Assembly: GCA_951406725.2 (NCBI GenBank)
Contig: OX597830.1
Location: forward strand, 34,410,001 to 34,474,000
Source of the DNA: Octopus vulgaris
Taxonomy: Eukaryota
Direction of reading: 5' to 3'
DNA: 64,000 nt
The number at the start of each line of letters is the position of its first letter. The stretch's first letter is position 1. Both the position numbers and the translations under genes were made by a program. The notes under the pieces are model-generated. The model saw only the letters and a program-made list of their open reading frames with translations, had not been told where the DNA came from and did no database searches. This document shows, one piece after another, positions 1 through 64,000 of this stretch.

Positions 1-157
1 ATATGTATATATATGTGTGTGTGTGTGTTTATGTATATATGGACAATATTTTAGGAGAAAAAAGAAACCAAAACGGTAGGAAGAGAATAATAAACATTTA
101 TTTATCATAAATGTTATTTAATTCGTTCTTCTTCTCCACTCGACCGATTATCCATAC

Positions 158-169
158 ATCTGTCTCTTC
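158..169 (-). other. Candidate 12-nt microexon (EETD in phase 0)
   Basis: Minus strand: long CT-rich polypyrimidine tract ...ctctcttttctctatag|GAAGAGACAGAT|gtatgg. Strong acceptor, modest donor; no transcript evidence. Confidence 0.2.
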
Positions 170-489
170 CTATAGAGAAAAGAGAGAAAGAGAGAGAGGG
201 AAAGAGATGTGTACATACAAAATGTTTGGGTGATTTCAATGGCATTAAAAGAAATACTAGAACAGAACACAAAACAAACATATATATACATTCGCACATA
301 CTTAAGAATAAAAAAAGTAGAGATGTATATCAATATCATTATATTATCAACAAATTATACATACATATACATAAATAGAAAAATACTATTGTATATATAC
401 TCTATTATTACCATTGAAGATTGCAGTGGACCTGATGAAACCAAGTGTGTGAAACTGACACATACAAACAGACATAGGAGCTAGCGATT

Positions 490-720
490 TGAGTCTTTAC
501 CGTGGTCATTTGAGTTGCTAGAAATAGAAAGTTAACCACTCCCAAACCATACCCTTTGAGTTTTGATAGTAACTTAAATATTGACAATATATAATTATGG
601 GTGCGTTATTTTTAAATACATACTGAAATAAACCGGCTGCTCATGATGTTCTAACATTCCCCTGAAGATAGGTTTGTTTTATCAAGGTGACATGATGGGG
701 CAGACTTAAACGACAGCAAT
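490..720. mobile_element. Degenerate octopus interspersed repeat (family D, gctagaaatagcagcc motif)
   Basis: Shares gctagaaatag...ccaaaccatacc and ataggtttg...atcaagg..gac..ggg..aaac motifs with copies at ~16835, ~31340, ~35735 and (inverted) ~44625-45050. Confidence 0.5.
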
Positions 721-834
721 CACAAAGACGCTTTAATTACCACACATCTTAAGGCGTATATGCAAAACGACATTGCTTAAACATCACTGAGGTTTTGAAA
801 ACCGTGTCACATTCTGTTTTTGCCTTTCTTTATC

Positions 835-1003
835 ATCATCATTGTCGTCATCATCAGCTCGGTTTAACACTACCACCGGGTACCTTGGCGCCTTTAACAG
901 AATCCACTCTGGTGCAAGTATCCGGTTTGCGGATATCTTACTCCCGATAGTCTCGGAGACCCAGCAAGTGGGGTCTTGGACATGGTATTCCCTTCCGACG
1001 TGA
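835..1003 (-). mobile_element. Probable retroposon 3' end with (GAT)n tail
   Basis: GC-richer island ending on the minus strand in gttaaaccgagctgatgatgacgac..., like the LINE/SINE tails elsewhere in the window. Family not recognised. Confidence 0.3.
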
Positions 1004-1039
1004 AACAAATATATAATACAAGCATGTTATAATTGTCGC

Positions 1040-1370
1040 TGTCGTAATCATCAGCCTTGTCGTCGTCGTCATCATCAACAACAACAGCAACAACTCAGTC
1101 AGTCTCGTCGTCGTCGTCGTCGTCATAATCATCATCATCATCATCATCGATCTTATGATCGTAATCATCTTCAAGGATATCGTCACTATCGTTGTCGTCG
1201 TCGTCGTCTTTATAACAGTACATCAACATCTTCGTCACCACCACCATCAATACCATCACCACCAACAGTTCTATCATCATCTCTTTCATCTCCCCCTCTT
1301 CCTCATCATCATCGACGTCGTCATCGTCGTCGTCGTCGTCGTCGCCTTCATCATCACCATCATCATTGCG
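1040..1370. repeat. Compound (CAT/CGT/CAC)n trinucleotide low-complexity block
   Basis: Direct reading of the sequence. Confidence 0.9.
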
Positions 1371-1445
1371 TTTTGTGCAGCAGCTAATAGAATCAGTGAC
1401 CGAGTTTTGATTCGTGATTGCCTAAAGTAAAGTCATGTATGACAA

Positions 1446-1467
1446 TCTCTCTCTCTTTCTCTTTCTA

Positions 1468-1498
<31 letters not shown>

Positions 1499-1499
1499 A

Positions 1500-1535
<36 letters not shown>

Positions 1536-1613
1536 AACCTTATACTTTATCCCTCTATATCGTCCCCTCTGTTACTATCTCTGTCTCAAGCCCTGTTTCC
1601 TTTTCTTTCTTTC

Positions 1614-1648
<35 letters not shown>

Positions 1649-1930
1649 TCTTTCTGTCTCTTCGTCTCTCTTACTTCATCGCTGTTTTTATCTCTGTCTG
1701 TCTCTTTCTGTCTCTATTGCTGCTAAACTTTGTACCCCTCTCTCTCTCTCTCTTTCTCTCTCTCATACACTGTGTCTCTATCACTCGCTCTTTCTGTAGC
1801 TATCCTTTCTCTCGCTCTTCACTCTCCCACTCAATCTCAATCTGTGATCTTCCCCCTCTGTCTTTGACTTTTCCTCTATCTCCTCTTCGTCCTTTTCTCT
1901 CCTATCCTCTCCTCCCCCTCTCTCTTTCAC
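1446..1930. repeat. (CT)n polypyrimidine block with a short internal duplication
   Basis: (CT)n runs; ctttctctttctaaacttct duplicated at ~1455-1530. Confidence 0.9.
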
Positions 1931-2168
1931 ACACATAGCTCTGAGGCTTTTTGTGCTTTATTTAGAAATGCTTATCATCGCTTTTCCAACCACAACCCAC
2001 ACCTTCAACCACATCATTGTCTCTCTACGACCAACTAAGTCCATCGCGGTTTTCATGACCAACTACCAACACCGCCACCACCTTTGCCACCACCACTACC
2101 TTTGCCACCACCACCGTCGTCATTTATGTTTCATCACCACTGACACCGCTATCAAAGCTACGATCTTT

Positions 2169-2201
<33 letters not shown>

Positions 2202-2452
2202 GTCATCGGCAACCGCAACAGCATTGCCATGAATATTATCGTTCTTATTAGTGTTGCTCCAATCCTTACGACCGCTACAACCAACACCCTACATGCAGCA
2301 TCACCAACGCCACCGTCGCCACTACCACCATCAGCACCCAGCCCAACCCCAACCCCCATACCCCATCCCACCAACCCCCTCCCATTGCAATTACCATCGG
2401 TTCATTTGATTCCTCGAATTTCCAGTCTTTTTCTTAGCTTCTCATCTTTTAC

Positions 2453-2527
2453 CGTTTCCTTCAGAAATCTTTTGTGATTCCTTTGCAACAGTTTGCTTGC
2501 ATCTCTTGTTTGACAAGATTTTTCCAT
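2453..2527 (-). CDS. Candidate alternative first coding exon MEKSCQTRDASKLLQRNHKRFLKET (phase 0)
   Basis: aggATGG Kozak context, 25 open codons, then ACG|gtaaaa donor; high-complexity island between microsatellites. Donor is weak. Confidence 0.2.
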
Positions 2528-2563
2528 CCTTTTGATTCCGAACGCGGTTCGATGGAAATGGCA

Positions 2564-2594
<31 letters not shown>

Positions 2595-3039
2595 CGATGA
2601 TTATGATGACGATGATGAAGATGATGATGATGATGATGAAGGATGTCTGTCGGCGAGTAATTAAATAATTTTCTTTTAATGTGTATTGATCGTTCAATTA
2701 TTGCATTGATCTCGGCATCGCGATGGGCGGTAATGAGAGAAAGAAAGAAAGAAAGGAAAGAGAAGAAATGTGTACGTGCATGTGTTTATGTGTGCATCTT
2801 TGTATGTATGTATGTGTGTGTATATGCGCGTGTGTGTATAATGGTGTTGGGGTGGCGGTGAATGATATTTCTAATCGTTGACGAACTTCCTTAAGGAACA
2901 AATTTTGGCATCTGTTGTCATTAGCATTATCATGTCACAATTATCATCGTCGCTTTCATCATCACCATCATCAGCAGCAGCATTTTTCAGCATCATCATC
3001 GTAGCCCTCGTCTTCATCAATACCACTCTCATCAAATCT

Positions 3040-3056
3040 GCTCTTCTTCTTCTTCT

Positions 3057-3091
<35 letters not shown>

Positions 3092-3135
3092 CTTCTTCTT
3101 CTTCTTCTTCTTCTTCTTCTTCTTCTTCTTCTTCC
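3040..3135. repeat. (CTT)n microsatellite
   Basis: About 30 near-perfect CTT units. Confidence 0.95.
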
Positions 3136-3574
3136 GTCTCCTCTGTCGTTGCCGTAATCATACTCGCCATCATCTTCCAGAAGCGTATCTTTAATTTTAA
3201 ATGTCTAATTCGTATACAAGATCTTCATATAGCCATATTTTTCCCAATTACATGCTTCTTCATCTTCGTCATCAACCCCATTCTCATCCACCTCTTTCAA
3301 CAACAAACACCACCACCACGCCACCACCACCACGCCACAACAATCACCAGTATCATTAAAAACAACCATAGAATTAGAAACAAAATATTTCCGTTATGAC
3401 AAAAGGTAACACATCGGGGACAAAAATTAGGTTTTATCTCTACAATGAATCATCAGAAAGTAATGCTAAGATGTGGTATGTAACAAGATTATTTATTTTA
3501 TGAAGATCTACAAAATATCCGACTTCAAGGAATCCAACTTTGAGTGCTTGTATATATATATATATTTGTATAGG

Positions 3575-3660
<86 letters not shown>

Positions 3661-3721
3661 TATATACGCATATATATATATATAATATATATATATATAT
3701 CTATACATATATATGGATATA

Positions 3722-3900
3722 TAAAGGGAAATTTTTACGAAAATAAACAAAAGACGAAGGCAGGTGGAGTACAAAAAAATGTATTAGTATAGCGCTCAGG
3801 AATAGAAAAAGTCTTTTACGTTTCGTGCCTACGCTCTTCGACAGAAAGATACACAGAAAAAAACAAGGAGATAAAAAAATACGTGTAGGAGCTGCCGATA
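3722..3900 (-). mobile_element. Penelope-type pLTR-like short element carrying a minimal hammerhead (family H1)
   Basis: Homologous to 56613-56810; inserted between (TA)n and (CA)n tracts; contains the hammerhead fold at 3812-3849. Confidence 0.6.
3812..3849 (-). ncRNA. Putative minimal type-I hammerhead ribozyme, A6U core variant
   Basis: Minus strand: tcttt CTGTCGA a gagc-gtag-gcac GAAA cgT A aaaga. Stem I tcttt/aaaga; stem II with 1 mismatch; palindromic ACGT stem III. Confidence 0.5.
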
Positions 3901-4307
3901 CACGCACACACACACACATATATATGCATGTATGTATGTATGTACGTATGTATGTATGTATGTATGTATATATGTATGTATGTCTGTATGTATGTATGTA
4001 TGTATGTATATACGTATGTATTTGTATAGGTTTGTTCCACTTAGTAATAACGGCACCAGCAACCAGCTGTTAGAATTCAACATACTTATACTTCACAGTG
4101 TTCGTATATTCAATTGTGTTCCGTAACAACGAAATACGGCCTCGAAGTGGGTTTCAGGAAGCTATAAGATATCTCACTAACACTCAACTCTGACTATATA
4201 GGTGTTTTTTTTATACTAGGAAGTACTCTAAGATAACGGAAAGGATTACATAACTCTTGTTTCATTTATTAGTGTGTGCAAGTGTGTGTCTGTATATATG
4301 TATATGA

Positions 4308-4970
4308 GTGCAGGAGTGGTTCAGGAGTGATAAGGCGGCGAGCTGGCAGAAACGTTAGCACGCCGGGCGAAATGCTTAGCGGTATTTCGTCTGCGTTACG
4401 TTGTGAGTTCAAATTCCGCCGAGGTTGACTTTGCCTTTCATCCTTTCGGGGTCGATAAATTAAGTACCAGTTACGGACTGGGGTCGATGTAATCGACTTA
4501 ATACCTATGTCTGTCCTTGTTTGTCCCCTCTGTGTTTAGCCCTTGTGGGTAATAAAGAAATAGGAAATAGGTTCAGGAGTGGTTAGAAGCTTGCTTACCA
4601 ACCACATGGTTCTGGGTTCAGTCTCATTGTGTGACACCTTGAGCAAGTGTCTTCTGCTATAGACTCGGGTCGACCAAAGCCTTGTGAGTGGATTTGGTAG
4701 ACGGGAACTGAAAGAAGCCCGTCGTACACAAACACACAAACACACACACACATATATACGCTTGTGTGTCAGTGTTTGGTCCCCCCCCCCCACCATCGCT
4801 TGACAACCGATGTTGGTGTGTCTATGTCCCTGTAACTTAGCGGTTCGGCAAAAGATAGAATTAATACTAGGCTTACAAAGAATAAGTCCTGGGGTCGAGA
4901 TGTTCGACTTAAGGCGGTGCTCCAGCATGGCTGCGGTCAAATGACTGAAGCAAATGAAAGAGTAAAGAGT
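4308..4970 (+). mobile_element. tRNA-derived SINE family A (~400 nt, CORE-like; probably octopus OR-type), interrupted by a family B SINE
   Basis: gcaggagtgg...ggttcagtc..accttgagcaagtgtcttct...gaagcccgtcg-(microsatellite)-...ggccgcagtcaaatgactgaa..gtaaagag; many copies in the window. Confidence 0.9.
4330..4569 (+). mobile_element. SINE family B, young full-length copy with 12-bp TSD
   Basis: aaggcggcgagctggcagaaacgttagc...gagttcaaattcc...gactttgcctttcatcctttcggggtcgataaattaagtaccag...aataaagaaatag; TSD GGTTCAGGAGTG at 4318-4329 and 4570-4581. Confidence 0.9.
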
Positions 4971-4995
4971 ATACACACACACACACACACATATC

Positions 4996-5026
<31 letters not shown>

Positions 5027-5077
5027 CATGTATATATATGAGAGAAAGAAAATGGAATTCACGAGATTCTTTATTGT

Positions 5078-5124
5078 TCACTACGATCGTTTCGACCCAT
5101 CGTGCATCGGTGCCTCGCAGGTGA
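5078..5124 (-). ncRNA. Degenerate minimal hammerhead in a short (TA)n-flanked element (~5040-5195)
   Basis: Minus strand: tcac CTG-CGA ggcaccgatgcacgatgggtc GAAA cgatcgT A gtga, then AATAAA. Core lacks A6; stem III palindrome ACGATCGT. Confidence 0.45.
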
Positions 5125-5251
5125 GATGCTATAAAAAAAACTCTGGTGCATCGAAGGTGTGGACTTGGCAGCAGGTACTTGGTTTCTTAATATTTATTAT
5201 ATATATATGCGTGTGTGTGTGTATGTATGTATATATGTATATATATGTATG

Positions 5252-5314
<63 letters not shown>

Positions 5315-6619
5315 GAATGGAGTTATAGATATCATACGATAAAGTAAACAGTATTGATGAATATGGTCATCAATTTTCGACCAGTTTAAAATAACAGTTC
5401 CTCTCGAACTAGTCTGCATCGTAAAAATTAGAAATGATACTGACTGAACAAAAATACGGGATTTTCCTTGAAACATATCTGTAACATCAAGATATGGCTA
5501 CTATTTTTAGTTAGTCAAACGATCGTATGTTGGTCAGTTTTCGTTTTATAATTTGGTCAAAGGAAAACGTGGACTCATCGTCCGTTAGCCTTAGAGATCC
5601 TCTAGTAGGTTTATGTTGCTGCTAATTAATCGGTAGTTTTCTAGGTAGGTCGATGTCTCAAAGGAACGTGATACTGTTTCTGATTCATATAATTTTATAC
5701 AAGATGGTTTTATTTCTTGTTCGGTGTTACATGCGAAAATGTTCCCTTATAGCGACGTATAATGTCAAATATTATACGTCCCGATGTATCAGTTTGTAGA
5801 GTCATAATGTTTGCTACTTTCGTGTTTATATTGAAATTTGTATATTATATCAGATTTTAGAGAAACATTAATTCTGTGGTTTTCGAGTTTGAAGCTTCAT
5901 GTTAAGGAATATTATTTTCAATTCTATCCGTATCACACACTACAAATATGGACACGAGTAGAAGATCCATATATTGTCTTGTGGGTTACGGAAATGATAA
6001 TTTCTCTAAATAATTTTTTCGCATATAAGGTACTTTTTTCGTAGGGTGTGTATACATACCTGTATATTACAATTTCTATATAGTTTATATTACAGTAACT
6101 GTAATAAAATTGCTTTCTACATCCGAAGTAGTAAATATGTCACTACATTTGCTAGTTCTGTGTGAAACTTTTAGGAATTCGTTCGCTGCGCATATCCTAT
6201 TTTTCGTATGTTTCTGTCTGTTTAATGAGTAGCTGTATTATCTGAGAGATTGTAGATCGGAGGTAGATTCTCTGTTTGTATCTAGAGAGCAATAGATGTA
6301 TTTTAGATTAATCTCGTCTACGTATTGAAAAGAAAATTGATCAGATTTGACCGCTTGCAGCAATAATTAATTGGTTCAGTATAAAATTTAACTACGCAGT
6401 ATTGTCTTTATTCTGACAAATTTGTTGATTTTACACTGTGTATTTTCGAAAAGTATTCATCTTTATTGTAGCTTTTACATATTAAAATATTATCATAGTT
6501 TCTCAGATCCTGTGGATCCAACATAAGATTCTCGTTAAGAAATTTCGTTGTGATTACACTGTCGTTCATGCCATTACACCTAAATAAGTCCTGCAGTTTA
6601 TCAATGTTTAAAATGCATT

Positions 6620-6840
6620 GGTAGACGTGCTGGTAGAATCATTAGCACGCCGGAAAAAACGCTTAGTGATATTTCGTCCGTGTTTACATTCTGAGTTCAG
6701 ATTCTTCCAAGATCGACTTTGCCTTTCATCCTTTCGAGATCGATAAATTAAGTACCAGATGAGAACCGGAATCGACGTAATCAACATCCACCCTCTTCCA
6801 AATTTTCTAGCCTTGTGCCATAATTTGAAACCAATATTTA
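6620..6840 (+). mobile_element. SINE family B (alternative tail)
   Basis: ctggtagaatcattagcacgccgg...gactttgcctttcatcctttcg...gataaattaagtaccag...gccttgtgcc..aatttgaaacc. Confidence 0.85.
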
Positions 6841-7337
6841 AAATATATTTACCACGAAGGATCTTGAAATAACGGTAAAATAATTCTGGTTCAACTTCCT
6901 TTCGGTTTTGGCTGCATATCATTTTTTAGGTGGAAGATCATGTCGTCATTGAGAAGTATAATTTGATACAGGACAAATGTGAGCTGTGAGAAGTCAAGAT
7001 ATTTGCCTTATAATGACCACAAAGACTTCATATGCTATAGCGTGAAACAAAATCTGTATAACTGAGTAAAATTTACGAAAGATTTGTTTCTTATCTCCTG
7101 AATTTTGCAATGCGTTTTCTAGCTGAGAATTTTTATTTGCGATTTTCCTAAGTTCTGCGTTCCAGTGGTTATTTTGACGTTCGATCTACTTTTTCTGATA
7201 TACGTATGTTTGTATGTATAAAGAGAGAAATGTGTAAATACGTACATACTTATTCATGCATGCCTCCATCTATCCATCCATACATACATACATATATACA
7301 TACTTACATACATACACACACAAGCATATGTGTATAT

Positions 7338-7553
7338 ACTCTTTACTCTTTTACTTGTTTCAGTCATTTGACTGCGGCCATGCTGGAGCACCACCTTTAG
7401 TCGAACAAATCGACCCCAGGACTTATTCTTTGGAAGCCTAGTACTTATTCTATCGGTCTCTTTTGCCAAACCGCAAATTACGGAGATATAAACACACCAG
7501 CATCGGTTGTCAAGCGATGTTGGGGGGGGGGAATAGACACAGATACACACCAT

Positions 7554-7625
<72 letters not shown>

Positions 7626-7770
7626 CGCATATAGACGGCGGTCTTCTTTCAGTTTCCGTCTACCAAATCCACTCACAAGCTTTTGCCCAAGTTACCACGC
7701 AGTGGAAATGAACCCGGAACCATGTGTTTGATAAGCAAGTTACTTACCACACAGCAACTCCTGCGCCTAT
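7338..7770 (-). mobile_element. SINE family A
   Basis: Reverse complement of the family A consensus with a (CA)n spacer and a small internal deletion. Confidence 0.9.
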
Positions 7771-7779
7771 GCGTATGAA

Positions 7780-7930
7780 TGCTAGAAAATTGTTAGTTCG
7801 TTTGAACTTAGGATAGTATGTCTTGCGGTATGTGTTCTGTTTCTTTGCGTTCATAGTTTAAATCGCACCAAAGTCAGCTTCACCTTTCATAATTTCGGAG
7901 CTGATAAATAAAGTACCATTTCAATTCTGA
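7780..7930 (+). mobile_element. Degenerate SINE family B
   Basis: aagtcagcttcacctttcataatttcggagctgataaataaagtacca resembles the family B core. Confidence 0.55.
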
Positions 7931-8822
7931 GGTCGGTTCCTCTTTTCTTCAACTCCGTCTCCCATTCTACTTTTCAGTTTCTTCCTCTTTTTTTTTTTTT
8001 TTACTTTTAAAAAACATACTGTCTTCAGACAACTTTCAATCGTTGTTTTTGAATAACATGGATAAATTCTTTAACCTACTTTCAAATAACCCATGCTTTT
8101 CCACTAGATTTCCAATAAAGTAGTAGAAAATATTTGGTAAATCCTTTAAGAGCTCAAGATTGACGAAATGCTTTCCACTACAATAATTACGGCGCTTTTC
8201 TGTCTTGTTTTGAACTTTGACGATGACGCAAGTCTTCGTCTTATATTTTTTTTATAAGTATTTGCCTTCTCAATAATATTATGCACAGTTAATTTGCCAA
8301 AAGCATCGCTGTGCTAATTTCATGCGTATTAATTATTGCTAATTTTTCTTCCAGCTCTAAAACATTTCCTTTATTTGATTAGAACTTTCATGACTTCTGC
8401 GATTGCAACTGATTTGCTTAGAACTCGTTATAAAAAGTAGAAAAACTTAAAGGGTCCGTTATACAGTAATCCCTTGTTTACATGAATTAAATCACAAAAT
8501 ATATCTTATTCGTGGGAACATTAGATTGGATTTTGTGTTGTGGCTGGCTTATCTGGAAAAAGAAAACGATGTTATGATGCTCTCATTAAAATAATACGTA
8601 TTACTAAACGATTGCTATTAGGGATCCAATTTATAGGGTATTGAGCGGGTGATTAGATTTGTTGTTGATATAAAATAATCTTTCATTAGCTTTCATTAAT
8701 AGCAAAAGTTATTTGCATCTAAAATGTTGAGATCATGCCTAAAAATATATTTATACGAAGATTTAAGAAGAAAAGTTATACAAAGATCAATACCAACTTA
8801 AATTCATAAACTTATTTCACCA

Positions 8823-8976
8823 AGGCGTAGGCGTGGCTGTGGGGTAAGAAGCTTGTTTCCCAGGCACAGTTCAGTCCCACTGCGTGGTACCTTGGGCAAG
8901 TGTCTTCTACTATACCCTCAGGCCGACCAAAGCCTTGTAAGTGAATTTGGTTGACGGAAACTGAACGAAGCTCGTC

Positions 8977-9017
<41 letters not shown>

Positions 9018-9440
9018 TATTAATTAGAGACAAAACCACTATTTTGCAAAACAAACAAGGAAAGACTTAATCAATACATAAAATTTTAATAAAAAGTAAA
9101 AAAACCGCCACTACAATTGTTTCATGTCTAATGACAATCTTCAGGTGGATTTCCGATAAATCAGTTTCAATTTATGAAGTGTATATATATATATGTGTAT
9201 ATATATATGTGTATATATATATGTGTATATATATGGATGCATTTATGTATGTATATATATATACATGTATGTATGTATATAGTATTTATGTGGTGCGTTT
9301 ATGTCCCCGTAACTTAGAGGTTCGGCAAAAGAGAACGATAGAATAAATACTAATTTCTTCGACTAAAAAGACCTTTAAGGCGGTGCTCCAGCATGGCCGC
9401 AGTCAAATGACTGAAACGTGGAAACGAATAAAAGAATAAA
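8823..9440 (+). mobile_element. SINE family A with a hammerhead element nested in its (TA)n spacer
   Basis: Head 8823-8978, tail 9290-9440; foreign segment 9015-9180 in between. Confidence 0.85.
9108..9148 (-). ncRNA. Putative minimal type-I hammerhead ribozyme
   Basis: Minus strand: ccac CTGAAGA t-tgtc-atta-gaca-t GAAA caattgT A gtgg. Intact CUGANGA/GAAA/UH core; stem I ccac/gtgg; palindromic stem III ACAATTGT. Confidence 0.7.
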
Positions 9441-10306
9441 TAAGTAATTTTAAAGAATCTTTTCAAAATATACCTAATTTTATCACCGATCGTGTTTCTA
9501 GGGCTCAATAAAAGATCGTTGTCTTCATAGACCTCTCTGACTGGAAATATATGCAAAAGGCTTTAAATACAGTTTCCGAAATGTTCACATAATTCTGTCT
9601 TATCAAGTCCTTAAACATCAAACAATTTGTCTCTTGATTTCCTAGACTGTGTCATCAAATAAGGAGGAATCCCTTGCACGCATAACTATTTTACTATCAA
9701 ACTTTTTATTTTTCAATGTGATATTGGCGAGAGCGATGTGATTAAGAACTTCATTTACGGAAAGATATAATTTTGCTACATTAAACTGATTAACTTTACA
9801 ATGTTATATTCATTAATATAATTAATTCATTCCACTAATAAAATACTAGTGTTCCATGGAAGGAAGGTTATTAAATTTTTATTCTATTTAGGTGAATCTA
9901 GAACTAGCTTGTTAACTATTCCCAACGGAATTTTTTTATAGGATTGACTAAAGAATTGTATTTTTAGAAATACAAATTACTAAAAAATTTACACTTATGG
10001 ACTCTAAAAGCAATATATGTTGTTTATAGTTCTAGTAAGCATATTTGTGATTTCTTTTGCTTCTATAAATATAGATTTGCTTGTGTTGGCATCTGGGCTT
10101 TCGTAAATGTTAGAAATTTTATGAAATAATTGTCTGTTATATGTGTTTCTACCTATAATATAAATATTCTTTTGTGTTGTTGGACAATGCATGAATTTAC
10201 TTGGAATGCTGCAAAGATGTAATATTTTAGTTTATAAAGCTGTTGTAAAATTTCCAAAAGGTTTCCAGTTGTTGGGAGATTTTCCATATCTTAAAACCAA
10301 ACTTAC

Positions 10307-10431
10307 CGTCTGCTTAAGCCCCAGCGCGCCTCTTTAAAGAGTGATAGCATTTAAAATCAAATAATGGTTTTGCATATGCTTAACTCTATGTACACAGTAG
10401 CTTTCAAACAAACTTGGTGAATTTTATTTTA
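10307..10431 (-). CDS. Candidate exon with start codon at 10350: MLSLFKEARWGLSR (phase 2)
   Basis: tatttacag| acceptor and ACG|gtaagt consensus donor; an upstream noncoding donor CCA|gtaaga lies at 10761. Confidence 0.3.
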
Positions 10432-11288
10432 CTGTAAATAAAATATCTCATGTATTTTAAGACATATGTGATTTAAATGAAAAGTTCGACACACTGAAAG
10501 TTTGTGGATATATTTCAAAATATTTACTTATAATCATGTACCATTAAGCATTATACTTCCAAATATTTTTAGAATTATGGATATTTTAACCGTCAATTTG
10601 GATTCTATTTGAAGAGATTTATGATTAGTTTTTTCGACTTGGATGCGTTCAAGAGCTGGAGATTTTTTTTTTTACATAACCGCAACGAATTTAATTTTCC
10701 ACATCTGGTATTATCTAAATGTTTTATATTCTTATGTTTATATATATTTTTTTCTCTTACTGGTAAATGTCACCCTTCTATCTCTCGTGTTCTTCAAATA
10801 ACGACTATATGAGCAACAAATAAAACCCTTGTGTTTAAGTTATTTTATCCAATCAAATCTCGTTATATTGTTTAGAATAAACGCCCAATGACCAGAAATA
10901 AGAAAATCAGAGTAACGCTTTCTAAAGTTTCTGCTTCGAATTATATGTATAATACTACTTTTAGTATCAGGTTCTCATTTTCCGCCTTTTCGTTCACTTT
11001 AAAGTGTTTATTTACATATACATACATATACATTCGTACGTATATACATATGTACTTGCATACATACATAACAGTCAGACTCCCGCCTCATATATATTTT
11101 ATAATTTTCATGTCGACTGGGACATAATGTTTCGCTTATTGGTTTATTCAGCCAGACTTGAAGTCACAGTCAACAGGAAATTCTAATAAACATGACGGTT
11201 CTTTTAGGATTGAGTCACCACATCAGAGGATGTTCTGTTGTTATTCTTAAACTAGCTTTAAAATGATAATTTCAATTTAACATTGTGT

Positions 11289-11339
<51 letters not shown>

Positions 11340-11519
11340 TCGTTTATTCACATCATGTCGCGACTATATGCCAGAAAGAAATTTTCATGAGCGAAGTTGT
11401 CGTTTTCCTTTCATTATTAACAAAATGAAATTTGTTCCTCTTTGTATCCTTGTCCTTCTTCTTTTTCTGACGTATGCTCTCTTTGTTTCTCATATCCACC
11501 CTTTCTTCCTCTCTTTCTC

Positions 11520-11523
<4 letters not shown>

Positions 11524-11603
<80 letters not shown>

Positions 11604-11635
11604 TACACACACACACACACACACAGATACACACA
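11524..11635. repeat. (CA)n microsatellite
   Basis: Direct reading; one of many (TA)n/(CA)n tracts (e.g. 3550-3720, 13810-14100, 28450-28700, 38510-38850, 49900-51270, 58345-58440). Confidence 0.95.
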
Positions 11636-11773
11636 CCGCACTTCTTTAATAGGAAATATCTTAAAGAAAATAAACAAAACTTGAATTCAAGACAATTTTG
11701 ATGTGACTTGGCATGCTTGATTAATGTGTGTATATGTACATTCATGCATATCATGTATGAGTGTGTATATATG

Positions 11774-11812
<39 letters not shown>

Positions 11813-12586
11813 ACACACACAATTGTGGAATTTTACATGGGTGGTTGGAGAATGCAAATGATTTTGTATGTGTGTAGGTTGATGGGTTTAAATATATATA
11901 GATGGCTGCTAAAACAATCATTTTATATATCTATATGTGTATTAAACTATCTATCTATATATATGTATATATAATATATATATGTATATACATATAAATA
12001 TATGTATATATATATAAATATATGTATATATGTATATATATATATAATGTATATATATATGTGTGTGTGTGTGTGTATGTATGTATATTTCTCAAGATGT
12101 TATTACAATCTTATTAAGACGTTATTTTGTCTTACTCATTCTCCACACCATTTTCTAGAACATTCATTTTCTTTTCTCTCATTCTGAATTACTGTCTTTA
12201 CTCTATCTATCTACCTATCGCACCATCCATTAATTTTCAGTGGTTTTTCCCCATCTACAGATGAAGAAATATTTAGACACAGATATTTTCAATTGTATAT
12301 GGGCATGAAAATTCCTATCACAACATTAGAAATACAGGCACTGAAAATGGGAATCTTCAGTAAATAATATATATGTATATACACATATTCTTCTATATTA
12401 TATAGTTAGACATGTATCTATGTATTCCAATGTGTATAAGTATATATATATATATGTGTGAGTGTGCATGCGTGCCTACATGTATATATATATATGTGAG
12501 TGTGCATGCGTGCATATATGTATATATATATATATATAAATTTATATAGATATATATATATATGAAATTATATATAATATATATAA

Positions 12587-12620
<34 letters not shown>

Positions 12621-12628
12621 AATTATAT

Positions 12629-12674
<46 letters not shown>

Positions 12675-13286
12675 AAATTATATATAATATACATACATAC
12701 GAAATTATATGCTATATACAAATATATGTGTGTGTGTGTGTGTGTGTACACACACAAACATGTGACAGAGAAAGAAAGGTAGAAGGGAAGAATAATGTAA
12801 GGTAGAAACACATGTCCATCTTAGACGCAATATGAAGTGCAACACTTAAAGTGACTTTATGAAAATTTCTCTCGGAATTTTTCAAAGACGATTACAAAAT
12901 GAGACAACTGGTTTGTGTAGACACTTTCATACATCCTACAGTCAAGTACATTCGTCTGTGAGTAAGATATGCATTCTCATTTGCAAACTCTTGTACTTAA
13001 GTGTATATGTATTTAGGAACAAATGCACACGATTGTATACTGGAACATGGCATCTTGAATTGCGTATCTATATCTTTATGCTCTCCTTTCTCCATCTCTC
13101 TATTTGTCTATCAAACCATCTGTCAATCCATCTATACAGACATTCCACTATCCAGCCATCAAATCAGCCAGTTCTTCAATTCACACATCTTTCCATGTAT
13201 CTATGTGTCCACTCATTCATCCGTCTCATTTCTCTATACCTATAAAAATATTAACACACCACATACTTCACACACACACATATATG

Positions 13287-13354
<68 letters not shown>

Positions 13355-14032
13355 AATATGTGTGTGTGTATATATATACATGTATATAGATGTATATATG
13401 TATGTGCATATCTATACGCTCATATATGTGTGTATATATATCCATGCATGTATGTGAGACACCATAACAAGAATATGCATGCATAGAACATTCGAACGTG
13501 AAAAATAAAGTACACACATTAACTATAAGGAATAAATACAAAAGCAAAAAGTGAAACATAAAATACAAAAGTTAACCAAATAAAAATAACATACAAAAGT
13601 AACCAAGTAAGTAAAGACACAAAAAATCAATAAAACATCCTGAAAATCTTGCATGCTGTTGTTTAACTAGTTGTGTGCCAATTAACTTTGGTTTCAGTCA
13701 ATTTTCTTTCTTTTTACTCTAACCTGGCACATATTCAGAATGCTTATATATCCAAGCCAATTATTTTTATTTTCTCTACCATATAAGCAATCATTCTACT
13801 TTCACTTTCATATATATATATATATGCATATATGTGTGTGCTTGTGTGTATGCATGTGCATATATATATATACACATATATATGTGTGTCTGTGTGTATG
13901 TATATATGTCTATATGTGTATATATGCATGTGTATATATATATATGTCTATATATACGTGTATATATATATATACACATATCTATATTATATGTATATAT
14001 ATATATATTATATGTATTTGTATATATATATC

Positions 14033-14100
<68 letters not shown>

Positions 14101-14554
14101 AGTATCTATGTATATTCTTGATTTTCCTCTCACACTCTATTTCCATATGTTTCTCTGTCTTTGTATCTCCCTCTCTGTCATGATTTCTGGTTCTTCCTTT
14201 TCTTCTCTTTTCTTCTAACAAGACATTTCTGTGATAATAGAATTTTAGTTTTTTCAAATTACCTCTTGGAATTGCTTTGCATTGGTTTATAATTCACGTT
14301 AGAAATTATAATTCTTTTCCCTCAATTCCACTCTTCTCATTATTGTCATCAATTTTGTTTAGCTGGAGTTCAGTTTCTGTTACTTTTTGTAATATTTTTC
14401 TTTCTTTTTAAAGATGTGTGTATGTGTGTGGGAGCGAGGGGCAACAGTGGGTGGGGGATGCATTTTTTTTCTCTTTCCCGCTGATGCTACTGTTGTTGCT
14501 AATGATGCTGATGCTGTTGTTGATGTCATTACTGTTCCTTGCCATTGCTTTCTA

Positions 14555-14605
<51 letters not shown>

Positions 14606-14615
14606 TGTGTGTGTG

Positions 14616-14679
<64 letters not shown>

Positions 14680-14684
14680 ATGTG

Positions 14685-14733
<49 letters not shown>

Positions 14734-15201
14734 TGTATCACTTGTTTTTGTTATTGTGTCATCGCATTCAAAATTGATGTTATACAGGAAAGAATTTCAA
14801 TGTACCATCTAATTATGTTGCGTAGTCTTTTGCTTTTATACATTTTCTATATTTTTGATTGAAGAATATATTAATTACTAGGAAAATCAAAGATGTGACG
14901 GTGTTGTTGACGGTGCTGGTGGGGAGGAAATATCTTCATTGTGAACTTTTTTTTTTCCTTCACCGTCAGCAAAGGTTAAAGCAGTCACCTTGTAAGAAAA
15001 TACATTATTCTATATTTTAGTCACATTATATAAAGTAATGGAGCAAGAAATTTTTAATTTTTCTTCCTGTTTTATTTTTTCCCCCTGTCCTTTTTTTTTA
15101 TCTATCTATATATTTGCTTTTGTTATTTCATTTCTGTTGTTTGCTTTCTTAACTTCCATTTAATACATACATATATATATAATACATACATACATACATA
15201 C

Positions 15202-15261
<60 letters not shown>

Positions 15262-15709
15262 TCTTTAATTTTTTTATAAATATATTTTTTCTTTAGCTCT
15301 CAGTAATATATACTTAAAAATTAATGTAAAAATTTGAAAATAAAAATAAATAATAGCAATATTCAAAATGAAGGTAAATATGAACAGAGGTGAGTTACTA
15401 GCAATTATAGTCTATTTTCACGGTAAATAAACATTTTGCTATCTTCTCTTTTCTAAGGAGACCCAGATATTTTGAAATCCTAAATCCTTTCAATTGTTTT
15501 CAGAAAGTCAACCAGTAAGTCCGACATCAAAGTAAACAATTTCTGTAGGACAGTTGTATGTTATAATATAGATAGTAATTGAATATGAAAAAAATTGTTT
15601 ATGCATTGGTTTCACCATCCTTCAATAGTAAACATTGGTTATGACATAGTAAACCAAGTTAACCTCTGCTTTTGTGAATGGAATTTGGTCGATGGAAGTA
15701 GTCTTTATG

Positions 15710-15892
15710 TCGGTTGTGTGGCTATGTGTTTAAGAAGTGCACTTTTGACCCACATGACCCTTGGTTCGGTCCCAGCATCCTATACTGTTAGATACCATTT
15801 TTTACTGCAGCTGTGAATGAGTCAACCAATATCTTGTGAATTTTGAAAATTAGATTGTTAGATTGAAACTGAAGACATTTGTTGTGTGTGTG

Positions 15893-15970
<78 letters not shown>

Positions 15971-15973
15971 GTA

Positions 15974-16027
<54 letters not shown>

Positions 16028-16155
16028 CAGGAGTGGCTGCATACCAACCACATGGTCCCGGGTTCAGTCCCACCGCATGGCACCTTGGGCAAGTGTCGGG
16101 GCCGACCAAAGCCTTGTAAGTGGATTTAGTAGACGGAAAATAAAAGAAGCCCGTC

Positions 16156-16160
<5 letters not shown>
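15710..16160 (+). mobile_element. Two partial SINE family A heads separated by (TA)n
   Basis: Degenerate head 15710-15890; internally deleted younger head 16027-16160. Confidence 0.7.
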
Positions 16161-16189
<29 letters not shown>

Positions 16190-16193
<4 letters not shown>

Positions 16194-16432
16194 TCGCTTG
16201 TCACAATGCCTTTTGCATCGATTTAGCTTTTGAATGATACCACTCAACTAGTTAGGTGAGCAGGCCAATATTCCCCTCGATCGAAAGATTAGTCTGCTGC
16301 AGAGTTATCCATTTACAGCTGAGTGGACTGGAGTTAAATAAAATAAAGTGTTTTCGCTCGGTCCGGGAATCAACCCGCCCCCGATCGCTAGATCGTGAGT
16401 ACAACACCCTAACCATTAGGCCACGCGCCTTC
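16190..16432 (-). mobile_element. tRNA-derived CORE-type SINE family C
   Basis: Minus strand head gaaggcgcgtggcctaatggttagggtgttgtactcacgatc..gattcccggacc, then core aaacactttatttt...ccagtccactcagctgtaaatgg. Confidence 0.85.
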
Positions 16433-17469
16433 AAGCGTGTGTCTATGTATTAGAAAGAGGAGGTAATGTCTACGTTGTATCCAAGCTAGTATGGCTCAGG
16501 TGTGAAATATTAGCATGCACTTTGCATGCTATTGTCCCAAATATGTATTTCCTTAACTCTATGAGTAAAGAAATGGTGCCGAGTAGAGTGCTCTGCACAA
16601 TAAATACATATATGGCAGGGTCTCACATATGTATGGTAGTGGATTGTGAACCCTTAATTGATTGAGACTAATACAATTAGTCGGCAAAAATATATCCCTG
16701 TGATGGTGTTTAAAGCCTTAAAAAAACCAAGGGAAATTACTCCAGTAAGATCAGATAATCAAAATGTTGGGATGATAGAAAATCTAGTTACATATCTTTC
16801 ATCTTTATAAGGTTGAGCCAATGAAAGGGTTCCTATGTAATCGTACGTCTCTCTAAAAATAGTAATCAAATCTCAATCACATCTCAAAGAGAGACGGTGT
16901 ACATTAAACTTCTCGTATAATGACAGCTAGAATAGTTAAACTTTTGTTATGGTTTCGCCAGAGAATTAAGAATTAGAGTTCATTACATTTTTCGAATCTC
17001 TGACACTGGTATGTAGGAAAGATGAAACCAGCTCAGACCAAAGATTGTACAGCTCTAAAGAGAGCCAAATGATGTTAAACAAGATGACAAATTAAGTTTA
17101 CAACTTCAAAAACAGGAGCTGTCCCTCCTGTAGGCTTCCATACATCACAGCTTCAATCTACTAAATCTATGTGATGGTTTTGGTTCACCTGCAGTAAGAA
17201 CGAAAGTCATTTGCACGAAGTATCATATTCTGGGATCGAAGATGAATTTAGATAGTTGCGAACTGAACATCATATATACACATTTAGGCATACACCTGTA
17301 TTCCTCAAGTTCCTTGGTCTGATGCTGAACCAGAGTTGAGTTGGAAGATAAGCGTTAACAACGAGTCTCAGCGATATGCATCATGAGACAGACGCAGTTT
17401 GGATACTACAGCTAATGCGACGGACGACTGTGATTTTTTTAATTAAATTACTTAAGCTCTTCAAGATAG

Positions 17470-17663
17470 GAACTACCTATAGTAGAAATTTTTGGCACAA
17501 CGCCAGCAATTTCAGGGGTGGGGTTAAGTCAATTACATCGACCCTAGTGCTCAACTAGTACATATTTTATCAACCTCGAAAGGATGAAAGGCAACGTAAA
17601 GGCGGACGAAGTACCGCTAAGCATTTGCCCGGTGTGCTAACGATTCTGCCAGCTCGCTGCCTT
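17470..17663 (-). mobile_element. SINE family B
   Basis: Reverse complement of aaggcagcgagctggcagaatcgttagcacaccgggc...; internal deletion. Confidence 0.85.
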
Positions 17664-18711
17664 TACAACTAACATAATATTAAACACTAAAAGCACCAGT
17701 TTGAGAAAGATAAACCAAACTGGCTCACTGACGAGACAAATAAGGCAAACTGGTTCACTGATGACACAGGTAAAAGATTAAGCAGATTAGAGATACAGAT
17801 AAGAAGGATATTATAACTCACTGAATAGACAATGAAAAGAGTCTCAATTGACATCAATGTGGGCTCTGGCGAACTACAGTGAGTATGTGTTATGTCTTTC
17901 CAGTTACTGCGCAGATATTAACAAGAATATTTCCCATGTGATTTACTATGCAAATGAAACAAAACACGGCAAGTACCTTAGGCATATAGAACTGCACTTG
18001 TTGGTGCAGTAAAAGCACACGACGAAAATAAGACCACAGAGAAAAATCCTTTCTTTATTGGCAACAACCACTGCATATATAGAATACAAAATGTCCCAAA
18101 AAAGGGATCATAAAATATGTAGAAATGCGCGCCCGAGCAGACGCACACTGTAAAGGCAAAATTTTAGCCGATTGATTATGGAAATTGCTTTTTAAGCATG
18201 AAGTCTCAAGTTCGATCCCAATTCGTGGCGTTTAAATAGGTGCTATTTTCTATAGCCTCGTGGGTTTACAGAAACTGAATAGAAGCCCATTGGATTGACT
18301 GTACGTGAAATTTGAGGAGCTAATTTTGTCACACTATCACTTTGATTCCTTATAAAGTATTACAATAAAGGATCAATTACACAAAATATATATCTGGTCA
18401 GGACTCATTTCCGCTTGTACTGTGGTACCAAAGTGCGTAGCTGTGTGAAACATCAATTGAAGCTATTTTCTTATTCTTAAAGCTCATATATCTTGCACAG
18501 GTTTATGGAATAAAACACTTCTTCTGTGACTCATTGGCCAAAGCTTATGCAAGTTCTATCGTAGAGGGCGTATAGAATATTACTGCATTTTTTAAACAGT
18601 GTTATCTTCCTCTTGAATCTTTCCCAGATACTCTGAGCAAAGAGGTACTGTCGCTTGTGACAAATATCGTTCGGCTCTGTCTTATCCTTGAAGTGATTCT
18701 AGTCGAGTCGT

Positions 18712-18783
<72 letters not shown>

Positions 18784-18784
18784 C

Positions 18785-18908
18785 TTTCTATTCTAGGCAC
18801 AAGGCCTGAAATCTTAGGGGAGAGGACCTGTCAATTACAATGACTTAATTTATCTACCCCAAAACGATAAAAGGCAAAATCGACCCCGGCGGCATTTGAA
18901 CTCAGAAC

Positions 18909-18973
<65 letters not shown>

Positions 18974-19180
18974 GTTTTAAATTTGTCAGAAGGCAAGTAA
19001 TTTTGATGGGAAGTTGGTAAGTTGATTACATTAATCCCAGTAGTCAACTGGAACATATATTTTGCCGACGTCGTAAGGATGAAAGGCAAAGAGATTTCAA
19101 CAGAATCTGAACTCAGAATGTGAAAATCACAAAGAAATACTGCCAGCAATTTTGTCTGATGGACTAACGATTCTGTCAGT
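18785..19180 (-). mobile_element. Two SINE family B copies with (AAT)n tails
   Basis: Family B cores at ~18850-18910 and ~19040-19180; (AAT)n at 18713-18783 and 18910-18972. Confidence 0.75.
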
Positions 19181-19638
19181 TTATAATAAAAATGGCCATT
19201 AACAATGAGAATCGCACTACGAAGATTACACCATAATTACAGAGCATTTATCTATCTATGTATTTATCTGATCTATTTCTGTCTTTGCTTATCTTTCCTT
19301 TTATTTGTCTGGCTGTACATCTTTCTTTCTAGCTTTCTCCTTCACCTCTCTCCATCTTCCCTCCCCTTCTCTCGCTTCTCTTCCTCTCTCCTTTTCTCTC
19401 TCTGTTTATCCCTCCTTTCTCGCTCTCTCTCTCTCCCTCCTCTCCCTCTCTCAAAAAAGAATGTCTGGGGACATACAGGGAAACCAAACGAAAACAAACA
19501 TAGAGGGTAGTTTGACCAGAACGAGAGGAAAATAATGAACGCTGGGAGAAAGATTTTTTTTTAAAAAGAGAAGAGATTACAAGAGAGAGAAAAAAACACG
19601 TCTGTTCGTTTAAACGTCCGGGCAAGAAAATAAAGATG

Positions 19639-19676
19639 GTCACGTGAGGAAAAGAAAGATGGATGATGGTCATGTG
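19639..19676. promoter_or_regulatory. Paired E-box/CLEAR-like (GTCACGTGA) and M-box-like (GTCATGTG) motifs
   Basis: gtcacgtgag at 19639-19648 and gtcatgtg at 19669-19676, in unique sequence between CT- and GA-rich blocks near the CpG transition. Confidence 0.3.
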
Positions 19677-20104
19677 TGAGCAGCGAGAGAACGAGAAAGA
19701 GGAAAAGAGAAAGAGGGAGAGAGAGACAGATAGAAAACTGTGAAAGGAGGGAGGGAGAGAAAAGAGAATTGTATTTCTCCACTGTCATTTTTTTAGTTCC
19801 CAAATTTGACCCTCCAATAATCCTAAATTTTATTTTAGAATTCATGGGAGCAACTGTTTTTGATGACTCATATTGTCGTTGAATGCTCGGAATGAGGAGC
19901 AGATAGCTGATAACTGATAAAGGGTCCTTCCTCTGAGTTAACTTGTCCTGTTTTCCATCTCTTTCTCATTGTTTACGTATTTCACTCATTTTCCCGCATT
20001 TGTTTACGTGTTTCATGTTATTTGCACCGATGGTGACATCCTGAACCCTGTATGCATGTATATACATGCATACTTACATACATACATATATACATACATA
20101 CATG

Positions 20105-20136
<32 letters not shown>

Positions 20137-20161
20137 TACACACAAACATACACACACATAC

Positions 20162-20193
<32 letters not shown>

Positions 20194-20970
20194 CAGAAAA
20201 GACTGGTAGATGAAGTTCAATCACTTTATGTCAGAAGGAAATTTTGAAGAAATAATTGGCTGTTGAAGTTTCCTGCCAGAAGATTTTAATTCATTCTTTG
20301 GTATAATTTGTATGCTATATATTGAAAGAATGAAAAATACACATTAGATAAATTCATATTTTAGCTCTGTCAGTGAACCTTGATGTTATTATCAGATTAA
20401 TAAGACTTTCAAAGTTTTCCATTCTGGATTATTTTTTTCTTTTATTTACCGAACAGAAAATATTCTTTCTTTTCTTTTGTTATTTCATTTCAAATTTGAA
20501 GAGGGAAAAAATTTTTTTTTCCATTTCTGATTCCAAAAATTTAGATAATTATAATCATTTATTTATGTATTTATTAACAATTTACTTATTTCATTTTTGT
20601 CATTTTTATCTGGTAATTTTTTCTCTTCAATGATGATTATGGTTCTTACATATTTCAAATAAAATATTTTCATCATCATCATCGTCATCATCATCTCTTC
20701 TTCTCCAATTAATAATGTGATGTTCTGGCTTACTTTACCATATAACAAGGTACACGTATGTAAAACACAATTAAAAAATAAAATTATATACATACATATA
20801 TATACATATGAATACATGTATATATCTACACACACCCGTTTATGTGTGTATGAGTGTGTGTATATATGTGTGTGTATGAGTATATATACATTTTTTCTAT
20901 CTGACTCTAAGCACTCCTTTTATAAAACAAACATGTCCAATTAATTTCACAAATTAGACAAGTAACACAC

Positions 20971-21057
<87 letters not shown>

Positions 21058-21288
21058 GTAATAATAATAGTGAGGAGAAGAAGAAGAAGATAATACTGAA
21101 AGGAAAAAATGAAATGAATAATCGCAACAATGTTAAATAAATCATATTTCAAGAAATGGAAAAAATAAGAATTATACTTGCTTTATTAGCCAGAAGGTTT
21201 CATAAACACTGTGCAAAATATATGGTAAAAAGAATGCTTGAAAATACAGTTGGAGTTTTTGAAATAATTCTCTTTGCGTTTTCCTTAC

Positions 21289-21359
21289 CTGATCGGTTTC
21301 AGAATTTCATGATTTTCTTTGAGCAGAGTGGTATGGAATGTCCAGTTGCCATGCTGCAT
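21289..21359 (-). CDS. Candidate alternative first coding exon MQHGNWTFHTTLLKENHEILKPI (phase 2)
   Basis: ATG directly after an in-frame TAA, 23 open codons, CAG|gtaagg donor; the other two frames are closed. Confidence 0.3.
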
Positions 21360-21887
21360 TTATGTCAAGTCTGATTTGAATTTAACAATATGGTCTTTTT
21401 ACACGGAGATGTAATTTAAATAATCATCGGTCAAAGTGCAATTTGGTTTCTCAAAGTTGGTCATGATGCCAGTGGATCATGTGGCTGTATGAATGATAGC
21501 CGCCCCAAAAGTCAAGGTTGAATTAGAGCAGTGACTGTTTTGTATGACAACATGAATAACAATTGTGTGTTATGTCTATACGAAATCATGTGACCCTATG
21601 GACGATAATTGTTCTAAAACACAGGGGTTTGTTAATCCAGTGAATGTGCCATGTGGTAATATCCGCATCAAGTTATTTGAACAATTAAATAAAGAAAAAT
21701 AACTTTCAATATAGTTGCCTATGTATTTGTGCATGTATATGGGAACTGCAATAGTGTAATGTCACCATTTAATATGTGGTTACAGTTTATTCAGACAGGA
21801 TCCATATGTTTAATGAACATATTTTCTTTTTCTTTCTTTCTTTTATCTTTTATTTTGTTTTCTACCCATTTTTGATCTGTGGCTTTG

Positions 21888-21967
21888 TTTGAACAAGACA
21901 AAGCAGAAGGACAGGTTATTTTAGTGATTCACTAAAATAACCTGTCACTCTGCTTCAAATGTTCAAA
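21888..21967. repeat. Palindrome/hairpin with perfect 18-bp core
   Basis: gacaggttattttagtga-t-tcactaaaataacctgtc (21910-21946), extended by aagcaga/tctgctt and tttgaaca/tgttcaaa. Confidence 0.85.
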
Positions 21968-22304
21968 TGTTCACTTAATGGAATCTGTTTTGTATTAAGA
22001 TATTAGAATCTTATATTTTTCCCGATGAATATTTAGTTTGTTTTTCTCAAAGTAAATTTCATTTGTCCTATCTTTGTGACAACTATTACATTTTATAATA
22101 TAAGTGAAAGTCTTGAAAAACCTGTGGGGTTTTTTTCTTACAAAGAACATGTCCTGATATAAGTCTATAATGTGTCTCCTATAAGTTTGATGTAGATTCA
22201 GTAGTCAGAGTGACTATAATTTTTCACTATCAATCTTCGTTTTGTATTGCATAGTTGGGCACTGTTAAGTAATCTTTTAGGATTTTTTCTTGTTTTTTTT
22301 TGTT

Positions 22305-22735
22305 ATTCTTTTATTCTTTTACTTGTTTCAGTCATTTGATTGTGGCCATGCTGGAGCACCGCCTTAAAGGGTTTTAGTTGAAGAAATCGACCCCAGGATT
22401 TATTCTTTGTAAGCCTAGTACTTATCAGTCTTATTTGCTGAACCGCTAAGTTACTGGGACATAAACACACCAGCATCAGTTCTCAAGTAATAGCGGTGGT
22501 GGTGGTGGGGGGGGGGGGCAAACACAGACACAAAGACACACACACAAATATATACATATATATATATAGATTTATGATCGTCTTCTTTCAGCTTCCATCT
22601 ACTAAATCCACTTACAAAGCTTTGGTTGGCCCAAGGCTATAGTAGAAAACACCAAAGGTGCCACACAGTGGGACTGAACCTGGAACTGTGTGATAAGGAA
22701 GCAAGCTTCTTACCACAAAGTCACGCCTGCATCTA
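22305..22735 (-). mobile_element. SINE family A
   Basis: Full-length reverse-complement copy. Confidence 0.9.
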
Positions 22736-23393
22736 TATGATTATTTTGCATATTTCAGTTGATTTCTTTCCATTCTTGGATCTTATTTAAATGACGGAAT
22801 ATTCTGAGAAATACTGTCGTGTGTTTCTCTATTGTTTCAATTGTGTTTTAAGGTAAATTATTTTGAGTATCTGAATTGTTTTTATAATTTGTAATTCATG
22901 AGCATTGCTCTGGCACATCGTATTCCATTATCAATTTTTTGTTTAGTTCTGTCTTTCAAGCAGCCTTTGTTTTAATTTTTGGAGTCTTTTACTTCGAGCT
23001 TCAGAATTTCAAAAAATAAATTTTGCAATATTCTTATTAAACGTTATATTTATTTTGCTAGGCTTTGGGCAGCAAGAAATAAATAGCAAATATTGTTTAG
23101 AGTCTTCTGGCTTGAAGGGAATGTCAGTTTTGATATTTTATATCGTATATCATTTTATTCTTGTTAATTCTTGGGAGACCATACAGACTGCTGGTTTTGA
23201 ATTCAAACTTTGTGAGGTAGTTGCCTTCCTTGTTTGTTATAATTATGTGATGTAGATGAATAAAAGTGCTAAATTTCTTCATTGGAATTCTTGCTCTTAA
23301 TTAGTTACCTTTTCATTTATAATACCAACGATAAATTAGAAGCTATTTGATGATTTTTTTCGGAAAATTTTCATCACGTTTGTTGATTATATA

Positions 23394-23426
<33 letters not shown>

Positions 23427-23602
23427 GTGTGTGTGATATTTGAATTACATGTTATATCATGTTAAATGTCATACAGACCTTACATACATACATACATTTA
23501 TACGCATGCATATGCATATATTATGAATGTGTCTATTTGCTACTTACCCCTTGGAAAAAGGATATGTAGCATATAATGATGGTATCTCTGAATTATGTAA
23601 TA

Positions 23603-24038
23603 CAGTAACCACTCACCATATCACAGTTCACTTATCACACCATCAGTACATCATGGATTTTTCTGGCTAATATATGTAAATTTATATTATGGACTCCTCA
23701 ATATATCGTGGGTTTCTGGGGCTAATATACATTTATTTTTTTAGATTTTAATCATTTCTGTGGTAAAATAAGTATTATCACACTTAAAAATTAATAATTT
23801 AAGAAATAAAAATACAGTACCGTATATGAGTAAACAGAATCACACATACTATATGGAAAACAAAACTCGGGTGGTGAGTGTGTGGTGTTGTTTTGCATTT
23901 ATAATAAGATAAATGTATACAAATTATAAAAAAAATAAAACAAAATATACAGTACAGTACTGTTTCTACTTCACGGATTTTCATCTATCATGGGTGGGGA
24001 GTTGGAACATAACACCCGCGATATTCGAGGGATCACAG
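23603..24038. mobile_element. pogo/Tigger-type (Tc1/mariner superfamily) MITE
   Basis: TA-flanked imperfect TIRs: cagtaaccactcaccatatc... and ...gatattcgagggatcacag; a related end lies at ~8463. Confidence 0.6.
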
Positions 24039-25029
24039 TACTGATTTACTTAGTTATTCTTTCACTGTTACATCCACCAGTGAGCAGAATTCTATGCTGA
24101 TGCAGTCAGATTGATATGTAGACATATATAGAACTGCCTCCCATACTTACTATAGAAAATGATAATAGTATCAGTCCTTGACTAAAATTGTTTTATTATT
24201 CCCCACTATGTATTTATTTCTATCTACATTTTAATGCTGAATACTTTAACTATGTTCATATTTACTTATCTGTTAGGCTTATGTACAGATGTCTCCACTG
24301 AACTATTTAATCACAAAACAATAATTTTATTTACCAAAGGCAACAAGCTTATAATTGTATATATTTAGTTATTGACAAATGCACCTGCTCTTGTACTGTG
24401 CAGCAGTAGTTGTTCTTGCTGTTATTATTGATGATGATGATGATGATGATGATGACAACTTTATGGTGGTAATGGAAAAATAAAGAAGAAGTAACAAACA
24501 ATAAGTACTAAAGGTATTTATTTATGAATTATTTCACATTAAGTATCTAGTTAATATAAAAGTTGAGAAAGTTTTTCACACTATAAAATACGTCTCTCAG
24601 CGTACACAATTTCTTTTTTCTCTTTTTGGCTTTGGTTTTCTGTCTCTGTACTCATAATATTGTCTATATCTTGATAAAGTTATGTGCAATTATTTGTTTG
24701 CAAATCGTATATGAATTTAGGGGAAAAATCATATAAAATGATTGCGATCATCACAGGATTTCTATGGAACATATGTGGAAGTTCTTGGTAGCATATTGAT
24801 TAAAGATAACCTTTGCTAACTACGTGCACACACTACAGATCAAAGAAAATAAAACAGAAGTAATTTTCTTTTAATATGAAACATCATATAGCCACTACAC
24901 AGTAACAGCACCACCAACAATATCATCATCTTCATCATCATAACTATCATCATCATAACCATAATCAGTTTTAGTCATAATTTCCAAAGCTAGAAAAGGT
25001 TCCAACTGGGGCTTCTGTGGTCTTGCAAC

Positions 25030-25370
25030 TTGTTACAGTCACTTGCAGTCACCTTTGTAGCATCCAATATATTAAGATCAGTCTTAACCACACCTTTCCA
25101 CTTTACCTCTGTCTTCTAGTCTTCCTTTTCTGCAGCTTCCGGCCACTTGAATTACTTGGCCCTCCTTCACAATAATACAGATGTTCTATTGGTACCAGTG
25201 AAGTCTTCTCACTCTATGCTCTTTTTTTTCTTCTCTGCCCATTACTATTCTCTTAACTTATCTATCCTCTGTCATTAAAGCATGCATACATCAAACAATC
25301 CCTGAAGCATACTCACCTCATTTCATTCCAGCCTTTGCACATGATAACATATTTGGTACCTATGTCTTCA
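25030..25370 (-). mobile_element. Decayed RTE-like LINE ORF2 C-terminal fragment
   Basis: Minus-strand reading resembles G.C.KGR..KTW..VVK.DL..L, the usual RTE C-terminus; multiple indels. Confidence 0.4.
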
Positions 25371-25439
25371 GACATAATTATCCTACAAAGAAGTTGACTT
25401 CTCAACAGCATCGTTTAGAGTTCAGTCCCAATGCATGGC

Positions 25440-26020
25440 AAGGGTAAAGGTAAGGTTATATATTCCCCACATAGATGGGATACGGGTCCATCGCAGAGTC
25501 ACTCACTTTTGCCAGCTGAGTGGTCTGGAAAAACGTGAAATGAAGTGTTTTGCTCAAGAACACAACGCATCGCCCGGTCCAGGAATTGAAATCACAAGCT
25601 AACAATCATGAGTACAACATCCTAACCACTAAGCTACCCATTTCACATTTCCATTGCATGGCACGTTGATAATTGTCTTCTACTATAGCCCTGAGCTGAT
25701 TCATACCATCTGAGTGGAAATGGTTGATATGAACAGAATCTTGTCCTGCACGTATATATATATATATATATATATATAATAAATGCGCCCTTTTAAAGCC
25801 TAGCCAGGCTCATGGGCCCACTTTACCGGTTTCAATGGCGTATGTGTTCCCCAGCTGGACGGGACGCCAGTCCATCGCAGCGTTACTCATTTTTGCCAGC
25901 TGAGTGGACTGGATCAACATGAAATGAAGTGTTTTGCTCAAGGACGCAACGCGTTGCCCGGTCCAGGAATCGAAACCACAATCTTACGATCATGATGCTG
26001 ACACCCTAACCATGCGCGTC

Positions 26021-26077
<57 letters not shown>

Positions 26078-26421
26078 TCGTCGTCGTCGTAACCCCTTCG
26101 GACATAAAGGATCTTGGGATTGCACCTAGAAAATTACCCTCCCAGGCACAAGTCTGGGCAAGATTATTTATGGAAGACCAGCAGTCGACCATGTATACCA
26201 GCCTCCCCGCTCCACGCCACCGATGTTATCCAAGGGAAAGGCAAAGGCCAATACAGCTTGGCACCCGTGACGTCGCAACTTATTTCTATACCTGAGTCAA
26301 CTGGAGCAACGTGAAATAAAGTGACTTGCTCAAGAACACAACACACAACCCAGTCAGGGAATCGAACTTATAACCTCACGATCGTACGCTCGACACTCTA
26401 ACCACTGAGCCATGCGCCTTC
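25440..26421 (-). mobile_element. Cluster of three SINE family C copies (25440-25640, 25782-26020, 26085-26421) with different tails
   Basis: Shared head/core (gagtggactggagcaacgtgaaat.aagtg..ttgctcaagaacacaac); the first copy is nested in a degenerate family A head. Confidence 0.85.
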
Positions 26422-26431
26422 ATATATCTAT

Positions 26432-26591
26432 AACTTCATTAGCTTACAGCTGTTTCTGCTACAAAACGAATTGGATTCATTGTTGGGTGCCTGACTAACT
26501 TCATGTTTGAAGCGCCAAAGAAGCTACAAAGTGTTATTCAGGCACTCAACTATGCATCTCTAGGCAGAAACAGCTGTCAGCTAATGAAGTT
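26432..26591. mobile_element. Inverted-repeat element whose arms are hammerhead 3' halves
   Basis: 28-bp arms aacttcattagcttacagctgtttctgc / gcagaaacagctgtcagctaatgaagtt; inner arms gttgggtgcctga / tcaggcactcaac. Confidence 0.65.
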
Positions 26592-26619
26592 TATTTCTTT
26601 GTATTCTCCTTTTCATATA

Positions 26620-26831
26620 TATTCTTTTATTCTTTTACTTGTTTCAGTCATTTGACTGCGGCCATGCTGGAGCACCTCCTTTAGTCGAGTAAATCGACTC
26701 CAGGACGTATTCTTTGTAAGCCTAGTACTTATTCTATCGGTCTCCTTTGCTGAACTGTAATGCTACGTGGACGTGTAACACACCATGCAATGTTGTAAGG
26801 ACAAACATACACACAAACATATACAGACACA

Positions 26832-26874
<43 letters not shown>

Positions 26875-27036
26875 GATGGGCTTCTTTCAGTTTCCATCTA
26901 CCAAATCCACTCACAAGGCTTTGGTTGGCCCAAGGCTATCGGAGAAGGCAATTGCCCAAGGTGACACACAGTGGAACTGAACCTTGAACCATGTGGTGGG
27001 GAAGCAGCAGCTTACCACACAGCCACGGCTGCACCT
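26620..27036 (-). mobile_element. SINE family A
   Basis: Full-length reverse-complement copy. Confidence 0.9.
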
Positions 27037-27250
27037 ATTTATATATATATAGAGTATTGATATAAAAATTTTATAAATTTTCAAGGGAATGTGAATTAAT
27101 TCTTTCTTAAAATATCATGAAGCACACGCAAAAAGTTGCAAATAGTGGCAGGGAAAATATTAGGTTGAAAAATCCCTTTAGGATGCCCTGGGATTTGAAC
27201 CAACATCTACTGTTGACATTTGAGCAAAGGTCAAGACAGCTATAACTTAC

Positions 27251-27460
27251 CTGGGTCCACGAAACAATAACTACTACTACTACTACTACTACTGTACTAC
27301 TATTACTGCTGCTACTACTACTACAGCTGCTACAACAACTACTACTATTACGTCTACTACTACAGAGTGTAGGCAAAACAAATGTTATGCTATGTTTAAA
27401 CTTGGTGTTAAGAATATCGATAGGAATGCGTATTTTACAATGTGTCCATCACTTTCAAGT
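27251..27460 (-). other. Candidate noncoding (5'UTR) exon containing a (TAG)n tract
   Basis: ccttacag| acceptor and perfect CAG|gtaagt donor; no ATG-initiated frame reaches the donor. Confidence 0.3.
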
Positions 27461-28157
27461 CTGTAAGGCTGTAACTTGTGGGAAGCTGGTTTCGTTACTT
27501 TTCTTAATATATTAGTTATAGCTAACCACATATTAATTGCTGTATCATTGATATGAACCAACCCTACTTTACAAACAAAGTTTAAAAAACAGATAGAAGA
27601 CAAATATATTCTACAGTATAAAGAATATTTCTTTAAAGCTAAAGAATGTTGAACTGAAGTGGCTATCATTTTTAACAGCACAAGTATACTAGTTACAAAA
27701 TAATTCTTCTATATTAAGGCATGGTTCTCTGTTGTATTTTTCAATATTTTTATTTCGTTTTTTATTTTCCTTTCTGTTTTTTCTTTGAAGAACAGATTTG
27801 TTGAGGTAACCTGAACGTTCAAAAGTTTTTTAATCATTATTACTAATCCACATCTATTCCTGTTTCATAAAACATTTAAAAAAAGAGAAATATATGTATA
27901 TAAATATCTATATCTTTTTATATACATATATATGTGTAGGTATGTGTGTGTGTTTAAAAAATTTCTAACATAGAGGTAGCCTAAAAAAAATGAGAGCCTA
28001 CTTTATGGAAGTTATTTGATATAAAAGAAATAGCAGAAAAAAAGTAGCCATGTCAAAATATAAAATTATACAAAATGCCCGGATATAGGTATTTTCTCCT
28101 CATTTTCATCTGAATTTCCTTAATATTTTATTATCATCATCATCATCATTTTTATCC

Positions 28158-28259
<102 letters not shown>

Positions 28260-28536
28260 TCATTTATCTTTTATTTAAATCTTTTCATCTAGCTCTCAGA
28301 TACATTCGAATTCATTATTCTTGCTGTTGTTGTTATTGTTGTCATTATAACGGTTATTCTCCTTTGTATCATCATCATCATCATCATCAACATTATTAGT
28401 AATGGTAGTACCATTATCATCAATATTAATATTATTATTTCTATTTTTAATTTATATTTATATACATACATATCTATACATATATAAGTATATATATACA
28501 AGTATATACATATATATGTATGTGTGTAGTGATATA

Positions 28537-28609
<73 letters not shown>

Positions 28610-28637
28610 CACATATATATATATATACACACATATA

Positions 28638-28671
<34 letters not shown>

Positions 28672-29021
28672 CACACACATACACACACCCATATATATAT
28701 AAAATAACACAGAAATTGACAGAAGAATTACCCAGTGAATTGCACAAGAATCAAGCATTTTCTTACAAAAGTTTATTATTTGAAAAAGTACACACACTAA
28801 AAAAAAAACACATGCACAAAACAGAATAAAATAAAATTTTCAAAATAAAAAATAATAAACAAAAAAATAAATTACAAATAAAAAAAACTTCTGAAATTAA
28901 ATATAAAAAAAATCAAAGTAAAACACATATACACATTCATGTTAATACTCCTTCACGCATACACACATATACACACAAAGCCTTCTTACCACACAGTTGA
29001 ACAGAATAAATGAAAAATAAA

Positions 29022-29079
<58 letters not shown>

Positions 29080-29245
29080 GCAGACATTAAAATGGTTTAT
29101 ACAATGCTGAGTAAAAGCACTTCCTAAAATATTCCTTTTAAGTAATAATTGGAAAGTTGCAAGGGAGATGCTTTTTAGTTACTGGTCTTATTCTCTCATT
29201 CTCTTTTTGTTTTGTTGTTGATGTTGTTATTCTCTTATCCCCCTA

Positions 29246-29295
<50 letters not shown>

Positions 29296-29338
29296 TACAT
29301 AGACACATATCAGCATATATATAAGTATATATATATAA

Positions 29339-29384
<46 letters not shown>

Positions 29385-29634
29385 AGTATATTCATACTTA
29401 GACACATACAAACATATACATGAGTGCATGTGTGTATATACTATATTATAGCTTTGATTTTTTTTTATATATATTTATTATTTTGAGGGGTTCTTTTGGG
29501 GCTGTGGTGGTTTGGTTGTCGAAAAATATTGTTTATTTTGCTTTTTTCCTAATTTTCTGCCCTTTTTTTGTTATTATTTTCATTTATTATATTATATTAT
29601 ATCATGAGGAGGGATAGTGGTACTGGTTCCTAAC

Positions 29635-29671
29635 CTCATCTGTATCTTCACCACCATAACCAATGCAAAGA
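29635..29671 (-). CDS. Candidate 37-nt exon (xLCIGYGGEDTDE phase 2->0, or MVVKIQM phase 2)
   Basis: Long U-rich tract with upstream ctaat branch-like site, ttttttttgtag| acceptor, GAG|gttagg donor; possible upstream noncoding donor TAA|gtgagc at 30058. Confidence 0.35.
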
Positions 29672-30267
29672 CTACAAAAAAAAGTGAATAAAGTTTAAAA
29701 AAAAAAAGAAAGTGAAGAAGTAAAAAAAATTAGAAGTAAATCTAAAAATCAAAATCTAATAAAAAAGAAGAAAGAAAGAAAGAAAGAAAATGGTTGGCAC
29801 CTTGGAGCAAAGGTCTGAATATATGCAAGTTCTTTGAGAAATCTTTCATGTCTACCCATATAACCATTCATTGTTTACCGATGGTTCAGCTTGCTTGTGA
29901 TATAAAAGAAAAGGGACATACAGTCACACACATATATTAAGTACTTATATATATATATGTGTGTGAGTGTGTGTGTATTAAACATGCAAACATACATACA
30001 CATACTGCAAAAAAAAAGGGGGTAAAAACACAGAGACAAAAACAAAAATGAGCTCACTTAAAAGCGATCTTCAAGTTCTAACATAGAATATGAAATTTCT
30101 TTGGTGGATTTAATATACAGGAATAGTTGACAATATTTTTTTTCTTCCTCACTTTCTTTTTTATCATTATTTTTTTTTCTTTGGCTAATCCAAAAGTTAA
30201 GGTAAAGCTAAAAATATAAAAAATCAAAGTCTTAATAGTTAATAAAAATAATGCCAATAATAATAAC

Positions 30268-30312
<45 letters not shown>

Positions 30313-30607
30313 CTTTTCTTTATACTATGACTACTAATAATAATGACAATATTATGTAGTATATAATTTGAAAAAAAAATCTAGCCTCCTTATGAAAAAA
30401 AAAATTGTAATAAGGAAAACCAAGAAGACGGTTTCTATTTATTTAAGTGCTTTTCATTTTATTTCCTTCTTGCCTGTGTGTATATGAGTATATACACATA
30501 TAATGTATGTAGATAAACGTTATGTATTTCATATCTATCTTTCGTTCTTTCTCTCTCTATCTCCCCTTTATGTGTGTGTGTATACATGCATGTATATACA
30601 TACATGT

Positions 30608-30653
<46 letters not shown>

Positions 30654-30738
30654 TTATGAAAGTCTATGATACATATATGCTCATATGGATATTTATATAT
30701 ATTGATGCCAGGAAGCATGTTCCTCTAAATGTGTGAGA

Positions 30739-30779
<41 letters not shown>

Positions 30780-31669
30780 CACATTAATACATATACTCAT
30801 ACATACCTGTGCATACATATATATATTATATATATATATAGACATATATATATCTACATACATACATATATATAGATATATACATACATACATATATATA
30901 TGTATAGCTTAAGTATGTATATTAAGTTAATATATACATATGCACATATATTGCTTAAGTTGACTTTAATATCATATAACAGGGAATATAAAGTTAACAT
31001 TGATAAGATTTTGCATTTGGATTTCAAAGCTGTCAATATGCTTTCAATCCCTGGATCAAATTTACGATCAGCATCTAAAGGATCCCATTGTGTGCTGTTA
31101 ATATTTCAATGTAGGAATTTGTCACTTTCTCCTTTTTCCTTTCTCATCTTACCTCAGCAAATGAAAATGCCCTATACTTCCAGTTTGTGTAAGGCAATCA
31201 CCATCAAAATATTTTTACTTCAACTTATAAAATGCAATTCCAAAGACCATACTGTATTACAAGTTACTAAACATTGCTTAGAATAGCCAATATCATTGTT
31301 GGAAGTGCCTAATTTGTGAATCTTTCCTAGTTGTGCCACTGACGACCTATCCAACCTCAATGCGTTTGCTCAAATTACTAGAAATAGCAGCTAAATCTAC
31401 ATCAAATCTCAGTACTTAAAACAAAGCTAAAATATTTTTTTAAAAAAGACATCTTAATAACTGTTAGTATCAAAAGATGTGTTTAGGTACAAGCATGGCC
31501 CTGGGGTTAAGAAACTCACTTTGTAACCATGTGACCAAGGGTTCAATCCCACTGTGTGATACTCTAGGCAAGTATTTTCTATAATAGTTCAAGTCCATTA
31601 ATGCCGTATCAGTAAATTTGGTAGATGGAAACAATATGGAATCCCATCATGTGTATGTATGTATGTATG

Positions 31670-31747
<78 letters not shown>

Positions 31748-31751
31748 CATA

Positions 31752-33037
31752 TTGGGTTATCTCATAAATACTGTGGATTTATCAATTTCTTGAACTTAAT
31801 GTTGGAGAGGGATGGAATAAACTACCTGCCTCAACTTCCTATAAAAGTAGGTAGTAATTTTACCTTGTACTTATTCTTAGTGCACATTTTGAAGAGTGCA
31901 GTTCAATTTTAGCAGTTATTTTTTCAAAGCTATAATGGAAGTAACAAAGGAGCATATTCAGCATATTTTACTTTATGAGTTCAATGAAGGCAACAACACA
32001 ACAGAAAGTGCAAAGAATATTAGATACAATATATGAGGAACGGACAATAAGTGTAAGCCAGTGTCAACGGTGGTTCCAGAAATTCCGAGCCAGAATCTGC
32101 AGTCTAGAAGATGAGCCTCATCCTGAAAGATCTGTAAAGCTCGACGAGGACGCTCTGCAAACCTTGGTGGAACAAAATCCCATCGTAACAGTTGAGGAAC
32201 TTGAAGAGAAACTTGGATTTGGTCATTCAACAATTCATCGACAACTGTGTGCCATCAGAAAACTCAACAAATTGGGTTAATGGATTCCTCACAAACTTTC
32301 CAAGTCTGATCATGTACAGAGGGCGAATGTGTGCTCTTCTTTGCTGTCACATCTCACGAATGAACCTCTTTTGGGGGCCAAATAGTGACTGGTGAGGAGA
32401 AATGGTTTCTCTATAAAAATGTCAAGTGCAGAAGACAATGGGTAGGGAAAGGAGAAACACCAGCACCCCGGGCTAAAGAAGGTCTTCACCCACACAAGGT
32501 GTTGTAATCTGTTTGGTGGGATATGAAAGGTTTAGTCCACTTTGAACTTTTAAACCCAAACCAAATGATAACAAAGGTGATAACAAAGCAGCTTGAAAAA
32601 CGACCATATTTTCAAAAATGGTCGTTTTGAAAAAAAAAACGAACATTTTTGGTTTCAAGACAAAAGGTGTACTTCCATCAGGATAATGCTCAGCCACATA
32701 CTGTGAGGATGACATTCCAAAGGCTGGAGTAAAATGAATAGGAAACGATACCCCACTGACTATATTCGCTTGTCATTGCTTCATCTAATTATCATTTATT
32801 CTGTAGTCTTTAAAATTGTTTGGATAGAAAAAATATGAATTCGGTAGACGAGATCAGAAAAGAGTATTTTTTATCATGGACAGATAAATAGAGGAGCCTT
32901 GCAAGTCTACCAATTAGTTGGAAGAGCATTGTAGAAAATAAAGGAAAGTATATTTTAGATTAAAAAAGAACTTTGTTTATTTTAATTTTGAAAAATAAAA
33001 GAAGTATAAAAACTGCATTATTTATGGGATGACCCAA
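31752..33037 (+). mobile_element. Full-length (~1.29 kb) inactive mariner transposon
   Basis: TA-flanked TIRs ttgggttatctcataaatactgtgg / ctgcattatttatgggatgacccaa; internal transposase remnant. Confidence 0.95.
31935..32963 (+). pseudogene. Mariner transposase pseudogene (DD34D family)
   Basis: MEVTKEHIQHILLYEFNEGN..., HTH CQRWFQKFR, WIPHKL (cf. WVPHEL), IVTGEEKW, HQDNAQPH, YSLVIASSNYHLF (cf. YSPDLAPSDYHLF); frameshifts and stops. Confidence 0.92.
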
Positions 33038-33479
33038 TACATACATACATTAATATATATATAATTGAATGTGTATTTGTATATCTGACTTTATGTGTAT
33101 GTCCACACACAATGCTTGACAGATACTGTTGGTTTGTTGCTTACATTTCTGTAGCTTAGCAGTTCAACAAAAGACACAGAAAGAATAATTACCAAACCCC
33201 TAAAGAAATAAGCACTGGATTCGATTTGTTTGACTAAAGCCTCTCCATGGCGACAACTCAATGACTTAAACCTGTAAAAGATAAAAAGACACTCATTTTG
33301 TTTTTTTAAATACCGTATTCCAGCAGTTGGTAAGAGGCTACTAAACATGCTGACATCAGAAAAGGCATTTGAATGGAAATGACTGATTCAAAAGAAGTTC
33401 TATCTTGTTCATGTTAGCATTGAAGGGAAGATGCAAAAGGACCAGGGAATAAATAATGGCCTTTTCTACTATGGGCTCT

Positions 33480-33675
33480 AGGGAGGACAAACACAGAAAC
33501 ACACATGCACATATGTATCTATATAACAGATGTTTTTAGTTTCCATGAATCAAATCAACTCACAAGGCTGTGGTCAGCCCAGGGTTATAGAAGATTCTTA
33601 GCCAAGGTACCATGCAATGAGACTGAACCAAGAACCATGTGGTTCAGAAGCAAATTTCTTACCTCACAACCACAA
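33480..33675 (-). mobile_element. Partial degenerate SINE family A
   Basis: caaatcaactcacaaggctgtggtcagcccagggttatag...gactgaaccaagaaccatgtggtt. Confidence 0.7.
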
Positions 33676-33729
33676 CTTTTGTAAAAGTTGACTCTAAAAA
33701 AACGATATCCCAGTAATTGAGACAAGAAA

Positions 33730-34500
33730 ATTAATCACAAAAATTTAACTTTATTCAACATTCAATCATTTTTAAACCACGTTTGTCATGTACACTTTTC
33801 AATTCTCTTCTTTATTAATTCAATTCCTTACACCTTAAGCTCTCTCTTAAAAAGTTATCTCCATGTATGGGTATGATTGTACCTATTTAAAGAATGAAAA
33901 TCTCTCGACACGATGTTGAGTAAAGTGTATTGCAATTAAACTTTGATTAATTATATGTTGTATAGACCAGTTTGCTTAACAACATCAAGTCCTTTCAATA
34001 CCTTGCGGCTTTGTTTGTTCTTTGAGCCATCATAAGCAAACTGACTTCCCATTTTTTCTTTGAAATAAGTTTGTAAGGGACTTTCTGCTAAACATCAACA
34101 TCTTGTACAAGTATGCAGCTATTAGGTTTCTTCCAAATGCCCTCCCATTAAACAACTTTCTCACATCTTTGGTGAAAATTTCAAAGGTCGATTGTGTAAA
34201 TTTCACTTTTAATATTGCTTCGGTTCTTATTCATGATTGTATTTAGATGTGATACATTCTGATTGAAGTCCTGGTTTTTATTCTAGATCTTAGACCAAAT
34301 TTATTTTAAAACTTTACAAGAAGGGACATTTTTATGGAGATATTGATAATTTTTTTATCCTCTAGCATAGAACTTCTGGATTAGAAGCAAACATGTGTTT
34401 AATACTAGATTATTGAAGTAGTTTTTGGACAACAAGGTTTTGCACTCAACGTCTTCATTTTGAGTTTTGAACTCATTGATTTTCCCTCAAGATTTTGGAG
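33730..34500 (-). mobile_element. Very old Tx1/L1-type LINE ORF2 C-terminal remnant
   Basis: Minus strand WEGIWKK... and CTRC*CLAESPLQTYF resemble the W..IW motif and the CxxC..E..H zinc knuckle; heavily disrupted. Confidence 0.35.
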
Positions 34501-34619
34501 TGTAGAATCACCATTCGTTTTTTTTTTTTACTGCATAATTTAGATGGTACTCTGTGAAATTATTTACCTTATGATGACATATAAATGTTTTATTCTTCAG
34601 TGCAGGTTGTTGATATTTT

Positions 34620-35560
34620 CTGTCATCCATCTGGGTTGCAGGCGTTATTTCATTACCATGTCCTTTGCATGTAATTCCTAGCTTTGCTTTGAGAGTGATA
34701 GCAGCTGTATACAGTTGAGTATTGATTGCCCAATACGTTTCATCATACATTTTGATATAACTTCTAGCAATGATATCACCATCTACATTTACTGTTGCAT
34801 GTATGTCTGTATAATACATGCATGTATGCATAGATATGTGCAGGCATATAAGCATACATGCATGTGCATATGTATGTTCCCACATATACATGTATACATG
34901 CAATAACATGTATGTTATTGCATGTTTAGATCTGTGTGCTTTGACTTGGGTATATGTACACAAGAATATGCATGCTTAGCTCCATGTTAGTATATGCACT
35001 TATTGCACTTCAAATTCTGAAACATTTTACATATTTTCACAGTGGTTTTGATTGCTTATATCTGTAATTGCCTAACTAGCTGTGTCACCGTTAGATTTTC
35101 GAAACCTTGTTTCTCAAGACTGATGCTCAAGTAGTTAGTTATGTATCCAAATGTTCCATTAATTATTAGTGTAAATCTAAATCTATAGCCAGAGTAGAGT
35201 AGCTGCTGATGAATCACTCTTTGGACCCAGATGCTTTTTTCTTTCTCAACACAGTGTTCAAATCTACTCAGCCCCGATTTCCCTCATTGTGCATAGTTTC
35301 TTTCCTCATTCCCAATTCATTATATCTGGCCTGTTAGAATTGCTGCTTACTAAGGTCTTAACTGCAATATTTTACCAGTTTTCTTTTCCTTGAGTTTATC
35401 TTCACCATAGATTTTACTGTACAATATTCTGGCTTGGATATCATCTCTCATTTGTGAGCAATAATAACATAATTAAATTTTTTGACATCTACTTAGGATG
35501 TGAGTGACATTCTCAGTGTTGAATTCCACAGTCTTTATCAGTTTTCATACTTTTGTTGAA
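34620..35560 (-). mobile_element. Fragments of an RLE-bearing (R4/Dong-like) non-LTR retrotransposon
   Basis: 35005-35560: TENVTHILSRC (CCHC knuckle), NRPDI, QLLYSGYRFRFTLIINGTFGYI...TVKICKMF. 34620-34790: INTQLYTAAITL, resembling the N-terminal region. Confidence 0.65.
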
Positions 35561-36039
35561 GTAGTGGTTGCTTTTATTGTAGTAGTTGTTGCTGCTTACT
35601 TTTCCAGTTCTTTAACATTAAATGCCTTGACTATTGCTGAAATAACAAGACAAATATTAATTTAAAAAGTGACATGAAGTAAGAATAGGCAGCCATATTT
35701 AACAAAAGGTTATTTACGCTACAATCAATCAGTGGACTCTCTTCATGGTCGCTCAATTGCTAAAAAGCATTACCAACATCCTCCCAAGCCACACACTACT
35801 GCTTTTATAAATAATTTAGTTTTAGAGGAAGTGTAATAACATTGTCAGTCTTAGGTTTGCTCGATCATGACTGACCTAAGACTAAAGAATAAAAGACAAC
35901 CACAGATTAACTACAGATGATTAATAGTTAAATGCCGGGGCTATTAGTAAGAATCCTAACCCAGCTCAACTTTTCCTTTGCGACCCTGCTGATCACATCT
36001 CACTTCTCTGCAAAGATGCACCCCTTCCTCTGCTTTCCC

Positions 36040-36720
36040 CTCCTTGGACTTTTCCAGTAAGTCCCCCTCACCCTCCTCCTCGGAAGTCCTTCCCTTTCCA
36101 CCCCTTCCCCACCTCCTCGGAACTTTCAAGGAAGTTGCCCACCCTCGTGCACTTTTCCAGGAAGTCATTCGTCCTCCTCCTTTCTTTCCTCCTCGGAATT
36201 TGCCAAGAAGTTTCCCAACCTCTCCTTGGACTTTTCCAGAAAGCCCTTCCTCCCCTTCACCCTTCCTCGGAAATTTCCAGAAAGTTGCCCAAACACCTCC
36301 TTGGACTTTTCCTGGAAGTCCTTCCCATCCTCGGAACATTTCAGGAATTTGTCCACACCGTCCTAAGACTTTTCCAGGATTCCTTCATCCCCTCCTCCCC
36401 TTTATTCCTCCACGGAACTTTCGAGGAAGTCCTTTCCCCTCCTCAGAGCAGGAAGTTGACCAGCCCCACATTGGACTTTTCCAGGAAGTCCTTCCTCCAC
36501 ATCCTTAGAACTTTCCAGGAAGTCCTTCATCCCCCTCCATGGAACTTTCCGAGAAGTTACCCATTCTCGGAACTTTCAAAGAAGTTGCTCCTTCCCCCTC
36601 CTTGGAACTTCTCAGAAAGTTGTCCACCCGCCTTGGACTTTTTCAGGAAGTCCTTCCTCCCCCTCCTCAGAACTTTCAAGGAAGTTGCCCACACCATTCT
36701 CTGACTTATCCAGGAATTCA
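36040..36720. repeat. GC-rich minisatellite of alternating ~30-33 nt palindromic subunits (~60-65 nt dimer)
   Basis: Units ccttggacttttccaggaagtccttcctcccct and cctcggaactttcaaggaagttgcccacc; about 20 diverged monomers. Confidence 0.9.
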
Positions 36721-36759
36721 TTCATCCAATATTCATTCAATATTGCATAAATGATGTTA

Positions 36760-37130
36760 GCATCAATTTTAAAATCCACCTAAGACTTGGCCCCCATGCT
36801 AAAAGCCCACTACAAAAATCAAACTCAAGATACATAACAACATTACAACACAATTACTTTACCTCAACCAGTCCAGCTCTCTTTAATACCATACCAAAAT
36901 ACATCAAAACTGAAACAGATCCCATAAAATTCAAAAGCTCTCTGGACAAATTTCTCCAAAAAATCCCAGACCAACCTCCTACACCCAGATATGTCTCCAA
37001 CAATAGTAACTCTTTGCTAGAGTGGGCCATGGTGTCCTATATATGACTGAAAGACTTCACAAGGTGATGCTATTAAGTTAAATAAATGGCCTAGGACTAT
37101 GCTGGCTGAAACCTATCAAAGTTTAAAGTT
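36760..37130 (+). mobile_element. CR1-type LINE 3' end (ORF2 C-terminus + 3'UTR)
   Basis: FKIHLRLGP...PALFNTIPKYIK.ETD..KFKSSLDKFLQKIPDQPPTPRY..NSLLEW*; tail (aaagttt)n; paralogous to 57830-58345. Confidence 0.8.
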
Positions 37131-37429
37131 CATAATGTCTAATTACTTCATATATGAAAACTCAATCCATGAATGAACTCTAGCTCTTGTAAGTAAGTGT
37201 AAATGAACCATGGCCAAATATTCAAGAAGTCTGCATTGAAATTATGTTGTCTTGAGCGATCTCTCTGCTTGTCAATTTGAGGAAATGAATTTACCATTGT
37301 TATATTGCAAAATTATTATCTACACTGTTATATTTAAGATCGTTTCCATAAACGTATGTATGTATGTTTTCGTTTAAGTATGTATTCTCATGCATATAGC
37401 ATCATGTCTAGACTTACTTATATAAATTT

Positions 37430-37712
37430 AAATGATAAACTTCTGGAAAGTTTTACAAATTTTTATAGTTCCAGGGATTGCTTGGAACAGTAATCTTCAA
37501 ATTAGCTTTCTCTTTTCTGGTTTTGAGAAGCTTAATTTCTCAAGATTGGTACTTAGGAAGTGTGTTACATATCCCAGGGCCCTAAAAATTACAGGTATAA
37601 CCCTTAACTTGTAATCTGGGTTGAGTAACTGCAGATTTCTCATTAGTTCAGAGCAGGTATATTCTTTTTCATTGATCTTTAGCTTTATGCTAACATCTGC
37701 TGGGGCAACTGG
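37430..37712 (-). mobile_element. 5'-truncated RLE (R4/Dong-like) retrotransposon C-terminus
   Basis: PADVSIKLKINEKEYTCSELMRNLQLLNPDYKLRVIPVIFRALGYV...GTIKICKTFQKF*; restriction-like endonuclease tail. Confidence 0.8.
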
Positions 37713-37927
37713 TATGTATATATGTATGCATGTTTGCATGCGTATATGAATGCATGCATGTATTAATGTAGTATGAATGCTTATATTGCATATGTATACA
37801 TATTTGTGCATGCGTGCGTAGGAATGAAAGTAAACATATTCACTTATAAATTTGGAAGAATGTTCTCAAAATTCAAAATGTTATGATACATAAATCACGC
37901 ATTACATATTGATAAATGCTAATATAT

Positions 37928-37963
<36 letters not shown>

Positions 37964-38145
37964 GTGTGTGTGTGTCCCTGTACAAGATATATACGGATAA
38001 ATTATAATACATCATCAACGTTTTCATCATTGCCATCATCATCATCAATCATTCTCCTTACAACTGCAATAATAATAATTATTATTATTAGTAGTATTAG
38101 AGTTACTAATTTTGAATTCAATAGATATAACACATATCCTTATTA

Positions 38146-38200
<55 letters not shown>

Positions 38201-38521
38201 GTTACCATTTTTTTTTTCTCCCAAATCTGGAAAAAAAATTTCTTTTTCTTCTTTCTTTTTGGTTTCCCTTTCTTCAATGAGATCTATTGCCTCGTATACA
38301 TTTACACAGAGAGAGAGAAAGAGAGGTGGGGGAGGATTCCATTTATTTGGTTATCTTCCAGAGAAATCTCCTTGGCTGAATATCTATCTACATTCTTCCT
38401 CAGAATGAATAAATCTGTCATTTCTTGAATAAAGTTCATAATTAGGAAGAGATTCCTCAATATGATACTGTGGTTTTAAATTATTTATTTATTTATTATT
38501 TATCATCAAATGTGTGTGTGC

Positions 38522-38615
<94 letters not shown>

Positions 38616-38768
38616 GTATCTATATGTATGTATGTATCTATATGTATGTATGTATATATATATGTATGTATGTATATATATATATATATGTATATATATA
38701 TTTATGTATATATATATATATATATGTATGTATATATATAACTATATGTATGTATATATATAAATATG

Positions 38769-38799
<31 letters not shown>

Positions 38800-39574
38800 G
38801 TATATGTATATATGTATTTGTATATACATATAGATGTATATATATGTGTGTGTGAAAATATATATGTAGATCTTCTAAATAATTTTCTTTTTTTACCATT
38901 TTTTGTATCTTCGCATATATTTTTTTATTTTTCGTTAAGGGCGGGCAGGGAAAAATAATTTTGCTGATATATCTAATTTTTTTTTTTGTTTTCTTCCTTT
39001 CATTCAAAATATTTTATCTGAGAGTTCGTTGCTAAACTTCATATATACATTCCAGTATACAAACACACACATGTACACAGATATCCTGCAACATATACAT
39101 ATAGACCTAAATATATGCATTTTGTCTATGAGTATATGTGTGAGCATGCAAGTATATATATATATAGCTATCTGTATCTGTGTATGAGTGTGTGAGTATA
39201 CAAAGAGTCTAGTTTTTTAAAAGAAATGCATAAGCATACGTAAATGTATGTAAGTATGTGTATATCACATGTGTATATGGATGTTTATTCCCCCTCTGTG
39301 TCTCACCCTCTCCCTTCTCTCCCCTAGCACTCTTGAACACAAACACACACAAGCTATTATGTATATACTCAACATATATTTCTATCCTGCAATATATGTG
39401 TGTGTATTTCATTCACATATAATGTAAAAGTGTATAATTATAAATAAAATGTGTGTGTGTGTATGTGTGCGCGTGTGTGTTTATTGATATGTGTATAAGT
39501 TTGTGCATTTATATACCTGAATAATTTATGCATAAATGCATGAATTATGAGTGTGTGTATATATATATATATAT

Positions 39575-39631
<57 letters not shown>

Positions 39632-39673
39632 GAGAGATGTTTATAGATGGATGTATGCATATGTGTGTATGTG

Positions 39674-39704
<31 letters not shown>

Positions 39705-40082
39705 ATTTATGTAAGTATGTATTTATGCATATAATTTTTATGCTTTATCACTAGTTTATCTCGTTTCAGTATATAAAATTGAAAGAGGGTTTGAAGTGAG
39801 AATATAGTGAACATCATTACATGTGTGAATATGAAAATGTTTCATAAATTGTATATGTGATACTTGAAGAAAATATATGTGAGTATTTAGAATTAAACAC
39901 ATACACACATACATACACACATACAAATGCAAAGGCATATATATATATATATATAGGTATATAAATATGCCTGTGCGTCTGCCTGTGTGTCCCTGAGTTT
40001 GTATATGCGTATATGTATGTGTATACATGCATATATGTACTGTGTATATGTATTTATACATGTGTGTATATATGTACTTAAG

Positions 40083-40117
<35 letters not shown>

Positions 40118-40654
40118 ATTCCTTCATATAAATCTTGATATATAAGCGTTTTATAGACATGTATATGGGTGTGTGTACATCAACTTGAATGTATATATAT
40201 ATATATATATATATATAGATACCTATAGTTACATATGTCTCATATTTGTATAGATGTATTTGTGTGTATATATGTATATATATATGTGTGTGTGTGTGTA
40301 TGTATATGTGTGTGTGTGTATACATGCATTCGTATATGCATGTATCTGTCTCCCCTATTTATCTATATATCTATCTAGATAGATAGATAGACAAATAGAT
40401 AGATAGATATATAGATATAAAGATAGATAGATAGATAAGAACAAGAAGTAATAAAAGATGAGAGAGAGGAAGAAAACTGAGTTTGAGTTTCAATATGACA
40501 CTCGTTATCTATATTTTATTACAAATATATATGTATTTATCTTGTACATTATACATGAATGCAGCAAAATTAGATGGTTATCTATCTTAATATACAGAGA
40601 TATTCCTACCCAACCACATATACACATAAAAATAAACACACACACATATACTCA

Positions 40655-40745
<91 letters not shown>

Positions 40746-41245
40746 GTATATATATTCACATGTGGACATGTCTACATTCATACATATATCTAAAGTGAGT
40801 GACAGAAATGATCTTATGTGTATTTCGTAAACATCTTCTCAAATCTAGAATATTACTGATTAATGCATATAAATGTTATGAGATGGGTTTATACATAAAA
40901 TTAAAGCCAACTTGTCGTTATAAAAATGTATTATTCTCTTGTGTTAGTAAATATATATACGTTACTTTATTTTGTAATTATTCACATATTAAAATTTGAA
41001 ACCATAATTATGCCTAATGCATGGATATAGATTCATCCATGTATCCATGCATTCATCTACATACATATATATTCTTGCACTCACATGCTCACTCATGTGT
41101 GTTTACATGTATATCCATAAATATATATAGCTGTAATCATATACACACACACACACATACATACATATATATATATCCTATGCATAAACATGTACCTACA
41201 TACTTATGTATATAGTCATCATCATCTTATATATATATATATATA

Positions 41246-41665
41246 CTCTTTACCCTTTACTCTTTTATTTGTTTCAGTCTTTTGACTGCGGCCATGCTGG
41301 AGCACCGCCTTTAGTTGAGCAAATTGACCCTGGGACTTATTCTTTGTAAGCCTAGTACATATTCTATCGGTCTCTTTTGCCGAACTGCTAAGTTACGGAG
41401 ACATGAACACACCAGCATCGGTTGTCAAGCAATGTTGGTGAGACAAACACAGACACACAAACATATACACATGCACATACATACATATGTATACATATAT
41501 ACGACAGGCTTCTTTCAGTTTCCATCTACCAAATCTACTCACAAGGCTTTGGTCAGCCTGAGGCTATAGTAGAAAACACTTGTCCAAAGTGCCACGCAGT
41601 GGGACTGAAACCAGAACCATGTGGTTGGTAAGCAAGCTACTTACCACACAGCCACTCCTGCGCCT
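41246..41665 (-). mobile_element. SINE family A
   Basis: Full-length reverse-complement copy. Confidence 0.92.
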
Positions 41666-41723
41666 ATATATTTATATATATCATTATCATCGTGTGTATA
41701 TATATATATATTTTATATATATG

Positions 41724-41782
<59 letters not shown>

Positions 41783-41792
41783 AGACATATGA

Positions 41793-41861
<69 letters not shown>

Positions 41862-42092
41862 GCATTTATAGTAATCTACACTATTATCCTTTTGAGCTTC
41901 TGGTCATCTTTAAGTGCACTCAGCAGCAGCTGGGTCAGAATAATCTTAGAAAGCATCATTATAATATAAATACATTGAGGACTCTATACTTGAATTTTGT
42001 ATTGAGTGCTTTATTTGAATTTAATCAACTAAGTCAAATTTGAATGGAATTAAGACATCAACTCTTTCCCTCTCTGTCTCTCTCCCTGTCTC

Positions 42093-42153
<61 letters not shown>

Positions 42154-42299
42154 GTCTATATGCATATTATATTATATATATATATATATGTGTATGTTTA
42201 TATTTATATATGTAAATATACCTGAGATGTCATTAGCAGGTAAGTATGATCTGATAGCTTGTGCCACACTTTCACTAATTCTTTTAAAGGGCCCATGTA

Positions 42300-42930
42300 A
42301 TCATGAACAGACACAGTCATTCTCTGGACTCTCATTGAGATTGTGAGAGATACAAGTAGGTAGAGTGGGACACCTACCATCAGTCAAATAATTCTCATTT
42401 TCATTTCTATATGCTGGAGCAATGTGAAACGATGCTCCTTGTCCAAGGATACAACTCTCTACAAGATCCAGGAAATTAACTCTCAACTTTATGTTCATGA
42501 GCTTCAAAGCCTAACGTATACTCTTTTCCTCTTTTACTTCTTTCAGTCATTTGACTGTGGCCATGCTGGAGCACCGCCTTTAGTCAAGCAAGTAGACCCC
42601 AGGACTTATTCTTTGTAAGCCTAGTACTTATTCTATCAGTGTTTTTGTCAAACTGCTAAGTTACAGGGACGTAAGCACACCAGCATCGGTTGTCAAGCGA
42701 TGTTGTGGGGACAAACACAACCACACAAACATACACACACACATATACATATATATACATATATATGACGGGCTTCTTTCAATTTCCGTCTACCAAATCC
42801 ACTCACAAGGCTTTGGTCGGCCTGAGGCTATAGTAGAAGACACTTGCCCAAGATGCCACTCAGTAGGACTGAACCCAGAACCATGTGGTTGGTAAGCAAG
42901 ATACTTACCACACAGCCACTCCTACGCCTA
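42300..42930 (-). mobile_element. Degenerate SINE family C (42300-42515) abutting a full-length SINE family A (42520-42930)
   Basis: gctggagcaatgtgaaac..tgctccttgtccaaggatacaac core; family A consensus. Confidence 0.85.
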
Positions 42931-43299
42931 TATGTATGCCTTTGTTTAAAATTGAATTTTGTTATAAAGAGTATTCCTAACGTTAAAGGCAAGAGCAGTG
43001 CTTGCATCTATGGTTAATTCATTTGTTCATTAAGGTGTGGATGGCATGTTCATATATCAAGTATAGGGTTTCTGCTTTTTTCATTTCAAGTAGTTTTAGA
43101 GTAAGTGCTGATTGATGCAGTGATTAAAATAAACAGTCACTTAGATTGATTTCGAATTACATGCTCAGACCATCACAAGGTCCTCTCTATTGTCTTCTGC
43201 CTTTAGAACTTTCTTCAGTTTCTGCTACAGAAGTAATGATTTTTGTACAACATGAAGCTGAAGATAATCAACACAATTTTAAAGGAAAAATTAGTTAGG

Positions 43300-44000
43300 A
43301 ATAGGAGCAAAAATTATCCCAGATTGATTAAGGGTCTTGCAGATTGGTATTTGCAGAAGCACAAACTTGCCATTGATCAACACTGTGTGATACTAGGCCA
43401 ATAGACTGATAATGTTGCTTGGAGTTTGGTTCAGTCAAATCTTCATGGTGGACATAAACTGAGTGGAGATTAGGATTAGTGTGGCTATTCTCGGATGGAA
43501 ATTAACTGAGGGGAAAGTTATTTAGAAAAGTGGTGGCATACATTAGCTCTACCATATATCACCTTATGATTGTCATCTTGTCATGCTTCATATTTTTTAT
43601 CAGATGAGATTGAATCATTTGTCATTCTACTTCATATGGAAAGTACACATTTCTGCATCAATCTGGGAATCTATCCGCTACCAACATCTTCTTCATACAG
43701 GGTTTGGTTTGGCATGGCTGGGGGATTTGCAGATAAGTGCAGAGACTGATATTTACAGATATTTCTGGATGATGAGCAGTATAGTTCCTTTTGCCTTGCA
43801 TGCTTTCTGCAGAGTGCAATTCTGTCCATGTACTGAAGTCCTAGGTTAGTTGAAAGCAGAATCTGAGTTCTTGATATCTGGGATGTTGATGTTATTTGCA
43901 ACCTTAAGAGGAAGAGTGATGATATCCTCATGGAAACTTTGGCAATTCACAAGAACTACCTAACTGCCTGTTCTGTGGGAGTTTTTGGCCCTGGTTAAAT
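43300..44000 (-). mobile_element. Possible decayed CR1/L2 LINE fragment
   Basis: Fragmentary resemblance of the minus-strand translation to the post-RT region (LICKS...P, QS*GGYMVELMY cf. RR.RGDMIE.YK). Weak. Confidence 0.25.
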
Positions 44001-44263
44001 AGATAAATTCTTGAATTCCTGGCCAAGCAGTACTTCTGGGAGGTATTGTTCATTCAGAATAAATCCAGAAGTCACTGTGGTACTGTTAGACCCCTTTTGA
44101 TATGCATACCATACAATGAAACCTTTATCATGTATGTTATCAATGTCTGGGCATTGCCGTGTTGTGGAGTTTTGTCAAACTGCTGTTCTTATTCCATCTT
44201 TGAGCAAGATTTGACTGCTATGTCTAACTGAACAAGTAATAAAGTGAAACTTCTTTTGTTAAG

Positions 44264-44523
44264 TGGAGGCGCATGACTTAGAGGTTAAGGTGTCAGCATC
44301 ATGACTGTAAGATTGTGGTTTCGATTCCTGGACCGGGTGATGCGTCATGTTCTTGAGCAAAACACTTCATTTCACATTGTTCCAGTCCACTCAGCTGGCA
44401 AAAATTAGTAACTCTGCGATGGACTGGCATCCCATCCGGCTGGAGAACACATACACCATGGAAACCGGGAAACCGAGACCATGAGCCTGGCTAGGCTTTA
44501 AAAGGGTGCATATATTTATTTAT
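44264..44523 (+). mobile_element. SINE family C with 75-bp flanking direct repeat
   Basis: tggaggcgcatgacttagaggtt...gtttcgattcctggaccgg...ctgcgatggactggcatcccatcc...(attt)n; direct repeats at 44189-44263 and 44524-44598. Confidence 0.92.
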
Positions 44524-44760
44524 TTATTCCATCTTTGAGCAAGATTTGACTGCTATGTCTAACTGAACAAGTAGTAAAGTGAAACTTCTTTTGTTAAGCT
44601 TAGTTTTGGCTATTGTTTTTGTTGTTGTTATTTAACCCCAGGTCAATACAGTTTCAGCGAACCTATGAAAGACTTTTCAGTTGTGCCTGCCCAGGCCATT
44701 TACTTCTCTGCAGGCACTGAGTATCTAGTACTACATTATCCAATGTGATATTTTATTTAA

Positions 44761-44973
44761 CCCTTTAGAACTCAAACCAGCCAAAATATTTAATTTGTTT
44801 GATATTGAAGCAGACCAGATACAGCCTCTCACCTCAGTCTTACAATGTTATTGTTAAACTAAACAATCTCATCATCAAACTCCCTAAGCATCATGATAAT
44901 AATGCATGATTAATTTAAAACAATATGAATAAACGATCATTACATTTGACAGAATAATCTATATATTAAAGGG
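44761..44973. mobile_element. piggyBac-type MITE inserted in a family D repeat
   Basis: TTAA|ccctttag ... ttaaaggg|TTAA termini and TSD. Confidence 0.75.
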
Positions 44974-45748
44974 TTAATGATAGTAGGGCATGATTTGGAA
45001 GAAATTTTGGTTGCTATTTCTAGCAGTTCAAACAACCATGTTGAGACCCACCAACACACTGAAGGATATATTTCTTGTTTATTGACATGTTTGGTGGTTA
45101 GTTTACTAGCGTTTGTGATTGCTCGGGGATGCTAATTAATTTATTCCTATCGTAGTTGATGATGACCACCACTCCAGTTGATGATGTGGATGGTGATGAT
45201 GATGATGATGATGATGATGAGATGATAATGATGATTATGATGATGACAACGATGGTTTTACTGCTATTGATGTCAATGGAAATAAGTTTTTTTTTTCCTG
45301 ATATTTCTTTGTCTCTCTGTCTGTCTTCCCCCATTCTCTCACTCTCTCTCTCTCTTTCCCCATTGTTTTATCTCAGCTCAGCCCCCCCCCCCGTACTTCA
45401 TTTACTTTCCCCATCAACGCCTCTCCCGCTTACACCAGAACACCATCACTTTTCTCCACTGACATATATGATGTTAAATTATGTCAGCAACACCTGTTTG
45501 AATAAAACACCTCCTGATATATTCCGGTGTGAGTCCCAAGGCAACGTACACTATGAGTTCATACATTGACAGCTCTACAACCAGAACACTGTTGTTGTTG
45601 TCGTTATTGTTATTATTTTCTACTAGAATGTAATGATTCTTGTATATATTTTCCTCTTTCACAATTCAATATTCAATATGAATAGTTATTGTTGTTGGTG
45701 TTGTCGATGTAATATTTGTTTTTATATAAAGTGCATTTAGATGCATAT

Positions 45749-45846
<98 letters not shown>

Positions 45847-45940
45847 CATGTATATATGAATTATAAATACTTGTGTATAGATGTAAAAATATACTTATAT
45901 TCATATCTACACATATAATATATTTATATACATACTCTCT

Positions 45941-45976
<36 letters not shown>

Positions 45977-45994
45977 GACACACTCATACAGACA

Positions 45995-46035
<41 letters not shown>

Positions 46036-46826
46036 ACACACACACACACAGTGCTACTGCTTGTGTTAAAAGTTTTCTTGTTTAATAATCATTTGTTTTT
46101 CATGGTTTTTTGAATGACAAAAGTATAAAAATTTTATGAAGTATATTTTTTATCTAAATATTTCATGCTTTACAAATTCATGTATGTATATATAAAAAGA
46201 TAGATTGATAGATGGATAGATAGGTAGATAGATAGATAGATAGACAGACTGGCAGACAAACAGACAGATAGATATAAAGCATGAGAAAGAGAGCGAGATA
46301 TATATGTTACTTTTTAAAATTTAAATAGGCTATATAGGCACATGTTTACTTATAGATACAAATATATATATATATATATATATATATGCATTTGTTTGTA
46401 TATATGCATTTATGTGTATGTATATATATATACACATATAAGTATATAGAGACTTAGTAATTTTAATATTTCTATTATGTATATATATGTATTTGTATAT
46501 ACATATATTCATATGCATGTATTTATGTATATTTGTATATACATATTAATGTGTGTATATATATATGTGTGTGTGTGTATACATTTACATGTGTGTTTGT
46601 GTGTGTTTGAGTGTGTGTGTGTGTGTATATATTTGTGTGTGTGCATGTGTATCGCTGTGTGTGTGTGTGTGTGTTGGTATAAGGCCAAGTTAGTATGGCT
46701 TCTTGAACCATTAATGCATTGCTTTCTTGACCAAAGCACTTCACTTCACATTGTGCTTCTCCACTCAACTGAGAGTGTGTAAACTTGCAATGGACAGACT
46801 TCTTGGTCAAGGATAATACTGGACTG

Positions 46827-47146
46827 CTAGGTGGGCAGTCCAGTATTATCTGTTTCTTTATTGCCCACAAGGGGCTAAACATAGAGGGGACAAACAAGGA
46901 CAAACAAATGGATTAAGTCGATTATATCGACTCCAGTGCATAACTGGTACTTAATTTATCGACCCCGAAAGGATGAAAGGAGGTCTACTTTGCCTTTCAT
47001 CCTTTCGGGGTCGATAAATTGAGTACCAGTTACGCACTGGAGTCGATATAATCAACTTATTCCATTTGTCTGTCCTTTTTTGTCCCCTCTATGTTTAGCC
47101 CCTTGTGGGCAATAAAGAAACAGATAATACTGGACTGCCCACCTAG
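46827..47146. mobile_element. Fold-back (palindromic) SINE family B insertion inside an old family C SINE
   Basis: 154-bp arms (46827-46980 / 46993-47146), 12-nt loop, ~6 mismatches; 15-bp TSD gataatactggactg at 46812 and 47123. Confidence 0.92.
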
Positions 47147-47199
47147 CCAGTGGTGTGTCATCATATGAGAGTTATAAGAAAATGAAGAAACATTGTGAC

Positions 47200-47612
47200 C
47201 AGCTGTATATAACAATGCCCAATGTTCTGCTCCATACATTGATACAATGATCTCAAAATGCTGAGAATTATGAAGAAGACAGAGAACTGAAATATGAGGT
47301 GCAGTGTTGCACTCAAGAAGGATATCCTAAAACCAAGGTTCCATGTAAAAAGCATTGTTGTTGGTGCTGGTGCCACATATAAAGCAATGGTGATGGCACC
47401 ACTTAAAAAGCACTGCAGATAGTGCCATGTAAAAAGCACCCAGTACACTCTGTAAAGTGGTTGAGATGAGGAAGGAAATCCAACTGTGGAAAGCAAGCCA
47501 AAACAGACTACTATGGAACCTGATGAGGCCCTGGGCCTTGCCAGTTCCTCTCAAGCCGTCCAACCCATGCCAGCATAGCATAGAACACAGACATTAAATG
47601 ATGATGATGATG
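47200..47612 (+). mobile_element. RTE-type LINE 3' end / RTE-tailed SINE
   Basis: gccatgtaaaaagcac repeats, then ccgtccaacccatgccagcat...gacattaaatgatgatgat tail; the same tail occurs at 57703-57752. Confidence 0.7.
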
Positions 47613-48229
47613 GTATATACGTACACATGTATATATAGTGGGCGTATCAATAGGTGCAGGCATTTTACTTCAGAACCACATGATCAGTAGTTCAATCACA
47701 CTGTGAATGCTGTTACCTGATGTCCTCTACAATAGTCATGGTTGACCAATATTCTTCTATCGGAACTTTGTTTTCCCCTTGACTTGATATGTTTGTGCTG
47801 TTTCTAAACAAAATATCACAATTCATGCAAACAGCATTATCTGTTTGCAGTCCACTGCAAAAACATGTCTATACCATTTGTTATTTGATAAACTGGGGGG
47901 AAATGATAACTGCACTTGACTTGGAAGCAGATGAAGATTGCTATCAGAAAGGGCATCCAGAATCAGAAACTTTTATCCAAAGTTTCATCTAACCCACACA
48001 AATATGGAAAATTAAACATTAATATCAGGGAAGTTATTGAATGGGTTATCCAAGGACAGGACAGGATACCAATAAATCTCTCTTCCTAGTGAAACAACTA
48101 CTGAAAAAATGTTTAGAAGTAAGCTAGTATATTCGGCATTCAATGATCCAGAGAAGGTCATTAGTCCTCTATTGTGTAACATGGTATAAGTGGCAGGATC
48201 AGTAAGAAGATTAGAGTTAAACAAATGGC

Positions 48230-49190
48230 TTATAATAGTGAAAGTGATGTTAGGTGAAAGTTAGCCATGAGTTAATCATAAAATTTCATGTGCCTGTTGC
48301 TAGCCATCACAGCTCAATTCTCTGACCCCCATTTGTTTCAGTTGTTCAGTTGATAACAGGGATTAAGACTGGTTAATCATAAATCTTCATTCACTGATGG
48401 TTAATTTTCTAAGCTGCAACTGTTAAAAATATGGCGACAAAATTCCACAGCATATAAGTAAAATCTAGGATTGAGAGAACATAAATATAAACTTAACAAA
48501 GATTTGACTTTAAATAAGTTGAGAAAATGGATCCTGTTGCCATCAGAGAAATGGCTATACTCAATAAGTAGAAACGATGTCGGTAGAAAATCTATATAGT
48601 TTATCCAAATGTAGGAAGCACAATAGGTGTAATGGAACTGCAAGTAGGTTGATGAAGAAGGTGAGCATAGTATGTGGGAGACACACAGAAGCAGTTTATC
48701 AGTAAGATCGAATGTGGAATAGACACCTTCAAATGCCCAGAAGATTTTCTAGAAATGGTAGCTTTTATTATATTGGTGATATAATTGACAATAGAGTTAG
48801 GTGCTCTGAAAGCAAATCTGACAGAGGAAGAGCAGAAAAATTTCAGAAAGTTGTTACCCCTGCTGGCAAATAAAAGGTTCTTCTCTCTGGGTGACGGACA
48901 AATGGTATGATGCAAGTGTATTACTGCATGATAGAAAGACATGGATGTTGAGAGTTGCAAATGAGCTAAATCTGGGAAGAAATGAGGTAAACATGCATTA
49001 CAAAAAAAACGTCAAATGTTAGTGTTTGTGAACAATGGAGCAGAAATGACATTGTAAACAGACTGGGTATACAAAGAAGTGGTAAAAGCTGATCCCAAGA
49101 GACTGGATCTCACAAAGAAACCGATAAAAGATCACAATATGTGACATGACACAAGACTGGAGAAATTGTCCATCTCATACGAACAAGAGA
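48230..49190 (-). mobile_element. Decayed Penelope-like retroelement (GIY-YIG region)
   Basis: Minus strand STYLQFHYTYCASYIW resembles the IY.F.C.CGASYIG endonuclease motif; upstream thumb-like region; many indels. Confidence 0.5.
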
Positions 49191-49214
49191 AAACAAACCT
49201 AAAATGATGACAAT

Positions 49215-49500
49215 AGCACACATATATGCACATGCAAACGTACACGAGTTACACATATATGCATGCATATATGCACATACAAACATACACGTGTTATACA
49301 TATATGCATGCATACATGTATGCATATATGCACATACAAACATGCAAAATTTACACATATATGCACATACAAACATACATGAGTTACACATATATGCACA
49401 TACAAACATACAGGTGTTACACATATATGCACATACAGACATATACGTGTTAGACATATATGCATGCATATATGCACATACAAACATACATGTGCTACAA
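49215..49500. repeat. ~32-40 bp minisatellite built from TA/CA/TGCA microsatellite
   Basis: Unit acacatatatgcacatacaaacatacacgagtt with optional atgcatgc; about 8 copies. Confidence 0.9.
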
Positions 49501-49911
49501 AACAAAGAGAAAAATATGCCAGGAACCGCATTATATATTGTGCACCTGTGTAAGTTTTAGCATGTATGCTGTACTATAAAGTAATATTTATGTGTCTCAA
49601 CAAATACATATGTAATGATTGTGTCTAACAGTTAGTGTCTATAAGTGCATATCTGTTACTTTTTCATAACATATGCATTCATATTGTATTTGCTAATTTG
49701 TTGAAAATAATGGTTTCTGTTCTGGCATAATTTGCTTTTAGTATTGTAGGTAATATTAATTCTCTGTCCAACACACCCTTTGCATGTGTGTGTATGGGTG
49801 TGTAGGTGTGATTGTATGTTTCTGTATATATCTATATATATATATAAATGTACATGTGTGTGTACACATTCGTGCATGTGTGTGTGCTTGTCATTTATGT
49901 GTACATATCCT

Positions 49912-49975
<64 letters not shown>

Positions 49976-50133
49976 CCCTTGATGTGTATTCATACACTTA
50001 TATTTATGAGAGACAGACATAGATGTAAGCGAAAAGAATATACACACATACTTCCATACACATATGTAACCATGTATACATATGTATATATATACATATA
50101 TATATGTACATATGTATATATGTATATATATAC

Positions 50134-50168
<35 letters not shown>

Positions 50169-50222
50169 ACACAAACACAGACTATATATATGGACACATA
50201 CACATACACACATATATATAGG

Positions 50223-50299
<77 letters not shown>

Positions 50300-50587
50300 C
50301 TTCTATAATATACATCTTCATAATTCTAAAATTGGTTGTTACTTAGAGGAGGAAAAAATTATGAAATGATCAAATAATATGCAGACGAAGACATATGAAT
50401 GTGTGTGTGTGTGTGTATGTGTGTTAGTTTATGTGTGGTTTATGTGTTTTTGTATAATTTAGAGCTGTGTATGAAGACACATAGATATTCTTGTCTTTTC
50501 ATGTACATCTACTATATCGGTATATATGTATTTCTGAATGAGTTCGGAGAAGCTGTGTATAAATCTGTACAGAGCAACACACACACA

Positions 50588-50651
<64 letters not shown>

Positions 50652-50925
50652 TACACACACTAATGCCTATACACATATATACATATATTTATTTATATAT
50701 GCGAATGTATGAATATGCATACACATACATATGTATATATGCATATATGTGTAATTATATATGTGCGTATATATATATATATATGTGTGTGTGTGTTTGT
50801 GTATACATATATTAGTGTGTGTGTGTATGTATATGTGTATGCATACGTGTGTTTATGTATATTTCAGTGATGCATCTATCAAAATAAACACAACAGTGAT
50901 ATAAATTCACTAAAAGAAATGAGTG

Positions 50926-50960
<35 letters not shown>

Positions 50961-51183
50961 GTTCGAATTTGTGCATATGGGTGGGGAGAGAATTACTGTG
51001 TATCTGTTTGCATGCATGTGTATTTATATTCACATAACTGCATACTTTCACACATTTCCTAATGTAGCCGTCTTTCTTATTTACATACATACATACATCT
51101 TTACACACATTCATCCATCCATCCATATACACATAGATGCATATATACATACATATATACATACATACATACATATATATGTG

Positions 51184-51259
<76 letters not shown>

Positions 51260-51600
51260 CATATATATCTGTATAAGTATTCACCAACATATCAATACCA
51301 TTTTATATATAGAGATCTGAGCTTCCTGCAATTACCATTTTTATTTTTCCAAAATTGTCAATAATATTTTTCCTATGCTCTACATTTCTTTGCTTATTTT
51401 ACTTTTATATAATTGTGCTTCTTTTTTCTTTACGGTTCTCTTATAATTTTTATTTCTATCTGGGCAATACAGATAAAAAAAAAATACTTAGAAACTCTAC
51501 TAAACTCCATAGAATATTAATCAGGGTATCACTGACATCTATCAATTGTTTCTACAAGAATGGCATGATTTGCAAGAAAATTATATATATATATACATAC

Positions 51601-51633
<33 letters not shown>

Positions 51634-52399
51634 CATACATACATTTATGTAAATACGCATACATGTATAACTGTACATGTGTATTTGTGGGAATATATGA
51701 GTGTGCATCTGTGTGTATGTGTGTATGATGTATGTATATGTATAAATTCGTCAGCTATATATTTACATATAATATATTTATTTTATATCATATGCATTAT
51801 GCATATGTATGTTTATATATAATATGTGCTCTGAAAATGTGTGGCTAGGCGTGCATGCATGAGCCTACATGTGTGTATGTATCTGTGTGTGTGTGTGTGT
51901 GTCGGTGTGTGTAAATATAATGTAATGAATTAAAGAAAACTTTTTTCTATACACAAAATAAAAAAAAAATCTCTTCCTCTATTTCACTTCCACTCTGCCA
52001 GTACCAAATTCATTTTTTTCTTCTTTGTAACACCCACCTCTTGTTGTTCATTGCTGATATTGTTGTTATCGCTATTGTTGTTATGGCGGTTGTTGTTGTT
52101 GTTGTTGCTGTTTTATACCTCTGTGACATTAAGTTCTGGAGTACAGAATTAATTCAAAATCTTCAAAATAAAAGTAAATTAATGCCTAACCAAATATATA
52201 TGAGAAATGGTAAATATGGAATCTCACTGATAATGATGAATTTGGAAATATATTTTGTTTATTTGCTGGCTAGCTTATTTTTTACTTTTTGTTGTTATAT
52301 ATATATATATATATATATGTGTGTATGTATGTATGTATGTATTTATTATTTTTGTTTTATTCAATATTTGCATTCATAGCAGTATCTTGCTATTTCTGT

Positions 52400-53062
52400 T
52401 TTATTCTCATTGTCATCAACACCCCCACCGACACGTTCATTCATCATCTACATTATTATCATCATTCGTAGCCATTCCTACCACAACCACCACCACCACC
52501 ACCGACAACAACAACAGCAACAACAACAGCAACAACAACAACACAATCAACAGGACCAGCACAGCTAATACTATATTCTCGCCTTCACTGCCTCAAATAG
52601 CACTAGCACCAACCCGCTACCAGCATCACCACCACCACTAACAACAACAACAACAACAACAACACAACTACCATATTACCATTATTACTGTCGTCGCTAC
52701 CATTGCTACTACTATTATTATTATCATCATCATCATCATCATCATCATCTCTCACCTCAGCTACTTTTATGACTACCAGCAGTGCGATCACCATATTTGT
52801 AGTTTCACTACCACTATCACCTCAACCATACCCCCTCCCGCCATTGCCTCCCACCACCATTACTAGAATCAACAGTGCTACCATCACCACCACCACCATC
52901 AGCATCATCATTATTTCTCAGCAACATTGTGATAACCACCACTGTCATTTCAATTGTCGAAACCCATATCATTACTGTTACGATCCCCACCAACTATGAT
53001 CAGCACAAACATTGTCAAATTGTCAGCAACTGGGTCGTCAGTTGTTGTCATCATCATCAACG

Positions 53063-53103
<41 letters not shown>

Positions 53104-53610
53104 TTCACCACTACCACCACTGCCAAGACAATCATTGTCATCATCATAATCATCATCATTACCACTACCACCAACACCAAGATCATCGTCATCATCGTCG
53201 TCATCATCATCAACATCATCATCATCGTCATTGTTCTCTTCCTCCGTGTCATCATTTCCATCACAATCAGCTTCAGCATCATCATCATCGTCACCACCAC
53301 CACCACCACCACCAAGACCATCATCATCATTGACATCATTGTCCCCATCAACATCATCTTTATCATCATTGTGTTCCTCCTCATCCTCATCGTCATCATT
53401 ACAATCGCATTGTCATCATCATGATCATCATAATCATCAACTTTGTCGTCTTCGTCATCATCATTAACATCAGTACTATCATCATAATCAGCATCGTTAT
53501 TGCCATCATTGTCTTCATCGTCATAATCATAGTCCCCATCAACATCTTCACTATTACTATCATCATCATCAACCACATCATCATCACAACAACACTCTCC
53601 TTATCATCAG
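52400..53610. repeat. Large compound (CAT/CAC/CAA)n low-complexity block
   Basis: Direct reading; gives poly-His/Ile/Ser/Asp pseudo-ORFs in all frames. Confidence 0.9.
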
Positions 53611-53697
53611 GATTACCTTTTTAAAGAGACTAACTCAACAGAAGTTCTTAGGAAGAGAAGACATTTTGCATTTGCTATCTTGACAACTGGTGATTGT

Positions 53698-53742
53698 CAC
53701 ATGCTGATGATTGGGTCAAATTCAGAAACCTGGGTCCATGTG
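53698..53742 (+). ncRNA. Putative type-I hammerhead ribozyme with fully canonical core
   Basis: cacatg CTGATGA t-tggg-tcaaa-ttca GAAA cc-tg-ggT C catgtg. 6-bp stem I, wobble stem II, short stem III, GUC cleavage triplet (cut after 53736). Confidence 0.75.
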
Positions 53743-54104
53743 TGTCCCATAAGGTTGAAGATGGTAAGGATGACTTCCCTTTGCAAATACTGATAGGGCA
53801 CAGAAAGTGTGTCAATAGCCAGCTGGAGGAGATGTCCTCCTGGGGCTACAAGCTACAGTAGCATCCACTCTTAAGAGTTAGTCACATTTAAGTGGCAAAT
53901 ATACTTCATGGTGTCGTGCAGCTACTGTGTATACCTCGCTCTGAGATTTATTATTGAATGTTTCACTTGATCATTCCAAATTATTGTTGTTATTGATGCT
54001 TAGTAGCAGGCAGGTTAGCCAGATTTGGGTAGATGTAGCAGAGATTACTATGTTTTTCAGCAGTGCACACAGCTATTTTACTCTTGTTTTGGGTAAGAGT
54101 AAAG

Positions 54105-54455
54105 GGCAAAGACACCCCTTTGGTTATAAATGACCACGGGATTGCACCTAGAAAGTTACTCTCCAGGACACTAGCCTTCTCTCTCCATGAATGATCATGA
54201 GATTGCACCTAGAATGTTACCCGCCAAGACACCAGCCTCTCCTTTCCACTTCAGCAATGTTACCCAAGGAAAAGGCAAGGGCCAATACAGTTTGGCACCA
54301 GTGATGTCGCAACTCATTTCTACAGCTGAGTGAACTGGAGCAACATGAAATAAAGTGTCTTGCTCAAGAACACAACACACAGCACGGTCCAGGAATGAAG
54401 CTCACTACGTCATGATTGCGATCCCTATGCTCTAACCACTGAACCATGCACCTTT
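54105..54455 (-). mobile_element. SINE family C (tail variant shared with 26085-26421), with internal duplication
   Basis: gggattgcacctagaaagttac..cc segment present twice; family C core and head. Confidence 0.85.
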
Positions 54456-54459
54456 ATTT

Positions 54460-55800
54460 AATTGGGTCACCTTCACTTATATAGTGGTCAAGCATGGTGA
54501 CTGATTGGAAAGAAAAGGTTTGACAGAAGAGGCTGAAAGAAGAGGAGATAATAAAGTATTGGTGATCCCAAAATGAAGGTGTTAGTGCGTGTGTATGTGA
54601 GAATGTGTAATTGTGGGTGAGTGGATAGGGGCCAGTGACTTTGACGTGTGTGTATGTGTGCATGAGTAAATGTATGCATCTGTAACATGTGGGTGCACGG
54701 ATGATGGTGTGTGGTATGTGTGCTGGGAAGTGGTCAGTGCTAATGTGTGTGGATAGGTGTGGGGTGCTGTGATGTGGTGTGGTGGTGTGGTGGTGAGGTG
54801 GTGTGATGTGGGTGTTGGGTGGGACGTGGGTGTGGGTGGAGTGGGGTATCAATGAAAAAAGTAGGTGAGTAGGAGTGAAGAGAAGTAGGTGTCAGATGAA
54901 AAGAAGGAGAGGAGAGGACAGGTGGGTAGGAGTGAAGAAAGGAAGTAGGTATCAGAGGAAAAGAGGAGAGGAGTGAAGGCAGATGAAGAGAGGAGGGTTG
55001 TTGAGCCCATGTGGTGCAAAGGAGCAAAGAGAGAAGATTAATTCCTGTTCACAGCGAAGGCATGAATTCAGATGGCCCCTGTGAAAAGACAATCTGAACA
55101 CAGACAGATGTTGTAGTCAATGACTGGTAGAGCGGAAATGGCATGAGACCAAGGTGTCATTGCCAAGTCTGATGTCTCAGAGGTACTCTGTGAACTGGTC
55201 AGCCAAGCAGCGTCCCATTTCACTGATTTACAGAGAAGGGCAGAAAGAGCAGGAGATGCAGTAAATGACATTGCTAGAAGTGCAGGTAAAAGAGTCGGTG
55301 GTATGATGATGGGTGCCTGTGAGGATGGTGGTGTTGGAGAGCTAAAGGCAAGTGTGTCAGCATGGGCGAGTGCAGGGGAACAAGCCAGGCTGGGAGATCA
55401 GGTAAGGGAAGAAACTGTGGACCAGGAGGTTATGCAGGTTTGTGGGCTTATTTGAAGGAAGGTATATGTTGGGGAAGGTGTGCAAGGTGAAGGGGTCAGA
55501 CTGGAGTCGCCGAAAGGCTAGGAGAATGGTGCAATGGAGAGGCAGGATGGAGGGGTGGTAGGTGAGGGGGAAATGGGAGATGGGTAATGGCAGGGCGGGT
55601 GCAGGGAGAGAGAGCAGAGACACAGTCCAAGGAACATGCTCTGGCAATGGCTGTGTGGATAGTGGTGAGGGGATGTCTACGAAGGATGAATTGGCAAGCC
55701 ATGAGTTGAGACTGAGTCACAAAGTCATGGCTGTCACTGCAGAGCCTGTGCAGTCGGAGGAATTGGGAGTAGGGGATGGAGTGATAGATGTGGGTAGGGT
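54460..55800 (-). mobile_element. 5'-truncated Penelope-like element, Neptune type (Cys-rich linker + GIY-YIG endonuclease), pseudogenised
   Basis: FPLTYHP...LHNLLVHS...FPCTRPC*HTC...FTCTSSNVIYCISCSFCPSL*ISEMGRCLADQFTEYL...REQELIF(CEQELIF here)..APHGLN; pyrimidine-rich 3'UTR. Confidence 0.88.
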
Positions 55801-55870
55801 GCCAGGACTGTGGGCCATACAGCCCCTGCCCAATTCAGTACCACAACACATAAATACACTGCAACACGAC
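55800..55870 (+). mobile_element. Short CR1 fragment
   Basis: Matches 57988-58053 (gccaggac..tgggccataca.cc.ctgcccaattcag..cacaa.acataaatacact.caacac). Confidence 0.7.
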
Positions 55871-55877
55871 ATGTATG

Positions 55878-55908
<31 letters not shown>

Positions 55909-56209
55909 TTATGTGTGTGTGTATGTATGTATGTATATGTGTGGTTGTGTGTATGCGTGTATATGCTGCCAATGTTAAGGAGAAAATATTTATATTAAAT
56001 TAAAAGATAAGGAATGGTATACTTGAGAAGTAAATACACTGCCTTGAAGACAGAGCAAAATAGTTAATAGTTTCAGTTGTGTATGTGACTGACTCTATAC
56101 AGAGAATCGAATATATCTATACCAAAGTATCTCCAGGAAGATATGGAAAAAATTAGGGCATCAGTTATTAAGAATTAGGGTAACAGTTAGGGTAACTGTT
56201 ATTTTATCA

Positions 56210-56610
56210 TTTTTTTTTTTTTTTACTTGTTTCAGTCAATTGACTGCGGCCATGCTGGAGCACCGCCTTTAGTCGAGCAAATCGACCCCGGGACTTATTC
56301 TTTGTAAGCCCAGTACTTATTCTATCGGTCTCTTTTGCCGAACCGCTAAGTGCGGGGACATAAACACACCAGCATCGGTTGTCAAGCAATGCTAGGGGAA
56401 CAAACACAAACATATTCACACACACTTATATATATATACATATATACGACAGGCTTCTTTCAGTTTCCGTCTACCAAATCCACTCACAAGGCATTGGTTG
56501 GCCCGGGGCTATAGCAGAAGACACTTGCCCATGATGCCACGCAGTGGGACTGAACCCGGAACCATGTGGTTGGTTAGCAAGCTACTTACCAAACAGCCAC
56601 TCCTGCGCCT
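56210..56610 (-). mobile_element. SINE family A (young, CpG-retaining)
   Basis: Full-length reverse-complement copy. Confidence 0.92.
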
Positions 56611-56706
56611 ATCATGGGGAGAATTCACAAAAAAAAGCAAAAGAGGAAGACAGGTGGTGTAGACAACAAACAGATGTATTAGTGCAATGCTCGGGAAGGG
56701 AAAAAG

Positions 56707-56744
56707 TCTTTAATGTTTCGAGCCTACGCTCTTCCACAGAAAGG
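56707..56744 (-). ncRNA. Putative minimal hammerhead, A6U variant (second family H1 element, ~56613-56810)
   Basis: Minus strand: ccttt CTGTGGA a gagc-gtag-gctc GAAA caT T aaaga. Perfect stem II; stem III ACAT is likely CpG-decayed ACGT. Confidence 0.5.
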
Positions 56745-57058
56745 AACAAGAAAGGAACAAAAAGAGAAAATAAGGAATGTTTAGTGGCTAGTGATCTATC
56801 ATGGCGAATTTTATTATATTTAATGTTATTTTATCATACTGGATCAAATTTGTAATATAATGAAGTAAGTGTCAGTAAAAAACAGATAGTAGTAATAATT
56901 ATACTGATAGTGAAAATATTGCAGATTAAAACGAAAATAGTAAAATAGTAAAAGAAATGATAAACATGATAATGGTAAGGATGATAATGCACATTAATAT
57001 AATAATACAGTAATGATACTCTATATATTCAGTATTTTACACACATACACATACACAA

Positions 57059-57131
<73 letters not shown>

Positions 57132-57159
57132 AAATAATGTTACAATTACTCAATAGTCA

Positions 57160-57222
57160 AGATAAAACTCTGAGTTTCAGATGCCAAAGTGGAAATACAC
57201 AACACCATCTCTTCGGTTATCT
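57160..57222 (-). ncRNA. Putative type-I hammerhead (U4C core, long stem II) in a (TA)n-flanked element (~57128-57335)
   Basis: Minus strand: agataa CCGAAGA gatg..gtg-tatttc-cac..catc-t GAAA ctc-a-gagT T ttatct. 6-bp stem I, quasi-palindromic stem III. Confidence 0.6.
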
Positions 57223-57333
57223 GGCCATCTGAAAAACGCTATGAAAAAATACCGTTATTTTACAGATCAATTTCCTCTATTTACATAATATTGAGGTCTC
57301 TTTCTTTCTTTTGTTATCTTACCGTTTTTACCA

Positions 57334-57366
<33 letters not shown>

Positions 57367-57367
57367 G

Positions 57368-57673
57368 CAGTGGCAGGCTGGCTAGGTTGTCAGCTTGCTC
57401 GATGGCAAGTGGGCCCCTGTGCCATTAGAATCCATATAAGGGGACCCACGTTAGTATCTAAGGAGCCCATCCCCTCAAGTTTGCAAATCTTTTATTCACT
57501 CCTGGAAGAATCCATTATTTCAGCCTGGCTGTATTTGTAGACAGTTGAAAAGAATACTTTTAACAAAAAAAAAAAATTAAATCATAACATTATAGATGTG
57601 AGTGGACCCCTTGTAGTTGCAGGTGGGTCCCCTTAGCTTCCTGGCAACCAATATTTTTAGACCCGGTCTGCCA
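57368..57673. mobile_element. Possible hAT-type MITE
   Basis: Imperfect TIR tggcaggctggct / cccggtctgcca; internal gg(g/a)ccc motifs; sits within (TA)n. Confidence 0.4.
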
Positions 57674-57829
57674 TATATATATATATATATATATATGGAA
57701 AAATGCTAGCATGGAAAACGGACGCTAAACGATGATGATGATGATGATGATATATATATATATATATACATATATATGTATATACATATATATGTATATA
57801 CATATATATCTATGAATATAAAAGAATTA

Positions 57830-58343
57830 ATGTCATGACTGATCTCAATTATTGAGACCACCTTAAAGCATTGAAATTCTATTCTCTGCAGTGTTTCCAT
57901 GAGCAATACATAATGTGCACGATGTGGAGAGCATATCACCAGCATTGCCCAAACTACCTCAACATTAGTTTCAGAATTCATCCAAGGCCAGGACCATGGG
58001 CCATACATCCTCTGCCCAATTCAGGATCACAATACATAAATACACTACAACACAAATTCTTTTCCTCAACAGGCCCTGCCCTATTTAAGATTATTCTAAA
58101 ACAGATCAAAGAGGAAAAGGATCCCATTATCTTTAAACAGAAACTGGACAAATTTCTTCAAGGGATACCAGAGAAGCCACCTATACCTGGATACAGCTCA
58201 TTCAACAAGAACTCGTGACTTGAATGGACCATGATACACAAAACTTGACTTAAAAAGGATTTAACAAATCCTATCAGGTGGTGCTGTTAAATTAGACATG
58301 GCCTGGGTCAATCTTTGGTCAAAACATATCTAAGTTAGCTAAG

Positions 58344-58345
<2 letters not shown>
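57830..58345 (+). mobile_element. CR1-type LINE 3' end
   Basis: NY*DHLKALKFYSLQCFHEQY (cf. YWDRLK.LKLYSLQRRRERY)...GPALF..FKQKLDKFLQGIPEKP; 3'UTR like 37050-37130. Confidence 0.85.
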
Positions 58346-58421
<76 letters not shown>

Positions 58422-58655
58422 GTATATATATATATATATAAGAGGTATTGGTATCCAGAAGACCCAAGATAGCAGGTAAGACTATGTAAGTGCTCTGGGA
58501 GGACTGTAGTTAGACTCCCGGTTTCATAATGATATGAGTGAGGAGTGTAATGCGGGTCTTGTCTGAGCTTTATTTAACACACACACACATATATGTATAT
58601 ATGTAGATAATATATATATATATATGATTTCCATTGAATTTTCATTTTTATTATT

Positions 58656-58696
<41 letters not shown>

Positions 58697-59281
58697 TATA
58701 AATCATATTTCCACGCAGCATGTATTAGTCATCTCCTCAAGAATGAGAGGCATAACTTCAGGCCATCTTACTATAGATAACGTTGCCTTCATATACTACT
58801 GCCTCAGCATTTTAACATTATTTGAGCTGGCATGCCTCTCTCTCTTGGCATGGGCATTCCGTTTCTGTTCATCTTGATGATTTATATGTTTTGCTGTTTT
58901 GTATATTCAAAATGCAACAATAAATCATTTTCAAACTGCTTGTATTGAATTCCCATGGGTTGGAAAGGTTTTATTAGTACCAAGAAGCTTTTAGCTTTGC
59001 TGGACTTCACATTTAATAAGTATGGGGGTATAAACCAGATAATACTGCGAAGACTATTTTTAGTTATGAAGTTTTGTGTATTAGGCATTTATTTTTGTCT
59101 TTAAAGGTGATATTTGTCATAGCACTTTTCAAATATGAGGCCACTTGGTTGCAGTATATATATTCTTCCAAATTTGCTGGAGAGATTTTTGAAAAATATG
59201 GCATGGGGAGACATAATTTGGTTATGGTGCTTATATGAGGTATGGGACTAAGTTTCTGGTGATAACTTTAATCTCTCTCTC

Positions 59282-59322
<41 letters not shown>

Positions 59323-59356
59323 GTCTGTCTGTCTGTATGTATATATAAATATATGC

Positions 59357-59556
59357 AAGAAGAAAATGGATGTAAATAACAAGGAGAAACTCGCCATTTT
59401 CGCTGGTATGCCTTTAATTTAATTAATTTAGTAGTTTTAGTAAAACTAGTAAATTGAAACGATCGTAAATGCTACCTTCTTCTTTGTTAATTAGATTAAA
59501 GGCATAGCAGCAGAACCAACGAGTTCCTCTTTGTTATTTACATCTATTTTCTTCTT
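59357..59556. mobile_element. Inverted-repeat element enclosing a hammerhead 3' half
   Basis: ~70-bp imperfect arms; centre aatttagtagtttt-agt-aaaactagtaaatt followed by GAAACGATCGTA (59456-59467). Confidence 0.7.
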
Positions 59557-59706
59557 ATATATAACCTAATCTACGGTTTACTCACTGAACTACCTGCTGC
59601 CATGCACCTTTACAAAGGACTGTACTGACTCAGGTAACTACCAGCAGCGGCATTGGATTTATTTATTCCTAAGAGGTTTTAAACTCCTCTAACTGACACC
59701 TACATA

Positions 59707-59777
<71 letters not shown>

Positions 59778-60359
59778 TACATATACATCAGCATGGCCAC
59801 AGCTCTGAGCTGAAACTAGAGAAAAAAATACATACACACAACACACACATGTATATGTATAAACAAATATGTACAAATATTAATGTACATAAACACAACT
59901 TATAAATTCTAAGATAGCTTGGATGGCATGTTTCTTGTGCAGCTGTAGCTAACATTTACATTGTTCCTGTTGAAAATATTGTATCCATAATGTATTGAGA
60001 TGTTTCACATTTGCGGCTAGATTTAGGTGAAGAACAGGTAGTATTCCTTTACCTAGCATTGTTTGGATTTTGGATCATTTGAGAGGTTTTGCTTACAAAT
60101 TCCAACTGTTTCAAACTGCTCATTTCAGAGTTTTAATGCAAATTAATTTGCTTGGTGGAACATTGCTTTATTGGGGTATTGTGAGGAGATTTTCTAGTTC
60201 ATATTACTGTCTCATTTTCTGATTATTATAGGTAGACATTGAGAATAAATGACTAAAATCTACTATTTATTCAATAGGTTTCTCTGGATTATATATTCAA
60301 ACATATATTTATATCATCCTCATAACATTCACTTTTCCATAACTGCATATATATACATA

Positions 60360-60405
<46 letters not shown>

Positions 60406-61104
60406 TGTGTGTGTGTACACATACGCACACATATATACACATATATATATATATGTGCGTGTGTGTGTATGTATATGAGAACAAACTTATTCACATACTT
60501 CAATCATATTTTATTAAACAGGATCCAAAATTTTTTCATCCAAATGAAACTAAAATCAAGCCAAACCATAACTGAACCATTCTCTTCCTGTATCTTACTT
60601 TTCTTTAACAACAACAACAACAAAAACAAAACACCAACCCAATACAAACATTTTTCTATCAGTTAAAAAAAATAAACATAAAACAGATATAAAAATAATA
60701 ATTGCTGTATAAAAAAAGAACAACAAAAAATCAAGAAAAAAAAACTAACCAAAAGAACTTATATAACTAACTGATGAATAATACATTATTGTTATACACT
60801 AAGAAATATTCAGTTTTGGTGTCGCACTTGAATAAATTTGTCGAATTGTATATATTTTATGGGTTTCAAATTCGCCATCACCATCGCTAAAAACTGAGTT
60901 GCTTTTTTTTGCACCACAAACTAATGTTTTGTGAATGGCTAAATAAACAATGATATGAATGATATCAATGATATGAATTTTACGAATGATATGAACAAAT
61001 AAACGTATAACTACTCAACTAAGTAAATTGTGTGTGTTTGTGTGCGACTATATACATGCATTTCTGTCTGTATACATAAAGATATATGTGTTACATATTT
61101 ATAA

Positions 61105-61143
<39 letters not shown>

Positions 61144-61930
61144 CAGAGAGAGATGAGATATGTACATATATACACACATATATATACACACACACATATA
61201 TATATACATATATATATATATATAGAGAGAGAGAGATGTAAATATGTACAGACAAAAACAAATATATATATACATATACATACACACATATATAGACACA
61301 CATTCACACATGCAAACACACACCTATGTGTATACATATACATACACACACACACATATATATATATATGTAATATACAGATATATATATGTAATAACAT
61401 AAAAAATATATACATCTGTATGTATATTTGGAGTTATGTCTACGTAACAATTTGGTTTTGCAATTTCTCTTTTAAACCATTATAATTGGCTTCCATTTTC
61501 GCAATGTCAGTACAATATTTTGCATTCTATCAAATATTTATATGAAGCCAAAAGAGTGATTAATATGAAAACTGATGGCAGCAGATTGATTAACAAAAAA
61601 AAATATTTACTCATGCACATTCTGCACAAACATATGCATAAACAGAACACAATATGCATATTCATATATGCATACAGATACATTCTCGTGTATACACATC
61701 ATGACATAATTATAAGCATTGTGATATAAAATGAAAGAACCTCAAAACATGAGCATCATCCTCATAATTATTGTCATAGTCGTCGTTGTCATCGTCATCG
61801 TCAGTGTCATCCTCATCATCATGATCATGATCATCCTCATCATCATCACCACCATCCTTTTATGTCTGTGTTTTTTTATGCTTATATGATTTGTATAAAA
61901 GTCTTCTGCAGCAGAATACCATACACTCAC

Positions 61931-62225
61931 TGATGTAAACTCCCTGCCATTTCCTTTGCAAAGTTCAACCCCCCACCCTGACCAGAGATCCTTACTTATA
62001 TTTTCCACAATCTTCTTTCTACGAGGATCTCCTATGCCACTGTTTGCCCTGGTGTTGTCCTTCATATACATCACAAATCCAAACGCCAGCACTCTCTTCG
62101 GTCTTAAAGCACTACACACAAATTCTCTTCTATTTTGTTTTTCTCTCACATCATTTGTGCTCCATCATTCATTCATTTATATGAACAATTTACATCCAGA
62201 CATGGATATAATTTCCATAGAAGAG
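61931..62225 (-). CDS. Candidate exon, mostly 5'UTR, with start at 61950: MAGSLH (phase 2)
   Basis: ttatatttgcag| acceptor, CA|gtgagt donor, gaaATGG Kozak context; 295-nt high-complexity island. Confidence 0.4.
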
Positions 62226-62379
62226 CTGCAAATATAACCTTAACAAATAATGTAAAAGTGCACTGCTAACACAGTAAAACGTGGTATTGACTTATAAAAA
62301 CGTTTAATATACTTTATAGTATATTATGCTTACATAACAAGATACCACGTACCTATCAGCCATTAATATTTATGAACTA

Positions 62380-63053
62380 GAAGGCAGTGATCGGGCAGAA
62401 ACGTTAGTACACGGGGTGAAATGCTTAACGGTATTTCGTCTGACTTTACATTCTGAGTTCAAATTCCACCATGGTTGACTTTGTCTTTCATTCTGTCGGG
62501 CTCGATAAATTAAGTACCAGTTGCGTACTGGGGTCGTTCTAATCGACTGGCCCCTCTCCAAAATCTTCGGGCCTTGTGCCTAGAGTAGAAAAGATTCTCT
62601 TCTAAAAAAAAGGCAGCGATTTGGCAGAAACGTTAGTATGCTGGGCAAAAGGCTTAGCGTTATTTCGTCTGTCTTTACATTCTGAGTTCAAATTCAACCA
62701 AGGTTGACTTTGCTTTTCATCCTCTCGGGTCGATAAATTAAGTACCAGCTGTGTACTGGGGTCGATCTAATCGACTGGCCCCCTCCCCCAAAATCTCGGG
62801 TCTTGTACCTAGAGTAGAAAAGATTCTCTTTTAAAAAAAGGCAGCGAGCCGGCAGAAACGTTAGTATGCTGGGCAAAAGGCTTAGCGGTATTTCGTCTGT
62901 CTTTACATTCTAAGTCCAAATTCCACCACGGTTGACTTTGTCTTTCATTCTCTCAGGGTCGATAAATTAAGCACCAGTTGCATACTGGGTCGATCTAATC
63001 GACCAGCCTCCTTCCCCCAAAATTCCGTACCTTATGCCCAGAGTAGAAAAGAA
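62380..63053 (+). mobile_element. Head-to-tail trimer of SINE family B (~230-bp unit)
   Basis: Units start ~62380, ~62610 and ~62838; junction agagtagaaaagattctct(t)..taaaaaaaggcagcga repeated. Confidence 0.92.
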
Positions 63054-63513
63054 TATTTATATACCAGCTTCCAGGAATGTGTTTAATATGTACAGTTGGT
63101 ATATCCAATAACGTTAAACAGCTGTATTTTGTGGTTATTTAATCAAGGAGTTTGTGGATGATTAAGGGGTTAGATGGTTGCTGATAAAGGGGCAAAAACT
63201 CCCAAAATATGGCATATGGGCCCATTACCCATTTATCCATCTTCGATCATATTGTTTGTTTACATCTGACGTTTTGGTTAAGAAATGTCATAATAAAAAT
63301 CAGTGATGGCTATAATTTCCATAGAATATTTGTTGAGATAACCTTAACAAGTGATGTAAATCGCACTGCTAACACAGTAGAATATGGTTATTGACTAATA
63401 AAAATGCTTAAATATATTATGGTTGCATGACTAAATACCGTGTGCCTACAAGTCATTACTATGGTTCCACCATCTTCTTTCAGCCTTCATACATCCTCTA
63501 CATTCAATGCACA

Positions 63514-63619
63514 ATAGTATACTATTAGCTGTAAGTAAAGGGGTGATAATATACTACTGCATGGAAGAAAATGCAATGGTATGCTATCACCCCTTTACTT
63601 GTAGCCATCAGTATACTGT
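63514..63619. repeat. ~106-nt near-perfect hairpin (MITE-like or pre-miRNA-like)
   Basis: Arms atagtatactattagctgtaagtaaaggggtgataatatactactgcat / atgcaatggtatgctatcacccctttacttgtagccatcagtatactgt; loop ggaagaaa. Confidence 0.85.
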
Positions 63620-63711
63620 AACCCTTTTAATTGCAAAAATAATAACTGTATAAACTTGCAGCACCCTCTCCTGACACTGGTTACTATACTATTGCAATTG
63701 ATATTTACTAT

Positions 63712-64000
63712 TACTCTTTTACTTGTTTCAGTCATTTGACTCTGGCCATGCAGGTGCACTGCCTTTAGCCGAGCAAATCGACCCCAGGACTTATTCTTTG
63801 GAAACCTAGTACTTATTCTATCAGTCTCTTTTGCTGAACCGCTAAGTTACGGGGACATAAACACACTAGCTTCAGTTGTCAAGCGGTCGTGTGGTGGAAA
63901 AACACAGACACACAAACATATACATATATATGATGGTCTTCTTTCAGTTTACATCTACCAAATCCACTCACAAGACTTTGATCGGCTGGAGGCTATAGTA
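63712..64000 (-). mobile_element. SINE family A, cut by window edge
   Basis: Reverse-complement tail and body. Confidence 0.9.

Follow-up and report, generated by a model that had tools for sequence, protein, structure and literature searches.

A type I hammerhead motif in a very abundant dispersed repeat of Octopus vulgaris, likely a truncated Penelope-like 3' end

We report a type I hammerhead at positions 53698-53742, on the plus strand, of a 64,000-nt stretch of the Octopus vulgaris genome (hereafter the window; assembly GCA_951406725.2, contig OX597830.1, forward-strand positions 34,410,001 to 34,474,000). The motif is present on direct reading of the letters, and we regard it as confirmed. 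It sits in a 275-nt insertion that is likely to be the 3' terminus (pseudo-LTR), truncated on its 5' side, of a Penelope-like element (PLE) or of a non-autonomous derivative. Cleavage is predicted for the dimer alone, and the hammerhead is likely weakened in this copy. The repeat family to which the insertion belongs is very abundant and apparently previously undescribed.

The letters at C3 U4 G5 A6 N7 G8 A9, G12 A13 A14, A15.1-U16.1 and H17 are those required of a type I hammerhead, and the three helices leave their open end at helix I, with helix II weak and helix III formable in trans (Table 1). A sequence-only reading of this DNA had described an intact catalytic core (CUGAUGA/GAAA/GUC), a 6-bp stem I, a stem II with two G-U pairs behind an extra U, and a 3-bp stem III with a 2-nt loop and a GUC triplet, all on the plus strand, and in each of these points it was right. 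The GAAA occupies 53725-53728. Stem II pairs 53712-53716 with 53720-53724 (U-A, G-C, G-U, G-U and U-A, around a 3-nt loop) or, in an alternative pairing, has 4 bp and a 5-nt loop with A as its last letter; stem III consists of A-U, C-G and C-G around a UG loop. Folding gave stem II of this copy a probability of 0.00-0.01, and stem I one of 0.97 in the 45-mer, 0.65 in 53681-53760 and about 0 in the whole insertion. The U behind the 6-bp strand of stem I is seen again in loose-end consensuses of paralogues before 53752/53754, and we take this U53743 to be a possible partner in a loop 1-loop 2 contact. The same reading also called the hammerhead canonical, which holds for the core letters but not for pair 10.1-11.1, where U-A replaces the usual G-C; A11.1 is likewise found in the paralogue loose ends. 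The G10.1-C11.1 pair is described as highly conserved, not absolute (Cervera and de la Pena, 2014, PMC4209133), and as compensatory changes at 10.1-11.1 are reported for cricket hammerheads (PMC2837043) and other departures appear among PLE hammerheads (PMC8557442 File S2), we treat U10.1-A11.1 as a minor variant.

Table 1. Positions in the window of the insertion and of the parts of its hammerhead
Feature	Position	Strand	Basis or remark
Insertion of 275 nt, a member of a dispersed and very abundant repeat family	53681-53955	+	Empty-site contig; depth
Stem I	53698-53703/53737-53742	+	Six Watson-Crick pairs
Catalytic core C3-A9, CUGAUGA	53704-53710	+	Sequence
Extra unpaired U between A9 and 10.1	53711	+	Sequence
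Stem-loop II	53712-53724	+	Closed by U10.1-A11.1; two G-U pairs; weak in this copy
Core G12-A13-A14	53725-53727	+	Sequence; GAAAC seen again in paralogue loose-end consensuses
Helix III, self-complementary 8-mer	53728-53735	+	Predicted partner: helix III of another copy, giving a double hammerhead
C17, predicted cleavage site (cut 3' of C53736)	53736	+	Hammerhead consensus position; last letter of GUC triplet
Stem I 3' strand and unpaired U right after the 6 bp	53737-53743	+	Pair listing
Stretch bounded by the two 3' ends of the family (53908 and 53956; spacing 48 nt)	53909-53955	+	Loose ends

The boundaries of the insertion were obtained by comparing contigs of four of 24 sequencing runs, X1 (organism A), X5 (organism B), X12 (organism D) and X11 (organism A; its RNA label is a guess), over 53590-54110 at 80% likeness. 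In organism D the site is empty: one single-copy X12 contig of depth 48.4 runs straight from 53680 into 53956, its shorter arm covering 46 letters, and the stretch that it skips delimits the insertion. Another single-copy contig, from X5, runs from the left flank through 53792 with 8 differences and 1 gap; since it spans both the flank and the element, the insertion is common to organism B. The GC content of the insertion is 44%, and the higher-GC sequence of ~250 nt that the sequence-only reading had left unassigned behind the motif (41% GC vs 33% for the window) turned out to be the remainder of the insertion. The motif lies close to the 5' edge, with 56 nt of insertion preceding the cut site, and 172-219 nt upstream of the two 3' ends of the family. 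Neither a target-site duplication around 53681-53955 nor a TA flank was found at this locus, and blastn (word size 7) found no second copy of 53600-54110 in the 64-kb window. Shuffled versions of the insertion fold as well as the insertion itself (z -0.38). Two open frames tested here had no Pfam match under E 0.01 (best E 0.07). A coding exon, suggested by open frames and by a donor-like GTAAG near 53765, was considered and rejected, with Pfam E values of at least 0.07 and the stretch being a high-copy insertion that is absent in a relative. Small hairpins are visible in the insertion body at 53825-53870 (plus strand), where the paralogue loose ends also contain a more diverged sister subfamily.

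Contig depth rises from about 50 in the flanks to as much as 2.3e6 inside the insertion, being 6-83 times the flank depth over the hammerhead bins and peaking at 29,000-48,000 times the flank in the three DNA runs; as contig depth is not a copy number, we call the family only very abundant. Pattern scans for copies with flanks returned 0 in viral, metagenome and prokaryote genome contigs, which is expected for animal DNA and so is uninformative. Depth steps up sharply at 53752, where loose ends occur in 50, 56, 22 and 4 contigs. Because the sequence of these loose ends goes on as a hammerhead 3' half, the step marks divergence and not a 5' end. Further loose ends lie behind 53908-9 in three of the four runs (45, 44 and 2 contigs in X1, X5 and X11) and behind 53956 in all four (45, 52, 30 and 5 contigs). 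Their consensuses are TA/AT-rich (agreement 0.47-0.63). Thus, the family has two 3' ends, which mostly run into TA-rich DNA, and the segment between them may correspond to the optional tail that is described for PLE insertions. It had been claimed that this hammerhead, not lying in a (TA)n tract, had a different repeat context from others in the window; this is so at the present locus but not for the family, whose 3' loose ends are TA-rich in 4/4 runs, a target preference that it shares with the window's other hammerhead-like family. Among the 15 of 25 joints listed, 7 are to the opposite strand, 7 are skips and 1 leads back by 108 nt. None of these 15 joins a 3' end to a 5' start (head-to-tail), with the proviso that short-read contigs collapse arrays.

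Taken together, the fixed TA-flanked 3' ends, the inverted joints and the lack of a listed head-to-tail joint favour a PLE 3' end over a tandem retrozyme. PLE hammerheads are described as type I, with a short palindromic helix III, mostly in solitary truncated copies and with weak dimer cleavage (PMC4209133; PMC6765202). The pseudo-LTR hammerheads of Cervera and de la Pena (2014, PMC4209133) resemble the present one in type, in the CUGANGA/GAAA/UH core, in the short palindromic helix III and in the sense-strand site near the 3' end, and an extra nucleotide after A9, as found here, is known among them (PMC4209133). PLE insertions are reported to be truncated on the 5' side, to be accompanied in many cases by an inverted copy and to carry an optional tail of 30-40 bp; their hammerheads are reported to lie near the 3' end, and (TA)n sequences to be the targets in several clades (Craig et al., 2021, PMC8557442). 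The family described here is similar in its TA-rich targets, inverted joints and alternative 3' ends, as judged from the contig joints and loose ends listed, and its copies may likewise be mostly solitary and truncated. In the Hydra clade, PLE hammerheads and the 3' end are separated by ~100-210 nt, and CUGAUGA-U with a UG..CA stem II behind it is frequent (PMC8557442 File S1/S2); here the distances from the cut site to the two 3' ends are 172 and 219 nt, towards the top of that range. PLEs are defined by a linked open reading frame for a reverse transcriptase with a GIY-YIG endonuclease, and the likeness to their pseudo-LTRs described here is one of 3'-end traits. As given in PMC8557442, the sequences of the Hydra-1_oBim hammerhead of Octopus bimaculoides (File S2) and of the Naiad_Obim 3' end differ from the family studied here. 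No identity with a published Octopus Naiad or Hydra PLE was found, the four helix III motifs being absent from the supplement text of PMC8557442, whose broken lines could hide one. The minimal hammerheads of Schistosoma differ in having a helix I of 4-5 bp vs 6 bp here.

The nearest competitor, which we consider unlikely, is that the insertion is a solitary monomer of a metazoan non-LTR retrozyme, that is, a non-coding unit of ~275 nt released from tandem arrays by its hammerhead, circularised, and recopied by a PLE or LINE reverse transcriptase. As PLEs themselves have been named the likely mobilisers of retrozymes (PMC7229834), the two readings are close. Furthermore, the retrozymes described from coral, mussel and axolotl (Cervera and de la Pena, 2020, PMC7229834) agree with the family in size class, GC content and very high abundance: 275 nt falls within the monomer range of 170-400 nt, 44% GC is under 45%, and there is no open reading frame. 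The hammerhead itself has the canonical metazoan type I geometry (PMC4209133; PMC7229834), namely 6 bp in helix I, 4 bp in helix II and a helix III that is short and palindromic; the latter source assigns this geometry mostly to retrozymes. A paralogue spanning the motif in record 9 of X11, the run whose RNA label was guessed, could also speak for a retrozyme RNA, although it is a paralogue and not the 53698-53742 copy. However, retrozymes are found in tandem arrays, whereas none was seen here among the joints listed and there is no second copy in the window; the loose ends are TA-rich rather than entering a next monomer, and the 3' ends are fixed, not permuted. Retrozyme RNAs are also described as highly self-paired, unlike this insertion with its ordinary fold. 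The suggestion that the motif could mark the end of a retroelement or a retrozyme monomer therefore survives in its first half, as an unrecognised insertion of retroelement type, while the retrozyme is disfavoured by the 15 of 25 joints listed, none of them head-to-tail.

Distinctly less probable is an independent SINE-like retroposon with a hammerhead, similar to Sm-alpha of Schistosoma, with a promoter of its own and mobilised by a non-PLE LINE. The very high abundance, short length and fixed 3' end with an (ATT)-like finish are all consistent with it, and SINEs are reported to make up 11.6% of the O. vulgaris assembly (PMC13282606). Against it, Pol III A/B boxes, sought by their consensus, were absent from the insertion at up to one mismatch, although a head may lie upstream of this truncated copy. 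There is also no tRNA gene in the window and no target-site duplication, and the inverted joints and TA targeting are PLE traits.

The paralogues repeat the layout of the hammerhead (GAAAC, palindrome, GUH, stem I) with different letters in helix III. Position 53731, U in the 53698-53742 copy, is C in 70, 40, 58 and 79% of paralogue depth in the four runs; with C at this position, helix III becomes a perfect palindrome, CCCGGG, between A15.1 and U16.1, and this is the majority form in 3/4 runs. CUCGAG stands out in X11, where it goes with a GUA triplet (3 contigs, agreement 0.94), and is also found in X1 from the last letters of GAAAC on (21 contigs, 0.71), and CUCGGG is found in X12 (22 contigs, 0.75). 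These three forms and the CCUGGG of the present copy are all self-complementary, a property open to 36 of the 256 possible inner 4-mers (16 if G-U pairs are left out). The change from CCCGGG to CUCGAG is compensatory, and a helix III that stays self-complementary across changes is the signature of dimer-cleaving hammerheads. The counter-evidence is that consensuses of X1 and X5 before 53752 read CUCCGG (agreement 0.57 and 0.61) and that one X11 consensus (0.64) is also not self-complementary; these non-palindromic consensuses may be mixtures of subfamilies. Outside helix III, 53722 is C in 33, 50, 73 and 100% of paralogue depth (X1, X5, X12 and X11, respectively), which makes a G-U pair of stem II a G-C pair. 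At the U-A pair 53702/53738 of stem I, 53738 is G in 45-80% of paralogue depth, which may reflect either a compensatory change or two CpG decays, 53702 not being among the substitutions listed. Five sites of the motif vary among the 40 of 100 substitutions listed, all of them off the core, and none of those listed falls in 53704-53710. As the probability of avoiding 12 core sites in this way is p=0.19, conservation of the core across paralogues is suggested, not statistically shown. Length changes are a 1-nt gap at 53710 in one RNA-labelled contig and one missing U at 53711/53712 in several paralogue contigs.

Energy calculations predict that this hammerhead would cut only as a dimer, as is described for type I hammerheads whose helix III is short and palindromic; these are reported to cleave poorly as monomers (PMC4209133; PMC6765202). 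The helix III self-duplex was computed at -9.8 kcal/mol for the present copy, -14.9 with C53731 and -10.7 with the second paralogue loop. With C53731 and C53722 combined, the gap between the double hammerhead and the dimer optimum is 0.6 kcal/mol, and two separate monomers are 7.3 kcal/mol less stable; these energies omit the core and tertiary contacts, and the model joins two letters taken from separate per-position depths. Either paralogue letter alone leaves a gap of 6.0-7.2 kcal/mol, and in the 53698-53742 copy as it stands the double hammerhead is 7.2-8.8 kcal/mol above the optimum and level with two monomers. Its monomer fold with an open core lies 7-12 kcal/mol above the ensemble. The insertion contains 2 CpG where 13.1 are expected, and it differs from the X1 family majority at 17 or more positions, 6 of which have the pattern of CpG decay. 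On account of the CpG loss, the differences from the majority and the weakened dimer, we read the copy as an ageing solo insertion that has probably decayed. This places in doubt the sequence-only view of it as the best candidate for a still-active ribozyme, because U53731 and U53722 weaken the predicted active dimer and CpG is depleted; taken as a whole, that interpretation is partly supported.

It is very improbable that the 53698-53742 copy is an active ribozyme that has been retained by the host and cuts a through-running transcript as a monomer. The intact core, the two stem I strands that still pair, the U after the 6-bp stem I and the presence of the insertion in organism B would suit such a role. 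However, the 2-nt loop III, a stem II of near-zero probability, the cost of the open-core fold and the CpG-type differences from the majority all argue against it, as do the absence of the insertion in organism D and the lack of an identified gene at the locus.

Out of 28 CUGANGA sites on both strands of the window, 53698-53742 is the sole one to match a descriptor of all three stems, even with one core mismatch allowed. Windows simulated with Markov chains of order 1, 3 and 5 gave 0/2,370 at the three strictest quality tiers, including stem I of at least 6 and stem II of at least 4, those tiers having been chosen after the motif was seen. Counted by sites, 10 of 2,108,262 simulated CUGANGA sites reached stem I of at least 6 with stem II of at least 4 (1.3e-4 per window), and 0/2,108,262 reached the observed tier (<4e-5 per window). 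The Rfam hammerhead models gave no match in the window at the gathering score or at E<=10, where the four weak matches were unrelated and none was a hammerhead. The families in question, such as Hammerhead_1 (RF00163), are alike in core letters and in the layout of the three-way junction, though no model matched. In the best fold predicted for the monomer, stem I is retained but the core is mispaired, and shuffled sequences fold equally well (z -0.21). A chance match to the hammerhead pattern, for which the silence of Rfam and a minimum-energy fold other than a hammerhead might be quoted, is nevertheless scarcely credible beside its rarity in simulated windows and the paralogues that repeat the layout with compensatory change.

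If the insertion is a PLE 3' end, the life of the family might be pictured as follows. Where copies stand in tandem or are transcribed together, the helix III of one would pair in trans with that of another, and cleavage by each core behind its GUC would process the element RNA. The reverse transcriptase and endonuclease of the element would then copy this RNA from its 3' end into new sites, mostly TA-rich, and copying would often halt early. For the 53698-53742 copy, the 56 nt kept upstream of the cut site imply a template RNA that was likely uncut there; CpG decay and drift from G-C to G-U would have followed, in a copy that has no partner in the window.

The surroundings of the insertion are AT-rich DNA of animal type, laden with microsatellites, and we found four further open reading frames without a Pfam match, with no protein gene identified in the window. 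Upstream, a (CAT/CAC)n-type tract ends near 53610. To the right lies a SINE-like repeat (54114-54460, plus strand) that has an internal duplication of ~60 nt at 54126-54238 and relatives at 26092-26426 (75%), 25885-25970, 25513-25586, 44324-44397 and 16314-16359. Two minus-strand copies of another hammerhead-like family, presumably the (TA)n family to which the sequence-only reading had compared this motif, lie at 3770-3850 and 56670-56745. If stem I is taken as 5 bp, core A6 is replaced by U in both, perhaps as a trait of that family, and the helix III region reads GAAACRU-A; the copy at 3.8 kb runs into a (TA)n tract. An inverted pair of 234 nt (25778-26011 vs 44283-44516, 88% complementary, 18 kb apart) probably represents two copies of a dispersed repeat. 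At 35928-36704 there is a degenerate, GC-skewed tandem repeat in which both strands carry long open frames, without a Pfam match. Finally, the open frames at 37497-37865 (minus strand) and 57856-58218 (plus strand), also without a Pfam match, look to us like C-terminal remnants of non-LTR retrotransposon proteins.

Hammerheads of PLEs have been recorded in molluscs before, with Lottia and Crassostrea in the supplement of PMC4209133, and in octopus, as the pseudo-LTR hammerhead of Hydra-1_oBim (PMC8557442). The giant squid genome is reported to hold 235 Hammerhead_1 matches (PMC6962438), and the repeat annotation of O. vulgaris records Penelope-like expansions, ribozymes going unmentioned in the part of it consulted (PMC13282606). 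The literature on hammerheads, retrozymes and Penelope in Octopus and other cephalopods that we searched gave no description of the present family, which repeat databases may already catalogue.

The copy at 53698-53742 is likely a neutral relic and is therefore of little weight by itself. As to the family, we tentatively put forward, as a somewhat unlikely case, that the 275-nt unit is a non-autonomous mobile RNA led by its hammerhead and parasitising Penelope machinery in its host lineage, probably a cephalopod one, with something like tens of thousands of dispersed copies, still transcribed, and a dimer hammerhead built on U10.1-A11.1. If true, this dispersed mobile RNA would stand between tandem retrozymes and the pseudo-LTRs of PLEs, an intermediate of which we found no account in the literature searched. 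The family is useful as test material: its natural helix III variants with compensatory change, its U10.1-A11.1 core and the filled and empty sites across sister species could together be used to ask whether selection favours dimer cleavage in PLE hammerheads.
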